Shown: positions 1-5,878 of the stretch, in pieces | How the letters are laid out: each line of letters starts with the position of its first letter | Numbering within the stretch: position 1 is the stretch's first letter | Source of the DNA: a virus | Taxonomy: Duplodnaviria > Heunggongvirae > Uroviricota > Caudoviricetes | Direction: 5' to 3' (one strand) | Virus record (IMG/VR): IMGVR_UViG_2531839473_000007 | DNA length: 5,878 bases | Notes under the pieces: generated by a model | Seen by the model: the letters and a program-made list of their open reading frames with translations, nothing else | The model's database searches: none | Told to the model about the DNA's origin: nothing | Program-made: the position numbers and the translations under genes

Positions 1-43
1 CGGAGCAGACGCTCACGCTGTGCGATGATGTGCGGGCCTGCCG

Positions 44-1930
44 GTGTACGGGGAGATACCGTTTAACCCGAACACCCGTGAGGTGACGACGGCGTGCATC
101 AGCCTGTTCCGCTACCAGGCGCAGGTGCGGCCCTCGCAGGTGCGTTCAAAAGACCACACGTTTAAGGTGCCGGACTGGCCGGGTATTTACATTGAGGATG
201 CTGAAAACCTCAACGGGCAACTGAAGCAGTACAAAATCCTGGACTGGCCGGGGCGCTACAAGGACGAGCAGCATGGTCAGGACTTTACCCGCTACCGGCT
301 GGAAGGGCTGCGTAACAGTGCTGAAACCGCCACAGGTATCAGTAACTCCCCGGCGCTGTGGCCGGGACGGCGGTTCACCCTGACGGGGCATCCGGTACAG
401 GGAGCGAACCCGAACCGTGAGTGGCAGGTGGTGAGCAGCACGCTGACGGGGAGCCAGCCGCAGGCGCTGCACGGCAGTCACGGTGAAGGAACGACGCTGA
501 GTAACCAGTTTGAGGTGATACCGGCAGACAGGACGTGGCGTCACGCGCCGCTGCCGAAGCCGAAGGTGGACGGCCCGCAGAGTGCCATCGTGACCGGGCC
601 GAAGGGCGAGGAGATATTCTGCGACGAACATGGCCGGGTACGGGTGAAGTTTCACTGGGACCGTTATCACGGTATGACGGAGGAGAGTTCATGCTGGATA
701 CGGGTGTCGCAGGCGTGGGCGGGAGCGGGGTTCGGTAATCTGGCGATACCGCGTGTGGGTCAGGAAGTGATAGTGGACTTTCTGAACGGGGACCCGGACC
801 AGCCCATCGTCACGGGACGCACCTACCATGAGGACAACCGTTCACCGGGGGATTTACCGGGCACGAAGACGCAGATGACGATACGGTCGAAGACCTATAA
901 AGGAAGCGGATTTAACGAGCTGCGGTTTGAAGACGCCACGGGCGGTGAGCAGGTGTATATCCATGTGCAGAAGAACATGGACACGGAGGTGCTTCACGAC
1001 CGGACGACGGACGTGAAGCATGACCACACGGAGACCATCGGGAACAACCAGAAAATCACGGTGGGGCTGGGCCAGACGGTGACGGTGGGGAAAGAGAATG
1101 CCGGAGGGCATGACCAGACCATCACGGTGGCCCATGACCGGAGCATCACGGTGCGCAACGACCAGACGCTGAAGGTGACGAACGACCGGCGGGTGAACGT
1201 CAGCCACGATGACGGTCTGTACGTCAGAAACGACCGAAAGGTGACGGTGGAAGGGAAGCAGGAGCACAAAACGACAGGAAACCACATCAGCCTGGTGGAG
1301 GGAAAACACAGCCTGGAGGTGAAAGGCGACCTGGCGAGGAAGATTACCGGCGCGCTGGGAATGAAGGTCCGGGATGAAATCGTACTGGAGAGCGGCGGTA
1401 AAATCACCCTGAAGGTGGGCGGCTCGTTCGTTGTCGTTCATTCTGGTGGCGTGGATATTGCCGGGCCGAAGATAAACCTGAACGGCGGGGGCAGTGCGGG
1501 GACACCGGTGGGGACGATGCAGCCGGGTGTACTGGCGGCGCTGGCGGATGACGGGGGTGATGAAGAAGGCGAAGATGACGGGCAGGGCAATGGCGACTCC
1601 GGTGATGGAGAGGGGGGGGCCGGAGATGATGATAGTGGAAACGATTCGGACAATTCAGATGATGATGAAAAGGAAATTGTTTCTATTAGTTGGTCCTATG
1701 GTAACAATCGGACAAAAGTTCAGGATACATCCAGACACTATGTAGACCTCAATCTCCATGTGCAGACAAAAGGGTATAGTCCTGGGGAAAGTGTGTCCGT
1801 CGAAATAAAATATGATGACTTTGATGGTATGGAAAGATCTCTTGCTGTTAGCGGCACGGTAGATGAATCAGGTGAGATGGTTGTTGAGCAGGTTTTATCT
1901 GGGGCAGACGTCTGTACTTTAGATGAGTAG
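44..1930 (+). CDS. vgrG: T6SS spike protein VgrG (vgrG1), 3' portion with C-terminal extension. The open frame starts at GTG 44 after a TGA at 26-28, but the vgrG reading continues upstream in another frame (apparent 1-bp deletion near nt 30-32), so this is a frameshifted gene or a sequencing error.
   Basis: Translation carries VgrG core motifs (FKVPDWPGIYIEDAENLNGQ, YKDEQHGQDFTRYRLEGLRNSAETATG, FHWDRYHG, gp5-like beta-helix repeats such as VKHDHTETIGNNQKITVGLGQTVTVG). It aligns residue-by-residue with the vgrG2 N-terminal region at 5509-5878. Stop TAG at 1928-1930. Confidence 0.9.
   Translation: MYGEIPFNPNTREVTTACISLFRYQAQVRPSQVRSKDHTFKVPDWPGIYIEDAENLNGQLKQYKILDWPGRYKDEQHGQDFTRYRLEGLRNSAETATGISNSPALWPGRRFTLTGHPVQGANPNREWQVVSSTLTGSQPQALHGSHGEGTTLSNQFEVIPADRTWRHAPLPKPKVDGPQSAIVTGPKGEEIFCDEHGRVRVKFHWDRYHGMTEESSCWIRVSQAWAGAGFGNLAIPRVGQEVIVDFLNGDPDQPIVTGRTYHEDNRSPGDLPGTKTQMTIRSKTYKGSGFNELRFEDATGGEQVYIHVQKNMDTEVLHDRTTDVKHDHTETIGNNQKITVGLGQTVTVGKENAGGHDQTITVAHDRSITVRNDQTLKVTNDRRVNVSHDDGLYVRNDRKVTVEGKQEHKTTGNHISLVEGKHSLEVKGDLARKITGALGMKVRDEIVLESGGKITLKVGGSFVVVHSGGVDIAGPKINLNGGGSAGTPVGTMQPGVLAALADDGGDEEGEDDGQGNGDSGDGEGGAGDDDSGNDSDNSDDDEKEIVSISWSYGNNRTKVQDTSRHYVDLNLHVQTKGYSPGESVSVEIKYDDFDGMERSLAVSGTVDESGEMVVEQVLSGADVCTLDE
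1547..1675 (+). other. Acidic low-complexity linker inside vgrG1 (D/E/G/S/N-rich, about 43 codons) between the VgrG core and the C-terminal domain; contains a G8 homopolymer.
   Basis: Translation ADDGGDEEGEDDGQGNGDSGDGEGGAGDDDSGNDSDNSDDDEK. Nucleotide composition switches from GC-rich to AT-rich within this segment. Confidence 0.8.
1612..1619 (+). repeat. G8 homopolymeric tract inside the vgrG1 coding sequence (codons GAG GGG GGG GCC).
   Basis: Eight consecutive G read directly at 1612-1619. Confidence 0.9.
1676..1927 (+). other. VgrG1 C-terminal extension domain of unknown function (about 84 aa, AT-rich); candidate cargo or adaptor-binding module.
   Basis: Translation KEIVSISWSYGNNRTKVQDTSRHYVDLNLHVQTKGYSPGESVSVEIKYDDFDGMERSLAVSGTVDESGEMVVEQVLSGADVCTLDE follows the gp5-like repeats and acidic linker. 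Its composition matches the downstream AT-rich cassette, not the vgrG core. Confidence 0.5.
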
Positions 1931-2095
1931 TTGTTTGGTAATATATGGCTGATGTTGTTGAATAAGAATTATATGATTAGCTGATCATTTAGATGACAGA
2001 ATACATACTACTATGTTGTATTCACTTAAAGTCTGGCGATTGTTTACATGACAGTTTTACGTGATACTTATTCGTTGAATCAGTAAGGGCTTATT

Positions 2096-2236
2096 ATGGC
2101 AAAAAAAGTTACAGCTAGTGCGGGAAAACAAAAATCGACTGTTAATGTAAAAAGACCTGCATGGTCTGATGTATATGAAGGATATCCAAAAGTTAATGGA
2201 GGTACTGAAATTGAGAGTGATTTGCCTATGAAATAA
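2096..2236 (+). other. N-terminal segment (46 codons) of the tae4-like effector gene, ending at an in-frame TAA (2234-2236) and continuing in the same frame as ORF 2237-2662.
   Basis: ATG at 2096 with Shine-Dalgarno TAAGGG at 2084-2089 (6-nt spacer). Translation MAKKVTASAGKQKSTVNVKRPAWSDVYEGYPKVNGGTEIESDLPMK. Same frame as the downstream catalytic ORF, separated only by TAA. Confidence 0.5.
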
Positions 2237-2662
2237 TTGTTTACATCAATTTTTGGGCCTGATTATGATACTACGCAATTCAATAATGGTTGTGCTACAA
2301 GAGTATCTCTTGGATTACTTTCTGAAGGATTAAAAAGAGTGGGGGAAAGAGATATTGTTATTAGTGAAAAATCTCATATCCATTATGGGAAATCAATAGA
2401 GCCCGGAGCTGCAAGATTAAAAGATTTTCTGATAAAAATATGGGGAAATGCAGATTATGTCATTAAATATCCTCTAAGCTTTGACGATGTAAGCTCGGTA
2501 TTAAATGATAAAAAAGGTGTTTATATAATGGTTTATAAAAGACCTGCGGATCATGGTGGTGCTACGGGACATGCTACACTATGGACTGGTAACAGAGCCA
2601 TTGGCGGTAATGACCATGCTGATTCCAGTGCTTTTGCAATCTATTTTTGGGAATTGAAATAA
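2237..2662 (+). CDS. Tae4-like T6SS peptidoglycan amidase effector (papain-like Cys-His hydrolase), catalytic portion. Likely a pseudogene or disrupted gene, because the natural start and RBS lie upstream at 2096 beyond an in-frame TAA.
   Basis: Motifs NNGCATRVSLGL (candidate catalytic Cys) and GHATLWTGN (candidate catalytic His), followed by GGNDHAD, fit the Tae4-family pattern as recalled. Size and AT-rich composition suit an effector cassette. The only in-frame start before the Cys is TTG at 2237, with no RBS. Confidence 0.55.
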   Translation: MFTSIFGPDYDTTQFNNGCATRVSLGLLSEGLKRVGERDIVISEKSHIHYGKSIEPGAARLKDFLIKIWGNADYVIKYPLSFDDVSSVLNDKKGVYIMVYKRPADHGGATGHATLWTGNRAIGGNDHADSSAFAIYFWELK

Positions 2663-3096
2663 TGAAAGCTATATTTTTTATATTCTGTATTTTTTTTATG
2701 GGAAATTCATTGTTATATTCAGAGGCTAAAGCCAGTGAATCAGAAAGTACTCTGGATGATTATAAAATATTTACACTCGCTAAATGCATTACCAGTAATT
2801 ATGAAAAAATGGGGGTTGATTTTACAAAACTACCATTGAAAGATAACACTATGGGATTTATTGATATTGATGCTGGACTCGCTTTTTATCGAAATAAGGA
2901 TAGTGTTTTAGCATCTTTCATTAATAAAAAAACAGGGGGTTTTTACAGGCCAAAACAAACTAGTGGTGATTTAGCATCTTCAAATATGGTTATATACGAC
3001 TGCGTAAATTTTTATCATTCAAAAGAGTTGGGTGTATTTCTAAAAAAAATCATTCATGAGAGGACTGTCGAAATTGAGAGAAACGCACTCGAATAG
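2662..3096 (+). CDS. Periplasmic immunity protein candidate (Tai4-like by synteny) with an N-terminal signal peptide.
   Basis: ATG at 2662 overlaps the upstream stop (TAATG). Signal peptide MKAIFFIFCIFFMGNSLLYSEAKA, then a hydrophilic mature protein of about 120 aa. Sits immediately downstream of the amidase effector, as in effector-immunity pairs. The ORF-track start (TTG 2647) is less plausible than ATG 2662. Confidence 0.5.
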   Translation: MKAIFFIFCIFFMGNSLLYSEAKASESESTLDDYKIFTLAKCITSNYEKMGVDFTKLPLKDNTMGFIDIDAGLAFYRNKDSVLASFINKKTGGFYRPKQTSGDLASSNMVIYDCVNFYHSKELGVFLKKIIHERTVEIERNALE

Positions 3097-3271
3097 ATAA
3101 TTCTGGCGGTGACTTTGTTTTTTTTGGATGCAATGCAATATATAAAAATTGTATTTGTTCGAAAATAATATAAAATATCCGAGAAAAATATCATTCGCTA
3201 TTAAAGTGTCTAAGCGTTTTTACATAAGTACTTTACATCGTTTAGTTTAAAAACGCGGCTATCAATAAATG

Positions 3272-3288
3272 TCGCAAAGGATTTGCGA
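3272..3288. promoter_or_regulatory. Perfect 7-bp inverted repeat TCGCAAA-gga-TTTGCGA about 45 bp upstream of the PAAR start, in an AT-rich intergenic region; candidate operator or promoter element.
   Basis: Palindrome read directly. TTGCGA within it could serve as a -35-like hexamer, with TATACA about 19 bp downstream. No strong assignment. Confidence 0.25.
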
Positions 3289-3331
3289 TATAATTCAATA
3301 TGTAAATTATACAACACATAAGGAAATTTAT

Positions 3332-3616
3332 ATGCCCACAGCAGCCAGACTCAGCGATAAAGGCACCCAGCATGACGGTTATTATGAGACCGCCATTATT
3401 GCAGGCTCCTCCTCCGTCTTTATTGATGGTATGCCCGCCGCCCGTCAGGGCGATCCGCTGACACCGCATTCCAAACCCGACCATCCCCCTCACCCCCGTA
3501 AAATCGCAGGCGGCTCTGCCACTGTCTTTATTGACGGTAAACCTGCCGCCAGAACCGGCGATGCCATTGACTGTGGCGGCGTGGTTATCGGTGGCGGCAC
3601 GGTAAATATAGGCTGA
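3332..3616 (+). CDS. Stand-alone PAAR-domain protein (T6SS spike-sharpening tip), 94 aa.
   Basis: Three PAAR-type motifs (TAARLSD, PAARQGD, PAARTGD) with G/I-rich beta-strand spacers. Shine-Dalgarno AAGGAAA 6 nt before ATG 3332. Stop TGA at 3614-3616. The ORF-track upstream ATG at 3269 lacks an RBS, and the PAAR domain begins at Met 3332. Confidence 0.9.
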   Translation: MPTAARLSDKGTQHDGYYETAIIAGSSSVFIDGMPAARQGDPLTPHSKPDHPPHPRKIAGGSATVFIDGKPAARTGDAIDCGGVVIGGGTVNIG

Positions 3617-3705
3617 TTAATTATCAGGGAGGCTGTATGCCCTCAGAAGGATTACGTTTCACGCTGTCGGTGGCCGGCATTGTGGAGATGGCGACGGCGG
3701 TGGTC
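3612..3705 (+). repeat. Direct repeat copy 1 (about 94 bp, about 90 percent identical to 4898-4987): TGATTAAT junction, Shine-Dalgarno GGGAGG, and the first 23 codons of vgrG.
   Basis: Alignment by eye: gctgattaat..cagggagg..atgccctcagaaggattacgtttcacgctgtcggtggccggcattgtggagatggcgacggcggtggt versus the vgrG2 5' region. Confidence 0.9.
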
Positions 3706-4398
3706 GTAGAGGACGGCATATTTGGAAAAAATACATACGACGCAGTGAAAATATTTCAGCGGTATAATGGGTTAAATGATGATGGCATCGTAGGGCCACA
3801 AACCTGGCGGAAATTGGGTGTTCCTGAACTTTTAACGCGAAGTTCATCAGGCTCTCCCGCCAGCCCTTCTTCGGGGCCATCCCGGAGCCCTTCTGCTGAT
3901 TCAAATGGTACTGTTGCTGAGACTGGTGATGGATTCTGTTTCCCATTCCCTGCACTTCCTGCGAGATCGTGGACAAACGGCGGTCGTCAATTTGGGGCGT
4001 CACGCAGTGGGGGCCGCAGACATGCCGGTTGTGATTTGATATTCCCCCGAGGAACGCTTATTTATGCTGTTGCTGATGGCATATTAGTTCAGCCCCCATA
4101 TCCATTTTACGAAGGTACTTCTGCTGTAGAAATTAGACATGGCAACCTTCTCCTTCGCTATGGTGAAATTATTAATGGGTCATACGTAGGTGGGCAAACG
4201 GTTCAAAAAGGTCAGGTTATTGCTAAGGTAGGAAGGCTGCATTCGGGTTCATCTATGTTGCATCTGGAGATTTATACGAATGCGACCTTATCGGGTGACC
4301 TTACAGATCGCAACAGAGCGCCTTATCAAAGACGTTCTGATGTGACAGATCCTGCCCCATATCTGGATATCTGGAAAAATAACCTGCCTACCCTCTGA
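3637..4398 (+). CDS. Chimeric putative T6SS effector: vgrG-derived N-terminus (23 aa), then a partial peptidoglycan-binding (PG_binding_1-like) motif, a Ser/Pro-rich linker and an M23/LytM-like peptidase domain.
   Basis: N-terminus MPSEGLRFTLSVAGIVEMATAVV matches the vgrG2 start MSSEGLRFTLSVDGIVEMATAVV. DGIFGKNTYDAVKIFQRYNGLNDDGIVGPQTWRKLG matches the second half of the PG_binding_1 consensus. M23-like blocks: HAGCD (HxxxD), GTLIYAVADGILV, VEIRHGNLLLRYGEI, GQTVQKGQVIAKVG, SMLHLEIY, VTDPAPYL. Shine-Dalgarno GGGAGG precedes ATG 3637. Confidence 0.75.
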   Translation: MPSEGLRFTLSVAGIVEMATAVVVEDGIFGKNTYDAVKIFQRYNGLNDDGIVGPQTWRKLGVPELLTRSSSGSPASPSSGPSRSPSADSNGTVAETGDGFCFPFPALPARSWTNGGRQFGASRSGGRRHAGCDLIFPRGTLIYAVADGILVQPPYPFYEGTSAVEIRHGNLLLRYGEIINGSYVGGQTVQKGQVIAKVGRLHSGSSMLHLEIYTNATLSGDLTDRNRAPYQRRSDVTDPAPYLDIWKNNLPTL

Positions 4399-4417
4399 TG
4401 TTTAAGGAATCAATAAA

Positions 4418-4882
4418 ATGTTCAAAAAGATAATACTATTTTTAACGGTGATATCTTCGAGTTTTGTTGTTTGTCTTGCGGCTGATTCAGAAAAGATATT
4501 ATCAGTAGATCCTGTTGTGAATAATTTTGGCGTTGATGAAGTCGTAGGGTTGCCTCATCCTGTTTGTACTTTGAGTCTGGCTGAAAATAATGAGAAACAT
4601 CTTTATAATTATGTTGAGGGCGGTATCTGCCCTGTGGGCGGTGAAAGTTGTCCTTATTCAGCCGTCATAAAACTGAATGGCAAGATGGCGATATTAAAAC
4701 AGATATCGACAAATAAAAATATCAGTTTTTTTAAGAATGATGAGGTATCGATTATCACAACACAAAGCCCAGTTAAAGGAGCTGTGGTGGATGAAGAGGG
4801 TGGTGATGTGAATGCCGTTATTGTAATCAAAACAAAAAATAGCGAAATAAAACTTAATATGTCCGGGTACTGTGGTATTTAA
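4418..4882 (+). CDS. Putative periplasmic immunity protein for the M23-like effector (secreted, Cys-containing, no family recognised).
   Basis: Signal peptide MFKKIILFLTVISSSFVVCLA followed by ADSEK. Four Cys in the mature part (C50, C71, C78, C152). Shine-Dalgarno AAGGA 9 nt before ATG 4418. AT-rich. Immediately downstream of the effector. Confidence 0.5.
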   Translation: MFKKIILFLTVISSSFVVCLAADSEKILSVDPVVNNFGVDEVVGLPHPVCTLSLAENNEKHLYNYVEGGICPVGGESCPYSAVIKLNGKMAILKQISTNKNISFFKNDEVSIITTQSPVKGAVVDEEGGDVNAVIVIKTKNSEIKLNMSGYCGI

Positions 4883-4897
4883 AACCGGGCTATTATC

Positions 4898-4987
4898 GCT
4901 GATTAATCAAGGGAGGTCATATGTCCTCAGAAGGATTACGTTTCACGCTGTCGGTGGACGGTATTGTGGAGATGGCGACGGCAGTGG
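4898..4987 (+). repeat. Direct repeat copy 2: the authentic vgrG2 translation-initiation region and first 23 codons.
   Basis: Same alignment as copy 1; gctgattaat at 4898-4907, GGGAGG at 4911-4916, ATG at 4921. Confidence 0.9.
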
Positions 4988-5878
4988 TGAGCTTCCGTCT
5001 GTACCAGCACCACTGCACACCGTTCATCCTGGATGTGGATATCGCCAGCGGACTGTCTGACCTGACGGCGGAGGATTTTCTGGAGAAAAGCGCGGTGCTG
5101 ACGGTCTGGCAGGGCGACACTGCACAGCGTTACGTCAGCGGTATCGTGACGGAGGTGCAGCTCGGTGAGAACAACGACTGGCAGATGCGTTATTCCCTGA
5201 GCATCAGCCCGCCGCTGTGGCGGGCAGGGTTACGGCAGAACTTCCGTATCTTCCAGCAGCAGGACATCGGGACGATATCAGCACAGCTTCTTGAAGAGAA
5301 CGGGGTGACGGCGTGGATGCCGCTGTTCTATGAGGCGCACCCGGCGCGGGAGTTCTGCGTGCAGTACGGGGAGAGCGACCTGGCGTTCCTGACCCGGCTG
5401 TGGGCGGAGGAAGGTATCTTCTTTTATGAGCGCTGCAGTCAGGAAGGGCCGGAACAGAAGCTGGCGGTGTGTGATGACGTGGCGGGGCTGACGGGAATGG
5501 GGGCGCTGGCGTTTAACCCGGACACGACGACCGGGGGAACGACGGAGTACATCAGCGAGTTTCGTTACCGTGCGCAGATAAGCGTGGCGTCGGTGGAGAC
5601 GCAGGATTATACGTTCAAAACGCCGGGGTGGCCGGGGTACTACAGCCATGCCGGGGAGAGCCTGAACGGGCAGGGAACGCAGTACGAGATATTTGATTAT
5701 CCGGGGCGTTTCAAGGATGAGCAGCACGGCCAGGACTTTGCGCGTTACCAGACGGAAGGGTGGCGGAACGGGGCGGAGACGGCGAGCGGGGTGTGTAACA
5801 CGGCGCGACTGTGGCCGGGAACGCGGTTCCGGCTGACGGGCCATCCCTCAGGGACGCTGAACCGGGAATGGCAGGTTG
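4921..5878 (+). CDS. vgrG: T6SS spike protein VgrG (vgrG2), N-terminal about 319 codons; 3' end beyond the window.
   Basis: Open frame from ATG 4921 to the window end with no stop (translated by hand). Begins MSSEGLRFTLSVDGIVEMATAVVSFRLYQ and continues with VgrG core motifs (TFKTPGWPGYY, FKDEQHGQDFARYQTEGWRNGAETASG). Strong Shine-Dalgarno AAGGGAGG. Confidence 0.92.
   Translation, partial: MSSEGLRFTLSVDGIVEMATAVVSFRLYQHHCTPFILDVDIASGLSDLTAEDFLEKSAVLTVWQGDTAQRYVSGIVTEVQLGENNDWQMRYSLSISPPLWRAGLRQNFRIFQQQDIGTISAQLLEENGVTAWMPLFYEAHPAREFCVQYGESDLAFLTRLWAEEGIFFYERCSQEGPEQKLAVCDDVAGLTGMGALAFNPDTTTGGTTEYISEFRYRAQISVASVETQDYTFKTPGWPGYYSHAGESLNGQGTQYEIFDYPGRFKDEQHGQDFARYQTEGWRNGAETASGVCNTARLWPGTRFRLTGHPSGTLNREWQV

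Follow-up and report, generated by a model that had tools for sequence, protein, structure and literature searches.

The vgrG gene that lies at the left end of this stretch of DNA does not run in a single frame, and the question raised by the locus is whether the interruption reflects a genuine lesion in the bacterial strain from which it was sequenced or a flaw in the deposited sequence. The stretch analysed here, referred to as the window, was not cut out of a longer genome sequence: its 5,878 nucleotides are the whole of the 5,878-bp scaffold GL872061.1 in the draft assembly GCA_000190955.1 of Escherichia coli M863, the strain that is also named as the organism on the protein record EGB59212.1, and one that has been used as a representative of Escherichia clade I in a published comparison (PMC4182557). 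Both ends of the scaffold are enclosed by vgrG genes, the first of which (vgrG1) enters the window as its 3' part, at positions 1-1930, while the second (vgrG2) is represented by 319 codons of its 5' part, at positions 4921-5878, and runs past the scaffold end. All the features discussed below are located on the plus strand.

The missing G and the reading frames of vgrG1

The portion of vgrG1 held in the window corresponds to codons 178-820 of an intact ortholog, WP_071533189.1, and is read in frame 3 up to position 32 and in frame 2 from position 32. The move from one frame to the other occurs at codon 189 (Ala) of the 820, where a single G is absent at positions 31/32, the window reading GATGATGTG^CGGGC where every comparator has GATGATGTGGCGGGC, that is, GTG^CGG in the place of GTGGCGG. 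Frame 3, taken from position 3, encodes EQTLTLCDDV and then continues out of frame as RACRCTGRYRLTRTPVR, to end at a TGA at positions 84-86, 17 aberrant codons past the deletion; frame 2 reads an R, a stop and then CAGLPVYGEIPFNPN, and is open for 628 codons after the TGA at positions 26-28. The paralog vgrG2, at the other end of the window, carries EQKLAVCDDVAGLTGMGALAFNPD within one frame. Relative to intact orthologs, the indel produces a premature stop, as it would in a frameshift pseudogene.

The one-base deletion in vgrG1 with respect to vgrG2, which had been put forward in the original prediction, was confirmed both by these translations and by a nucleotide alignment with the completely sequenced genome of E. 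coli MFDS1022581 (NZ_CP169399.1), in which 5,878 window bases are matched to 5,879 genome bases, with one gap (GATGATGT-GCGGGC versus GATGATGTGGCGGGC) and one substitution in 5,878 nt. In MFDS1022581 the counterpart of the broken gene is an uninterrupted, 820-codon tssI/vgrG, encoding WP_071533189.1. Apart from the gap, the 30 nt that precede it and the 5,847 nt that follow it match orthologs at 99.9-100 % identity, so that the resemblance to vgrG is not a matter of chance. The short frame-3 stretch that precedes the shift, whose relationship to vgrG had at first been judged from a few codons, is thus genuinely homologous, since in orthologs the frame-3 reading extends over the whole of the gp27-like domain. 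The TGA at positions 26-28, cited in the same prediction as accompanying the loss of the G, does exist, but it is not the stop that truncates the product, since it belongs to frame 2 and precedes the junction; its effect is to block the upstream extension of the downstream frame, and the native reading ends at the TGA at 84-86.

After the shift, the reading frame stays open through all 628 codons, which do not differ from those of orthologs, and secondary decay in the form of extra stops, indels or substitutions was not found within them, an observation that would have little weight if the lesion were very recent. The annotation product of the frameshifted sequence is the GTG-start ORF at positions 44-1930, deposited as EGB59212.1 (E. 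coli M863, 628 aa), and this exact 628-aa product occurs in a single public contig, GL872061.1 itself.

A broken frame could still yield a functional spike if the deletion were decoded, either by a programmed -1 ribosomal frameshift or by transcriptional slippage that restores full-length VgrG, or if separately made halves were able to assemble, and this explanation is regarded as highly improbable. A -1 slip at GTG/G, re-reading G32 (GTG then GCG), would indeed generate the exact V188-A189 junction of the ortholog, but positions 1-60 harbor no slippery heptamer of the type X XXY YYZ, and the 98 nt at positions 33-130 fold at -42.2 kcal/mol (z = -1.59), a value that 17 out of 200 shuffled sequences equal or better. 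Transcriptional slippage needs long homopolymeric runs, and two consecutive G offer it no support; the GTG at position 44, in turn, is not preceded by a Shine-Dalgarno-like sequence that would favor the separate synthesis of a C-terminal half. In addition, the two-frame arrangement was found in none of the orthologs or paralogs compared, all of which are single-frame, and there is consequently nothing conserved to be programmed. With neither slippery heptamer nor stimulatory structure, a programmed frameshift is nearly excluded; of the attributes of known -1 sites, such as those of dnaX and of IS3-family transposases, vgrG1 shares the direction of the shift only, and the heptamer, the stimulatory structure and the conservation are all absent. 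Were the deletion real and the gene expressed, it is barely conceivable that a non-canonical -1 shift at GTG-G would lead to an 820-aa spike, or that two separately made fragments, an N-terminal one of 205 residues and a C-terminal one of 628, would form a split VgrG.

Other assemblies of the locus and the repeats at the scaffold ends

Ten further assemblies of the island, all from strains other than M863 and ranging from complete chromosomes to 6-kb contigs, were found by means of the neighbouring Tae4 protein. Over the shared stretch they are 99.90-99.98 % identical to the window, from which they differ by 0-4 substitutions, and the extra G is present in all ten, with the same single gap in each alignment. 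In every one of them vgrG is intact, being open for 819 or 820 codons. A 120-nt query that spans the site was also located in four complete E. coli genomes, six times in all, and each time 120 query bases correspond to 121 genome bases, indicating that the G is present. The alignment to vgrG orthologs suggested in the original prediction has therefore revealed an extra G in all of them, restoring a continuous frame, and no assembly compared other than the M863 draft has the deletion.

The deletion sits 31 nt from the left scaffold end, within a segment (positions 1-215) whose counterpart in NZ_CP169399.1 is exactly repeated in a distant vgrG paralog. This genome holds the 120-nt site sequence twice, the other occurrence being the 5' part of a 733-codon vgrG located approximately 4 Mb away. 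That gene and vgrG1 match without a difference from a point 292 nt before the window start up to position 215, the first mismatch occurring at 216 and the next one at 475. Judging from this related genome, M863 itself would also carry the distant paralog. The right scaffold end (positions 5341-5878) is likewise a near-exact repeat, common to the downstream vgrG2 and to the first vgrG of the island, and in most genomes position 5612 is the sole site that tells the two copies apart; in the window this position is a C, which is the base of the paralog, while seven of the eight assemblies that reach it have a T. The two differences that are private to M863 are thus both contained within the repeat-bounded ends of the scaffold, and the approximately 5.1 kb between them hold none. 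The lesion therefore lies tens of bases from a contig end, that end falls in a repeat, and independent assemblies lack the lesion, all of which are features of an assembly artefact.

These observations bear directly on the possibility that the deletion is a genuine one-base loss, private to M863, that has turned vgrG1 into a pseudogene, an explanation that is less likely than an error. The deposited sequence does contain the deletion, which breaks the frame, and the missing base belongs to a pair of G, not to the kind of long homopolymer where such errors classically occur. Nevertheless, of at least 11 assemblies only one draft has the deletion, and the others differ from it by 0-4 substitutions in 5.9 kb; at such a divergence a real private indel would be expected well below once per scaffold. 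The chance that it would fall at most 31 nt from either end is 62/5878, or about 1 %, the 628 codons downstream bear no additional lesions, and the scaffold's one remaining private difference likewise resides in a terminal repeat. It could also be envisaged that a real deletion belongs to the distant paralog, which is identical across positions 1-215; given this identity, the scaffold alone would not tell which of the two vgrG copies bears the deletion, even if it is real. M863 reads that carry GTGGCGGG on both vgrG copies would be incompatible with a deletion in either form. Of the two alternatives initially proposed for this locus, pseudogene or base-call error, the dichotomy was thus well drawn, but a preference for the pseudogene is not supported by the scaffold end, by the repeats, or by the presence of the G in all other assemblies.

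The missing G is probably an error of consensus, assembly or base calling at the end of a contig of the M863 draft, an explanation favored because every other assembly of the locus has the G, and which is drawn from the assemblies of other strains. The fact that the window is an entire short scaffold, with the site 31 nt from its end, repeats at both ends and a deletion that is absent elsewhere, shifts the weight clearly toward such an error. One can envisage a simple route by which it may have arisen: reads could be placed on the vgrG1 copy only if they were anchored in unique sequence past position 216, and such reads would thin out toward the scaffold end and would consist of read ends. The end consensus would hence rest on few read ends, and the GG of GTGGCGG could have entered it undercalled by one base, after which the annotation pipeline would have taken the longest remaining ORF, that which starts with the GTG at position 44 and encodes the 628 aa of EGB59212.1. 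The assembly GCA_000190955.1 comes from a Broad Institute project and would presumably be, like the Broad E. coli drafts of its time, a 454/Newbler assembly, which would fit a one-base undercall. Elsewhere the scaffold appears to be accurate, since at two interior T-runs (T8-T9, at positions 2690 and 3118) M863 agrees with the majority, while two other drafts are one T shorter.

Errors of this kind have precedents. In the M. smegmatis study on interrupted coding sequences, re-sequencing showed that a sizeable share of the interrupted coding sequences of deposited bacterial genomes were sequencing errors (PMC1852416). The artefactual cases described there resemble vgrG1 in that an indel of one base, absent in close relatives, breaks up a gene whose conservation is otherwise perfect and leaves the rest of the sequence intact. 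They differ in that the error in vgrG1 is deduced by comparison, and in that it affects two G in a row, inside a repeat where the contig terminates, as opposed to a long homopolymer in a contig interior.

The VgrG1 spike and the genes that surround it

The intact ortholog of vgrG1 is a VgrG/TssI protein, matching TIGR03361 with 587 bits (cutoff, 186), and Pfam profiles identify Phage_GPD at residues 31-330 (E 8e-76), Phage_base_V at 387-453 and Gp5_trimer_C at 470-543. It therefore possesses the gp27-like hub, the gp5-like OB fold and the beta-helical trimerisation region that are the domains of VgrG/TssI in the E. coli T6SS-1 island. The window, in contrast, holds the protein from residue 178 onward only, split at codon 189, and the three domains are not encoded in it within one continuous frame. 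As in other T6SS-1 islands, the intact ortholog is located downstream of tssB/C, hcp and a PAAR gene and adjoins effector-immunity pairs, and related strains also carry a neighbouring VgrG-Tla1 (DUF4123)-Tli1-Tle1 module. VipA/VipB, Hcp, PAAR, Tae4, M23 and Tle1 modules surround vgrG1 in related loci, which links the gene to the T6SS; more precisely, in related strains the island has tssB/C and hcp upstream and a DUF4123/DUF3304/Tle1 module downstream.

Beyond the spike, VgrG1 ends in an 85-aa domain (positions 1673-1927) that follows an acidic linker (protein residues 694-736). Together with the break at codon 189, this linker and C-terminus distinguish vgrG1 from other VgrG proteins, including the 733-aa alleles that precede other cargo. 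The domain is probably a cargo-specific module. Sequence searches of Pfam, NCBIfam and the PDB yielded zero matches for it, and a Foldseek search of the PDB, for which the query was a single-sequence AlphaFold model, gave nothing better than E 0.25; the model itself is all-beta and of moderate confidence (pLDDT 67). Between positions 1500 and 2100, where the conserved spike passes into the cargo module, the G+C content falls from approximately 0.58 to approximately 0.33.

The gene that follows, at positions 2096-2662, encodes an amidase effector of the Tae4 family, whose product matches PF14113 (E 2e-13) and Ssp1 (E 3e-5). It shares both motifs of the Tae4/Ssp1 amidases (PF14113; PDB 4BI3 for Ssp1 and 4HFK for Tae4), namely the Cys motif NNGCATR and the His motif GHATLW, and differs from them by an in-frame TAA at codon 47 (positions 2234-2236; E47*), a change that is lineage-wide. 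This nonsense codon is common to all 11 assemblies, and intact, 188-aa homologs exist in other Escherichia. Its stop overlaps the ATG (TAATG) of a 144-aa ORF with a hydrophobic N-terminus (positions 2662-3096), for which profile searches gave no family hit, and which is presumed to encode the cognate immunity protein of Tae4. A PAAR protein gene at positions 3332-3616 (NF033420, 160 bits; PF05488) precedes a second effector gene, at positions 3637-4398, with domain matches to PG_binding_1 and to an M23 peptidase. The first 23 codons of the latter, together with its RBS region (positions 3612-3704), are derived from the 5' end of a vgrG, and intact homologs of 260 aa exist. The open reading frame list places a 154-aa ORF, also with a hydrophobic N-terminus, at positions 4418-4882, directly before vgrG2, and this ORF would presumably encode the immunity protein for the M23 effector.

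Several changes mark the island in the related strains. The PAAR-linked vgrG1 starts with ACG instead of ATG in all eight of the related loci that have a visible 5' end (seven distinct assemblies), the N96 allele carries an internal stop, IS2 and IS21 insertions truncate neighbouring genes, and a third vgrG is truncated.

What an interrupted vgrG1 would mean

The state of the island is a consideration on the side of a genuine deletion. Inactivating changes other than the one discussed here occur in related strains, including the Tae4 E47* codon, the ACG start, the IS21 and IS2 insertions and the internal stop of the N96 allele, and since the island is visibly decaying in this lineage, an extra genuine lesion would not be a surprise. 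Furthermore, the cognate effector is already interrupted, so that selection on the spike may be relaxed. If the deletion were real, the product would consist of 188 native residues, equivalent to about half of the gp27-like domain, and 17 aberrant ones, followed by a stop; such a protein would lack the OB fold, the beta-helical spike and the C-terminal domain specific to the cargo. The deletion would then be a pseudogenising indel of an ordinary kind, private to one strain, in a cargo module with an already interrupted effector, and would have a local bearing on how vgrG islands decay step by step in Escherichia clade I, without surprising specialists.

If, on the other hand, the missing G is an error of the contig end, the real gene of M863 would be an intact, 820-aa VgrG such as that of all other island-bearing strains, seated between the PAAR gene and the Tae4/immunity pair of the T6SS-1 vgrG island. 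The frameshift in vgrG1 is most probably not biological, and EGB59212.1, with its 628 aa, is probably a truncated artefact, which should be counted neither as a vgrG pseudogene nor as a short VgrG in surveys of T6SS decay.

The Tae4 effector gene and its neighbors

The gene encoding the Tae4-family amidase effector (window 2096-2662) carries an in-frame TAA at 2234-2236 (E47*, GAA to TAA), while unbroken 188-aa homologs with 97-99 % identity are present in other Escherichia. In all ten related assemblies carrying the same T6SS island the gene is split into calls of 46 and 141 aa, and the interruption is therefore a genuine, lineage-wide nonsense mutation. The premature stop comes before both catalytic motifs (Cys and His), and use of the open reading frame that remains after it would require a TTG start.

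The VgrG1 spike protein encoded immediately upstream ends (window 1550-1930) in a highly acidic linker of approximately 43 residues, rich in Asp, Gly and Glu, followed by an 85-aa domain whose coding sequence is AT-rich, with G+C content falling from ~0.58 to ~0.33 across the region. This domain has no match in Pfam, NCBIfam or the PDB, and its AlphaFold model, of moderate quality only, is all-beta; it is probably the module that binds the Tae4 effector, either directly as cargo or through an adaptor.

Two T-runs near the putative Tae4 immunity gene vary in length in drafts of other genomes. The run at window 2683-2690, which is located at the 5' end of the immunity gene, is one base shorter in loci L004 and L007, and the shorter run yields a call of 132 aa instead of 144; the run at 3111-3118 is one base shorter in L007. 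These differences could reflect either homopolymer variation or sequencing error.

An M23 peptidase gene with a vgrG-derived start

The gene that encodes a protein with PG_binding_1 and M23 peptidase domains (window 3637-4398) has a ribosome-binding region and first 23 codons (3612-3704) that are a copy of the 5' end of a vgrG. This stretch shares 89 % nucleotide identity with window 4898-4988, a vgrG 5' end sequence (MPSEGLRFTLSVAGIVEMATAVV). The PG_binding_1 match begins only at position 22 of the 57-position profile because the vgrG-derived codons took the place of the native N-terminus, and the complete domain is kept in 260-aa M23 homologs from Pseudocitrobacter, Escherichia sp. and some E. 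coli. In Pseudocitrobacter faecalis, the gene for the 260-aa homolog lies ~750 nt 3' of a vgrG fragment. The 5' end of the window gene resembles the scar of a recombination or deletion by which a vgrG start became joined to the effector, and this chimeric allele is found on 59 contigs.

Common heads and exchangeable tails among vgrG alleles

A distant, 733-aa vgrG of E. coli MFDS1022581 (L014 4472-6673, corresponding to NZ_CP169399.1 151126-153327) is nearly identical to vgrG1 over its 5' kilobase, with no difference from window 1-215 and a single mismatch up to 474; its 3' end is unlike that of vgrG1, and it is associated with its own cargo, ORFs of 829 and 136 aa. This comparison shows that vgrG alleles are modular, with a common head and exchangeable tails, and it is because of the shared head that drafts break in the 5' region of vgrG1.

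In the short-read contigs L011 and L012 (1-5160), the vgrG1-Tae4 module is preceded not by the PAAR gene, which is absent there, but by genes of 281 and 304 aa, the same two that sit 5' of the distant paralog in MFDS1022581. This arrangement is either a true recombination through the common vgrG 5' repeat or an assembly chimera across it. At the right scaffold end, which is made up of a near-exact vgrG repeat, window position 5612 is C, the base of the island's first vgrG paralog; of the eight other assemblies that cover the position, seven have T. The difference could be a collapsed-repeat consensus or gene conversion.

The vgrG1 start codon and insertion sequences

Among strains in which the 5' end of the PAAR-linked vgrG1 is visible (the M863 start is off the scaffold), the start position, outside the window in every case, reads ACG in L005 (7232-7237), L001, L004, L006-L008, L010 and L013. 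ATG occupies this position in the close N96 allele and in the L011 and L012 contigs (protein MSLKGLRF...). RefSeq places the start at an ATC one codon 5' of the ACG, and an alternative annotation begins 16 codons 3' (804 aa). In this lineage, the spike gene may be weakly translated, even without the frameshift.

In several related strains (L005 12685-16250, and likewise L006 and L007), an IS21-family insertion cuts the counterpart of vgrG2 to 561 codons, and an IS2 lies 5' of the PAAR-vgrG1 pair. These insertions are additional evidence for erosion of the island.

Follow-up and report, generated by a model that had tools for sequence, protein, structure and literature searches.

The vgrG gene at the 5' end of the window (the whole 5,878-nucleotide stretch of DNA analysed here) ends in an Ig-like domain that is probably a Tae4-specific cargo-docking domain, a role that we infer from gene linkage and protein fusions. 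It is best read as a new family among the known C-terminal adaptors of VgrG and PAAR proteins; the family was unannotated and comprises 137 clusters from at least five bacterial phyla or classes. Tae4-type amidases are textbook cargo of the Hcp type and, to our knowledge, the recognition and loading of small type VI secretion system (T6SS) cargo are known for a few pairs only. The family would mark a second, carrier-tethered route for one Tae4 subfamily, and the domain can serve as a sequence marker in searches for effectors of this type. A sequence-only reading of this DNA had proposed a dedicated cargo-loading module in the tail of the gene, and this is supported by the linkage to Tae4, by the fusions and by the differing tails of paralogous vgrG genes.

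The window's part of the gene consists of three segments:
1 to 1546, plus strand: vgrG core, open at the 5' end of the window, with the C-terminal part of a gp27-like region, an OB fold and a gp5-like beta-helix
1547 to 1669, plus strand: acidic, Gly-rich flexible linker of 41 aa, the first segment of the exchangeable module
1670 to 1930, plus strand: C-terminal Ig-like domain of about 86 aa plus the stop codon, the proposed Tae4-docking domain

With a gp27-like hub, an OB fold and a gp5-like beta-helix, the gene has the domains of VgrG/TssI. The core matched Phage_GPD (1.5e-25), Phage_base_V (1.3e-14) and Gp5_trimer_C (3.7e-31) in Pfam, all above the cut-offs, and the full-length ortholog matched TIGR03361 at 3e-176 and 587 bits (cut-off, 186 bits). 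In translation (frame 2, stop codon at 1928–1930), the tail runs from ...PGVLAALA through DDGGDEEGEDDGQGNGDSGDGEGGAGDDDSGNDSDNSDDDE to KEIVSISWSYG...CTLDE. An acidic run of D, E, G, S and N after the beta-helix, put at about 43 residues from the letters alone, and an unrecognized domain of about 84 aa behind it are both present, but the linker is 41 residues long and the domain spans 86–87 aa (1667/1670–1927). Those five residues make up 39 of the 41 linker positions (D15, G12, E5, S4, N3, with Q1 and A1), and comparable acidic linkers occur in paralogous vgrG tails and in remote homologues. The domain carries the motif I..I.WSYG......SRHYVDLNLHV.T..Y..GE.V. and, because two further genomes encode an identical linker and domain and the domain has homologues in 137 clusters, neither is a product of chance.

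Profile searches placed the domain in no known family (best E = 0.14 in Pfam and 0.087 in NCBIfam), with no match to a toxin family in either collection, and a sequence search of the PDB gave no match. Of the two folds suggested beforehand, transthyretin-like (TTR-like) or Ig-like, an AlphaFold (AF2) model showed an Ig-like beta-sandwich of five to six strands with a pLDDT of 85.8. Foldseek found nothing below E = 0.1 for this model in the PDB; the best matches were Ruminococcus carbohydrate-binding modules (CBMs), which were not significant (probability 0.9, E = 0.18). The adaptor families DUF4123, DUF1795 and DUF2169 had no Pfam match in the vgrG tail or in neighbouring open reading frames (ORFs) of the window, and a description of this Ig-like domain was not found in the literature. 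A word-index protein search with the single sequence returned zero matches, and one with a profile returned only 18 short proteins, all without carrier domains. Short stand-alone versions of the domain occur.

An exhaustive HMMER search recovered the 137 protein clusters, and the domain was almost always found at the extreme C terminus of T6SS carriers, namely VgrG, PAAR, DUF4280, Hcp/TssD and LysM proteins; in most of them it lies within about 10 residues of the end. Carrier domains among 133 cluster representatives were PAAR (23), DUF2345 (9), DUF4280 (8), TssD (5), LysM (4) and Gp5_trimer_C (4). The family ranges over Gamma-, Beta- and Epsilonproteobacteria, Bacteroidota and Fibrobacterota, with its invariant residues kept. 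VgrGs of Yersinia rohdei and Intestinirhabdus have the domain in tandem after a separate TTR-like segment, and one member (P0134) is a predicted lipoprotein that bears the domain outside any T6SS context. Among 5,426 complete E. coli genomes, 1,095 encode the vgrG core and a single one encodes the domain; the tae4 cassette was found in that same genome and in no other.

Across the family, the neighbour of the domain is almost always Tae4. A gene for a Tae4-family amidase adjoins the domain gene in every assessable canonical locus: the first four context look-ups (two Salmonella serovars, Massilia and Apibacter) each showed a Pfam Tae4 gene beside it, and an independent pattern scan of 100,044 species genomes yielded 27 domain loci, 26 of which have an adjacent Tae4-like gene. 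In the 27th, the contig ends on the side where relatives carry tae4. Pfam Tae4 was matched at E ≤ 0.001 by 22 of 24 neighbouring proteins; of the two that fell short, one has been cut off by an IS element. The adjacency was repeated in LysM-domain, TssD-domain and Helicobacter plasmid examples and was absent from P0036, a divergent relative with three repeats of the domain, which has no Tae4 neighbour. In the reverse direction, for Tae4 homologues with an N-terminal extension, the upstream gene ended in the domain in four cases out of four (HMM E values from 1e-35 to 9e-27). Four further proteins join the two in a single chain: P0092 and P0097 are domain–Tae4 fusions, P0111 has the order DUF4280–domain–Tae4 and P0131 the order X–domain–Tae4. 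Co-occurrence of the domain with Tae4 is near-absolute across all five of the groups above, and the fusions reinforce it.

The partner gene and its presumptive immunity gene follow the domain in the window:
2096 to 2236, plus strand: tae4-like gene, 5' part: 46 codons, then an in-frame TAA (2234–2236); encodes the N-terminal extension MAKKVTASAGKQKSTVNVKRPAW...
2237 to 2662, plus strand: tae4-like gene, 3' part: 141 codons in the same frame as the 5' part; papain-like amidase domain ending in FWELK
2662 to 3096, plus strand: gene for a putative periplasmic immunity protein against the Tae4-like amidase, 144 aa, its N terminus hydrophobic and signal-like

The 3' part (2237–2659) matched Pfam Tae4 (PF14113) at E = 9.3e-14 and 52 bits (cut-off, 27), its catalytic Cys (NGCATRVS) and His (GHATLW) fall in the nearly invariant alignment columns C65 and H158, and its sequence matches in the PDB were Salmonella Tae4 and Serratia Ssp1. 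The 5' part aligns with the N termini of intact partner Tae4 proteins. These carry, without exception, an N-terminal extension of 17–20 residues with the consensus x-I-T-A-x-A-G-x5-I-x-V-x-RPxW; Salmonella Tae4, in contrast, lacks it, its native chain beginning MNRPSF. In the fusion proteins the extension stands directly after the domain, and a model of one such protein predicted it to be a beta-hairpin (pLDDT 79–94, in a whole-model pTM of only 0.63). The C-terminal FWELK was considered as a motif specific to the subfamily and was ruled out, as Serratia Ssp1 ends in FWEL. The start of the immunity gene overlaps the tae4 stop; the gene is an ORF of the window and is annotated as a coding sequence in L001 at 10663–11097. 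Its protein had no Pfam match, and the equivalent protein of locus L042 had a weak match to Tai4.

Sequence comparisons locate the start of the exchangeable module at the linker. Homology to two paralogous vgrG genes (84% identity) ends at 1551, beyond which each has a different tail, and identity to Escherichia sp. E4385 (L034) rises from 84% to 100% at 1547. The linker and domain are 100% identical to those of E4385, tae4 97% and the immunity gene 98%, as against 77–90% for the vgrG core and 84% for the beta-helix adjacent to the linker. Judged from these identities, linker, domain, tae4 and immunity gene move as one block, and the earlier suggestion that the domain was acquired jointly with the AT-rich tae4 cassette agrees well with a block at 97–100% beside a core at 77–90%. 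Also as anticipated, paralogous vgrG genes with other downstream cargo share the core and differ in their C-terminal tails. The composition break had been placed correctly inside the linker: the GC fraction is 0.61 over 1–1546, 0.61 over 1547–1610, 0.48 over 1611–1675, 0.42 in the domain and 0.32 over 1931–3268. The true junction, however, lies at the linker start (1547–1551). The position of the step probably reflects amino-acid content, since the first half of the linker is Gly-rich and the second half rich in Asp, Asn and Ser. We therefore rejected the composition break as a recombination junction in favour of the breakpoints in homology and identity, which are the better marker.

We propose that the sandwich domain hangs on a flexible acidic tether of about 41 residues from the blunt end of the beta-helix, so that a VgrG trimer would present three copies. 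Each would be a docking site on the T6SS projectile for one subfamily of Tae4-type peptidoglycan amidases, and the amidase, encoded immediately downstream, would be fired together with the spike. Such spike delivery would differ from the Hcp-lumen route of classical Tae4/Ssp proteins. The plug for this socket is likely to be the 17–20-residue extension of the partner amidases, with the hairpin as the binding element; physical binding, the part played by the hairpin and delivery of Tae4 by the spike are all what we infer from the patterns described above. The socket may be independent of the carrier, having been added to PAAR, the PAAR-like DUF4280, Hcp/TssD and LysM proteins and joined to the front of Tae4 in some lineages. 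The cassette of linker, domain, tae4 and immunity gene would recombine with vgrG cores at their conserved 3' end, so that docking domain, effector and immunity travel together.

Several known systems resemble this arrangement in part. VgrG regions of TTR or Ig-like type at the C terminus bind cargo through edge-strand contacts, according to PMC11796386 (which cites Flaugnatti et al.). The TTR-like C-terminal domain of EAEC VgrG1 is reported to bind the phospholipase Tle1 (Flaugnatti et al. 2016/2020). A TTR-like region of Acinetobacter baumannii VgrG17 binds Tae17 (PMC11796386). Like these, the present domain is a small beta-sandwich at the extreme C terminus of VgrG, after the beta-helix; the tail would likewise set specificity for the effector encoded downstream, and paralogous VgrGs have different tails. 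It differs from the TTR domains in several ways: no sequence similarity to them was found, no TTR domain is among the structural matches listed, the cargo would be a Tae4-family amidase of small size where theirs is a large lipase or a multidomain hydrolase, and carriers other than VgrG (PAAR, DUF4280, Hcp/TssD and LysM proteins) bear it, as do fusions with the effector. We count among the closest known systems the Bacteroides fragilis T6SS effector BtaeB, for which an N-terminal Ig-like domain is reported (PDB 9jdh and 9jg8; Li et al. 2025, as cited in PMC13402684).

Classical Tae4 effectors have been treated as Hcp-type cargo without strict VgrG dependence (PMC4924876). Tae4 genes adjacent to PAAR genes have already been noted (PMC6838775, PMC8651086). 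The window's amidase shares PF14113 and the catalytic Cys and His with Salmonella Tae4, Enterobacter Tae4 and Serratia Ssp1/Ssp2, and the FWEL end with Ssp1. The classical enzymes lack the extension, whereas the present subfamily is always encoded beside a carrier with the Ig-like domain at its C terminus. The DUF4123 (Tap/Tec), DUF1795 (Eag) and DUF2169 adaptors are alike in their coding position between carrier and effector and in the proposed bridging of an effector to VgrG or PAAR; those are separate proteins of unrelated folds, whereas in the present case the carrier itself contains the adaptor domain. A VgrG-tethered adaptor had been called unusual, which holds for Tae4 but not for T6SSs in general, as C-terminal docking domains are known.

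Strict linkage to and fusion with Tae4 would fit any functional partnership, and they are equally compatible with a co-acting accessory in place of a loading adaptor. As an accessory, the domain would be delivered with the amidase into the target periplasm, there to position the amidase by binding peptidoglycan or some other component of the envelope, or to activate the enzyme, and would have no loading role in the attacker. The Ig-like or CBM-like beta-sandwich is a fold common to carbohydrate-binding modules, some members pair the domain with peptidoglycan-binding LysM repeats, and the highly conserved polar motif SRHYxDxNLH suggests a ligand site and is unusual for a passive scaffold. Yet the CBM matches of the model were not significant, and classical Tae4 enzymes function without the domain. 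Its place as a C-terminal appendage of projectiles, nearly always after a flexible linker, is the known docking layout, and an N-terminal extension specific to the partner amidases is more easily read as a docking tag. We consider this accessory role unlikely, and a Tae4-docking domain remains our preferred reading.

Two other explanations would detach the domain from Tae4 loading altogether. The tail could be a structural spike element unrelated to cargo, such as a spacer, a cap or a surface for binding PAAR. It could also be a remnant that has lost its function as the island decays, and indeed the vgrG, tae4 and M23 effector genes of the window are all damaged and the island is rare (one of the 5,426 E. 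coli genomes). The presence of the domain on PAAR, DUF4280, Hcp/TssD and LysM proteins excludes a structural role specific to VgrG, its invariant residues are kept across five phyla or classes, and vgrG and tae4 are intact in E4385. Decay of the window copy has no bearing on the function of the family, and this explanation is very improbable. We give least credence to the domain being a small toxin, as in evolved VgrG and PAAR effectors, with Tae4 as a mere frequent neighbour. VgrG, PAAR and Hcp proteins with a C-terminal extension often carry a toxin there, and the invariant His, Asp, Asn and Arg could be catalytic. However, the domain is a plain Ig-like sandwich of only about 85 aa with no toxin-family match, tae4 is usually followed by one small immunity-like gene and not two, and near-absolute linkage to one effector family, with fusions in front of that effector, would be unexpected.

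The short N-terminal tag of the partner amidases is a directly testable candidate for a loading signal. More tentatively, and with some doubt on our part, the socket may have been moved in evolution onto every class of T6SS projectile component (VgrG, PAAR, DUF4280, Hcp/TssD and LysM proteins). If this is true, a short transferable peptide tag would be enough for loading onto spike or tube; the signal by which small cargo effectors are loaded would then be defined, and the delivery of foreign proteins could be engineered with it.

For the source genome itself the finding is ordinary, as its cassette is decaying. Near position 31 the window's vgrG lacks one base pair that E. coli MFDS1022581 has, a 1-bp deletion that could be a sequencing error. 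It breaks the reading frame, and a vgrG-frame stop consequently lies upstream of codon 44. The tae4 stop at 2234–2236 takes the place of an Asp in the intact 188-aa ortholog P0152 (PMTDLF, against PMK-stop-LF in the window), and the DNA there reads AAATAA in the window and ACTGAT in L034. Neither vgrG nor tae4 is an intact ORF in the window and, with both interrupted, this copy of the system is probably inactive; we note that E4385 has intact copies of both genes.

Beyond the immunity gene lies a separate cassette, followed by another vgrG gene:
3332 to 3616, plus strand: gene for a PAAR protein of 94 aa (Pfam PAAR_motif, 2e-20), annotated in L001
3637 to 4398, plus strand: effector gene with peptidoglycan-binding and M23 peptidase domains (PG_binding_1, 1.7e-12; Peptidase_M23, 4.3e-13)
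4418 to 4882, plus strand: putative immunity gene for the M23 effector, an ORF of 154 aa with a signal-like N terminus; a hypothetical protein in L001
4921 to 5878, plus strand: 5' part of the next vgrG paralog, open at the 3' end of the window

The PAAR gene opens this cassette and lies outside the docking module. The putative immunity protein of the M23 effector had no family match in Pfam or NCBIfam. The effector gene is chimeric at its 5' end, its first 20 or so codons deriving from a vgrG start, and window positions 3612–3704 match the 5' ends of vgrG genes. The vgrG paralog at 4921–5878 shares 98.8% identity with the 5' portion of a different vgrG gene in L001.

The window carries an Escherichia-type T6SS vgrG island with the following features:

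up to 1928-1930 (stop codon), vgrG, truncated at its 5' end by the window edge
2096-2662, Tae4-family amidase gene
2662-3096, small signal-bearing ORF, the putative immunity gene of the cassette
3332-3616, PAAR gene
3637-4398, peptidoglycan-binding/M23 peptidase gene
4418-4882, second small signal-bearing ORF
4921-5878, 5' part of a second vgrG

Of 5,426 complete E. coli genomes, that of strain MFDS1022581 alone contained the whole stretch (99.97% identity). Escherichia sp. E4385 has a related copy (locus L034 of its draft genome). Many mobile elements lie across the MFDS1022581 island that holds the cassette (L001 5495-6723, 14521-16485 and 22723-24045), including an IS2, an IS21 inside a third vgrG, a group II intron after a Tle1-like gene and an ISAs1 remnant.

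In the first VgrG, the sequence PGVLAALA is followed by a linker of 41 residues (nt 1547-1669), 39 of which are D, E, G, S or N, and then by a segment of 86-87 residues running from KEIVSISWSYG to CTLDE. The sequence-only reading had described an acidic linker and an unrecognised domain here, and sequence searches of Pfam, NCBIfam and the PDB indeed gave no match to the segment, an Ig-like domain. Neither Pfam and NCBIfam nor the literature that could be searched describes its family. Searched exhaustively with HMMER, 1.84 billion cluster representatives yielded 137 proteins at E<=0.001 (30 at E<=1e-10) that share the motif I..I.WSYG......SRHYVDLNLHV.T..Y..GE.V, with W9, Y11, G12, S22, D27, N29, L30, H31, T34, Y37 and G40 near-invariant. 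Most members have the domain at the extreme C terminus, with about 10 residues or fewer after it; a predicted lipoprotein carries it at the N terminus. When 133 members were scanned with Pfam, the families preceding the domain were PAAR (23), DUF2345 of VgrG (9), PAAR-like DUF4280 (8), TssD, the Bacteroidota-type Hcp (5), LysM (4) and Gp5_trimer_C (4), and Tae4 was recorded in 4 members.

In the VgrGs of Intestinirhabdus alba (L036 2247-4997) and Yersinia rohdei (L038 2187-4997), DUF2345 precedes a tandem of a TTR-like segment and the Ig-like domain. Genes for Tae4, an immunity-like protein and a Lipase_3 effector come next, and one such spike may bear a separate docking module for each of two cargos. 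The 720-aa protein P0036 (L046 17-2179) has three divergent domain copies that lack the SRHY..NLH motif, followed by a 290-aa C-terminal region; its locus has no Tae4 neighbour, and the next genes give faint HEAT and Peptidase_M15_4 matches. In Massilia sp. PAMC28688 (L005 3397-6435), an IS66 (TnpB and transposase) apparently splits a PAAR-domain gene into a 79-aa PAAR ORF and a 144-aa ORF holding the domain.

The domain is tightly linked to Tae4. A Pfam Tae4 gene lay beside the domain gene in all of the first four contexts (Salmonella Mississippi, Salmonella Omuna, Massilia and Apibacter). A pattern scan of 100,044 species, with one genome each, then yielded 27 domain loci from Enterobacterales, Pasteurellaceae, Acinetobacter, Pseudomonas, Halopseudomonas, Oxalobacteraceae, Chitiniphilus, Hydrogenophaga, Helicobacter, Arcobacter, Apibacter and Fibrobacterota. 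A Tae4-like gene, detected with a locally built HMM, adjoined 26 of them; in the 27th, from Duganella callida, the contig ends on the side where relatives have tae4. Of 24 neighbouring proteins, Pfam itself recognised 22 as Tae4; an IS element truncates one of the remaining two. The amidase gene usually lies directly downstream, often with an overlap of a few bases; Oxalobacteraceae have the order tae4, immunity, PAAR-domain. Tae4 also follows a LysM-domain protein, a TssD-domain protein and a Helicobacter cinaedi plasmid gene. Conversely, four of four Tae4 homologues from a Tae4 profile search (Escherichia sp. E4385, Y. rohdei, I. alba and a metagenome) had an upstream gene ending in the domain. 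Among the complete E. coli genomes, 1,095 of 5,426 have the vgrG core, one has the domain and one, the same genome, has the tae4 cassette.

In one three-gene cassette (L042 5001-6445), Tae4 is accompanied by a LysM-LysM-domain protein and a weak Tai4-like gene; the cassette lies among NADH dehydrogenase (nuo) genes beside an Imm41 gene, with no T6SS gene in the 10-kb view. The 23-kb H. cinaedi plasmid pHci1 (L047) has several Tae4-family genes, one encoding 851 aa, and a single Ig-like-domain gene directly upstream of a 266-aa Tae4.

Four proteins combine the domain and Tae4 in a single polypeptide, arranged as carrier, domain, Tae4, which is also the gene order of split loci. All partner amidases have a conserved N-terminal extension of 17-20 residues before an RPxW motif (MAKKVTASAGKQKSTVNVKRPAW in the window), which in the fusions begins 5-15 residues after the domain. 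In the AlphaFold model of P0111, a DUF4280-domain-Tae4 fusion, the extension is a beta-hairpin (strands 178-182 and 185-191, pLDDT 79-94). Salmonella Tae4 lacks the extension and starts at MNRPSF; an apparent PDB match upstream of this start was the expression tag of the crystallised construct. The Tae4 part of P0111 (residues 235-348) has lost both catalytic residues, reading NGGAARVS for NACATRVS and GASGAATLW for G.SGHATLW, which suggests an inactive or repurposed amidase.

The domain had been proposed to have arrived with the tae4 cassette, on the evidence of a GC-rich to AT-rich break inside the linker. The break is real: GC is 0.61 in the vgrG core and first linker half, drops to 0.48 over the rest of the linker and to 0.42 in the domain, and is 0.32 beyond vgrG. 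It probably tracks amino-acid content, as the linker changes from Gly-rich to Asp/Asn/Ser-rich, and we rejected it as a recombination junction; two independent markers point to the linker start. Homology to two paralogous MFDS1022581 vgrG genes (~84% identity) stops at 1551, and identity to E4385 rises from 77-90% in the vgrG core (beta-helix 84%) to 100% in linker and domain, 98% in the intergenic spacer, 97% in tae4 and 98% in the following ORF. Joint acquisition thus stands with a corrected boundary: these alignments place the module junction at the start of the linker, and the homology end and identity jump indicate that linker, domain, tae4 and immunity form one cassette, which has been exchanged onto different vgrG cores. 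The paralogues have other tails on the same core. One (L001 3528-3827) continues with its own short acidic linker and a beta-rich segment of ~65 residues unlike the domain (YTLQFHFTDDDGIPYSETRYIAFFEDGTQTRGETDEDGYTETF...), which may be another uncharacterised docking module; two hypothetical genes follow. In the other, an acidic linker leads into a short helical end, and the next genes are of DUF4123, DUF3304 and Tle1-like type.

We consider it most likely that the domain is a cargo-docking socket, attached to the end of VgrG's beta-helix through the acidic, flexible linker, which would capture the cognate Tae4-like amidase, probably by strand addition through its N-terminal hairpin, so that the amidase rides on the spike. 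The dedicated cargo-loading module of the sequence-only reading gains support from linkage, fusions and carrier distribution, with a pseudogene caveat for the window copy. That distribution contradicts a structural cap unrelated to cargo, since the domain also occurs on PAAR, Hcp and LysM proteins. An independent toxin is unlikely, given a small sandwich fold without elaboration, no match to any toxin family and one immunity-like gene downstream. An accessory co-delivered to act in the target periplasm would suit the CBM-like fold, the LysM fusions and the polar conserved motif, and is a less likely but plausible alternative.

A docking socket fits the established principle that VgrG C termini set effector specificity via edge-strand contacts of TTR or Ig-like regions (PMC11796386 and the studies it cites). 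It would also explain the earlier observation that Tae4 genes adjoin PAAR genes yet stay separate from them (PMC6838775, PMC8651086), and differs from the Hcp-type delivery that Serratia Ssp1 and Ssp2 are assumed to use (PMC4924876). Carrier-appended, effector-specific docking domains are a known kind of element; the strict pairing with a Tae4 subfamily and the use on every carrier class are new.

The island is eroding in the window lineage, given lesions in three genes. An in-frame TAA, directly followed by TTG, interrupts tae4 at 2234-2236 (within 2228-2242); the intact 188-aa E4385 orthologue (P0152) has ACT GAT in place of the window's AAA TAA, a dense cluster of four differences in six bases for ~97% identical sequences. 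MFDS1022581 has the same stop, and RefSeq annotates the pieces as separate CDSs of 46 and 141 aa. Relative to MFDS1022581, the window vgrG has lost one G of GTGGCGGG (25-45, near 31), a frame shift that creates a stop upstream of codon 44 and reflects either a sequencing error or genuine pseudogenisation. The M23 effector ORF is chimeric, its first ~20 codons (MPSEGLRFTLSVAGIVEMATAVV) being homologous to a vgrG start (window 3612-3704 and 4898-4988). Compared with E4385, ~444 bp are missing, comprising a 121-aa vgrG fragment and the native M23 5' end, so the peptidoglycan-binding domain is N-terminally truncated. Escherichia sp. E4385, Yersinia and Intestinirhabdus provide intact reference loci.

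Follow-up and report, generated by a model that had tools for sequence, protein, structure and literature searches.

Incidental poly-G tract in the linker of an Escherichia coli vgrG gene as a probable slippage hotspot in a decaying cassette

The window analyzed here, i.e., the entire 5878-bp contig of E. coli M863, carries a run of eight G (positions 1612–1619, plus strand; C8 on the minus strand) within the type VI secretion (T6SS) spike gene vgrG (tssI). This run is likely an incidental homopolymer and a generic slippage hotspot in a decaying vgrG cassette rather than a programmed, reversible ON/OFF switch. First, a Gly-Gly dipeptide encoded as GGG GGG between GAG and GCC would incidentally yield G8 in a G-rich, low-complexity linker. 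Second, G8 would be a local replication-slippage hotspot, as expected of any G:C run of 8 bp in E. coli. Third, a +1 slip (G8 to G9) appears to have happened and to have been inherited in one sublineage, and G9 splits vgrG there into a core spike ending in ...GGGRR* and a separate, orphan ORF that encodes the C-terminal beta-sandwich domain (CTD). The CTD most probably docks the Tae4 amidase effector encoded downstream. The frameshift would represent one stage of decay in a cassette whose cargo gene is already inactivated.

The vgrG gene spans positions 1–1930 of the plus strand, with its 5' end cut by the contig start. Near window position 31, the M863 contig has a private 1-nt deletion, owing to which the ORF call starts with the GTG at position 44 (44..1930, frame 2); the intact allele encodes 820 aa (WP_071533189.1). 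The gp27/gp5 spike core is present, with Pfam matches to Phage_GPD (8e-76), Phage_base_V (2e-14) and Gp5_trimer_C (9e-31), and the homology to paralogous vgrG cores stops at about position 1551. A low-complexity Asp/Glu/Gly/Ser linker (DDGGDEEGEDDGQGNGDSGDGEGGAGDDDSGNDSDNSDDDEKE; about 1547–1675, plus strand) connects the beta-helix core to the CTD, which together with the stop codon occupies positions 1676–1930 of the same strand (domain 1676–1927, about 85 aa). The CTD carries the motif SWSYG...SRHYVDLNLH, conserved in 18 homologues, and had no Pfam match. In an AF2 model, the last 92 aa form a folded extension past the beta-helix with five beta strands (pLDDT of 80.7), and the best PDB match of the CTD model, a weak one, was 9jg8_C from a Bacteroides T6SS cargo/adaptor complex on VgrG. 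In Massilia, a CTD-type domain is fused to PAAR proteins. By its sequence, with a core, a folded extension and downstream effector/immunity-type genes, the vgrG product is classed as a specialised VgrG spike. The AF2 model, the weak match to 9jg8_C and the adjoining Tae4 genes suggest that the CTD is probably a Tae4 cargo-adaptor domain, a role that we infer in the present analysis.

The presumed cargo of the CTD, a Tae4-family amidase effector, is encoded at positions 2096–2662 (plus strand) by a gene that is broken by a nonsense codon (TAA at 2234–2236, GAA to TAA, E47*); two downstream ORFs of 46 and 141 aa are the halves of this interrupted tae4. In other E. coli lineages (L012, L013 and L015), tae4 is intact and encodes 188 aa. 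Fourteen examined loci cover the downstream region, and 12 of them had a Tae4 gene directly after the CTD; the exceptions were L016 and L014, the latter from Escherichia sp. E4385 and without a Tae4 match downstream. A Tae4-family gene and a small ORF follow the CTD in loci of Escherichia coli, Citrobacter and Salmonella.

Direct reading confirmed the eight G and the placement given in the initial annotation, i.e., within vgrG, where the acidic linker joins the core to the extension. The tract is flanked by A1611 on the 5' side and C1620 on the 3' side and bordered by GGTGATGGAGA on one side and CCGGAGATGATGAT on the other. It is read as GA[G GGG GGG G]CC, i.e., as codons GAG (from position 1610), GGG, GGG and GCC for E-G-G-A, and it is the sole G or C run of at least 6 in the window. 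A functional role of C8 on the minus strand was considered and rejected, as only shadow ORFs (e.g., 1438..1653) lie there. At least one G8 occurred in 64 of 200 (32%) dinucleotide-preserving shuffles of the window (mean 0.56). When the codons of the intact gene were shuffled synonymously, a G run of at least 8 was obtained anywhere in the gene in 24% and at the G8 site in 6.7% of the shuffles. GGG is the commonest Gly codon of this gene (30 of 90). The G8 in the vgrG linker is not statistically unusual, and composition accounts for the run.

Outside Escherichia, the same peptide is found without the tract. Superficieibacter electus has near-identical linker DNA and encodes the same E-G-G-A as GAG GGT GGT GCC. 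G runs of at least 6 were looked for in the Citrobacter and Salmonella linkers and were absent, and 13 GTDB loci reaching upstream of the CTD were all free of linker runs of at least 7. Judged from these sequences, orthologues do not conserve the G8 tract, even when they keep the peptide.

A change of the homopolymer by one unit in either direction shifts the vgrG frame and yields a truncated product. In simulations, a +1 (G9) or −2 (G6) slip led to a TGA at positions 1627–1629 (plus strand), so that core VgrG ends in ...GDGEGGGRR* and the CTD is lost. A −1 (G7) or +2 (G10) slip added 42 out-of-frame residues before a TAG at 1743–1745 (plus strand). As the tract sits in the inter-domain linker, such OFF variants retain the complete spike core.

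The tract length was compared at the DNA level in 11 verified Escherichia assemblies in all: nine carried G8 and two carried G9, namely the E. coli assemblies GCA_020333615.1 and GCA_040711045.1 (L010 and L011). In the G9 allele, the predicted split ORFs were observed directly. The core ends in ...GGGRR* (at the predicted TGA in L010, gene 1–1902), and the CTD is left as an orphan 113-aa ORF (MATPVMERGG followed by AGDDD and the CTD; 1862–2203 in L010, 1369–1710 in L011), the called start of which is an alternative-frame ATG at window positions 1590–1592 (plus strand). Thus, the expectation that a slip would truncate VgrG just before its C-terminal domain was borne out in simulation and in natural isolates. 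The suggested comparison across related isolates revealed a polymorphic rather than an invariant tract, and of the two roles proposed in the initial annotation the mutational hotspot was supported, with G9 at the exact tract in two E. coli assemblies, while the switch was not, given one event, no conservation and a length of 8 nt.

The two G9 isolates have in common a private G-to-T substitution at window position 3085. Therefore, G9 reflects a single inherited event and not repeated switching; in this small sample, ON/OFF changes recurring independently along the phylogeny were not seen. Both isolates also carry the tae4 E47* codon, which is present in every member of the near-identical lineage of the window. 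The G9 allele appeared in a lineage with tae4 already broken. Replication slippage would be the mutational mechanism that gave rise to G9, and relaxed selection may be the reason why this allele persists.

A miscall of the homopolymer, either of G8 in the window or of G9 in the two assemblies, is very unlikely. An artefact would be in keeping with the nature of the window, a short contig bounded by repeats in an early draft assembly, with its private deletion of 1 nt located 31 nt from the end, and with the differences of the assembly STEC_7v at two further homopolymers. However, the same G8 is present in eight assemblies besides the M863 contig, all independent and one a complete genome, and so the G8 of M863 is no sequencing artefact. 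G9 was found in two separately deposited assemblies with a common private substitution, which fits a real inherited allele. The other indels among near-identical assemblies also fall in 8-bp homopolymers: STEC_7v has T7 instead of T8 at both 2690 and 3118. These differences may stem from errors in sequencing and not from true variation; indels in further 8-bp homopolymers fit a generic run-length effect.

G8 is retained in cassettes that are 94–97% identical overall and have divergent cores (L012, L013, L014 and L015). Linker and CTD are nearly identical among the sampled Escherichia copies, with about 7 variable sites in 430 nt, and the retention of G8 therefore covers little evolutionary time. 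The CTD allele is rare: it was present in 1 of 5426 complete E. coli genomes, and the DNA pattern GGTGATGGAGAN{4,13}CCGGAGATGATGATAGTGG, with a variable gap, had 0 matches in GTDB species representatives and 0 in JGI metagenomes, from both of which the allele is absent. An exact look-up of the G7, G9, G5 and G11 products, with PGAP and Prodigal-style N-termini, found none in a collection of 15 billion proteins; it missed the real G9 allele because the G9 contigs begin inside vgrG. A protein search with a chimera of the linker and the G7 tail, a weak, low-complexity query against cluster representatives, gave zero matches. Such collections under-report frameshifted alleles, since PGAP suppresses pseudogene products and searches cover cluster representatives. 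Within the small sample of 11 assemblies and these protein searches, alleles with G7 or G10, in-frame alleles with G5 or G11, and revertants were all absent.

The tract might instead be a true contingency locus, at which poly-G makes VgrG alternate stochastically and reversibly between a bare spike and a CTD-bearing form that loads cargo. Such a locus would modulate Tae4 delivery or spike composition population-wide, as the rmpA poly-G does for Klebsiella mucoidy. Its position in the inter-domain linker, with the complete spike core kept in OFF variants, the natural G9 OFF allele and the uninterrupted G8 in all in-frame Escherichia copies speak for this reading, as does the precedent from the Enterobacteriaceae of a poly-G in the flexible linker between the two RmpA domains. 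The tract-length polymorphism among close relatives is likewise expected of a contingency locus and was counted against the incidental hotspot. Nevertheless, a contingency locus is considered unlikely. The two G9 isolates, with their common SNP, trace back to one mutational event; G7, G10 and in-frame G5 or G11 alleles and revertants were missing from the sample; and orthologues have the same peptide or domain without the tract. In addition, a run of this kind is expected from composition (24–32% of shuffles), 8 nt is below the accepted cut-offs for phase variation (rmpA has G10), and the OFF allele appeared in a background with an already dead cargo gene, tae4. Moreover, E. coli is normally proficient in mismatch repair.

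A slower version of such switching appears distinctly unlikely. Here, a low-rate G8/G9 contingency switch would uncouple the VgrG spike from the Tae4-docking domain, so that E. coli populations would heritably and reversibly combine 'armed' with 'bare' spikes, the tract having arisen in Escherichia via two synonymous GGT-to-GGG changes from an ancestor with the uninterrupted peptide that is still seen in Superficieibacter. If true, repeat-mediated phase variation would thereby be described for the first time for a T6SS cargo adaptor.

The run could also serve in expression, in that a single allele would yield one VgrG isoform with the CTD and one lacking it through programmed transcriptional slippage or ribosomal frameshifting. 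This is highly improbable, although the homopolymer sits in the linker and a +1 shift hits an immediate stop, which would give a clean core-only product. The run is not conserved in orthologues, the shifted frames are meaningless (RR* or 42 junk residues), a stimulatory RNA structure is lacking (fold z-score of 0.07 for 1545–1685) and the three-tier G-quadruplex motif is absent. Among known bacterial slippage sites, A or T runs of at least 9 predominate. A role of the tract in G-quadruplex or RNA structure was rejected as well, as only weak two-tier possibilities exist.

Under the preferred reading of an incidental hotspot, the G9 allele is a sequence-verified natural case in which homopolymer slippage would have stripped a T6SS spike of its putative cargo-adaptor domain while the spike core stayed intact. 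Slippage of this type may be one route of decay or remodelling of vgrG-effector cassettes. In annotation terms, the 'hypothetical protein' of 113 aa (EIG9095649.1 / ENJ8775208.1) represents the CTD orphaned by the frameshift in vgrG. If the switch reading were true, repeat-mediated phase variation would extend to T6SS effector loading in E. coli, which the evidence does not favour. A literature search for homopolymer phase variation of the T6SS or of vgrG did not find a relevant report among the papers covered.

With regard to its architecture, the spike resembles VgrG1 of EAEC, a specialised ('evolved') VgrG with a TTR domain that recruits Tle1. Both have a gp27/gp5 core, a linker and a small beta-sandwich CTD, with effector and immunity genes directly downstream. 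They differ in that the CTD described here has no Pfam match and a weak structural match to 9jg8_C, that a DUF2345 segment is missing and that the presumed cargo is a Tae4-family amidase.

With regard to the tract, the classical poly-G/C contingency loci of Neisseria, Haemophilus and Campylobacter (e.g., lgt, hmbR, pgtA) are similar in being intragenic G homopolymers that alter the reading frame when their length changes by slipped-strand mispairing. However, they typically have at least 9 bases, selection maintains them in different strains, and their switching rates are high; some hosts of such loci lack mismatch repair or have attenuated repair. The rmpA poly-G of hypervirulent Klebsiella pneumoniae comprises G10 in the ON state, changes length frequently and independently across the phylogeny, and its reversible ON/OFF switching was shown experimentally (bioRxiv 10.1101/2025.09.12.675794). 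The vgrG tract shares with it an Enterobacteriaceae host, an intragenic poly-G in a flexible linker between two domains, truncation before the C-terminal functional domain upon a +1 or −1 slip, and truncated alleles in natural isolates. It differs by its G8 length, one event, no reversion seen and orthologues without the tract. In the Klebsiella study, the cut-off was at least 9 and 8-nt tracts were excluded as shorter than the cut-offs that earlier work had described for phase-variable genes (bioRxiv 10.1101/2025.09.12.675794); the vgrG tract, with 8 nt, falls below it. In E. coli, indel rates climb exponentially as homopolymers become longer, and G:C runs of 8 bp form rare hotspots (PMC8510543). 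The 8-bp G:C hotspots in leuP/Q/V/T (PMC8510543) match the vgrG G8 in organism and run length, while they were described in tRNA genes of mismatch-repair-defective laboratory lines and not in the protein-coding linker of a natural isolate lineage. Since the indel rate rises exponentially with run length, the step from G8 to G9 would be explained without any special function.

The eight G at 1612-1619 on the plus strand are read as codons GAG GGG GGG GCC (E-G-G-A) and lie within the low-complexity linker DDGGDEEGEDDGQGNGDSGDGEGGAGDDDSGNDSDNSDDDEKE of vgrG (approximately 1547-1675). The linker is preceded by the gp27/gp5 core, with the Pfam domains Phage_GPD, Phage_base_V and Gp5_trimer_C, and is followed by an approximately 85-aa domain (CTD; 1676-1927). 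Across the linker/CTD region the GC content falls from about 0.60 to about 0.35, and the match to paralogous vgrG cores stops at about 1551. The initial annotation had thus accurately placed the tract at the core-to-extension junction of VgrG. Slips were simulated: G9 or G6 led to ...GGGRR followed by TGA at 1627-1629, and G7 or G10 to 42 out-of-frame residues followed by TAG at 1743-1745.

Of 200 shuffles of the window that preserved its dinucleotides, 64 contained a G8 run (mean 0.56). Synonymous codons were also permuted without altering the protein or the codon usage of vgrG, and a G run of at least 8 then arose anywhere in 24% of genes and at the G8 site in 6.7%; among its Gly codons, vgrG uses GGG most often (30/90). 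The tract is no more than expected by chance, and a Gly-Gly pair that is flanked by Glu (GAG) and Ala (GCN), in a gene rich in G, suffices to account for it. The minus strand contained shadow ORFs only.

Linker and CTD DNA was recovered from 11 Escherichia assemblies. The comparison of tract length across related isolates, which the initial annotation had proposed, revealed that length varies. G8 was present in 9/11 (M863, MFDS1022581, STEC_7v, GCA_000194175.2, GCA_047669315.1, GCA_016669985.1, GCA_016687295.1, Escherichia sp. E4385 and GCA_053710785.1), and these nine concordant assemblies exclude a sequencing artefact for G8. G9 was present in 2/11 (GCA_020333615.1 and GCA_040711045.1). It was first seen via a 113-aa CTD-bearing protein (EIG9095649.1 / ENJ8775208.1) starting MATPVMERGG, then AGDDDSGN... 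Residues 1-10 derive from an alternative frame 5' of the tract, from an ATG at 1590, and the remainder is in the normal CTD frame; this frame change across the tract is therefore possible only with one extra G. The core gene of each G9 contig terminates in ...GGGRR and a stop, and overlaps an orphan 113-aa ORF. Thus, the truncation before the C-terminal domain that had been predicted for a slip, and on which the simulations agreed, occurs in nature. Both G9 contigs also share a private G to T exchange at 3085, and therefore G9 represents one inherited event and a random sequencing error is unlikely. Alleles with G7, G10 or in-frame G5 or G11 were not found by look-ups of the simulated products and protein search, and no G9 to G8 revertant was evident.

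Cassettes attached to divergent cores, with an overall identity of 94-97%, have kept G8. Since linker and CTD are nearly invariant among the Escherichia copies (some 7 sites vary over 430 nt), the cassette spread recently, and G8 retention samples little evolutionary time. The vgrG core 5' of about 1500 (1100-1500) was highly divergent among these copies (12-33 sites vary per 100 nt), and linker, CTD, tae4 and tai4 (1500-3300) were nearly invariant. This pattern marks a recombination boundary about 100 nt upstream of G8 and shows that the cassette is exchanged between cores. In Superficieibacter electus, near-identical linker DNA encodes the same GEGGAG peptide by GAG GGT GGT GCC. The Citrobacter and Salmonella linkers, which differ in sequence, contained no G run of at least 6, and a linker run of at least 7 was found in 0/13 GTDB species-representative loci reaching upstream of the CTD. 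As judged from these orthologues, the tract is not conserved where conservation was possible.

The 628-aa ORF at 44..1930 is identical to EGB59212.1 and belongs to a 5'-truncated vgrG (1-1930). It is followed by a stop-split tae4-family amidase gene (2096-2662), a putative immunity gene (2662-3096), a PAAR gene (3332-3616), a gene for a PG-binding and M23 peptidase protein (3637-4398), a second putative immunity gene (4418-4882) and a second, 3'-truncated vgrG (4921-5878). The contig has one end within each of the two vgrG copies, which makes the window a segment, bounded by repeats, of a T6SS vgrG-effector island. It is 99.97% identical to the complete genome of E. coli MFDS1022581 (NZ_CP169399.1), where the first vgrG is intact (820 aa, WP_071533189.1). 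The window, an entire E. coli M863 contig, is one G short at 30-32 (GATGT-GCGGG versus GATGTGGCGGG), so that vgrG shifts frame 31 nt from the end of the contig; the G is present in 5/5 other assemblies spanning the position. The missing base probably reflects faulty assembly or sequencing at a contig end that borders on a repeat, although the same vgrG could carry a genuine second lesion. The annotation of the intact vgrG uses ATC, a non-canonical start, at 7169-7171 of the MFDS1022581 locus, upstream of the window (context gggaggtcATCACG; paralogue gggaggtcatATG), suggesting that the start codon of this copy is damaged or unusual. The first approximately 22 codons of the M23 peptidase gene (MPSEGLRFTLSVAGIVEMATAVV; 3637-3704) nearly match the N-terminus of the next vgrG (4921-4988), including the upstream RBS region. 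The M23 effector and immunity cassette therefore seems to have entered the 5' end of a vgrG, yielding a chimeric start. Three other E. coli lineages (L012, L013 and L015) carry vgrG directly after the PAAR gene, without the M23 cassette.

The CTD had no match in a Pfam search. The C-termini of Salmonella and Citrobacter VgrG proteins have conserved its signature, SWSYG...SRHYVDLNLH..T..Y.PGE. The domain with the SRHYVDLNLH motif also forms the C-terminus of approximately 220-aa PAAR proteins in Massilia, Duganella and Pseudoduganella and is present on Hydrogenophaga VgrG-like proteins (loci L019-L029); it appears to be a portable module common to VgrG and PAAR spike components, outside Pfam families. 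An AlphaFold2 model from a 19-sequence alignment yielded a five-stranded beta-sandwich (pLDDT 80.7). The best PDB hit, 9jg8_C, matched it weakly (E = 0.054, Foldseek probability 0.99); this chain belongs to a T6SS cargo complex of Bacteroides that is bound to the VgrG spike. A Tae4-family amidase gene and then a small ORF directly follow the CTD in 12/14 Enterobacteriaceae loci with a downstream region. The other two are Escherichia sp. E4385, where no Tae4 match was found downstream of the CTD, and S. electus, whose downstream gene lay outside the comparison. We infer that the CTD may be a Tae4-docking adaptor domain, and VgrG shows the testable features of a specialised VgrG with such a C-terminal domain. 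In a 142-aa E. coli protein (TFY41358.1), an unrelated 27-residue N-terminus MTSLKTSIKTITYLSDTGCLEIQGASL is joined to ...QGNGDSGDGEGGAGDDD and the CTD, with the junction at about 1583, which indicates a putative rearrangement or insertion breakpoint within this linker in another isolate.

Codon 47 of tae4 (2234-2236) is a TAA nonsense codon in the window and all near-identical relatives, including both G9 isolates, versus GAA in L012, L013 and L015, where the 188-aa gene is intact. By this distribution, G9 arose in a lineage whose cargo gene was already dead. All near-identical strains have tae4 annotated as two ORFs, of 46 and 141 aa; the downstream one, which starts with TTG right after the stop, contains the catalytic Cys and His motifs. 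Other length differences among near-identical assemblies also fell in 8-bp homopolymers, namely T8 at 2690-2697 and 3118-3125, both T7 in STEC_7v only. With T7 at the former site, in the 5' portion of the putative Tai4 immunity gene, the ORF called there has 132 instead of 144 aa; the latter site is intergenic. The T7 runs could be real slippage or homopolymer miscalls of an older assembly. As runs lengthen, the E. coli indel rate climbs exponentially, with G:C runs of 8 bp being rare hotspots (PMC8510543); the concentration of length differences in 8-bp runs fits a generic run-length effect.

The initial annotation had left open whether the tract is a mutational hotspot or a switch. The natural G9 allele with its truncation supports the hotspot. 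A low-rate contingency switch uncoupling the VgrG spike from the adaptor domain would account for a frame-shifting intragenic tract that is polymorphic among isolates, but is very improbable: 8 bases are below the length cut-offs applied to phase-variable genes (bioRxiv 10.1101/2025.09.12.675794), G9 is a single event lacking further lengths or revertants, the run is absent from the Superficieibacter, Citrobacter, Salmonella and GTDB linkers, tae4 was already dead, and T8 runs vary likewise. Programmed slippage or frameshifting had no support, as the run is unconserved, the shifted frames are meaningless and the RNA fold z-score around the tract was 0.07. No three-tier G-quadruplex motif was found at the tract. 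Most probably, G8 is an incidental homopolymer: GGG GGG encodes Gly-Gly in a Gly-rich linker, and the run would have slipped once to G9 within a decaying vgrG-tae4 cassette.

Within the literature that could be searched, no account of repeat-mediated vgrG variation turned up. Mechanistically, the tract resembles any intragenic poly-G liable to slipped-strand mispairing. Its nearest counterpart is the poly-G of Klebsiella rmpA, which also lies in an inter-domain linker and where a slip removes the C-terminal domain; however, in this closest Enterobacteriaceae precedent the tract is G10, as compared to G8 in vgrG (bioRxiv 10.1101/2025.09.12.675794).

Follow-up and report, generated by a model that had tools for sequence, protein, structure and literature searches.

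Exchangeable effector-immunity modules are an established feature of T6SS loci. In Vibrio cholerae, Unterweger et al. (2014) described T6SS 'effector modules', low-GC and variable effector-immunity blocks that occupy fixed sites downstream of vgrG and were read as independent acquisitions (PMC3988814). The loading of cargo onto the spike has also been described. In EAEC Sci-1, the TTR domain of VgrG1 sits on a flexible linker and binds Tle1 by strand complementation (PMC10715212), and Acinetobacter baumannii VgrG17 engages the amidase Tae17 through Ig-like/TTR contacts (PMC11796386). The amidase-immunity pairs closest to the one described here are Tae4-Tai4 of Salmonella Typhimurium and Enterobacter cloacae, and Ssp1/Ssp2-Rap of Serratia marcescens.

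The stretch of DNA that we analyzed (the window; 5,878 nucleotides, IMG/VR virus record IMGVR_UViG_2531839473_000007) is, judged by its sequence identity, Escherichia coli T6SS-1 DNA. The complete chromosome of E. coli MFDS1022581 matches it with two differences (99.97% identity) and places the locus between hcp/tssBC and yafV-ivy-fadE. We find that the segment ~1552-3331 is very likely to be a single portable T6SS cargo module that has recombined into a conserved vgrG...PAAR-vgrG frame, with a tail that would dock Tae4 and a low GC content that would derive from an accessory gene pool. Like the V. cholerae modules, this cassette is lower in GC than the conserved T6SS genes, varies between strains at a fixed position, and comprises an effector and an immunity gene. 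The drop in GC is about 27 points in the window, compared with about 9 in V. cholerae. Unlike those modules, it includes the vgrG 3' end, lies in a frame with a GC content above that of the host, and carries an effector that appears to be a pseudogene. Such exchangeable modules are well known and the window adds one more, leaving current models unchanged. It nevertheless provides a clean, quantified case of T6SS arsenal reshuffling in which the crossovers fall at the conserved needle end of vgrG and at the start of PAAR, and the exchanged unit includes the cargo-specific tail of the spike.

Base composition changes abruptly along the window. The preliminary description had set an AT-rich block at 1625-3331 against GC-rich surroundings, and the sliding GC profile agrees (0.337, versus 0.613 on its left). 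The gene at 4418-4882, which had likewise been called AT-rich, has a GC content of 0.363. Entropy (Jensen-Shannon) segmentation divided the window into five segments, with change points that include 1623/1624 and 3333/3334 (Table 1). The first split scored 94.8, against a mean of 4.9 and a maximum of 16.1 among 30 composition-matched shuffles. Composition is not uniform at the codon level either: GC3 is 0.72-0.78 in the vgrG cores versus 0.19-0.24 in the cargo (tae4, 0.19; immunity gene 1, 0.24). Values for the other elements are 0.55-0.63 (PAAR), 0.41 (VgrG1 linker), 0.37 (VgrG1 C-terminal domain), 0.36-0.40 (M23 gene) and 0.31 (immunity gene 2). The flanking E. coli housekeeping genes yafV, ivy and fadE have a GC3 of 0.58-0.62 and a GC content of 0.50-0.55, T6SS core genes have a GC3 of 0.51-0.61, and one E. 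coli chromosome has a GC content of 50.8%. Because cargo GC3 is far below the host level and that of vgrG is above it, the contrast works in both directions.

Much of the contrast might be due to the frame, if vgrG and PAAR are unusually GC-rich for E. coli as a result of import from a higher-GC lineage or of GC-biased gene conversion among paralogs. The high GC3 of vgrG relative to housekeeping and T6SS core genes is consistent with this, as are the vgrG paralogs, which are mosaic and can match at up to 9 places in a single genome. We consider a large contribution of this kind possible but doubtful, since cargo GC3 is far too low even against the host baseline; a frame effect would therefore add to the contrast and cannot replace cassette exchange.

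Table 1. Features of the window, its compositional segments and the crossover intervals.
Feature	Position	Strand	Composition or basis
vgrG1 conserved core (gp27/OB/gp5-needle)	1..1551	+	Pfam Phage_GPD, Phage_base_V, Gp5_trimer_C; 5' end outside window; GC 0.61, GC3 0.77
VgrG1 acidic Gly/Asp/Ser-rich linker, cassette-specific	1552..1669	+	Translation, identity profile; GC 0.56
VgrG1 C-terminal domain (CTD), 86 aa, putative Tae4-docking domain	1670..1930	+	GC 0.42
Intergenic spacer, vgrG1 to tae4	1931..2095	.	AT-rich, GC 0.31
Tae4-family peptidoglycan amidase gene, interrupted	2096..2662	+	Pfam Tae4; GC3 0.19
Immunity gene 1, 144 aa	2662..3096	+	GC 0.31
Intergenic spacer upstream of PAAR	3097..3331	.	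AT-rich, GC 0.27
PAAR spike-tip gene, conserved frame element	3332..3616	+	Pfam PAAR_motif at 1.1e-20; GC 0.58
vgrG 5' remnant (ribosome-binding site + first 23 codons)	3626..3704	+	91% identical to 4910-4988
Second effector, peptidoglycan-binding + M23 peptidase protein	3637..4398	+	GC 0.48-0.49
Putative immunity gene 2, 154 aa, signal-peptide-like N-terminus	4418..4882	+	GC 0.36
vgrG2 5' part, next conserved spike gene	4918..5878	+	GC 0.61, GC3 0.78
Left crossover interval	1451..1498	.	Mismatch map vs Escherichia sp. E4385
Right crossover interval	3328..3402	.	Mismatch map vs Escherichia sp. E4385
Segment 1	1-1623		GC 0.614; entropy segmentation
Segment 2	1624-3333		GC 0.337, 1710 bp; entropy segmentation
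Segment 3	3334-4057		GC 0.55; entropy segmentation
Segment 4	4058-4945		GC 0.393; entropy segmentation
Segment 5	4946-5878		GC 0.621; entropy segmentation

The ends of the exchanged unit can be located by comparison with Escherichia sp. E4385. The mismatch density falls from 15.7% in the vgrG core to 2.0% over 1546-3331, a stretch that takes in both intergenic spacers, and rises again to 10.2% for PAAR and its leader. On the left, mismatches are dense up to 1450, with a single one at 1498 and none in 1499-1947; on the right, there are none in 3328-3402 and they are dense from 3403 on. The cassette is 97-100% identical between genomes with vgrG cores that are only 85% identical, a divergence step that points to its exchange by recombination in conserved flanks. 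The preliminary description had placed a junction inside the vgrG 3' end. It does fall inside vgrG, but at ~1451-1551. The GC step at 1624 comes 70-170 bp further downstream, since the acidic linker (100% identical to that of E4385) is part of the cassette yet not AT-rich. Paralog homology of vgrG1 stops at 1551-1563, and homology to PAAR paralogs begins at 3319-3325. PAAR itself is 97.9% identical to that of E. coli PapRG-04-4.

The cassette is rare and its place is taken by others. Of 5426 complete E. coli genomes, a single one contains positions 1640-3330, while the adjoining vgrG needle region matches 3952. The needle-region match ends at window position 1525/1551 in every genome sampled across the ranking, and only one genome reached at least 80% query coverage. 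At the same junction in other vgrG copies, we found different tails and different cargo. Paralogous and orthologous vgrG genes share a common core up to '...QPxVLxAL', beyond which each carries a linker (again acidic), a C-terminal domain and an AT-rich cargo of its own. That cargo is a pair of hypothetical proteins, an M35 peptidase, or DUF4123 together with DUF3304 and Tle1. Together with the divergence step against E4385, this rarity and these alternatives support the earlier proposal of horizontally exchanged effector-immunity modules. The underlying gene calls also hold (on Pfam matches for VgrG, Tae4, PAAR and M23, and on fold for the Tai4-like gene).

These observations bear on two further explanations. 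The first is that no horizontal exchange took place and the segment became AT-rich where it stands, through relaxed selection, AT-biased mutation and amino-acid bias. In its favor, tae4 resembles a pseudogene and the vgrG1 frame is broken in the window, shifted by the loss of 1 bp near position 31 compared with E. coli MFDS1022581. However, AT content is just as high in the immunity gene, which is intact, and in the intact tae4 orthologue, the same composition step is seen in other genera, the single occurrence among complete genomes speaks against an origin in place, and the divergence step contradicts it; we regard it as highly improbable. The second, that the junctions arose as an artefact of assembly or of a chimeric contig, has nothing in its favor that we could find and is scarcely credible. 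The arrangement is present in the complete E. coli chromosome, in an independently assembled Escherichia sp. genome and in an assembly made from raw reads, and the encoded proteins are recorded on 46-68 contigs.

The tail of VgrG1 is predicted to form an Ig-like beta-sandwich (motif W.YG...SRHYVDLNLH..T..Y..GE.V) on a flexible linker after the gp5 needle. In this it resembles the EAEC VgrG1-Tle1 and VgrG17-Tae17 systems, in both of which a small beta-sandwich on a post-needle linker specifies an effector encoded just downstream; by that analogy, docking in the window is putative. Unlike the EAEC VgrG1 and VgrG17 tails, the window tail has no match among Pfam and NCBIfam models, its VgrG is without DUF2345, its cargo is a small Tae4 amidase, and its domain type is also found on PAAR, DUF4280 and Flavobacteriia VgrG carriers.

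The tail domain is genetically associated with one effector family, Tae4. A scan of 185,579 species genomes yielded 34 tae4 loci, and in 12 of these (all 5 Enterobacterales loci and 7 Flavobacteriia loci) the tail domain ends the ORF immediately upstream of tae4, with gaps of 6-228 bp. At E <= 1e-3, no upstream tail domain was found in the remaining 22, which are more distant loci, so that the pairing is confined to a subfamily. Tail carriers in the genome scan were VgrGs of T6SSi, VgrGs of Flavobacteriia, and a DUF4280 protein. By tblastn, all three elements (tail, tae4, immunity gene) were also located together in Superficieibacter, in Kalamiella on a DUF2345-type VgrG, and on a metagenomic PAAR-like carrier. 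In the Escherichia loci and in a metagenomic locus, the domain again directly precedes tae4. The tail-domain family has 202 cluster representatives, mainly C-terminal on PAAR, DUF4280 and VgrG proteins, and the domain is fused to Tae4 in single chains (P0118, P0006, P0023 and P0024). We conclude that the tail domain is probably an effector dock, although its linkage to Tae4 and the fusions could also be explained by a function in folding, stabilisation or secretion signalling. This unannotated family (about 200 cluster representatives) could predict which spike loads which Tae4-type amidase.

A bolder reading, which we offer tentatively, is that the 86-aa tail is an undescribed portable 'plug' for one Tae4 subfamily, which moves with its effector across spike carriers and two phyla. 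The carriers may include gp5-type and DUF2345-type VgrG, PAAR, DUF4280 and Flavobacteriia VgrGs. In that case, low GC would be the mark of a cargo pool shared between phyla, whose AT-richness may be maintained to let H-NS silence it. If true, this would explain how one recombination event can carry a cargo effector from one T6SS type to another.

The effector gene matches Pfam PF14113 (Tae4) along the whole profile (positions 1-125 of 125), scoring 52 bits where the gathering threshold is 27 (E 9.3e-14). Among solved Tae4-family proteins, it matches only Ssp1 in sequence (4bi3; E 2.8e-5), over 126 residues. The Cys of 'NNGCATRV' aligns to Ssp1 C50, the residue mutated in 4bi4, and C66 and H159 are invariant among 21 homologues, consistent with a papain-like (NlpC/P60) Cys/His enzyme. 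The gene, previously noted simply as tae4-like, is interrupted. An in-frame TAA at 2234-2236 (ATGAAATAATTG in the window versus ATGACTGATTTG in the intact gene) splits it into a 46-aa N-terminal fragment and a 141-aa fragment with a TTG start, and intact orthologues are 188 aa long. The window gene thus appears to be a family member by descent and a pseudogene or split gene here. Among Escherichia contigs, 60-68 have the disrupted allele and about 8 have intact alleles. As a pseudogene, the effector would leave the module without a working weapon in this strain. Effector decay with a retained immunity gene matters when the competitive phenotype of a strain is inferred from its gene content.

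Immunity gene 1 is intact, and its ATG overlaps the tae4 stop (TAATG at 2660-2664), which suggests that it is translationally coupled to the effector. It co-occurs with tae4 in Enterobacterales loci. The product, putatively periplasmic, has a hydrophobic signal-peptide-like N-terminus, two invariant Cys and a predicted helical Tai4/Rap-like fold, with Rap2a, Tai4, Rap2b and Rap1b as its best structural matches. It thus shares with Tai4/Rap proteins a small all-helical fold, an adjoining amidase gene and predicted export; sequence similarity is lacking, with no match in Pfam/NCBIfam and no significant match to PDB sequences, Tai4/Rap included. The window pair accordingly parallels Tae4-Tai4 and Ssp1/Ssp2-Rap in its Pfam Tae4 domain and predicted immunity fold. 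Unlike in those systems, its Tae4 belongs to a distinct subfamily (188 aa when intact, with an N-terminal extension), and the gene is stop-interrupted and sits behind vgrG rather than in the structural T6SS region.

In the reading that we favor, that of a portable cargo module, the module would enter the E. coli T6SS-1 island by homologous recombination in conserved flanks, using the final ~100 bp of the vgrG needle and the initial ~70 bp of PAAR. Three parts would be inherited together: the vgrG1 3' extension (acidic linker and Ig-like domain), the Tae4 amidase gene and the immunity gene. The tail domain would hang off the spike by its linker and dock its cognate Tae4, on the model of the TTR/Ig-like tails of other VgrGs. 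If so, a swap must bring the vgrG 3' end too, which would explain why the junction lies inside vgrG. The module would retain the low GC of the accessory gene pool in which it circulates, and the boundary would be very sharp because the vgrG/PAAR frame exceeds the E. coli average while the module is low in GC. In this lineage, the stop codon appears to have inactivated the effector, and the immunity gene is retained.

The composition of the module is the same as that of the genomes of Flavobacteriia and Thorsellia, both of which carry the same module. In AT-rich hosts, module GC equals that of the host (0.30-0.38); in GC-rich hosts, the carrier has a GC content of 0.52-0.64, the tail 0.38-0.40, tae4 0.40-0.47 and the immunity gene 0.30-0.37. 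With amino-acid identity among module homologues at only 36-60%, no donor can be named. At this identity, modules in five Enterobacterales genera remain AT-rich (GC 0.30-0.47) in GC-rich carriers; despite long divergence, their composition has not drifted to the host value. Such lasting AT-richness could stem from selection rather than ancestry, for example through H-NS/StpA silencing or condition-limited expression, and composition would then be a functional trait of the module.

Further points are consistent with selection. Every cargo of the island is below host GC, with immunity genes lowest, and the Salmonella SPI-6 and Citrobacter rodentium cts1 T6SS loci are silenced by H-NS, which binds their AT-rich internal regions. 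However, the high-affinity H-NS motif shows no enrichment (7 matches versus 6.6 expected), frequent turnover from an AT-rich pool gives the same pattern, and accessory genes in general are low in GC. We therefore consider it rather unlikely that selection, and not merely inheritance from the donor, has kept the module AT-rich. Xenogeneic silencing of the cassette by H-NS, raised in the preliminary description, is plausible by analogy with these AT-rich stretches in enterobacterial T6SS loci, a likeness to the window that lies in composition only: the AT content of 1624-3333 is well over the host average across at least several hundred bp.

A second effector and putative immunity gene lie between PAAR and vgrG2. 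The immunity gene 2 product had no match in a family-model search. Relative to E4385, a 445-bp deletion fuses the vgrG 5' remnant in frame to the M23 gene; the resulting protein has a chimeric N-terminus and has lost PG_binding_1 profile positions 1 to 21.

Over its full length, the window aligns at 99.97% identity to the chromosome of Escherichia coli MFDS1022581; there it forms part of the T6SS-1 island, with hcp/tssBC on one side and yafV-ivy-fadE on the other. Its genes are listed below.

Features of the window, with coordinates in nucleotides
Feature	Coordinates	Strand	Remarks
vgrG1	ends 1930	+	
Tae4-family gene	2096-2662	+	in-frame TAA at 2234-2236
Immunity gene 1	2662-3096	+	144-aa predicted exported protein; ATG overlaps the tae4 stop
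PAAR	3332-3616	+	
Peptidoglycan-binding and M23 peptidase gene	3637-4398	+	
Putative immunity gene 2	4418-4882	+	154-aa predicted exported protein
vgrG2	from 4918	+	

We find that horizontal exchange of an effector-immunity module, as the preliminary description proposed, is supported as the main reading of the AT-rich block behind vgrG1 by three observations: its distribution, the existence of alternative cassettes and a step in divergence. The interval 1640-3330 is present in exactly one of 5426 complete E. coli genomes (100% identity), whereas the adjoining vgrG needle region has matches in 3952 genomes. Needle-region matches, sampled across the whole ranking, never run beyond window position 1525 or 1551, and a single genome covers at least 80% of that query. 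Among paralogous and orthologous vgrG genes, alternative tails and cargo follow the same core end. In these other vgrG copies the core is shared as far as '...GPKINLNGGG..GTPV.T.QP.VL.AL', after which each has an acidic linker and a C-terminal domain of its own (GC 0.44-0.50), with AT-rich cargo behind it. This cargo can be two hypothetical proteins, an M35 peptidase with a partner, or DUF4123 with DUF3304 and Tle1. A tail of the type PEKYTLQFHFTDDDGIPYSET... is common to two other vgrG copies (7593-7827 in L001, the MFDS1022581 locus, and 8407-8716 in a second locus, L002) with different cargo annotations: two hypothetical proteins in one, and an M35 peptidase with a hypothetical protein in the other.

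The divergence step emerges from comparison with E4385, an Escherichia sp. whose genes stand in the same order and whose tae4 is intact. The vgrG core is 84.7% identical, the linker and tail domain 100%, PAAR 91% and the vgrG leader 89%; tae4, the immunity gene and the two intergenic spacers are at 97-98%. Mismatch density along the window accordingly runs from 15.7% to 2.0% and then 10.2%, which places the crossovers at 1451-1498 (left) and 3328-3402 (right), in conserved flanks, where homologous recombination would place them. The claim of a junction inside the vgrG 3' end holds in that the left crossover falls within vgrG, but the GC step comes 70-170 bp further downstream, because the Asp/Gly-rich linker (GC 0.56) is part of the cassette.

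The composition of the window is a clear mosaic. In a 200-bp sliding profile, GC is ~0.56-0.68 up to ~1600, 0.29-0.38 at ~1800-3300, 0.62 at 3400-3600, 0.34-0.41 at 4400-4900 and ~0.6 from 5000 on. Entropy segmentation set change points at 1623/1624, 3333/3334, 4057/4058 and 4945/4946 (first split score 94.8, compared with a maximum of 16.1 in composition-matched shuffles), so that the AT-rich interval described at 1625-3331 between GC-rich genes is recovered to within 2 bp at either end. The contrast is sharper still in codon usage. Third-codon-position GC (GC3) is 0.72-0.78 in the vgrG cores and 0.55-0.63 in PAAR; it is 0.41 in the VgrG1 linker, 0.37 in the VgrG1 C-terminal domain, 0.19 in tae4, 0.24 in immunity gene 1, 0.36-0.40 in the M23 effector and 0.31 in immunity gene 2. 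Flanking E. coli housekeeping genes have a GC3 of 0.58-0.62 and T6SS core genes 0.51-0.61. Cargo GC3 is therefore far below the host level, and vgrG GC3 exceeds that level somewhat. For vgrG and PAAR, the high GC could reflect foreign origin or GC-biased gene conversion among many recombining vgrG paralogs. The GC-rich vgrG and PAAR sequences comprise 1-1551, 3332-3616 and 4918-5878 of the window, together with genes of L001.

Low GC is a property of the module in other hosts as well. In GC-rich hosts (Kalamiella, Superficieibacter, Intestinirhabdus and Serratia oryzae), the carrier core has a GC of 0.52-0.64, which drops to 0.38-0.40 where the tail domain begins, with tae4 at 0.40-0.47 and the immunity gene at 0.30-0.37. 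In AT-rich hosts (Thorsellia, Chryseobacterium, Bergeyella and Flavobacterium), the module is no different in composition from its host (0.30-0.38). Modules across these hosts share only 36-60% amino-acid identity, so their low GC is long-lived. Circulation in an AT-rich pool of accessory genes and selection for AT-richness, for example to stay under H-NS control, would account for this equally well. An amino-acid identity of 38-46% was too low for us to adopt Flavobacteriia as a named donor.

The Salmonella SPI-6 T6SS is repressed by H-NS, which in Citrobacter rodentium cts1 binds AT-rich stretches inside the locus, the vgrG-PAAR spacer among them (PMC12288458, PMC13475847). By analogy, we hypothesize that H-NS may silence the cassette in E. 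coli, for which a 1.7-kb stretch at 34% GC is a reasonable candidate. Matches to the high-affinity motif TCGATAAATT with up to two mismatches numbered 7 (6.6 expected).

The VgrG1 tail (86 aa, 1670-1927) has no Pfam or NCBIfam model. A word-indexed homologue search returned only three proteins, and an exhaustive profile search was needed to reach its family of 202 cluster representatives, which carry the motif W.YG...SRHYVDLNLH..T..Y..GE.V, mostly at the C-terminus of PAAR, DUF4280 or VgrG proteins. The predicted structure is a beta sandwich (pLDDT 86.8) that best matches bacterial Ig-like repeats and, more weakly, a Bacteroides fragilis T6SS effector over its N-terminal domain, whose structure was determined within a VgrG-bound cargo complex.

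The tail moves together with tae4. By tblastn, three other backgrounds also combine tail, tae4 and immunity gene: Superficieibacter, Kalamiella, where a DUF2345-type VgrG is the carrier, and a metagenomic contig, where the carrier is a PAAR-like protein. Among 34 tae4 loci returned from one genome per species, the directly upstream ORF ends in the tail domain in 12 (all five Enterobacterales and seven Flavobacteriia; gap 6-228 bp), and carriers include DUF2345-type VgrGs, Chryseobacterium VgrGs and one DUF4280 protein. Four database proteins (P0118, P0006, P0023 and P0024) are single-chain fusions of the tail domain and Tae4. The tail may stand on either side of Tae4 in these fusions, and P0118 also carries DUF3289. 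Chryseobacterium sp. JK1 (locus L017, 3637-6282) has two tail and tae4 units in tandem, the second with its tail-domain reading frame apparently broken in two.

Cargo-specific VgrG C-terminal domains are established: the EAEC VgrG1 TTR domain, on a flexible linker, binds Tle1 by strand complementation (PMC10715212), and Acinetobacter VgrG17 and its amidase are joined by Ig-like/TTR contacts (PMC11796386). By comparison with these, we infer a docking role for the tail, which would hold Tae4 on the spike. If the tail hangs Tae4 on VgrG in this way, a swap would have to carry the vgrG 3' end, which would explain a junction inside vgrG. Low-GC, strain-variable effector-immunity modules beside vgrG are also known from Vibrio cholerae (PMC3988814), and the module here is alike in all three respects. 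This locus adds an unusually sharp GC step (~27 points) and crossover intervals that could be mapped. It also adds a tail-domain family that lacks annotation and keeps to a single Tae4 subfamily in two phyla, as well as an apparently inactivated effector whose immunity gene is kept.

The window gene scores above the Pfam Tae4 cutoff and aligns with Serratia Ssp1, catalytic Cys included. It reads ATGAAATAATTG (ATG AAA TAA TTG) where intact orthologues read ATGACTGATTTG (ATG ACT GAT TTG), with four of six bases changed in one cluster at the TAA site. In the protein collection, the split gene appears as a 141-aa fragment on 60 contigs and a 46-aa fragment on 68; intact 188-aa alleles are on ~8 contigs and the full-length immunity protein on more than 60. 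From its sequence, the effector is predicted to be inactivated at this locus, with the immunity gene retained. We rejected the 141-aa, TTG-start product as a genuine shorter Tae4, because homologues align through the upstream 46-aa fragment, in which RPxW..VY.GYPK is invariant across the family, and there are intact 188-aa orthologues with 97% identity. In the PGAP annotation each piece is a gene of its own, with no pseudogene mark, and a preprint on the STEC T6SS-1 makes no mention of this Tae4.

Sequence searches of PDB, Pfam and NCBIfam gave no match for immunity protein 1, which was informative only through fold comparison. A homologue with 64% identity, from a cluster of 480 member sequences, occurs in Salmonella enterica (loci L010-L012, gene 8001-8429), where it is one of an array of small genes without annotation, a CdiI-family gene among them. 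In these loci no neighbouring gene was called as Tae4-family, and the array resembles an orphan immunity island.

Rearrangement has affected the second effector too. Positions 3626-3704 and 4910-4988 form a 79-bp direct repeat (91% identity), the first copy being a vgrG remnant. Relative to E4385, a 445-bp deletion has joined this remnant, a ribosome-binding site with the 23 initial codons of a vgrG, in frame to the M23 gene. The product lacks the first third of its peptidoglycan-binding domain (the first 21 PG_binding_1 profile positions). In E4385 the vgrG fragment is longer (121 aa), and the M23 gene (260 aa) stands apart from it with PG_binding_1 complete.

No RNA family was found in the window (Rfam, gathering thresholds), and a consensus scan gave no convincing terminator 3' of vgrG1 or of the immunity gene. 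It returned 14 promoter-like sites (8.0 ± 3.0 expected), nearly all in AT-rich DNA, as composition predicts. The window differs from MFDS1022581 only by C/T at 5612 and a 1-bp deletion near position 31 (GTGGCGGG to GTGCGGG). The deletion frameshifts vgrG1, leading to a stop at ~26-28 in the upstream frame, and could be a true mutation or a sequencing error. IS2 and IS21 copies break up the same vgrG island in MFDS1022581 (L001, 9495-10723 and 18521-20485). Its IS21 splits vgrG2 just past the window end, and the vgrG of an independent strain (locus L003) carries IS21 at that position too.

Follow-up and report, generated by a model that had tools for sequence, protein, structure and literature searches.

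Gene content of the vgrG island

The window, i.e. the whole stretch of 5,878 nt analysed here, is an ordinary Escherichia coli type VI secretion "vgrG island". It displays 99.966% identity with the T6SS-1 locus of E. coli MFDS1022581 (12001-17879 of that sequence), annotated there in the context tssB/C-hcp ... yafV-ivy-fadE, and it covers a section of the variable vgrG island located where the E. coli T6SS-1 (Sci-1-type) cluster ends on its hcp side, beside yafV-ivy-fadE. All genes are on the + strand, in the order vgrG1 3' part, Tae4 gene, putative immunity gene, PAAR gene, chimera of a vgrG start with an M23 effector gene, putative immunity gene and vgrG2 5' part (Table 1). The array consists of head-to-tail spike-plus-cargo modules, [PAAR-vgrG1-Tae4-immunity]-[PAAR-vgrG'::M23-immunity]-[vgrG2-Tla1-Tli1-Tle1], with an extra module, [vgrG0-M35], upstream. 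In every vgrG, a conserved 5' core of high GC precedes a 3' end specific to the module, the GC content being ~60% in the vgrG cores vs. 32-38% in the cassettes. The low GC of the cargo cassettes suggests that they were horizontally acquired.

Table 1. Features of the window (positions are those of the window)
Feature	Position	Strand	Evidence or remark
vgrG1, 3' two-thirds	1..1930	+	Pfam Phage_GPD, Phage_base_V, Gp5_trimer_C
vgrG1 segment cited in the preliminary description	44..430	+	divergent part of the gene; poor recombination substrate
Conserved vgrG1 core, predicted to be able to recombine	470..1030	+	vgrG2 partner off the window, immediately past its right edge
vgrG1 to vgrG2 allele switch of N96; 5'/3' module boundary of the paralogs	997..1027	+	diagnostic counts 323:4 left, 6:168 right
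Tae4-family amidase effector gene, low GC (~33%)	2096..2662	+	Pfam Tae4
Putative Tae4 immunity gene	2662..3096	+	ORF and position; signal-peptide-like N-terminus
PAAR spike-tip gene	3332..3616	+	Pfam PAAR_motif, E=1.1e-20
vgrG 5' remnant: ribosome-binding site and first 23 codons	3612..3704	+	direct repeat of the vgrG2 start, 4898-4988
Chimeric ORF, VgrG residues 1-23 in frame with M23 effector residue 31 onward	3637..4398	+	Pfam PG_binding_1 and Peptidase_M23
Putative immunity gene for the M23 effector	4418..4882	+	ORF; signal-peptide-like N-terminus
vgrG2 5' part, ATG at 4921, runs off the window	4905..5878	+	repeats the 5' 1.5 kb of vgrG0 almost perfectly, in direct orientation
vgrG0 to vgrG2 switch of MFDS1019527, inferred crossover of the 11.4-kb deletion	5271..5279	+	diagnostic sites

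The true start of vgrG1 is located 532 nt left of the window, and RefSeq annotates the gene in MFDS1022581 as an 820-aa TssI/VgrG (11469-13931). Because a 1-nt deletion at 31/32, relative to a near-identical genome, shifts the reading frame in the window's strain, the start at 44 given in the preliminary description is an ORF-finder artefact, and 44-1930 is the 3' part of a gene beginning left of the window. The high-GC (~60%) gp27/gp5 core of the gene is connected by an acidic linker to a C-terminal domain of low GC (~1670-1927), for which a PDB sequence search returned no match.

The Tae4 gene is homologous to Serratia Ssp1, catalytic Cys included. It is interrupted by an in-frame TAA at 2234-2236, and the Pfam match (52 bits vs. 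a cut-off of 27) concerns the residues from 2237 onward. The identical stop is present in MFDS1022581, whose annotation splits the gene into two CDS. The ATG of the following gene overlaps the Tae4 stop codon; a Pfam search of this gene gave no match, and its putative function in Tae4 immunity is deduced from gene order. Further downstream, 3322-3704 matches, with 97.7% identity, a PAAR gene and vgrG gene start (annotated intact in PapRG-04-4, frameshifted in ET350).

Sequence similarity between vgrG paralogs

As the preliminary description stated, two vgrG paralogs lie in direct orientation, with Pfam domains in the ORFs 44-1930 and 4921-5878 (Phage_GPD, E=2.8e-74, for the latter), and the duplicated start brings the number of vgrG homology blocks to three, all in this orientation. 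It also presented 44-430 and 5509-5878 as closely similar segments with long near-identical stretches, which the alignment contradicts. Only 249 of 391 columns are identical (63.7%, or 68.0% of the ungapped columns), 25 columns are gaps, exact matches extend over 12 nt at most (CTGTGGCCGGGA), and only two are 10 nt or longer. In windows of 50 columns, the best and the median are 41/50 and 32/50, and amino-acid identity is 60%. Moreover, a repeat search near these segments found only short fragments of 69-77% identity, blastn with a word size of 11 did not align 44-207 to vgrG2 at all, and identity between 1-400 and the full-length vgrG2 is 57-72% in bins of 100 nt.

It is extremely unlikely that these two segments were themselves the recombination substrates. 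Both encode the same part of Phage_GPD, and they share a 27-nt patch at the KDEQHGQDF motif, cited as an example of near-identity; this patch (260-286 vs. 5713-5739) is identical at 24 of 27 positions, with no exact run >9 nt. Shen and Huang reportedly found in 1986 that RecBCD/RecA exchange in E. coli needs roughly 23-27 nt of perfect identity, a length that the longest exact run of the pair does not reach. In addition, the switch point of neither natural hybrid described below falls in these segments. Judged on the alignment, the two genes diverge most in these segments, with an identity too low and too patchy for homologous exchange.

The substrates that would be usable pair a segment of the window with a partner outside it: vgrG1 at ~470-1030 with the off-window part of vgrG2, and vgrG2 at 4905-5878 with the off-window vgrG0. 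The first pair, with vgrG2 reconstructed from MFDS1022581, shows 87-99% identity overall (96-99% in the 100-nt bins of 501-800 and 87-90% in those of 801-1000), with exact runs of 146, 53, 41, 33 and 31 nt, the longest at about 528-673. For the second pair, 4905-5878 is 98.8% identical to 5499-6472 of MFDS1022581 (vgrG0), a gene located about 11.4 kb upstream of vgrG2. The 5' 1.5 kb of vgrG0 and vgrG2 share about 99% identity, with exact runs up to 271 nt.

The paralogs are mosaics. By 100-nt windows, vgrG0 and vgrG2 are 94-100% identical over the first ~1,550 nt and about 70% after. Between vgrG0 and vgrG1, identity ranges over 60-87% in the 5' part and reaches 100% over alignment columns 1600-1700 (161-nt exact run), while vgrG1 and vgrG2 share 93-100% across columns 1000-1400, where the 146-nt run is found. 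Two 5' types and two 3' types occur in all four combinations, and these modules change partners at about vgrG nt 1530-1560. The IS21 inside vgrG2 of MFDS1022581 and MFDS1019527 is inserted at the position homologous to 997-1027. An uninterrupted vgrG2-type junction was also found at the yibF/selA island (99.7% identity). Since other genomic vgrG copies carry the same sequence blocks, gene conversion from dispersed paralogs could contribute.

Hybrid vgrG genes in other strains

The comparison across strains revealed two E. coli genomes that look like recombinants, MFDS1019527 and N96. Each of their loci equals that of the window except that exactly one interval between vgrG genes is missing, the junction being occupied by a hybrid vgrG.

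MFDS1019527 has the same locus and the same IS21 insertion as MFDS1022581, with 11,405 bp missing; the Tae4 and M23 cassettes, looked for in its genome, are absent. Outside the repeat, the left flank (~5.9 kb) differs by 2 mismatches and the right flank (~15.9 kb) by 3 mismatches and 5 indels. The single vgrG of this strain carries vgrG0 alleles in 5' and vgrG2 alleles in 3': the diagnostic sites at vgrG nt 175 and 348-350 are of the vgrG0 type and the 12 sites at nt 360-1362 of the vgrG2 type. Because another paralog shows the local 348-363 haplotype as well, a conservative crossover interval is widened to 5096-5279.

N96 lacks ~5.4 kb. Its second vgrG is a vgrG1/vgrG2 hybrid, and everything between the two genes is absent. 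Of the 327 diagnostic sites up to alignment column 1531, 323 are vgrG1-like in the hybrid, and from column 1563 onward 168 of the 174 sites are vgrG2-like; the final vgrG1-type site is at 996 and the earliest vgrG2-type site at 1028. Its flanks have diverged by 0.5-1.8%, so the history of this strain may involve several steps.

The conserved vgrG cores quite probably act as portable homology driving the loss and gain of modules in this island. Recombination of the RecA type between two directly oriented cores would delete the interval and leave a hybrid vgrG, and incoming modules could be inserted via the same core homology. We infer both the RecA dependence and the direction, deletion rather than insertion; the latter is not readable from the sequences, a reverse reciprocal crossover (circle integration) or a replacement giving identical junctions. 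The proposal that tandem direct vgrG paralogs favour cassette loss and shuffling as homologous recombination substrates is thereby partly supported: the strain comparison bears it out for the locus, not for the segments originally named.

The long array could instead have been built by gain, incoming vgrG-cargo modules being inserted into a shorter ancestral locus, either by horizontal transfer and double crossover in vgrG and the flanks or by integration of a circular vgrG-cassette intermediate, with spontaneous intrachromosomal deletion playing a minor part. This is a real possibility, short of an even chance. The low-GC cassettes, the presence of the Tae4 cassette DNA in only 1 of 5,426 complete E. 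coli genomes, and the M23-immunity-vgrG linkage also found on unrelated metagenome contigs (99.3-99.5% identity) are in its favour. In both comparisons, moreover, the junctions lie at the same position in both vgrG copies, as is also expected of a reverse single crossover. However, the nearly identical flanks of MFDS1019527 and MFDS1022581 and their common IS21 argue for one recent event, and deletion between 1.5-kb repeats with 99% identity is simpler. As the vgrG homology would be used in either direction, gain alters the direction and not the mechanism. It is very unlikely that the variants are assembly artefacts, i.e. false hybrids produced by the collapse of near-identical vgrG repeats. 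Such a collapse would yield exactly a hybrid gene with one switch, but both records are chromosome-level assemblies, and long reads easily span repeats of 0.5-1.5 kb. The unique cassette DNA (5.4-11.4 kb) is wholly absent from both genomes, whereas a collapse usually leaves an orphan contig, and N96 differs by many substitutions and carries neither IS2 nor IS21.

Duplicated vgrG start and M23 chimera

The duplicated vgrG start reported in the preliminary description was recovered, with 83 of 97 alignment columns identical (89-91%). The longest exact match between the 93-nt remnant and the vgrG2 start spans 33 nt (3641-3673 = 4925-4957), a second one spans 20 nt, and the homology stops at 3704/3705. 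The chimeric product is a 253-aa protein in which PG_binding_1 is matched at profile positions 22-57 of 57, the first 21 being missing. Beyond the junction, it is 99% identical to an intact 260-aa homologue of the M23 effector (P0001). The remnant would be the scar of an illegitimate deletion that removed the body of the PAAR-linked vgrG and the first 30 codons of the M23 effector. As a substrate for a further deletion of 1,284 bp it is at best marginal, and no product of such a deletion was found among the 5,426 complete E. coli genomes. The Pfam search gave no match for the gene following the chimera, a putative M23 immunity gene as deduced here, whose linkage with the M23 gene is maintained in L004, L005 and L006.

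Rather than a scar, the remnant might have been retained, as a strong ribosome-binding site and start or as a VgrG N-terminal peptide enabling expression or loading of the truncated M23 effector. The fusion is in frame, the AGGGAGG ribosome-binding site and the whole M23 domain are kept, and the chimera is present on 59 Escherichia contigs. This retention nevertheless seems quite improbable, given the truncated PG-binding domain and the decay of the surrounding genes (stop in Tae4, frameshift of vgrG1 in the window, IS21 in vgrG2 of MFDS1022581). Furthermore, the related contigs L004 and L005 have an intact M23 effector gene downstream of a different, shorter and out-of-frame vgrG remnant; the remnant is therefore not needed.

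Comparison with known systems

The module downstream of vgrG2, vgrG-Tla1(DUF4123)-Tli1(DUF3304)-Tle1, is presumably the terminal module of the EAEC Sci-1 T6SS, a cluster of the same type. The EAEC Sci-1 VgrG1-Tle1-Tli1 reference locus, described by Flaugnatti et al. in 2016, is reported to have a single vgrG, whereas up to three and a half vgrG genes are found in this lineage, along with additional Tae4, M23 and M35 cassettes. Koskiniemi et al. are said to have described in 2014 Rhs and CdiA orphan-toxin arrays rearranged by recombination between repeated cores. There as here, direct core repeats flank toxin-immunity cassettes, recombination swaps or deletes these and truncated core fragments remain; however, the Rhs/CdiA repeat is an rhs or cdiA core with a fused toxin, while here it is the spike gene vgrG, the toxins being separate cargo genes.

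The vgrG-mediated shuffling of effector modules has already been described in Vibrio, Agrobacterium and Pseudomonas. In agrobacteria, recombination has a hot spot inside the conserved COG3501 region of vgrG, and the 3' end of the gene moves together with the adaptor, effector and immunity genes that follow it (Wu et al. 2021, mBio, PMC8546570). The E. coli genes likewise have a conserved 5' core, a cargo-specific 3' part and closely related cores among the paralogs of one genome. In contrast to agrobacteria, these paralogs are in tandem inside one T6SS-1 cluster, so that the same homology would also produce deletions; the evidence comes from three sequenced strains here and from a genus-wide network in agrobacteria.

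In V. cholerae, effector-immunity modules are sequentially displaced and exchanged by homologous recombination, the conserved vgrG 5' region providing the homology and each inserted module bringing along a vgrG portion of variable length (Kirchberger et al. 2017, Sci Rep, PMC5361080). Both systems present mosaic clusters in which immunity genes are kept while effectors decay: the two putative immunity genes of the window are intact, as opposed to the Tae4 gene with its stop codon and the truncated M23. Clusters of V. cholerae contain a single vgrG, and orphan immunity genes accumulate in arrays, unlike the stacked PAAR-vgrG-cargo modules found here, where vgrG 5' remnants are left. Effector swapping is also reported in P. 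aeruginosa (PMC11751169). Finally, the hcp/vgrG islands of Pantoea and Erwinia, in a study whose analysis did not extend to recombination and tandem vgrG paralogs, combine, inside the core T6SS locus, a conserved high-GC vgrG core with a low-GC C-terminal extension and low-GC cargo genes (De Maayer et al. 2011, BMC Genomics, PMC3235180), and the same GC step is found here at ~1650.

Gene content and composition of the island

The DNA of the window is 99.966% identical to the chromosome of E. coli MFDS1022581 (NZ_CP169399.1), from which it differs by one substitution and one 1-nt indel. It corresponds to positions 12001-17879 of the T6SS-1 locus of this strain (L001), at the hcp end of a T6SS-1 (Sci-1-type) cluster, with tssF-tssE-tssC-tssB and hcp upstream and yafV-ivy-fadE downstream. 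All the genes of the window are on the + strand. As the preliminary description had proposed, two vgrG paralogs are present, and the domain matches bear out their paralogy: vgrG1 matches Phage_GPD (E=1.5e-25, C-terminal part), Phage_base_V and Gp5_trimer_C, and the Phage_GPD match of vgrG2 spans profile positions 6-294 of 305 (E=2.8e-74). Both belong to the VgrG/TssI family and are labelled TssI/VgrG by RefSeq in L001.

Features of the window and of L001, and identity of vgrG1 to vgrG2 along the gene
Feature	Sequence	Position	Strand	Evidence or identity
vgrG1, 3' two-thirds	window	1-1930	+	Phage_GPD, Phage_base_V, Gp5_trimer_C
Tae4-family amidase gene, in-frame TAA at 2234-2236	window	2096-2662	+	Pfam Tae4; homology to Serratia Ssp1
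Small ORF, signal-peptide-like start, putative immunity gene	window	2662-3096	+	position only
PAAR gene	window	3332-3616	+	Pfam PAAR_motif
ORF with half PG_binding_1 and complete M23 peptidase domain	window	3637-4398	+	Pfam
Second ORF, signal-peptide-like start, putative immunity gene	window	4418-4882	+	position only
vgrG2, 5' part	window	4921-5878	+	Phage_GPD, E=2.8e-74
vgrG0, full gene	L001	5515-7827		
vgrG1, full gene	L001	11469-13931		
vgrG2, full gene, split by IS21 with CGTG target duplication	L001	from 16922		
vgrG1 against vgrG2	window	1-400		57-72%
vgrG1 against vgrG2	window	401-500		78%
vgrG1 against vgrG2	window	501-800		96-99%
vgrG1 against vgrG2	window	801-1000		87-90%
vgrG1 against vgrG2	window	1001-1500		79-95%
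vgrG1 against vgrG2	window	beyond ~1500		52%, 37%, then none

The vgrG cores have a GC content of about 60%. For the C-terminal domain of vgrG1 and for the Tae4 cassette the value is 32-36%; the M23 gene has about 50%, and the putative immunity gene that goes with it about 38%. This is the pattern of composition of hcp/vgrG islands (PMC3235180). With its PAAR, Tae4 and M23 domains, its segments at 32-38% GC against 60%, and tssB/C/E/F and hcp upstream in L001, the locus is a T6SS vgrG island carrying an effector-immunity array. The immunity role of the two small ORFs is putative, from their position. The vgrG1 tail (window 1540-1927) comprises an acidic, Asp/Glu/Gly-rich linker of ~45 residues and a low-GC C-terminal domain of ~85 residues. 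This domain has no Pfam match, and a search of PDB sequences returned chance-level matches only; it is presumably a cargo-binding domain for the Tae4 cassette.

Several elements of the array are decaying. The Tae4 domain scores 52 bits against a cut-off of 27, and its Cys aligns with C50 of Ssp1, with the His (GH motif) aligning further on. The TAA lies 19 codons upstream of this catalytic Cys, and the reading frame is thus broken, unlike that of an intact Tae4 effector. The gene is therefore likely a pseudogene, or encodes an N-terminally truncated product. The same stop is found in MFDS1022581, where RefSeq annotates two CDS. To this stop, shared by the window and L001, are added the N-terminal truncation of the M23 effector, a frameshift in the vgrG1 of the window and the IS21 in the vgrG2 of L001, while both putative immunity genes are intact. 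This agrees with the pattern known from V. cholerae (PMC5361080), in which effectors decay and immunity genes stay.

The vgrG1 start previously placed at 44 is an artefact of this frameshift. At window 31-32, GTGGCGGG becomes GTGCGGG, a 1-nt deletion relative to the 99.97%-identical MFDS1022581 that breaks the frame, so that an ORF finder starts vgrG1 at the GTG at 44. The deletion is either a real pseudogene mutation in the strain of the window or a sequencing error.

Location of the homology usable for recombination

The preliminary description proposed that 44-430 in vgrG1 and 5509-5878 in vgrG2, said to share long near-identical stretches, form with a duplicated vgrG start direct repeats favouring cassette shuffling and deletion. 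All the vgrG blocks are indeed in direct orientation. In the alignment of 44-430 with 5509-5878, 249 out of 391 columns match, an identity of 63.7% that becomes 68.0% once gap columns are left out. Exact runs reach 12 nt at most, the best stretch of 50 columns has 41 matches, and amino-acid identity is 60%. The patch around KDEQHGQDF is identical at 24 of 27 positions, with exact runs of at most 9 nt. We considered as RecA substrates repeats in direct orientation that contain runs of ~25 nt or more without a mismatch, together with a high overall identity for this pair; Shen and Huang (1986) reportedly put the minimum for RecBCD-dependent exchange in E. coli at about 23-27 nt of perfect identity. 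Despite its direct orientation, the pair 44-430/5509-5878 is not such a substrate, its identity being too low and too patchy for homologous exchange. The resemblance is rather that expected of two diverged copies of a GC-rich protein-coding domain.

We then rebuilt the vgrG2 of L001 without its IS21 and aligned it with vgrG1 and with vgrG0, the further vgrG located upstream of the window. The conserved part of vgrG1 and vgrG2 contains exact runs of 146, 53, 41, 33 and 31 nt. The vgrG2 partner of the vgrG1 core was invisible from the window because it begins just to the right of its last base. In addition, over its first 1.5 kb (window 4905-5878 and beyond) vgrG2 matches vgrG0 at 98.8-100%, and the exact runs shared by the two reach 271 nt. 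In the three-gene alignment, vgrG0 follows vgrG2 up to column 1562 and follows vgrG1 across columns 1600-1700 (161-nt exact run), where vgrG2 is only 70% identical. The vgrG paralogs thus aligned are mosaics. Direct and sharing exact runs of 146 nt and 271 nt, the vgrG1/vgrG2 cores and the vgrG0/vgrG2 5' parts would be suitable substrates for RecA-type recombination, and hybrid genes that lack the intervening DNA exist.

Probable natural recombinants in other strains

In E. coli MFDS1019527, hcp is followed by a single vgrG with the same IS21 insertion, tla1 (DUF4123), three tli1 (DUF3304), tle1 and the same downstream genes. Compared with L001 outside the repeat, this locus shows 2 substitutions over the ~5.9 kb to the left, then 3 substitutions with 5 indels over the ~15.9 kb to the right, and exactly 11,405 bp of L001 are missing from it. 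The DNA of the Tae4 and M23 cassettes, sought in the whole MFDS1019527 genome, is absent. The single vgrG has the upstream region of vgrG0, vgrG0 alleles at nt 175 and 348-350, and vgrG2 alleles at all 12 diagnostic sites of nt 360-1362, which suggests one switch at window ~5271-5279. Because the local haplotype is also present in another paralog, the conservative switch interval is nt 176-359 (window 5096-5279).

E. coli N96 displays the order hcp-vgrG0-M35 peptidase-ORF-PAAR-vgrG-tla1-three tli1a-tle1, with flanks 0.5-1.8% diverged. In its second vgrG, 323 of the 327 diagnostic sites up to column 1531 resemble vgrG1, and 168 of the 174 from column 1563 resemble vgrG2; the switch interval between them corresponds to window 997-1027. 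This locus lacks about 5.4 kb, comprising the 3' end of vgrG1, the Tae4 and M23 genes with the putative immunity gene of each, PAAR, and the 5' part of vgrG2.

Both loci match the product expected of one reciprocal crossover between direct vgrG repeats. The direction of the events is not readable from these sequences, as the reverse reaction or a replacement by incoming DNA would leave identical junctions. Moreover, an uninterrupted gene with the vgrG2-type junction (99.5-99.7% over 640 nt) is found in the vgrG island at yibF/selA in four genomes, so that sequence may also come from dispersed paralogs. The vgrG sequence of the window has matches at up to 8 places per genome, which makes ectopic gene conversion between islands possible. 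The proposed recombination between tandem vgrG genes is partly supported: it holds at the level of the locus, from the comparison of strains, but not on the evidence first cited for it. The N96 product is the vgrG1 x vgrG2 event predicted, but in a different part of the gene.

In MFDS1022581, the yibF/selA island (L010, 1442-7977) contains a second tandem vgrG pair, the second gene of which has an uninterrupted vgrG2-type core/3' junction (99.7% over 640 nt). The sole substitution between the window and this strain, C for T at window 5612, is the vgrG0 allele at a vgrG0/vgrG2 diagnostic site; it could belong to a short gene-conversion tract or be a SNP that arose by chance.

In V. cholerae, effector-immunity modules are exchanged or inserted homologously with a variable length of conserved vgrG (PMC5361080), and in P. 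aeruginosa effectors are swapped by homologous and homology-facilitated illegitimate recombination (PMC11751169). The locus is an E. coli case of this known kind, with unusually clean natural recombinants and no new mechanism. It leaves the current picture unchanged, because vgrG-mediated module exchange is already known in Vibrio, Agrobacterium and Pseudomonas. The coexistence of strains depends on their repertoires of T6SS effectors and immunity proteins, and recombination sites in spike genes bear on how fast an E. coli lineage loses or swaps weapons. These isolates offer a concrete case, with three sequenced strains that each differ by exactly one inter-vgrG interval and hybrid spike genes at the junctions. 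Such hybrid junctions could serve a simple PCR assay of deletion rates. For annotation, short-read assemblies may break or collapse at tandem vgrG repeats.

Switching of modules at the end of the conserved core

Two types of 5' part were distinguished, type A being that of vgrG0 and vgrG2 and type C that of vgrG1 and the N96 hybrid. The 3' parts are also of two types, namely B (vgrG0, vgrG1) and X (vgrG2, N96 hybrid). All four 5'/3' combinations are present, each with its switch in columns ~1532-1562, which speaks for recurrent exchange where the conserved core ends. No Chi site is present in the window, and we rejected Chi as the cause of the switch points. It is rather improbable that the core end (~31 nt, vgrG nt ~1530-1560, window 997-1027) is a discrete reusable site at which 5' spike and 3' cargo-specific modules are swapped among all the vgrG paralogs of a genome, the arrays then growing by integron-like integration of excised circular vgrG-cassette intermediates and not just losing modules by deletion.

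The IS21 of vgrG2 is inserted, with its CGTG target duplication, at nt 1542/1543 (L001 18463/18464 to 20585). The vgrG1 counterpart of this site is window 1010/1011, and the site falls exactly within the 31-nt interval of module switching. This position may be a coincidence or reflect a shared hot spot. The idea that vgrG2 is a new chimera made at the IS21 site was dropped, the same junction being uninterrupted in the four yibF/selA islands.

The duplicated vgrG start and the M23 chimera

The third block of vgrG homology was recovered: 3612-3704 and 4898-4988 are identical in 83 of 97 alignment columns (blastn E=3e-27). Over 93 nt, at 89-91% identity, they share one exact run of 33 nt and one of 20 nt; this is just above the minimal length, and the block is at best a marginal recombination substrate. 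Its deletion product, the PAAR of the window directly before vgrG2, was found in none of 5,426 complete E. coli genomes. This PAAR type is present at >95% identity only in E. coli PapRG-04-4 and ET350, whose vgrG is 83-84% identical to vgrG2.

The segment 3322-3704, which comprises PAAR, the ribosome-binding site and 23 codons of vgrG, aligns at 97.7% identity with these two strains, where the PAAR gene is followed by a full-length vgrG, annotated as intact in PapRG-04-4 and frameshifted in ET350. This homology ends at 3704/3705. From 3705 on, ORF 3637-4398 shares 99% identity with P0001, a stand-alone effector of 260 aa, whose first 30 residues (MTAILWMFSNNSDVKKLQQLLNRNEFTPVL) are swapped here for VgrG residues 1-23; the PG-binding domain thereby loses profile positions 1-21. 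Two contigs (L004 and L005) carry the 3' part of Tae4, the immunity gene and PAAR, followed by a vgrG remnant of ~50 nt, ~170 nt of native upstream sequence and an intact M23 gene. The break at 3704/3705, with the comparison to P0001 and to these contigs, indicates that 3612-3704 is the scar of an illegitimate deletion. The deletion took out a vgrG body and the 5' end of the effector, with a junction microhomology of at most 1 nt. For annotation, short 5' fragments of vgrG joined to cargo genes are to be read as recombination scars. The chimera was found on 59 contigs and is stable in the population.

Two other origins were weighed. The chimera could be a simple deletion derivative of the L004/L005 arrangement, in which the same cassettes flank a vgrG remnant; this origin was rejected, as the remnant there measures ~50 nt against 69 nt in the window, which makes the junctions two independent ones. 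The L004 spacer between the remnant and the M23 start has no match except for its M23-proximal ~110 nt in a third contig with the M23-immunity cassette (L006). Alternatively, the ancestor could be an evolved VgrG with a C-terminal PG-binding/M23 domain that underwent an internal deletion. An evolved VgrG of the V. cholerae VgrG-3 type has a full VgrG core covalently joined to an enzymatic domain, with the same architecture in its homologues. The ORF has only 23 VgrG residues, its close homologues are stand-alone PG_binding_1+M23 proteins of 247-265 aa, and no VgrG domain was found among 120 listed of the 165 homologues with E<=1e-5. This origin was rejected too, the intact 260-aa form being 99% identical beyond the junction.

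At window 4240-4275 (residues ~203-213 of the ORF), the canonical HxH position reads M-L-H-L-E in all close homologues, and the first histidine of the M23 HxH appears to be absent in this family. In L006 (Logan contig ERR4852834_188, 5110-5396), a vgrG start of ~195 nt is joined to vgrG from about nt 1505, downstream of the M23-immunity cassette; either this vgrG has lost its interior or the join is a chimera of short-read assembly. The M23 cassette of this contig is preceded by a pyocin-S/colicin-DNase cassette.

Follow-up and report, generated by a model that had tools for sequence, protein, structure and literature searches.

A nonsense allele of a vgrG-linked Tae4-family effector gene beside a full-length putative immunity gene in Escherichia coli

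Introduction

The DNA analysed here (the window, 5,878 nucleotides over its whole length) carries at 2096-2662 the frame of a Tae4-family effector that is interrupted by an in-frame TAA and runs directly into an open reading frame (ORF) for a putative immunity protein. This arrangement raises the question of whether a working toxin can still be made from the locus and, if not, how the state of its neighbor is to be read. We conclude, with a probability of roughly 0.85, that 2096-2662 is a nonsense pseudogene of a Tae4 effector, and that the adjoining putative immunity ORF is still full-length.

Results

The effector frame is interrupted at codon 47

The initial annotation had described an effector gene that starts at ATG 2096 with a good ribosome-binding site, reads 46 codons to a TAA at 2234-2236 and continues in the same frame to 2660. 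Direct reading and translation bear out this layout: 46 sense codons from ATG 2096 lead into AAA TAA TTG at 2231-2239, beyond which the same frame is open until the TAA at 2660-2662. The catalytic Cys (NNGCATR) and His (GHATLW) motifs, which had been placed downstream of the stop, are indeed found there as Cys66 and His159. With a TAA at codon 47, the window holds no uninterrupted frame for the whole Tae4 protein. The features of the effector gene are as follows.

2084-2089, + strand: Shine-Dalgarno-like TAAGGG (contains AAGGG), with a 6-nt spacer to ATG 2096 (direct reading)
2096-2098, + strand: effector start codon ATG (direct reading)
2096-2233, + strand: codons 1-46, the effector N-terminus, with a predicted beta-hairpin and the conserved helix motif RPAWSDVYEGYPK (translation, alignment, model)
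2234-2236, + strand: premature ochre TAA at codon 47, from GAA (Glu47) by G-to-T at 2234
2237-2662, + strand: codons 48-188 and stop codon of the effector (Pfam Tae4; Ssp1 alignment; PGAP)
2291-2293, + strand: catalytic Cys66 (TGT, in NNGCATR), 3' of the premature stop
2570-2572, + strand: catalytic His159 (CAT, in GHATLW), 3' of the premature stop

Loci with intact alleles were reached via the immunity proteins P0052 and P0057. The intact E. coli loci L014 and L015 have the same TAAGGG upstream of the effector ATG, and their codon 47 is GAA, reading AAA GAA TTG where the window reads AAA TAA TTG. The 188-aa protein P0044 equals the read-through of the window, with Glu at residue 47 as the sole difference. 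Because the intact E. coli alleles have GAA at this position, which is the ancestral codon that had been sought, the TAA is a derived change of one substitution, a G-to-T transversion at 2234 that converts Glu47 to ochre.

The stop codon is inherited and its haplotype is young

The TAA is present in a complete genome (NZ_CP169399.1) and in at least nine other assemblies from differing projects and years. These ten independent assemblies, the complete genome among them, share one haplotype at no less than 99.9% identity, with 0-4 substitutions over the shared 5.1-5.9 kb. The two fragments of the split gene recur on 60 contigs (141 aa) and 68 contigs (46 aa), and the 141-aa product is listed in 91 index blocks. 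The TAA is real and inherited. That it might instead be an assembly or sequencing artefact, with the true gene intact, was a caveat of the initial annotation; the window is itself a draft contig of only 5,878 bp (GCA_000190955.1) with a likely error near its 5' end, where around position 31 it lacks a G that every other carrier has. We dropped the caveat because independent assemblies, which here stand in for read support, share the same TAA; moreover, homopolymer errors do not typically take the form of a substitution. We give the artefact reading almost no credence.

The identity between carriers reflects a young haplotype and not constraint, and the haplotype is too young for purifying selection to show. 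Among the sequences found, it is about ten times commoner in E. coli than intact alleles, and alleles encoding the whole toxin occur in part of E. coli and in cryptic-clade Escherichia. The dN/dS of the effector against locus L002, about 0.11, points to past purifying selection and would fit recent inactivation of a once functional gene. A further product, P0040 (144 aa, on seven E. coli contigs), begins MKELFTS and retains Glu47, which suggests a separate, independent N-terminal lesion of the effector.

The interrupted gene belongs to the Tae4 family

The initial description of a Tae4-like amidase agrees with the Pfam Tae4 model (PF14113), which matches read-through residues 62-185 at 50.9-52 bits (gathering cut-off, 27) over the full profile (positions 1-125 of 125). 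Across 30 homologues neither Cys66 nor His159 varies, and the two align with Cys50 and His133 of Ssp1 (E 2.8e-5), the catalytic residues named in PMC3852654. At the position of the acidic third residue that orients the His (Asp135 in Ssp1, Asp137 in StTae4) the window aligns Thr161, giving HAT vs HID; Asp173 and Asp176 lie further downstream, in columns that are not conserved in the homologue alignment. The intact allele P0001, which is 97% identical, was modelled with AlphaFold2 at a pLDDT of 92.5; in a Foldseek comparison of this model with the PDB, the top 11 matches are all Tae4 or Ssp1 (E 5e-9 to 5e-6), with TM scores of 0.67-0.79 on target length. No NCBIfam model matches the effector or either of the window's two immunity proteins. 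Judged by its sequence, the effector is a Tae4-family member encoded next to a vgrG in the T6SS-1 (aspV) island of E. coli, with predicted peptidoglycan amidase activity.

The closest known systems are the Tae4-Tai4 pairs of Salmonella Typhimurium and Enterobacter cloacae (PDB: 4HFF, 4HFK, 4HFL, 4J30, 4J32, and 4JUR) and the Ssp1-Rap1a and Ssp2-Rap2a pairs of Serratia marcescens (PDB: 4BI3, 4BI8, 3ZIB, and 4AX2). With the former, the locus shares the NlpC/P60 papain-like amidase fold (Foldseek E ~1e-7 to 5e-6, TM 0.67-0.79), the catalytic Cys and His, an aligned N-terminal RPxF/W helix motif, and a downstream gene for an immunity protein, periplasmic by its signal peptide, in which a pair of Cys is conserved (PMC3695027). 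It differs in that identity is about 20%, the proteins of the window subfamily exceed these Tae4 proteins by about 25 residues and have a beta-hairpin predicted at the N-terminus (residues 4-17), the effector lies directly 3' of a vgrG with a C-terminal extension and is broken by a nonsense codon, and the immunity protein is so divergent that Pfam Tai4 misses it. Ssp1 is the best match among solved structures in both sequence (E 2.8e-5) and fold (E 5.2e-9), and Rap2a is the best, though weak, match to the window's immunity protein. Identity to Ssp1 is nevertheless only 22%, the acidic third residue of its triad (HID) is aligned with the Thr of HAT in the window, and the Serratia genes are intact.

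The segment upstream of the stop is part of the enzyme

Codons 1-46 align to the N-termini of full-length homologues, and the alignment includes eight residues before the stop (R20, P21, W23, V26, Y27, G29, Y30, and K32) that do not vary among 30 homologues 181-230 aa in length, spanning Enterobacteriaceae to Flavobacterium and Elizabethkingia. In the P0001 model this region forms strands at 4-9 and 12-17 and a helix at 23-29 (block pLDDT 78-97), and the stop at codon 47 cuts a further predicted helix (45-53). In Ssp1, residues 1-163 are all ordered, and residues 1-95 make up the N-terminal subdomain that holds Cys50 (PMC3852654). The alignment check proposed at the outset thus came out in favor of an upstream segment within the enzyme: on alignment and a confident model, codons 1-46 are a conserved and, as predicted, structured part of it.

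Bar two short matches, the homologues range from 181 to 325 aa and all have the N-terminal region. The DNA of one short match (P0009, Salmonella, 144 aa) has, at the site equivalent to the stop, a +1 frameshift in a T-run that divides the frame into 52 and 144 aa; the other (P0011, 117 aa) resembles a fragment, as it has no catalytic Cys. A natural short isoform from about 2237, which the initial annotation had entertained as a variant start, was rejected on these grounds: the 30 full-length homologues carry the N-terminus, the two short matches are frameshifted or Cys-less, and no natural homologue starts there. Stop-codon read-through or recoding was also rejected, as no recoding signal was found; an Rfam scan of the window gave no matches. 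The stop here is UAA followed by U, which in E. coli is a strong termination context.

A shortened or two-piece effector is improbable

A further reading is that the effector still works in reduced form, either because reinitiation at TTG 2237 yields a 141-aa amidase or because the 46-aa and 141-aa products make up a two-piece enzyme. The TAA and the TTG are directly adjacent, and Cys66, His159, and the Pfam domain (62-185) all lie 3' of the stop. The 141 downstream codons are without a second lesion in most TAA carriers, and PGAP, which calls the 2096-2233 frame a 46-aa hypothetical protein, treats the 141-aa ORF from TTG 2237 as a valid "T6SS effector amidase Tae4 family protein". Against this, TTG is a weak start, and the point made initially, that the downstream ORF has only this codon, 18 codons ahead of Cys66 and with no ribosome-binding site, is confirmed by direct reading, which finds no Shine-Dalgarno-like sequence 5-10 nt upstream of it (CCTATGAAATAA). 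The 141-aa fragment lacks the eight invariant residues and helix 23-29 and begins inside helix 45-53; no intact homologue has its start at that site. Some carriers show further damage (a frameshift in P0049 and a substitution in P0043), and the clean downstream frame of the others is equally well explained by the youth of the haplotype. We therefore consider a reduced but working effector improbable.

If 2096-2662 is a nonsense pseudogene, translation from ATG 2096, the only good start, would halt after 46 residues and release a peptide that consists of the beta-hairpin and the RPxWxxVYxGYPK helix, without Cys66 or His159. The remaining frame has only a TTG without a ribosome-binding site, and any product from TTG 2237 would miss part of the N-terminal subdomain bearing the catalytic cysteine. 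From sequence and model we infer that no active, deliverable amidase would be made.

The vgrG module and the rest of the island

The other features of the window, apart from the immunity gene described below, are as follows.

44-1930, + strand: vgrG (TssI) spike gene, 3' part (Pfam Phage_GPD, Phage_base_V, Gp5_trimer_C)
3332-3616, + strand: PAAR spike-tip gene, start of the next module (Pfam PAAR_motif, 74 bits)
3637-4398, + strand: second effector, M23 peptidoglycan endopeptidase (Pfam)
4418-4882, + strand: 154-aa secreted-type protein, presumed M23 immunity protein (position, hydrophobic N-terminus)
4921-5878, + strand: next vgrG, 5' part (called gene with Phage_GPD in L011; annotated tssI)

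The upstream vgrG, annotated as tssI (820 aa) in NZ_CP169399.1, encodes an acidic linker rich in Gly and Asp and, at the C-terminus, an extension of about 85 aa; the residues encoded by 1601-1927 gave no Pfam match. From the gene order, it is the presumed carrier of the Tae4 effector. In the M23 effector gene the first 23 codons derive from the 5' end of a vgrG, and the PG_binding_1 domain is cut short; compared with L002 the gene has lost 444 bp, the junction lying at window position 3704. The 154-aa protein at 4418-4882 matches nothing in Pfam or NCBIfam, and the island carries IS2, IS21, and a group II intron. The initial annotation had suggested that the cell would be left unarmed, which holds for this one toxin but not for the strain as a whole: in NZ_CP169399.1 the T6SS-1 core is annotated as intact throughout, as are a Tle1-like phospholipase and an M23 endopeptidase effector, none of them with a pseudogene flag.

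The adjoining gene encodes a putative Tai4-like immunity protein

Two features concern the gene directly downstream of the effector.

2662-3096, + strand: gene for a putative cognate immunity protein of 144 aa, distantly Tai4-like and with an N-terminal signal peptide
2690-2697, + strand: T8 run in the signal-peptide coding region, T7 (frameshift) in two TAA carriers

The ATG of this gene overlaps the effector stop in a TAATG junction. Its ORF is intact in the window, and its 144-aa product is as long as the one from loci whose effector is intact. The N-terminus (MKAIFFIFCIFFMGNSLLYSEAKA), read directly from the sequence, combines a hydrophobic core with an end of the A-x-A type, as in a periplasmic targeting signal, and in the family alignment C42 and C114 are invariant in 15 homologues. 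In StTai4, a Cys48-Cys108 disulfide that is conserved in Tai4 and Rap ties the N- and C-terminal helices (PMC3695027). Pfam Tai4 (PF16695) gave no match to the window protein at E ≤ 1 and matches 11 of the 15 family members (best E 8.6e-5); a profile of the immunity alignment run against the PDB found Rap2a (E 0.056). The model is mostly helical (pLDDT 72.9), and its fold matches are weak overall (E 0.5-7), the six best in Foldseek being Rap2a, Rap1b, and Tai4 (E 0.47-2.2, TM 0.41-0.54). Taken together, the sequence comparisons suggest that 2662-3096 encodes a divergent Tai4-like partner, largely missed by current Pfam and NCBIfam models.

The pairing recurs elsewhere. Citrobacter has vgrG, Tae4, and immunity gene in the same order, also with a TAATG junction, and E4385, like E. 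coli loci whose effector is intact, has the effector and immunity genes as a pair. In Kalamiella both matches give a longest contig of 896,511 bp, which suggests that effector and immunity gene lie on one contig. In Salmonella, an immunity homologue stands as an orphan in an array or islet next to a CdiI gene, and no remnant of Tae4 lies within 4 kb of it.

The start of the immunity gene is translationally coupled, through TAATG, to the effector frame, most of which is no longer translated. From this overlap, the premature stop could remove the coupling and lower immunity expression by polarity. Promoter-like sites within 1900-3400 are at chance level (10 found vs 8.3 expected), which speaks neither for nor against an internal immunity promoter, and three weak terminator-like hairpins in the same range are not interpretable.

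The initial claim that immunity is retained stands for the window, whose ORF is intact at 144 aa, and for 8 of the 10 carriers examined. It does not extend to the remaining two (L004 and L005), where the apparent T7 frameshift leaves a called product of 132 aa from Met13, nor to the related E. coli locus L016, in which effector and immunity gene are both lost or broken. If expressed, the 2662-3096 product, as the putative cognate periplasmic immunity protein, would neutralize the intact toxin; its expression and protective function are what we infer from the locus. The strain has lost one weapon and plausibly remains resistant to the same toxin.

Discussion

Why the immunity ORF is still intact is a separate matter from the loss of the toxin. 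The whole effector-immunity module may be in neutral decay, the immunity gene being intact merely through lack of time and without selected benefit. With 0-4 substitutions between carriers, selection has had no time to appear; in addition, the immunity gene is already frameshifted in two carriers, both genes are broken in L016, the second effector of the haplotype is rearranged too, mobile elements litter the island, and the stop, ending the coupling at the TAATG overlap, could cut immunity expression. On the other side, most examined carriers keep the ORF, a benefit is plausible given the intact toxin alleles in E. coli and cryptic Escherichia clades, an orphan homologue is kept in an immunity-like array in Salmonella, and orphan T6SS immunity genes are documented as protective in other systems (PMC5361080, PMC10539506). 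We regard neutral decay of the whole module as a real possibility, though short of an even chance.

The TAA allele could alternatively be a selected, disarmed but immune variant. Carriers would then be spared the cost or self-harm of the amidase and would still resist kin that fire it, and the haplotype, commoner in E. coli than intact alleles among the sequences found, may spread for this reason. The adjacency of TAA and TTG might be kept since reinitiation would hold ribosomes on the message, sustaining coupled immunity translation or yielding a trace of truncated enzyme. Such positive selection seems unlikely to us.

Immunity genes that persist without a working cognate toxin are known from the immunity arrays of V. 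cholerae, the AID systems of Bacteroidales, and the immunity islet of Salmonella Typhi (orphan immunity and degraded effector modules: PMC5361080, PMC7400221, 10.1101/471110). Unlike in these systems, the toxin of the window is almost whole, one base from intact, and still in its native vgrG module; the locus is the earliest stage of immunity orphaning and not an acquired or displaced immunity array. Literature searches for a nonsense Tae4 allele in E. coli returned nothing specific, and a paper on Salmonella ST-99 describes deletion of the whole tae4-tai4-hcp2 unit, not a nonsense allele.

The case is real, inherited, and fairly ordinary, of low novelty in a known effector family, and it leaves the current understanding of T6SS biology unchanged. 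It documents a longer, vgrG-linked Tae4 subfamily with a predicted N-terminal hairpin, together with a divergent Tai4-like partner. Because the PGAP and RefSeq annotations split the locus into 46-aa and 141-aa genes, inventories of E. coli effectors would count a dead toxin as a live one, and the evidence favors annotating 2096-2662 as a single pseudogene (Glu47 to ochre). The locus is a clean example, one base old, of how an effector-immunity pair begins to turn into an orphan immunity gene, and since near-identical intact and broken alleles occur in nature, it offers a simple isogenic test, by T2234G repair, of what carrying the toxin costs and brings against carrying the antidote only.

Gene organization and a premature stop in the effector frame

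The window is an E. coli draft contig of 5,878 bp (GCA_000190955.1, GL872061.1) from a T6SS effector island. It is bounded by a vgrG gene at either end and has the following features:

44-1930: 3' part of vgrG, with domains Phage_GPD, Phage_base_V, and Gp5_trimer_C
2096-2662: Tae4-like frame
2662-3096: 144-aa ORF (putative immunity gene)
3332-3616: PAAR gene
3637-4398: M23 peptidase gene
4418-4882: 154-aa ORF
4921 onward: next vgrG

On direct reading, the Tae4-like frame begins at ATG 2096, preceded by a ribosome-binding site (TAAGGG, 2084-2089), and runs for 46 codons to an in-frame stop (AAA TAA TTG, 2231-2239), after which it stays open as far as the TAA at 2660-2662. Both catalytic motifs lie 3' of the premature stop, Cys66 within NNGCATR and His159 within GHATLW, and the TTG at 2237 has no Shine-Dalgarno-like sequence upstream. 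When the frame is translated across the stop, residues 62-185 match the Pfam Tae4 family (PF14113) with a score of 50.9 bits, the cut-off being 27. The initial annotation, which had described a Tae4-like amidase gene broken in this way, is right in every detail of the locus.

The region is found in 1 of 5,426 complete E. coli genomes, NZ_CP169399.1, where it lies within the T6SS-1 cluster, adjoining tRNA-Asp. The core genes tssA, B, C, E, F, G, H, J, K, and M, DotU, and hcp carry no pseudogene flags in the annotation of this genome, and a Tle1-like phospholipase and an M23 endopeptidase effector are still annotated within the same island. Hence, of the proposal that the cell would be left protected but unarmed, the second half goes too far, as only one weapon has been lost.

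The island in NZ_CP169399.1 (4108505-4133755) contains three vgrG genes, the third of them truncated by an IS21, as well as a vgrG remnant, two PAAR genes, and a Tle1-like phospholipase with three DUF3304 genes. An IS2 and a group II intron are also present. The effector island is mosaic in structure and degraded in part. The upstream vgrG of the window carries at 1545-1927 an acidic linker rich in Gly, Asp, Glu, and Ser, followed by a C-terminal domain of ~85 residues (EIVSISWSYGNNRTKVQD...CTLDE), which gave no match in Pfam and may be an effector-docking module for the Tae4 protein. One G is missing from the window at about position 31 relative to all six other carriers of the TAA haplotype that span this position, so that vgrG is out of frame over its first 43 bases, near the contig end; this is probably an assembly error. 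One carrier (L013) has an extra G in a G8 run at ~1611, which splits vgrG.

The segment upstream of the stop is part of the enzyme

In an alignment of 30 full-length effector homologs (181-230 aa; longer multidomain relatives reach 325 aa), the residues R20, P21, W23, V26, Y27, G29, Y30, and K32 do not vary across a range that extends from Enterobacteriaceae to Flavobacterium and Elizabethkingia, which places the segment ahead of the stop among the best-conserved regions of the protein. An intact, 97% identical allele (P0001) was modeled with AlphaFold2 (mean pLDDT of 92.5); the model contains a hairpin (residues 4-9 and 12-17), a helix at 23-29, a helix at 45-53, and then the Cys-bearing helix at 66-76, with the stop at position 47 falling at the start of the predicted helix 45-53. 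The best 11 matches of this model in the PDB all belong to the Tae4 family, namely Ssp1 and the Tae4 proteins of Agrobacterium, Enterobacter, and Salmonella (E values of 5e-9 to 5e-6, TM-scores of 0.67-0.79 on target length), and the RPAW... motif of the effector aligns to the RPAF... N-terminus of Enterobacter Tae4. In Ssp1 from Serratia marcescens, all 163 residues are ordered, and an N-terminal subdomain formed from residues 1-95 bears Cys50 (PMC3852654). A product starting at 2237 would be without a counterpart of roughly the first 30 residues of such a subdomain. The invariant residues, the model, and the Ssp1 structure agree in placing the upstream segment within the enzyme.

The stop is a single-base lesion in a young haplotype

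A sequencing error at the TAA, kept as a caveat in the initial annotation, is ruled out. The same haplotype is present in ten fetched assemblies, including the complete genome NZ_CP169399.1, whose effector-immunity region shows 100% or 99.9% identity to that of the window and which are at least 99.9% identical across the stretches in common with the 5.9 kb. The 46-aa product occurs on 68 contigs and the 141-aa product on 60, the latter being present in 91 index blocks. Together, these near-identical assemblies and many contigs represent one young haplotype seen repeatedly, not an error.

The ancestral codon was also found. P0044 (Escherichia sp. TW15838) equals the read-through product of the window except that residue 47 is Glu, and the intact E. 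coli alleles P0042 and P0046 have Lys-Glu at residues 46-47; P0001, from Escherichia sp. E4385, has Thr-Asp. The DNA of two intact E. coli alleles (L014 and L015), located through their immunity proteins, reads AAA GAA TTG where the window reads AAA TAA TTG. A single G-to-T change at 2234, converting Glu47 to an ochre codon, is therefore the lesion.

Relative to the E4385-lineage locus (L002), 13 of the 19 effector differences fall inside 86 bp (2173-2258) just upstream of and around the stop, and synonymous divergence is 0.25 upstream of the stop versus 0.04 downstream; L014 and L015 are identical to the window in this interval except at 2234. On sequence comparison, this clustering points to a short tract of recombination in the lineage of E4385. 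Against the same locus, dN/dS is ~0.11 in the effector and 0.25 in the immunity gene, values that mirror selection preceding the lesion.

Short and damaged homologs

Reinitiation at TTG 2237, or assembly of an enzyme from two pieces, could in principle keep the function. We regard this as very improbable: the invariant residues are missing from the downstream product, TTG 2237 is a weak start, and a search for functional homologs that naturally start near this position gave two short matches, neither of which is a natural short form. P0009 (144 aa, Salmonella Ceyco) begins near the position equivalent to 2237 and is frameshifted, a 52-aa N-terminal ORF overlapping the 144-aa ORF in another frame; the break is one extra T in a T-run (ATTGTTTTTTACC vs ATTGTTTTTACT in an intact relative). 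P0011 (117 aa) is without the catalytic Cys.

The Ceyco gene (Salmonella enterica serovar Ceyco; L018 1865-2420, and L019) is a 55%-identical Tae4 homolog split into 52 + 144 aa, broken at almost the same protein position as the E. coli nonsense codon. Its frameshift is an inactivation independent of the E. coli nonsense change.

Within the 90% cluster of the effector, P0049 carries a later frameshift in addition to the TAA, the Escherichia sp. E4385 copy P0047 is frameshifted, and P0040 keeps Glu47 and is called from Met45 on seven contigs. In E. coli GCA_016687215.1 (L016, 3635-5249), an insertion sequence with a DDE transposase gene replaces the effector except for its last 32 codons, and the immunity gene has at least two frame breaks, so that in this other E. 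coli lineage the module has decayed as a whole. These damaged forms show that effector loss is recurrent in the family.

The neighboring putative immunity gene

The ORF at 2662-3096 starts at an ATG overlapping the effector stop (TAATG) and encodes a signal peptide of the typical kind. It is intact, as claimed: its 144-aa product equals the length found in loci with an intact effector and has four amino acid differences from that of L002. C42 and C114, invariant in its family, match the cysteines of the disulfide that is conserved among Tai4 and Rap proteins (PMC3695027). The window protein itself has no Pfam Tai4 (PF16695) match; 11 of 15 aligned homologs do match (best E value of 8.6e-5), and the family profile gives an E value of 0.056 against Rap2a. 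For a model of moderate confidence (pLDDT of 72.9), the six best fold matches are Rap2a, Rap1b, and Tai4, all weak. The order vgrG, 186-aa Tae4, 141-aa partner recurs in Citrobacter, likewise with a TAATG junction. We take the product to be the cognate immunity protein, of a distant Tai4 type; the gene order is solid, and membership in the Tai4 family is demonstrated in part only.

In Salmonella (L022-L024, ~3400-6600; e.g., serovar Magwa), a 64%-identical immunity homolog, whose protein cluster has 480 member sequences, lies among small unannotated ORFs beside a CdiI gene, with no Tae4 remnant within 4 kb. This array looks like an orphan-immunity islet; the immunity family thus also occurs as a true orphan.

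A T8 run in the signal-peptide region of the immunity gene (2690-2697) reads T7 in L004 and L005, two further assemblies with the TAA haplotype. The resulting frameshift makes the called product start at Met13, with the first 12 signal-peptide residues and the hydrophobic core gone, and could be a real slip or a homopolymer sequencing error.

Gene fusion and possible recombination around the M23 effector

The M23 endopeptidase gene (3637-4398) is a fusion with its junction at 3704. Compared with L002 (3482-4688), 444 bp are deleted, so that the first 23 codons of a vgrG remnant (MPSEGLRFTLSVAGIVEMATAVV) run in frame into the M23 gene at about its codon 31, which cuts PG_binding_1 to profile positions 22-57 of 57 (2-57 in L002). 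The fusion is common to all TAA carriers. Two 89% identical copies of a vgrG start and its upstream sequence (ribosome-binding site plus first codons) lie at 3612-3704 and 4898-4988, and homology ends at 3704 in all three comparisons (L002, L014, and L016). These breaks suggest a recombination hot spot at vgrG 5' ends.

Discussion

Most likely, ribosomes that start at ATG 2096 terminate after 46 residues, and the remainder of the frame would be untranslated or barely translated, so that no active amidase would be delivered. The immunity protein, if still expressed, would guard against intact toxin, alleles of which are carried by a minority of E. coli and by cryptic clades of Escherichia. Its translation would formerly have been coupled to that of the effector; 425 untranslated bases now follow the stop, the immunity ATG is preceded by no more than a weak GGGA at a distance of 9 nt, and promoter-like matches were at chance level in a promoter scan. 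With coupling lost, immunity expression may have dropped, to judge from these sequence features.

That immunity has been retained is borne out for the ORF but not for selection: two carriers have T7, L016 has lost both genes, and the haplotype is too young for selection on immunity to be visible. That the whole module is decaying neutrally, and that immunity is not being kept by selection, is a possibility at clearly less than even odds, and the choice between the two leaves the identification of the effector unchanged.

By sequence, catalytic dyad, and predicted fold, the window effector belongs with Tae4, Ssp1, and Ssp2. For the acidic third catalytic residue no clear counterpart emerged: Thr161 aligns to Asp135 of Ssp1, and Asp173 and Asp176, further along, fall in columns that are not conserved. 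Unlike working Tae4 members, it does not have an intact ORF, which is the finding itself. Its subfamily is longer than the crystallized Tae4 proteins, with an N-terminal hairpin, and is vgrG-linked, with an immunity partner poorly covered by current models.

T6SS effector decay that leaves the immunity gene behind is well documented; no description of this Tae4 nonsense allele was found in the literature. The main practical value of the finding is to correct an annotation that shows a dead toxin as a 141-aa protein, and the intact and TAA alleles form a natural one-base isogenic pair usable for experiments.

Follow-up and report, generated by a model that had tools for sequence, protein, structure and literature searches.

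The window (the whole stretch of 5,878 nucleotides that was analysed) lies in the variable effector region of an Escherichia coli T6SS cluster, in which hcp and vgrG0 are followed further along by PAAR, vgrG1, tae4, tai4, a second PAAR gene, a chimeric gene, an immunity gene, vgrG2, DUF4123, three DUF3304 genes and tle1. In surrounding gene content the locus matches E. coli T6SS clusters of the EAEC Sci-1 type, with VgrG, DUF3304 genes and Tle1, and Tae4-Tai4 cargo pairs. What sets this lineage apart is a stack of additional PAAR-vgrG-cargo modules, some of them damaged in several cases, that separates hcp from the tle1 module. The features of the window are as follows.

1..1930, + strand: 3' part of vgrG1, whose start lies 5' of the window (Pfam Phage_GPD, Phage_base_V and Gp5_trimer_C; RefSeq tssI).
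2096..2662, + strand: tae4 amidase effector gene (Pfam Tae4), split by an in-frame TAA at 2234-2236.
2662..3096, + strand: presumed Tae4 immunity gene, 144 aa, directly 3' of tae4, a position kept in L110 and L018-L027.
3332..3616, + strand: PAAR gene, 94 aa (Pfam PAAR_motif, E = 1e-20).
3612..3704, + strand: repeat copy 1 (PAAR stop, RBS, vgrG start and 68 nt), from alignment, with homologous stubs in L110, L004 and L007.
3637..4398, + strand: chimeric 253-aa gene (Pfam, native-homologue alignment, AlphaFold2).
3704..3706, + strand: illegitimate in-frame junction, GCGGTGGT joined to CGTAGAGG (three-way alignment with L004 and L007, comparison with L110, junction sequence).
4418..4882, + strand: presumed immunity gene, 154 aa, always directly 3' of the effector in relatives.
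4883..4897, + strand: 15-nt spacer from the immunity stop codon to copy 2, the conserved right cassette junction (from comparison of relatives).
4898..4988, + strand: repeat copy 2 (functional RBS and vgrG2 5' end), from alignment, 100% identical to the vgrG0 5' end.
4921..5878, + strand: 5' part of vgrG2 (Pfam Phage_GPD, E = 3e-74), which runs past the window end.

In the vgrG1 product an acidic Gly/Asp linker joins the gp27/gp5 core to a C-terminal domain of ~90 aa whose coding sequence is low in GC. The nonsense codon in tae4 leaves a 46-aa ORF and a 141-aa ORF with a TTG start; an intact 188-aa Tae4 orthologue (P0135, 97% identity over its full length) has PMTDLF where the window has PMK*LF. 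The 144-aa presumed Tae4 immunity protein returned no family match, Pfam included. In this genome vgrG2 is broken by IS21 beyond the window, whereas it is intact (743 aa) in L019, and the tae4 nonsense codon together with the IS-disrupted vgrG2 suggests an array in decay.

A repeat of the vgrG 5' end with about 90% identity had been noted by a sequence-only reading, and it is real. Local alignment pairs 3612-3623 with 4898-4909 and 3626-3704 with 4910-4988, with identity in 83 of 93 aligned columns (89%; 91% in the 79-nt ungapped block), and the limits first given were correct to within 1 nt. There is a single 2-nt indel between the copies, located in the RBS spacer, and the two longest stretches without a mismatch measure 33 and 20 nt. 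The two copies score 121 bits by BLASTN; when the window was shuffled 30 times with dinucleotides preserved, no off-diagonal self-hit exceeded 31 bits. Each copy comprises the last 5 nt of PAAR (GC and TGA), a spacer containing AGGGAGG, the vgrG ATG and 68 nt of its coding sequence, or 22 codons and 2 nt of codon 23. By-eye comparison of the 15 nt preceding copy 2 reveals nothing PAAR-like past GCTGA. Excision of the intervening module by recombination between the 93-bp copies, as also suggested from the sequence, may be conceivable; however, vgrG0, which follows hcp and contains the same sequence (L001 2299-2382 is 100% identical to copy 2), is 99-100% identical to vgrG2 over ~1.6 kb in the same genome, and this pair, whose recombination would delete 11.4 kb as against 1,286 bp for the 93-bp copies, is a far better substrate.

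The gene that starts within copy 1, 20 nt past PAAR, is a recombination or deletion scar, as had been proposed, with VgrG codons 1-23 fused in frame to an effector. Residues 1-23 are those of VgrG (the N-terminus is MPSEGLRFTLSVAGIVEMATAVV) and residues 24-253 correspond to residues 31-260 of the native effector, comprising a PG_binding_1 domain that lacks helix 1, a Ser/Pro linker and an M23 domain. The effector has taken over the vgrG RBS and start codon. The first half of PG_binding_1 is indeed missing: Pfam matches only profile positions 22-57 of 57 in the chimera (residues 25-60, followed by Peptidase_M23), compared with positions 2-57 in native homologues, and neither Pfam nor AlphaFold2 finds a complete three-helix domain in the chimera. 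AlphaFold2 models the native protein with three helices (pLDDT ~88), whereas in the chimera helix 1 is missing, helices 2 and 3 are retained, the M23 domain exceeds 90, and residues 1-28 fall below 50, a low value that is expected where the alignment has no depth. The 23 VgrG residues are probably unstructured. The PG-binding domain appears to be crippled and the M23 domain intact, and the protein may or may not still be active and secreted. Microhomology at the junction is ≤1 nt (T). An assembly artefact is unlikely, because the identical junction is present in independent complete genomes and drafts.

The native relatives of the effector (179 homologues) form a family of free-standing proteins, mostly of 247-260 aa, each with its own start and a complete PG-binding domain; they cover the chimera query from residue ~20-24 onward and share a conserved N-terminus (MxATLWMF..SDVKKLQQLLN). 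The native genes have their own RBS and start codon 58-243 nt downstream of a vgrG stub or of PAAR. Promoter and terminator scans gave consensus-level matches only. The chimera lacks a hairpin and a -35/-10-like site that the native leader has at L004 1602-1633, which is no evidence of function. Homologues adjoin vgrG, PAAR, hcp or tssBC in Escherichia, Pseudocitrobacter, Phytobacter, Citrobacter and Salmonella loci, and at every locus a gene of 154-161 aa (44-99% identity) lies directly 3' of the effector, an adjacency seen in Escherichia, Pseudocitrobacter, Buttiauxella, Phytobacter, Kluyvera, Citrobacter and Salmonella. The 154-aa product in the window has a signal-peptide-like N-terminus, as judged by inspection only, and no family match (including Pfam). 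Genetic linkage and the exported-looking partner indicate that the PG_binding_1-M23 protein and its downstream gene are a predicted T6SS cargo effector-immunity pair; a literature search for this family returned only other M23-containing T6SS effectors. The effector shares fold, Pfam match and zinc ligands, the latter an HxxxD motif (H129, D133) and the last His (H209), with M23 peptidoglycan endopeptidases such as LytM, lysostaphin and ShyA. Unlike these, it has Glu177 and Met207 in place of both canonical catalytic histidines (alignment to 9gy1 shows MxH instead of HxH and YGE instead of YGH), and both residues are invariant in 35 sequences. This putative peptidase lacks the HxH motif and the third catalytic His of the canonical enzymes.

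Related loci reveal the arrangement from which the fusion probably derives. In the PAAR-cassette-vgrG loci of relatives, an intact native effector is preceded by a separate vgrG 5' stub. In the metagenome contig L004, whose cassette is 99.5% identical to that of the window, the order is PAAR, a 50-nt stub, ~100 nt of an ISAs1 right end, a 70-nt leader, a native 260-aa effector, the immunity gene, a 15-nt spacer, GCTGATTAAT and vgrG; a second metagenome contig, L007, has the same layout, ISAs1 fragment included, with a 38-nt stub. Escherichia sp. E4385 (L110) has the vgrG1-tae4-tai4-PAAR backbone of the window, and a 73-nt leader separates its stub of 347 nt (~96% identical to the downstream vgrG) from the native effector. 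The vgrG portion of the left copy is thus 38, 50, 68 or 347 nt long in L007, L004, the window and E4385 respectively. Neither the outer-left boundary, GCTGATTAAT, nor the right junction varies among the four, and the right junction with its 15-nt spacer is identical in Pseudocitrobacter L028 as well; we therefore conclude that the duplication is old and that the left copy was cut back by independent deletions. An empty site, with PAAR directly followed by vgrG, for which the sequence-only reading had suggested a search, exists in E. coli PapRG-04-4 and ET350 (PAAR, a 20-nt spacer, vgrG), where both strains carry the PAAR-vgrG allele in other contexts; within the same backbone (tai4-PAAR-vgrG2) there is none among 5,426 complete E. 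coli genomes. A full-length vgrG between a window-type PAAR and the cassette was found in no genome, and the original duplication could reflect either the stacking of whole vgrG modules or the single-crossover insertion of a circle.

We consider it likely that the vgrG-stub/effector fusion arose by an in-frame illegitimate join between the left copy of this old vgrG 5' duplication and the effector gene. A free-standing peptidoglycan-targeting effector (PG_binding_1 plus M23, ~260 aa) and a periplasmic immunity gene would have lain between PAAR and vgrG2, bracketed by two copies of the PAAR stop, RBS and vgrG 5' end, with the left copy being the stub of a vanished vgrG that independent deletions shortened to various lengths. 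In the lineage of the window, one illegitimate join would have connected vgrG nt 68 to effector nt 97 (effector codon ~32), in frame by chance. Along with what was left of the stub, the effector would have lost its 73-nt leader, RBS and start codon included, and codons 1-32, in which helix 1 of the PG-binding domain is encoded; translation would now begin in the vgrG initiation region and yield a 253-aa protein. The sequence-only reading had offered insertion of a cassette within the first codons of vgrG, which has to be modified: the repeat-flanked arrangement is older than the fusion and is present, with longer or shorter stubs, beside an intact native effector in E4385, L004 and L007, and the fusion is a secondary event. 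The order of events may have involved either an in-situ deletion of ~447 bp from an E4385-like state or the import of a left-anchored PAAR-vgrG fragment.

Import, which we regard as possible but rather unlikely, would be a single step in which a PapRG-like PAAR-vgrG fragment recombined into an L004-like locus by homology-facilitated illegitimate recombination, anchored on the left by homology in the first ~50 nt of PAAR and joined illegitimately on the right at effector codon 32, so that stub, IS fragment, leader and effector 5' end were all replaced. The window is L004-type upstream of PAAR (97.6%) and from 3706 onward (99.5%), and from ~3385 the PAAR allele differs from that of the otherwise near-identical L004. 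The PAAR gene of the window is 98.9% identical to that of PapRG-04-4 and 90.5% to that of L004; at ~35 informative sites between 3385 and 3704 the window matches the empty-site PapRG allele, and this patch stops exactly at the junction. The stub-IS junction of L004 is also present in the more distant L007, so it apparently predates the split between the window and L004, and the same mechanism has been proposed for V. cholerae T6SS effector-immunity modules (PMC5361080). However, PAAR alleles are ~10% apart in every pair of the four related loci, within a backbone that is 97-98% identical, so PAAR exchange is frequent, and the allele switch is not specific to the fusion and is maybe unrelated to it. 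A long stub is present in the same backbone in E4385, from which a single in-situ deletion would suffice, and the junction microhomology is only 1 nt. The sharp allele switch fits homology-facilitated illegitimate recombination, and the junction is accounted for just as well by an in-situ deletion that started from a state like that of E4385.

Other explanations fare less well than such a join. Evolved (specialised) VgrG proteins with a peptidoglycan-targeting C-terminal domain exist, such as V. cholerae VgrG3, and resemble the chimera in having VgrG sequence and a peptidoglycan-targeting module in one ORF; as the gene does begin with VgrG codons 1-23, it had been suggested that it is such a protein whose PG-binding-M23 toxin domain outlived an internal deletion of the spike core. 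This is very improbable, because none of the 179 homologues, the close ones being 247-260 aa, contains a VgrG domain (Phage_GPD or Phage_base_V), and the native forms have their own initiation signals and conserved N-terminus. The chimera has 23 VgrG residues only and no gp27/gp5 core, and its toxin relatives are all free-standing, so it is not a collapsed evolved VgrG. The idea of near-total loss of a vgrG by deletion survives in spirit, although the deletion ran from vgrG into a separate downstream gene and was not internal. We give equally little credence to the idea that the cassette entered by site-specific, integron-like insertion, with the 5' end of vgrG providing an attachment site. 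It would account for the constant outer-left boundary of both copies and the constant right junction across lineages, but the 26-kb locus has no integrase, its mobile elements being IS transposases and a group II intron alone, the left copy ends internally at varying points as deletions would produce, and a duplication of at least 372 nt is far longer than any target-site duplication. It is also improbable that the swap was adaptive, with the VgrG N-terminus or initiation region selected because it couples expression to PAAR and vgrG or acts as a spike-loading tag. The fusion is in frame with an intact M23 domain, a second N-terminal replacement occurs at the same position (P0129, MNTVLTSRL|LEDG...), and the exact chimeric protein is present on 59 contigs, with a one-residue variant on 8 more, which exceeds the native E. 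coli forms. However, the ten fusion loci examined share one synteny, without a single variable site across the stretch that begins at copy 1, 25 nt 5' of the fusion ATG, and ends at the immunity-vgrG2 spacer; the fusion is therefore young or clonal and its abundance may reflect one young clone. A metagenome scan with the 35-mer just 3' of the junction gave no matches. The neighbouring array appears to be decaying, the N-terminus of the chimera is predicted to be disordered, and 23 residues of gp27 beta-strand presumably could not build a VgrG trimer interface. Similarly improbable is the proposal that the PAAR stop, RBS and first ~20-115 vgrG codons act as a portable homology handle and that the chimera is functional, being expressed together with PAAR and perhaps brought to the spike; if true, cassettes with one copy could excise as circles and integrate at any vgrG start with RecA as the sole requirement, providing integrase-free cassette exchange.

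The fusion is a new example of a known process, a fairly ordinary deletion/recombination scar that calls for no new mechanism. Recombination of orphan toxin/immunity arrays at Rhs and CdiA loci was reportedly described by Koskiniemi et al. 2014, as cited in PMC5361080. As at this locus, short delivery-gene repeats there are said to flank toxin-immunity cassettes and to permit RecA-mediated rearrangement, deletion or activation, the repeat being 3' core sequence upstream of a toxin tip that is naturally in the same protein; here, in contrast, the toxin normally has a gene to itself, and what has been fused to it is an N-terminal fragment not known to play any part in delivery. In V. cholerae, T6SS effector-immunity modules are displaced by homologous and homology-facilitated illegitimate recombination (Kirchberger et al. 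2017, PMC5361080), and there too conserved structural-gene sequence beside variable cargo is the recombination anchor, and illegitimate joins leave truncated genes and mosaic arrays without an integrase. The present locus differs in that the anchor and remnant are the vgrG 5' end and PAAR, and in that the scar is an in-frame translational fusion that re-heads the effector, whereas the Vibrio arrays typically keep an orphan immunity gene.

The "DD-metalloendopeptidase" annotated here is N-terminally chimeric, and the annotation should be read with that in mind. The locus also draws attention to an uncharacterised family of PG_binding_1-M23 effectors, in which the catalytic residues are non-canonical, and to its immunity partner. 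It provides a base-resolved case of effector-array remodelling in the E. coli T6SS with intermediate states kept in relatives, in which paralogous vgrG 5' ends would persist as stubs and shrink by independent deletions, one of which probably gave a neighbouring toxin gene a vgrG start.

The sequence-only reading had proposed a direct repeat of about 90 bp of the vgrG 5' end, and alignment bears this out: 3612-3704 and 4898-4988 have identical bases in 83 of 93 aligned columns and a single indel, of 2 nt, inside the RBS spacer, and score 121 bits (BLASTN), whereas the best self-match in 30 dinucleotide shuffles reaches no more than 31 bits. The repeat contains the PAAR stop codon, a Shine-Dalgarno sequence, the vgrG ATG and 68 nt of that gene's coding sequence. 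As that reading also held, the 253-aa product of the gene at 3637-4398 (+) begins with the VgrG N-terminus and lacks the first half of PG_binding_1: VgrG residues 1-23 are followed by PG_binding_1 from profile position 22 of 57 onward only (Pfam). At the junction GCGGTGGT is followed directly by CGTAGAGG, joining vgrG nt 68 to effector nt 97 inside vgrG codon 23 and effector codon 32, in frame and with microhomology of at most one base.

The chromosome of E. coli MFDS1022581 (NZ_CP169399.1) is identical to the window. The surrounding T6SS cluster contains tssBC, hcp, vgrG0, two genes and IS2, then PAAR, vgrG1, tae4 and tai4, followed by PAAR, the 253-aa gene (annotated as a "DD-metalloendopeptidase"), a 154-aa gene, vgrG2, DUF4123, three DUF3304 genes and tle1, and the Pfam identities of the window ORFs agree with this order. 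At its 3' end (1540-1930) vgrG1 encodes a linker rich in Asp, Gly and Glu and then a low-GC domain of ~90 aa at the C-terminus, which has no Pfam match and may serve to recruit Tae4, encoded downstream, as cargo. A palindrome, TCGCAAAGGATTTGCGA, lies ~45 nt 5' of PAAR (3270-3290; 1083-1105 in the metagenome contig L004), with arms that measure 7 bp in the window and 10 bp in L004. It is a candidate operator or terminator-like element.

A search of 5.8 billion proteins returned 179 relatives of the 253-aa protein. The close ones are 247-260 aa long, have alignments to the query that begin only at residue 20-24, share an N-terminus of their own (MxATLWMF..SDVKKLQQLLN), and contain a complete PG_binding_1 (profile positions 2-57) and M23 but no other domain. 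These features argue that the family is a free-standing cargo effector and not a VgrG domain; the suggestion that the gene descends from an evolved VgrG with a C-terminal PG-binding-M23 toxin is thus rejected. A gene of 154-161 aa always follows the effector directly, and in seven genera of enterobacteria the pair adjoins vgrG, PAAR or hcp. Across the family the M23 zinc ligands H129, D133 and H209 are kept, but invariant Glu (E177) and Met (M207) stand in place of the two canonical catalytic histidines; these may be mechanistically divergent M23 enzymes. A literature search found no characterisation of this PG_binding_1-M23 family, which seems to be uncharacterised. A second E. coli variant of this effector (P0129, 239 aa) carries another short N-terminus, MNTVLTSRL, attached at the point of the VgrG fusion (LEDGIFGK), and its PG_binding_1 is likewise truncated (positions 22-57). 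In Phytobacter ursingii (L030, 4509-5260) what comes after PAAR is a decayed remnant of the vgrG 5' end with a stop codon in it, then a 5'-truncated M23 effector pseudogene and an intact immunity gene.

All related loci have the order PAAR, vgrG stub, effector, immunity gene, 15-nt spacer, GCTGATTAAT, RBS and vgrG, and differ only between the stub and the effector.

Stub and effector in the window and related loci (cassette identity is to the window)
L004, metagenome contig: cassette 99.5% identical; 50-nt stub; ~100 nt of ISAs1 3' end and a 70-nt leader; native effector, 260 aa
L007, metagenome contig: cassette ~92% identical; 38-nt stub; same ISAs1 junction; native effector
L110, Escherichia sp. 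E4385: cassette ~94% identical; 347-nt stub; 73-nt leader; native effector, 260 aa
Window: 68-nt stub; nothing between stub and effector, fused in frame; chimeric effector, 253 aa

The E4385 backbone (vgrG1-tae4-tai4-PAAR) is the same as that of the window, and its stub is a 121-aa ORF ~96% identical to its downstream vgrG. The ISAs1 fragment in L004 comprises an ISEc26-like transposase C-terminus and the right end of the element; most of the "leader" in L004 (1500-1603) and L007 (3233-3344) is the last ~100 nt of an ISAs1-family element, joined by deletion to vgrG nt 50 or 38, respectively. The window, L004, L007, E4385 and Pseudocitrobacter faecalis share an identical right junction (immunity stop, 15 nt, GCTGATTAAT). 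Together with the stub series this argues that the PAAR-stop/RBS/vgrG-5' duplication is old and its left copy a vgrG remnant, of which different lineages keep 347, 68, 50 or 38 nt. The earlier proposal of a recombination scar stands, but its variant in which an effector-immunity cassette was inserted in the first vgrG codons calls for revision. Stub lengths varying from 38 to 347 nt are the pattern expected of independent deletions, not of a fixed insertion site. In P. faecalis (L028, 7199-7350) the vgrG 3' of the cassette is internally deleted between two GGTATCGTG repeats, joining ~codon 17 to ~codon 72, another case of vgrG decay beside this cassette.

An E4385-like state would give the window structure by a single deletion of ~447 bp. 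The chimera could instead have been imported by homology-facilitated illegitimate recombination, a process proposed for Vibrio T6SS modules (PMC5361080). Both 5' of PAAR and from position 3706 on, the window is of the L004 type (97.6% and 99.5%, respectively), and ~3385-3704 matches the PAAR-vgrG allele of E. coli PapRG-04-4 and ET350 at ~35 informative sites, an allele patch of the pattern that such recombination leaves. However, the PAAR alleles of all four related loci differ by ~10% in a backbone that is 97-98% identical, so PAAR exchange is common here; import is a tentative alternative, and we rank neither route above the other. The PAAR genes of the window (3385-3616), L004, L007, E4385 and a further locus, L002, are ~10% apart though their flanks are 97-99% identical, which suggests that PAAR is a hot spot where alleles are replaced.

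Whichever route produced it, E. coli and Escherichia isolates account for the 59 contig blocks with the exact chimera, and a one-residue variant occurs on eight more. Ten loci examined have one synteny and zero variable sites from copy 1 (25 nt 5' of the fusion ATG) to the immunity-vgrG2 spacer, which points to a single, recent origin and permits no inference about selection on the chimera. Other genes of the array are damaged: tae4 (2096-2662) is split by an in-frame TAA at 2234-2236 into ORFs of 46 and 141 aa (PMK*LF, versus PMTDLF in the intact 188-aa E4385 orthologue), a split annotated in all chimera-bearing loci, and vgrG2 is interrupted by IS21 in MFDS1022581. This favours a scar rather than an innovation. 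In AlphaFold2 models built with 34-35-sequence alignments the native protein has a three-helix PG-binding domain (pLDDT ~88), and the chimera has helices 2 and 3 only, with residues 1-28 below 50 and M23 unchanged (>90). The chimera has lost the native leader, RBS and 13-bp hairpin included, and its predicted translation start is now 20 nt 3' of PAAR.

The longest perfect run noted between the 93-bp copies is 33 nt, so that RecA could conceivably excise the 1,286-bp module they delimit. This would leave a locus similar to the empty PAAR-vgrG alleles found elsewhere; such an empty site, sought in relatives as a check, is present in PapRG-04-4 and ET350. A much stronger predicted substrate is the pair vgrG0 and vgrG2, 99-100% identical over ~1.6 kb and 11.4 kb apart (L001, 2315-3900 and 13722-15300), an identity that suggests gene conversion or recent duplication; vgrG2 starts at 4921 in the window. 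Recombination between these two genes would delete the whole stacked effector array. An integron-like cassette is rejected, since the 26-kb locus contains no recombinase. The locus is a fresh example of a known process, in which recombination and deletion reshape the toxin arrays of T6SS, Rhs and CDI loci.

Follow-up and report, generated by a model that had tools for sequence, protein, structure and literature searches.

The 253-residue protein WP_001355449.1, encoded in a type VI secretion system (T6SS) vgrG island of E. coli, is by alignment a member of the M23 fold that lacks two of the defining catalytic features of M23 peptidases. It belongs to a distinct, large subfamily in which both catalytic histidines are replaced, one by a glutamate and the other by a methionine, and which, judged by its genomic associations, is used as an interbacterial toxin module. 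M23 peptidases are zinc enzymes with a mechanism that rests on two histidines around the catalytic water, and they are under development as antibacterial enzymes. We propose, with a probability of roughly 60%, that the protein is an active zinc peptidoglycan hydrolase that uses glutamate as its general base, travels on PAAR/VgrG and is held in check by the product of the next gene downstream.

The T6SS island and its cargo genes

The window, i.e., the whole stretch of 5,878 nucleotides analysed here (Table 1), is a segment of an E. coli T6SS vgrG island and matches E. coli MFDS1022581 (NZ_CP169399.1) end to end with 97% identity. The annotation of that genome gives the order tssI/VgrG, a 46-aa hypothetical protein, a Tae4-family amidase, a hypothetical protein, PAAR, WP_001355449.1 (named 'peptidoglycan DD-metalloendopeptidase family protein'), a further hypothetical protein and a second tssI. 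The T6SS effector setting assumed for the M23 gene in an earlier reading made from the sequence alone (hereafter the sequence-only reading) is thereby borne out, the M23 cassette being flanked by vgrG on both sides. The listed start of the first vgrG frame is internal to the gene, which extends past the left end of the window. IS elements break up the same island in NZ_CP169399.1.

Table 1. Features of the window (positions count from its first letter; residue numbers refer to WP_001355449.1).
Feature	Position	Strand	Basis or remark
vgrG (tssI), 3' part	44..1930	+	Pfam Phage_GPD, Phage_base_V, Gp5_trimer_C; tssI in NZ_CP169399.1
Tae4-family amidase effector gene, split	2096..2662	+	Pfam Tae4 E=9.3e-14, whole model
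Small gene after Tae4, hydrophobic N-terminus	2662..3096	+	ORF list; hypothetical protein in NZ_CP169399.1
PAAR spike-tip gene	3332..3616	+	Pfam PAAR_motif E=2e-20; RefSeq 'type VI secretion system PAAR protein'
Copy of vgrG 5' end: GGGAGG ribosome-binding site, ATG at 3637, first 22 codons	3612..3704	+	Similarity to 4898-4988
Effector gene, 253 aa, WP_001355449.1	3637..4398	+	ORF list, Pfam, RefSeq annotation
PG_binding_1 without first helix, residues 25-60 (model 22-57 of 57)	3709..3816	+	Pfam E=1.7e-12
Full M23 (LytM-type) domain, residues 97-253	3925..4395	+	Includes the subfamily-specific C-terminal stretch R232-R233-x-D235, D238-P239
R123, aligned with the oxyanion-stabilising Tyr204 of LytM	4003..4005	+	phmmer LytM alignment; 143/143
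H129-A-G-C-D133, HxxxD zinc-ligand motif	4021..4035	+	H129 codon 4021-4023, D133 codon 4033-4035
E177, at the LytM His260-type catalytic His position	4165..4167	+	Alignments; codon checked
M207-L-H209, replacing HxH	4255..4263	+	M207 codon 4255-4257, H209 codon 4261-4263
Putative immunity gene, 154 aa	4418..4882	+	Sec-type signal peptide (MFKKIILFLTVISSSFVVCLA/ADS), four conserved Cys, all-beta prediction
Next vgrG, 5' part, running past the right end of the window	4921..5878	+	NZ_CP169399.1 annotation; similarity to 3612-3704

The G+C content is about 60% in vgrG, but the Tae4 cassette has 30-39% and the M23 cassette 38-53%, and the low values of both cassettes are as expected for imported cargo. 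The Tae4 gene is interrupted by an in-frame TAA at 2234-2236, which leaves a 46-aa and a 141-aa open reading frame (the latter with a TTG start) in the same frame, annotated in RefSeq as two CDSs. The small gene that follows, with a product that matched no Pfam or NCBIfam family, probably encodes the immunity partner of Tae4.

The PAAR gene ends 20 nt upstream of the M23 gene, in whose product a low-complexity linker joins a partial PG_binding_1 domain to the M23 domain. The features of T6SS cargo are present: the gene lies next to vgrG and PAAR, its product carries no signal peptide, and a small exported protein is encoded 19 nt downstream. This downstream family is conserved after the M23 gene in Enterobacteria and is weakly homologous to the gene in the same place in Azoarcus (E=1e-5); it is confined to these taxa, with 10 close homologues. 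The 154-aa protein has no Pfam or NCBIfam family and no fold match, its structural model being of low confidence (pLDDT 62). It most likely neutralises the M23 effector in the periplasm of the producer. The M23 gene together with this downstream gene occurs in one of 5,426 complete E. coli genomes, while a large protein collection lists 59 contigs that encode precisely the 253-aa protein.

Catalytic residues and the Glu/Met subfamily

The Pfam Peptidase_M23 profile matches residues 128-216 (nt 4018-4284) with 49.7 bits (E=4.3e-13), above its curated gathering cut-off of 28.7, and the predicted structure has the M23 beta-sheet fold, both in agreement with an assignment to Peptidase M23 (PF01551; MEROPS M23B) and with the M23/LytM-like domain that had been read by eye at 3950-4398 (residues 105-253). 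The catalytic positions were mapped in four ways: by phmmer with the whole protein against PDB sequences (9gy1/StM23), by phmmer with the domain alone against LytM and ShyA, by a 67-sequence family profile against StM23, zoocin A, ShyA and 2hsi, and by the Pfam HMM coordinates. All four mappings are concordant, and the by-eye alignment of the sequence-only reading proved correct at each position.

The HxxxD motif is kept as HAGCD in all alignments, 'RRHAGCD' lying over the canonical 'xxHxGxD'. 'RYGEI' aligns over 'vYgHv / rYlHl / mfCHl' (canonical Y-x-H), which places E177 where LytM has His260, lysostaphin His329 and LasA His81, about 30 residues before HxH. 'SMLHLE' aligns over 'pHLHfE', so that the HxH motif reads M207-L-H209: its first, catalytic histidine has become methionine while its second, a zinc ligand, is kept. 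The sequence-only reading had named the same replacements of the two catalytic histidines by Glu and Met and the same retained residues. H129, D133 and H209 are, by their alignment, the zinc ligands. R123 stands six positions ahead of the first zinc histidine, over Tyr204 of LytM. In M23 enzymes both histidines sit beside the catalytic water and the oxyanion is stabilised by Tyr204 in LytM and, as proposed, by Arg21 in EnpA (PMC9662197). Only H129, H168 and H209 are conserved histidines in the family alignment, leaving no further one to stand in as catalytic, and H168 aligns with the non-catalytic 'xHxxG' histidine of canonical enzymes. The comparison with PF01551 thus gives clear M23 homology and no canonical catalytic histidine at another position.

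The substitution is a trait of a whole family. A search with a domain-only profile against 1.84 billion cluster representatives (50% identity) gave 58,728 matches at E<=0.001, a set that spans the M23 peptidases at large. Tightening the threshold to E<=1e-10 left 2,964 of them, and E<=1e-30 left 692; the Glu/Met clade thus comprises about 692 clusters at 50% identity, taking the last threshold. Conservation was counted in 143 new representatives among the best-scoring matches. R123, R127, H129, D133, Y175, E177, M207 and E211 are invariant (143/143), H209 is found in 142 and R232, R233 and D235 in 140-142 of the 143; in an earlier set of 99 homologues E177 had reached 97% and M207 96%. The invariance of E177 and M207 in all 143 excludes chance and marks the replacement as a family trait, not local decay. 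The resulting signature, R-x3-R-x-H-x3-D ... Y-x-E ... M-L-H-x-E-x-[YF] ... R-R-x-D-x3-P, is carried in full by the protein of the window.

In a first homologue search, Enterobacteria, Azoarcus and Microcystis had yielded relatives with identities as low as about 30%, and the clade is spread over Proteobacteria, Myxococcota, Cyanobacteria and Acidobacteria, with no member in 50,697 phage records. None of the solved structures falls within the subfamily, the best PDB match of the family profile being a canonical enzyme (E=4.4e-17). The dN/dS of the M23 domain is 0.15-0.25 in comparison with Pseudocitrobacter and Citrobacter, which indicates that the enterobacterial genes are under purifying selection. 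The subfamily-wide nature of the substitution, the arginine at the oxyanion position and a vgrG fragment at the 5' end of the gene had gone unnoticed in the sequence-only reading.

The genomic contexts of relatives were collected by a locus scan with a 13-sequence query, one genome per species, using patterns that contained M-L-H; the 80 loci returned therefore inform on context only and not on motif frequency. They stem from Enterobacteriaceae, Polyangiaceae, Azoarcus, Competibacter, Microcystis, Cyanobium, Duganella/Massilia, Acinetobacter, Psychromonas, Photobacterium, Roseomonas-like Alphaproteobacteria, Acidobacteria and others. VgrG adjoins the M23 gene in Enterobacteria, Polyangiaceae, Duganella/Massilia, Sulfuricurvum and Acinetobacter. 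In Sulfuricurvum and in one further representative (P0320) the M23 domain forms the extreme C-terminus of a PAAR-like/RHS protein, past the DPxGL motif; this motif is the end of the Rhs shell. Stand-alone Glu/Met M23 domains of 150-180 aa exist as well, and among 76 long representatives the domain is combined with PG_binding_1 (18), SH3_3 (13), SLT (9), Pesticin-type lysozyme (6), LysM (6), Amidase_2 (2) or RHS repeats (2), up to the combined architecture M15_4 + SLT + PG_binding_1 + M23. The downstream gene is usually small and tightly linked. Among downstream open reading frames of 100-260 aa, 39 of 52 start with a signal-peptide-like N-terminus and 12 have a lipobox-like motif, and these partners belong to many unrelated families. 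Taken together, the contexts, fusions and exported partners point to a polymorphic toxin domain acting in the periplasm, with cognate immunity proteins.

Proposed mechanism and alternative readings

Since both catalytic histidines are always replaced by Glu and Met, the subfamily probably relies on another catalytic base to cleave peptidoglycan. In the mechanism that we propose, the adjacent PAAR and vgrG genes would supply the spike that carries the effector into the periplasm of a nearby Gram-negative cell, where the M23 domain would hydrolyse the peptidoglycan of the prey, most likely at the peptide cross-links. Zinc held by H129, D133 and H209 would polarise the peptide bond, E177 would serve as general base and deprotonate the attacking zinc-bound water, and R123 may stabilise the oxyanion or tetrahedral intermediate by analogy with the role proposed for Arg21 of EnpA. 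M207 would merely pack beneath the metal site, whereas the subfamily-specific R232-R233-x-D235 may aid substrate binding. In the producer cell the 154-aa periplasmic protein would block the enzyme.

The sequence-only reading had left two options side by side, a non-canonical active site or a degenerate, non-hydrolytic fold. The evidence leans towards the former, based on the invariant zinc ligands, Glu and Met, on the use of the domain as Rhs-tip or VgrG cargo with immunity-like partners, and on purifying selection. The converse, a domain that binds zinc but is catalytically dead, with any toxicity arising from binding (sequestration of peptidoglycan stems, or EnvC/NlpD mimicry that frees amidases of the prey from autoinhibition), we regard as rather unlikely. 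It would account for the loss of both water-activating residues of M23 enzymes and has a parallel in LECT2, a zinc-retaining but non-enzymatic M23 fold (PMC9662197), which makes clear that zinc retention alone is no proof of catalysis. In addition, the model superposes on the LytM domains of EnvC and DipM as well as on active enzymes, and there is a weak NCBIfam match to the amidase activator ActS (E=0.0067). Yet, the known degenerate LytM factors lost zinc ligands (PMC9662197) that are invariant here, an invariant carboxylate at the base position together with an arginine at the oxyanion position is hard to square with a binding module, and no other toxin module accompanies the domain at Rhs tips or in the proteins of 150-180 aa that are paired with immunity-like genes.

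The protein could also be an active zinc hydrolase with a bond specificity other than that of the annotated DD-endopeptidase, namely a MurNAc-L-Ala amidase, a carboxypeptidase or an LD-endopeptidase. The invariant groove residues R123, R232, R233 and D235 lie outside the canonical M23 signature, M23 enzymes already cover several specificities (PMC9662197), and the vgrG-island effector VT1 of E. coli is reported to be a novel amidase outside Tae1-4 (PMC6730261). Since the characterised M23 peptidoglycan hydrolases all cut within peptide stems or bridges, we consider such a shift improbable. Less credible still is a zinc-stabilised mimic of EnvC/NlpD that leaves peptidoglycan uncut and, after injection, would bind and turn on the periplasmic AmiA/B/C or other autolysins of the prey, which would then digest its own wall; if true, it would be a T6SS toxin working by deregulation and not by catalysis.

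A separate question concerns the state of the copy in the window. Its positions 3612-3704 share 89% identity with 4898-4988, where the following vgrG has its ribosome-binding site and initial codons, and join the M23 gene in frame at residue 23. Given this identity, the protein opens with the VgrG N-terminus MPSEGLRFTLSVAGIVEMATAVV (its first residues being MPSEGLRFTL); residues 1-20 have an AF2 pLDDT of 34-52. Intact relatives of 260 aa are encoded in E. coli, Pseudocitrobacter, Citrobacter and Salmonella. Their N-terminus, M..TLWMF..G.DV.KLQQLLN, corresponds to helix 1 of PG_binding_1, and their genes have about 260 bp where the window has 17 bp. With helix 1 lost to the vgrG fragment, the peptidoglycan-binding module is probably impaired; the catalytic domain, judged by its residues, is intact. 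This truncation, like the rarity of the cassette in E. coli, counts against the proposed hydrolase reading. That the copy is a decaying remnant of vgrG recombination and no longer a working effector, as its 22 foreign codons and missing helix, the split Tae4 gene beside it, the single complete E. coli genome with the cassette and the IS elements of NZ_CP169399.1 might suggest, is the least likely reading of all, as the frame is open behind a strong ribosome-binding site, the M23 domain is 99% identical to the intact 260-aa form with all invariant residues present, the exact protein recurs on its 59 contigs and the immunity gene is intact.

The reading of an active hydrolase with a glutamate base has consequences beyond this locus, as a clade of about 700 clusters has swapped both histidines, holds the new set strictly invariant and repeatedly serves as interbacterial toxin. 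If the clade is active, it would be a natural experiment on water activation in the M23 fold, its enzymes may differ in pH optimum, bond preference and inhibitor sensitivity, and the label 'degenerate' for M23 domains without HxH would misclassify a whole toxin family. Should the clade prove inactive, a new explanation would be called for of why a toxin domain keeps its zinc site invariant.

Comparison with known systems

A carboxylate base at a His-Asp-His zinc site is established chemistry, with Glu181 in VanX and Asp in some M15 lysins. Bochtler et al. reportedly compared, in 2004, enzymes that share such a zinc site as the 'LAS' group. VanX resembles the chemistry proposed here in combining the His-Asp-His site with a carboxylate base, but as an M15 enzyme it has another topology, and its Glu lies three residues before the last His ligand and not on the neighbouring strand.

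Within T6SS effectors, a close counterpart is Tpe24(AB) of A. baumannii, which has the same Glu/Met type of M23 domain (KRKHAGCD...RYGEV...SMMLHLEMY...YQRRSDLIDP; PMC6833914 supplement). It stems from another genus than the window protein, measures 798 aa with a long N-terminal region and lacks PG_binding_1; in an A. baumannii genome the order is vgrG, a 178-aa gene, the 798-aa Tpe24 effector and a 161-aa gene. Tpe24 (effector group 24) has been described as a predicted peptidoglycan hydrolase only (Lewis et al., 2019, PMC6833914), and a search of the later literature found no mention of it; the subfamily is hence catalogued, but its altered catalytic set has apparently gone unremarked. When the M23 domain from Acinetobacter served as query for homologues, the matches were all short proteins, with no named effector among them. 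Searches found no mention of WP_001355449.1 in the papers examined on E. coli and Salmonella T6SS effectors, nothing relevant on M23 enzymes with an active-site Glu, and no assay of any Glu/Met subfamily member in the searchable literature.

[quoted passage not shown] With 812 aa and a LysM + lysozyme-like architecture it differs in layout from the window protein, in which Pfam detects neither LysM nor a lysozyme-like domain and which is thus not of the Tse4/Tpe4(AB) type. We rejected Tse4 as proof of Glu/Met activity, its site being canonical H/H (IHQGVD...YAHN...SHLHFE; sequence from the PMC6833914 supplement). Tse4 is the only assayed T6SS M23 effector that we found, and it is no precedent for the Glu/Met site. 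SARI_02625 of S. arizonae, of which only the endolysin domain was tested, was set aside as well, and so were DUF3289-M23 of E. bugandensis, Tse2 of A. veronii and Tke of K. pneumoniae; all four differ in architecture, and the work on them does not address the Glu/Met site.

Compared to the M23B endopeptidases LytM, lysostaphin, StM23, ShyA and MepM, the subfamily has exchanged His260 and His291 (LytM numbering) for Glu and Met and the oxyanion Tyr204 for Arg, and carries an extra invariant R-R-x-D before D-P. The arginine is shared with EnpA, a D,L-endopeptidase of an Enterococcus prophage for which Arg21 has been proposed at the position of R123; yet in EnpA both catalytic histidines are still present, and the enzyme does not belong to the T6SS effectors. 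An M23 fold with an incomplete catalytic set is likewise found in EnvC, NlpD, DipM, Csd2, SpoIIQ and LECT2. Among these, LECT2 resembles the Glu/Met family in keeping three zinc ligands while one catalytic His is gone, and is inactive (PMC9662197). The bacterial degenerate LytM factors, in contrast, are characterised by loss of zinc ligands and of bound metal (PMC9662197) and act in division and shape complexes, those of the EnvC/NlpD/DipM type as protein-protein hubs that activate cell-division amidases, whereas the Glu/Met family keeps all three ligands as invariant residues together with an invariant Glu at the base position, and its member in the window is encoded in a toxin-immunity cassette of a T6SS vgrG island and not in a division locus.

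The 5' end of the M23 gene and its putative immunity partner

The 5' end of the M23 gene has a composite origin. Window 3612-3704 shares 89% identity with 4898-4988, the latter being a vgrG 5' end. In the M23 gene, everything from the ribosome-binding site through the start codon to codon 22 is a copy of such an end, fused in frame. Intact relatives, 260 aa long, contain about 260 bp at the site matching window 3612-3704. Helix 1 of the PG_binding_1 domain has been lost through the fusion. The putative immunity protein encoded directly downstream is predicted to be all-beta and has four conserved cysteines. Its close homologues carry the source label 'adhesin', a name that neither domain nor fold evidence supports.

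Cargo cassettes of the vgrG island

In the vgrG genes (window 1-1500 and 5000-5878) G+C content is near 60%; it falls to 30-39% over the Tae4 cassette (within window 1750-3250) and is 38-53% over the PAAR/M23/immunity cassette. This pattern suggests that the two cassettes are cargo modules acquired separately. In the Tae4 cassette, the amidase gene looks like it is split by a premature stop or encodes a truncated effector: a 46-aa upstream ORF (…RPAWSDVYEGYPKV…) lies in the same frame as a 141-aa ORF with a TTG start, and RefSeq annotates two separate CDSs. VgrG itself ends (window ~1540-1930, residues ~500-628) in a long acidic linker rich in Gly, Asp, Glu and Ser, followed by a C-terminal domain of about 80 residues without a Pfam match; this region may be a cargo-binding extension. 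In E. coli MFDS1022581 the matching island is interrupted by IS21 and IS2 elements and a downstream vgrG is truncated (L001 12521-14485 and 3495-4723), indicating that rearrangement of the vgrG array is ongoing.

Genes encoding a Tae4-family amidase, a putative immunity protein and Glu/Met-type M23 domains
Feature	Location	Remark
Tae4-family amidase gene	window 2096-2662	split by in-frame TAA at 2234-2236
Putative immunity gene	window 4418-4882	
PAAR-like/RHS protein, C-terminal M23 domain	L064 1670-6385	Sulfuricurvum MAG
798-aa Tpe24-type effector gene, M23 domain	L088 5069-7465	A. baumannii 2021CK-01407

The Glu/Met-type M23 domain in other lineages

In the Sulfuricurvum protein and subfamily representative P0320, the Glu/Met-type M23 domain lies about 300 residues after the DPxGL motif and is the putative C-terminal toxin of PAAR-like/RHS proteins; a 173-aa signal-peptide gene follows the PAAR-like/RHS gene. 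The A. baumannii locus reads vgrG, 178-aa gene, Tpe24-type effector and 161-aa gene. The record of this strain, 4.09 Mb and chromosome-sized, is labeled a plasmid in PLSDB. In cyanobacteria and some Gammaproteobacteria (L024, L025, L036 and similar loci from Microcystis and Gammaproteobacteria MAGs) the domain is N-terminal in 520-620-aa proteins that join it to SH3_3 repeats and an SLT domain. Since the roughly 6 kb flanking these genes to each side showed no VgrG, the Glu/Met M23 subfamily extends beyond T6SS.

Follow-up and report, generated by a model that had tools for sequence, protein, structure and literature searches.

The locus and its genomic setting

A small open reading frame (ORF) lodged between a gene for an M23-type effector and a vgrG gene raises the question of whether it encodes the antidote to its neighbour, as had been proposed in a preliminary description of the window (the whole stretch of 5,878 nucleotides of DNA that was analysed). 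The window matches the chromosome of Escherichia coli MFDS1022581 (NZ_CP169399.1) with 100% identity and forms part of the cargo of a T6SS cluster there, flanked to one side by tssB/C/E/F and hcp and to the other by a DUF4123-DUF3304-Tle1 module. The whole 3200-5000 stretch is present in one of 5426 complete E. coli genomes. The window contains the following genes:

44-1930, + strand: 3' part of a vgrG gene (ORF list, Pfam/NCBIfam, annotation)
2096-2236, + strand: 46-codon ORF
2237-2662, + strand: Tae4 amidase gene
2662-3096, + strand: exported ORF with no family match
3332-3616, + strand: PAAR spike-tip gene, directly 5' of the effector gene (NCBIfam NF033420, 1.9e-47; RefSeq start)
3637-4398, + strand: effector gene, 253 aa, truncated PG_binding_1 plus M23, no signal peptide (PF01471, 1.7e-12; PF01551, 4.3e-13)
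4418-4882, + strand: candidate immunity gene, 154 aa including a signal peptide, stop codon within the coordinates (ORF; RefSeq WP_000473462.1; homologues)
4921-5878, + strand: 5' part of a second vgrG (tssI), continuing past the end of the window (Pfam Phage_GPD, 2.8e-74; annotation)

T6SS delivery genes therefore flank the pair formed by the effector gene and the small ORF, PAAR upstream and vgrG downstream. The longest ORF of the PAAR gene starts at 3269, and its RefSeq start is at 3332.

The small ORF is a gene under purifying selection

Positions 4418-4882 of the + strand hold a single ORF of 154 aa with an ATG start, for which RefSeq calls an identical CDS named hypothetical protein. Its GC content is 36.3%, compared with 49% for the M23 gene, 58-61% for the vgrG parts and the PAAR gene, and 31-36% for the Tae4 pair. 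The preliminary account of an AT-rich ORF of 154 aa between the effector and the second vgrG is thus borne out by the ORF list, the base composition and the RefSeq CDS. The ORF starts 19 nt after the M23 stop codon and ends 38 nt before the next vgrG start, and the gap that separates it from the M23 gene is likewise short (19-20 nt) in homologous enterobacterial loci. In the window, this gap contains a potential ribosome-binding signal:

4404-4409, + strand: Shine-Dalgarno-like AAGGAA, 8 nt 5' of the ATG, inside the 19-nt gap (sequence)

A consensus scan revealed no terminator-like site between the M23 gene and the small ORF; the sole + strand promoter-like match of that stretch falls within the small ORF itself, in a scan whose counts are near chance.

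A low GC content (36%) and the lack of a family in databases would also fit a non-functional ORF arising by chance in AT-rich spacer DNA. Against this, homologues down to 22% identity retain invariant cysteines, dN/dS lies well below 1 (0.29 with respect to the Pseudocitrobacter orthologue, the least saturated pair, and 0.2-0.4 for the other scorable pairs), a confident AlphaFold2 model was obtained (pLDDT 89.8), and a Shine-Dalgarno sequence is present. Because of this conservation we exclude a chance ORF, to which we give practically no credence: the small ORF is a real gene under purifying selection.

A widespread family with invariant cysteines and no sequence assignment

A word-indexed search of 5.8 billion proteins returned 10 clusters of homologues of the small protein, a HMMER profile run exhaustively over 1.84 billion representatives gave 32, and a second profile search gave 34 clusters. 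The exact window protein is recorded on 75 contigs. The homologues are spread over at least 12 enterobacterial and other lineages, with named members in Escherichia, Salmonella (subsp. indica, serovars Omuna and Kotte), Pseudocitrobacter, Citrobacter (koseri, amalonaticus and meridianamericanus), Buttiauxella, Kluyvera and Lelliottia, and they include a distant clade whose members come from metagenomes and one genome.

Four cysteines (C50, C71, C78 and C152) and one glutamate (E67) are invariant across all aligned full-length members, down to 22% identity, and G68, P72, Y80, A82 and E127 are nearly so. The most conserved stretch of the family is the segment of the C71-C78 loop (EGxICPVGGxxCxY), which is encoded in the window as follows:

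4628-4651, + strand: codons for C71-PVGGES-C78, the cysteine-bracketed loop of strands 2 and 3 (alignments and model)

Members of the distant clade have an extra cysteine pair bracketing the strand 6-7 loop, immediately ahead of the equivalent of E127.

No family had been recognisable to the first description, and the remote-homology check agreed: the window protein has no match in Pfam or NCBIfam, a profile search of PDB sequences gave no meaningful match, and none of the 27 aligned members matched any Pfam model at E <= 10, the MliC model included. Full-text literature searches found no published characterisation of the pair made of the M23 gene and the small ORF.

Predicted export to the periplasm

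Export signals were called from hydrophobicity and motif rules, and the cleavage site of the small protein was deduced from the -3/-1 rule. The signal of the window protein starts with MFKK, continues with a hydrophobic core and ends in C-L-A, with likely cleavage between MFKKIILFLTVISSSFVVCLA and the A that follows:

4418-4480, + strand: signal peptide, residues 1-21, with KK n-region, hydrophobic core and C-L-A (hydrophobic 12-mer score 2.32)

Cysteines occupy residues 19, 50, 71, 78 and 152, and C19 lies inside the hydrophobic N-terminal segment, which leaves four in the mature protein. Both the Sec signal peptide and the four mature cysteines that had been described at the outset are accordingly recovered by this rule-based prediction. 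Since the window protein has no canonical lipobox (V occupies position -1), cleavage by signal peptidase I is the more likely. A lipobox is present in 14 of 33 relatives (IAGC, IVAC, IISC, LYSC and others), which are probably lipoproteins. As an N-terminal hydrophobic export segment was found in all 33 family members examined, export is probably common to the whole family, some members being soluble in the periplasm and others probably lipoproteins.

Predicted structure and likeness to lysozyme inhibitors

An AlphaFold2 run with 8 sequences and the signal peptide included reached a pLDDT of 63, and a run on the mature part only with 27 sequences reached 89.8 (pTM 0.83). The latter model is an eight-stranded beta-barrel in meander order, with strands at residues 48-54, 65-69, 80-86, 89-99, 102-106, 111-118, 128-138 and 143-153 (full-length numbering). 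In this model C50 lies in strand 1 and C152 in strand 8, the strands that close such a barrel, and C71 and C78 stand on either side of the strand 2-3 loop. The cysteines therefore probably form two disulfides, C50-C152 joining strands 1 and 8 and C71-C78 stapling the strand 2-3 loop. The disulfide stabilisation that had been suggested from the presence of the cysteines gains support from their invariance and from these model positions, which would close the barrel and staple the loop. In a meander barrel, loops 2-3, 4-5 and 6-7 share one pole with both termini. Judging from this topology, that pole would bring together E67, the stapled loop, E127 and the C-terminal GYCG.

The fold brings to mind proteins with quite different names. 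The MliC/PliC family is recognised by an eight-stranded barrel whose strands 1 and 8 are joined by a disulfide, together with two motifs, SxSGAxY in loop 4 and YxxxTKG in strand 6; the Neisseria Adhesin Complex Protein (ACP) shares only the barrel and the strand 1-8 disulfide with it (PMC5507604). PliC, MliC and ACP are among the structural neighbours of the small protein; the barrel matches lysozyme inhibitors no better than it matches avidins, OmpW or designed barrels, and Foldseek gave no significant match for the model. The small protein resembles MliC/PliC (PF09864) in its eight-stranded antiparallel barrel, and the placement of its cysteines would be compatible with a strand 1-8 disulfide. 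It differs from them in that its conserved element is the strand 2-3 loop with its own cysteine pair, in a mature chain about 40-50 residues longer than the solved PliC/MliC chains, and in its presumed target, a zinc peptidase instead of lysozyme. The SxSGAxY and YxxxTKG motifs are absent from all aligned members, in which the strand 4-5 loop is a short unconserved turn. Homology to E. coli MliC was considered and rejected: a family-profile hhalign comparison gave a probability of 2.9%, with the signal peptides alone aligned.

NCBI and UniProt label the family 'adhesin'. There is no detectable sequence homology to ACP, and the resemblance to this protein may be the origin of the label. On the view that this label implies, the small protein would be of the MliC/PliC/ACP type, a lysozyme inhibitor or adhesin for housekeeping or host defence that guards against animal lysozymes or mediates adhesion, and its place in the T6SS island would be incidental. 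We find this explanation highly improbable: none of 27 members matches the MliC Pfam model, the hhalign result and the missing signature motifs speak against membership, and the fold match is non-selective; a housekeeping role is further opposed by the strict M23 linkage described below and by a patchy occurrence that differs from strain to strain (one in 5426 complete E. coli genomes). The preliminary description had also allowed for homology to an unrelated periplasmic housekeeping protein; only the non-selective fold similarity to lysozyme inhibitors was found. Lysozyme inhibitors are themselves inhibitors of peptidoglycan hydrolases. The small protein could plausibly work like such periplasmic hydrolase inhibitors, without demonstrable membership of MliC/PliC.

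The adjacent gene encodes a putative M23 endopeptidase effector

The zinc ligands of M23 peptidases are present in the effector (H129, D133 and H209, by alignment to 9gy1, LytM and ShyA). Where canonical M23 enzymes have two more histidines in the active site, the alignment places E177 (in RYGEI) and M207 (in SMLHLE), and the motifs RYGEI and MLH[LF]E occur in every intact effector homologue extracted. Either glutamate serves as the general base in a variant active site, or the activity is altered. None of the nine intact upstream effectors has a signal peptide, and most begin MxATLWMF. From these features we infer that the effector is a toxic T6SS cell-wall endopeptidase. Phage endolysins are among the best PDB sequence matches of its N-terminal domain. 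Neither the effector searches of PDB sequences nor those of the literature returned a solved complex of an M23 effector with its immunity protein.

In E. coli, the first part of PG_binding_1 is replaced by a VgrG-derived segment, and the Pfam match covers profile positions 22-57; this chimeric allele was seen in all 8 of the E. coli places shown. The origin of the segment is apparent from a direct repeat:

3636-3704, + strand: left copy of the 69-nt direct repeat, corresponding to the vgrG start codon and the next 22 codons (identity to 4920-4988: 65 of 69 nt)
4920-4988, + strand: right copy, forming the genuine 5' end of the vgrG that follows (empty site in PapRG-04-4)

As the repeat corresponds to the first 23 vgrG codons, the E. 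coli M23 protein opens with 23 VgrG residues: the left copy encodes its residues 1-23, 91% identical to VgrG N-termini in the locus L001, and homology to all other effectors starts at residue 22-23. The two copies bracket the M23 gene and the small ORF, and a looser similarity reaches upstream over the ribosome-binding site. In E. coli PapRG-04-4 and ET350 the site is empty, and PAAR is followed by vgrG after 20 nt. The repeat-flanked arrangement and the empty sites indicate that effector and small ORF were gained together: the two genes move as one cassette.

Ancient linkage to M23 genes and orphan copies

The neighbourhoods of the homologues were read and then checked by tblastn and ORF extraction, which yielded 13 informative lineages. 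An M23 ORF without signal peptide lies directly upstream of the small gene in nine of them: E. coli, Pseudocitrobacter, Buttiauxella A111, C. amalonaticus, C. meridianamericanus, and the lineages L023/24, L013, L014 and L021. The linkage holds in L013, L014 and L021 even though their small proteins are only 25-28% identical to that of the window. PG_binding_1 is present in eight of the nine upstream M23 genes, the record of L021 showing the M23 domain alone. The order PAAR-M23-ORF-vgrG was found in 8 of 8 distinct E. coli places shown. Elsewhere, Hcp immediately precedes the pair in Buttiauxella (L005) and in the distant L021, VgrG or PAAR genes are found near it in L010-12 and L023/24, preceding it in C. 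amalonaticus and L023/24, and L001 has a full T6SS cluster. In L013 no T6SS gene occurs within 12 kb, and the pair sits among housekeeping-type genes. Phage genes were not seen around any examined locus.

The pairing is broken in the four other lineages. In Kluyvera the M23 gene is reduced to its C-terminal 125 aa and the small gene is retained, and in Lelliottia a frame-broken 3' remnant of the M23 gene stands beside the small gene. In C. koseri, where the M23 gene is lacking, an orphan copy sits amid small ORFs that follow an Rhs toxin gene, and in L006 an orphan follows an unrelated 289-aa ORF and two DUF1240 genes, the M23 gene being absent. Broken pairings of this kind, with orphan copies or genes retained beside decayed effectors, are typical of immunity genes. 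That orphan immunity genes are kept elsewhere suggests that the toxin family is active in nature. In Buttiauxella, a second copy of the small gene, frameshifted, lies just downstream of the pair.

Where both partners are present, the percent identities of effector and small protein to the window pair are 90/77, 68/57, 67/51, 63/47, 48/28 and 48/25. Pairwise dN values of the two proteins are correlated (r = 0.94), the small protein evolving about 1.5 times faster; this correlation reflects joint inheritance and not physical contact, as it is expected of any co-inherited pair. Taken together, the small gene is tightly and anciently linked to the M23 effector family, mostly in T6SS loci.

Such a linkage could also reflect another function, namely inhibition or regulation of an endogenous M23 hydrolase (endolysin-like or an autolysin) unconnected with the T6SS, the association with the T6SS being secondary in Enterobacteriaceae. 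A PG_binding_1 domain joined to a catalytic domain without signal peptide is an endolysin architecture too, the N-terminal domain has phage endolysins among its PDB matches, and L013 lacks a T6SS gene in 12 kb. We nevertheless think this unlikely, given that Hcp lies immediately upstream in the distant L021 as well as in Buttiauxella, that no phage genes surround the loci, and that T6SS effector-immunity pairs commonly sit as orphan loci. Under that alternative the small protein would still be a periplasmic M23 inhibitor, and the delivery route alone would differ.

We also considered whether the small protein confers immunity to the upstream Tae4 amidase, and discarded the idea: Tae4 is followed by an exported ORF of its own, and the small gene comes after M23 in loci that have no Tae4.

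A probable cognate immunity protein for the M23 effector

The linkage to M23 genes, the export signals of all 33 members, the orphan copies, the mobile cassette and the invariant cysteines together support an immunity function. The original proposal of immunity to the M23-like effector thus holds up under comparative, in silico evidence (synteny in 9 of 13 lineages, export signals, orphans, cassette and cysteines), and the small protein is, in our judgement, probably the cognate periplasmic immunity protein of the adjacent M23 T6SS effector. By the same evidence, its homologues would in all likelihood make up a newly recognised, previously uncharacterised family of T6SS immunity proteins against an M23 endopeptidase effector.

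Genes for adaptors or chaperones often adjoin those of T6SS effectors. The small protein might accordingly be an accessory factor of the effector (a chaperone, an adaptor or a co-secreted partner) instead of its antidote; DUF4123 and DUF2169 adaptor genes are found in these islands, and a tight coupling of the two genes would fit this role as well. We regard it as very unlikely, because known T6SS adaptors are cytoplasmic and have no signal peptide, whereas here an export signal marks every one of the 33 members, 14 of which have a lipobox, and because orphans persist where the effector has been lost or has decayed, which would make no sense for a helper.

As a cognate immunity protein, the small protein would act as follows. 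The effector, having no signal peptide, would be harmless in the cytoplasm of its producer, where it would be loaded onto the PAAR/VgrG spike or into Hcp and from where it would be injected into neighbouring cells; in the target periplasm, its M23 domain would cut the peptide cross-links of peptidoglycan. The small protein would be exported by Sec, oxidised (C50-C152, C71-C78) and folded into its eight-stranded barrel, and would then bind the incoming effector one-to-one and block its substrate groove, so that sister cells are protected. The contact surface would be the pole of the barrel that displays E67, the loop C-PVGG-x-x-C, E127 and the C-terminal GYCG. Lineages devoid of the effector would keep an orphan immunity gene and thereby resist attack by others. 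Direct binding of the effector, the inhibitory surface and the protection by the small protein are thus what we infer from the sequences and the predicted structure.

A more specific version is possible, although we hold it only tentatively and would rather bet against it: the small protein may be the first protein inhibitor dedicated to M23/LytM enzymes, with the loop C-PVGG-x-x-C plugging the groove and E67 (possibly E127) facing the zinc, its likeness to MliC/PliC/ACP being due to convergence or very deep divergence, and its partner using E177 in place of the catalytic histidine.

M23 enzymes include lysostaphin, LytM and endopeptidases of cell shape and division. If the immunity function is correct, the locus would provide a defined effector-immunity pair for T6SS toxins of the M23 type, and a small, stable protein inhibitor of M23 enzymes could serve as a tool or scaffold. 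It would also correct the 'adhesin' label on many database entries, for which we found no sequence-level support, and earlier encounters with the toxin could be traced through the orphans in Citrobacter koseri, Lelliottia and Kluyvera. A periplasmic immunity gene beside a cell-wall toxin gene is standard biology; it is the antidote family itself that is uncharacterised.

Comparison with known effector-immunity systems

The small gene resembles those of Tsi1, Tsi3, Tai4 and TsiV3 in lying directly downstream of, and co-oriented with, the gene of a signal-less cell-wall-degrading effector. Its product further shares with them export to the periplasm, evolution faster than that of the effector, the existence of orphan copies and a predicted occlusion of the groove. 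In contrast to these similarities, it has no sequence relation to any of the four, and its target would be an M23 metallo-endopeptidase and not an amidase or muramidase. Tsi3 has been described as PliG-type (PMC5507604).

The nearest precedent is the SAIDI-1 islet of Salmonella Typhi, where t0732 and t0733 were predicted, from synteny only, to be orphan immunity genes directed against M23-domain T6SS ORFs (PMC7400221). In T6SS loci of Buttiauxella, Yersinia and Pseudomonas, the same study took small exported proteins encoded 3' of such ORFs to be immunity proteins that are retained as orphans (PMC7400221). The logic of synteny and the class of effector are the same as for the family described here, as far as can be judged from a comparison by description only. 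The Salmonella members of our family are from subsp. indica, Omuna and Kotte, whereas t0732 and t0733 are from Typhi; the M23 matches of the SAIDI-1 study are weak (E about 1e-4) and lie beside VgrG/ClpV (PMC7400221), and they may be part of a different effector-immunity lineage.

Other M23-domain candidates for T6SS cell-wall toxins are Tke of Klebsiella, a DUF3289-M23 protein of Enterobacter and SARI_02625 of Salmonella arizonae. Their architectures are unlike that of the window effector: Tke is LysM-SLT-M23, the Enterobacter protein joins DUF3289 to M23, and SARI_02625, with 1032 aa, is EF-hand-M23-endolysin. The immunity protein of Tke has not been identified, SARI_02624 is a protein of 276 aa, and for the Enterobacter effector a small downstream ORF has been proposed as the immunity gene.

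The cassette of M23 gene and candidate immunity gene is bracketed by a repeat of the vgrG 5' end

The gene for the 253-aa M23 protein (3637-4398), a candidate T6SS cell-wall toxin, and that for its candidate immunity protein (4418-4882) lie between the PAAR gene (3332-3616) and vgrG, and together are bracketed by two copies of a direct repeat of 69 nt:

~3637-3705, + strand, vgrG 5'-end direct repeat, first copy
~4921-4989, + strand, vgrG 5'-end direct repeat, second copy

Residues 1-23 of the M23 protein (MPSEGLRFTLSVAGIVEMATAVV) are accordingly VgrG-derived, and this chimeric 253-aa allele was found at all eight of the E. coli places examined. The insertion cost the E. coli protein part of its PG_binding_1 domain, a stretch of about 30 residues which all other effector homologues keep. 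The empty site, in which PAAR is followed by vgrG without the cassette, occurs in E. coli PapRG-04-4 and ET350 (compared locus L020, 3012-3400).

In the source strain, E. coli MFDS1022581 (locus L001, 16722-21080, downstream of the window), an IS21 element (istB and a frameshifted istA) interrupts the vgrG beginning at window position 4921; the gp5-like 3' end of this vgrG has its own annotation as a pseudogene. In other E. coli strains (L025 and L027), vgrG is intact (743 aa), and the genes after it are those for DUF4123, DUF3304 (three genes) and Tle1.

Active site of the candidate M23 effector

The zinc ligands H129, D133 and H209 are retained across the effector family, and the other two canonical M23 active-site histidines are replaced by glutamate (E177, in RYGEI) and methionine (M207, in SMLHLE). 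Motifs of the RYGEI and SMLHLE types are present in all intact effector homologues extracted. Judging from the sequences, these substitutions could reflect a variant catalytic mechanism or an altered activity.

Start codon and naming of the candidate immunity protein

Two relatives of the 154-aa immunity protein, P0001 and P0004, are annotated at 161 aa; their start ATG overlaps the M23 stop codon (TGATG) and adds the residues MFKESIK. In the window (4398-4420), the run of A ahead of the ATG is one base shorter than in these longer relatives, which puts the upstream ATG out of frame and leaves the 154-aa start as the sole possibility.

Many family members are named 'adhesin' in NCBI and UniProt (for example A0A0L7AFG6_ECOLX), and the RefSeq name for the same E. 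coli protein is 'hypothetical protein'. We found no sequence evidence that the immunity family are adhesins, and the label may derive from a fold-level resemblance to the Neisseria Adhesin Complex Protein.

Candidate immunity genes in other settings

Several copies of the immunity gene are orphan or semi-orphan. In C. koseri (L007-L009, 3998-6462) the gene is the last in a series of small ORFs 3' of an Rhs toxin gene, and at locus L006 (2202-4565) it is preceded by an unrelated 289-aa ORF and two DUF1240 genes. Beside the copies in Lelliottia and Kluyvera, all that is left of the M23 gene is, respectively, a frame-broken 3' remnant and the last 125 codons:

L018, 3819-4005, semi-orphan locus, Lelliottia
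L017, 2330-2797, semi-orphan locus, Kluyvera

In Buttiauxella sp. A111 (L005, 8564-9018), a frameshifted second copy lies immediately 3' of an intact one, and tblastn matched query residues 1-68 and 59-154 to it in two different frames.

A distant M23 and immunity pair (L013, 4787-6186) is set amid housekeeping-type genes (ccmC/D, polyprenyl synthase, HAD, Fe-ADH), and no T6SS gene was seen in the 12 kb of sequence covered there. Either the locus is an orphan effector-immunity pair, or the module is used outside the T6SS.

The Tae4 region

A 46-codon ORF (2096-2236) and the Tae4 ORF (TTG at 2237) share one frame and are separated by a single TAA (2234-2236). From the reading frames, this looks like a longer Tae4 gene split by a nonsense mutation, or like a re-start. 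Gene calling differs in other E. coli strains, with a 144-aa Tae4 in L025 and L032. The ORF 3' of Tae4 (2647/2662-3096) had no Pfam or NCBIfam match, and so these libraries do not identify it as Tai4; its product, an exported protein of 144-149 aa with the signal MKAIFFIFCIFFMGNSLLYSEA, is presumably the Tae4 immunity protein.
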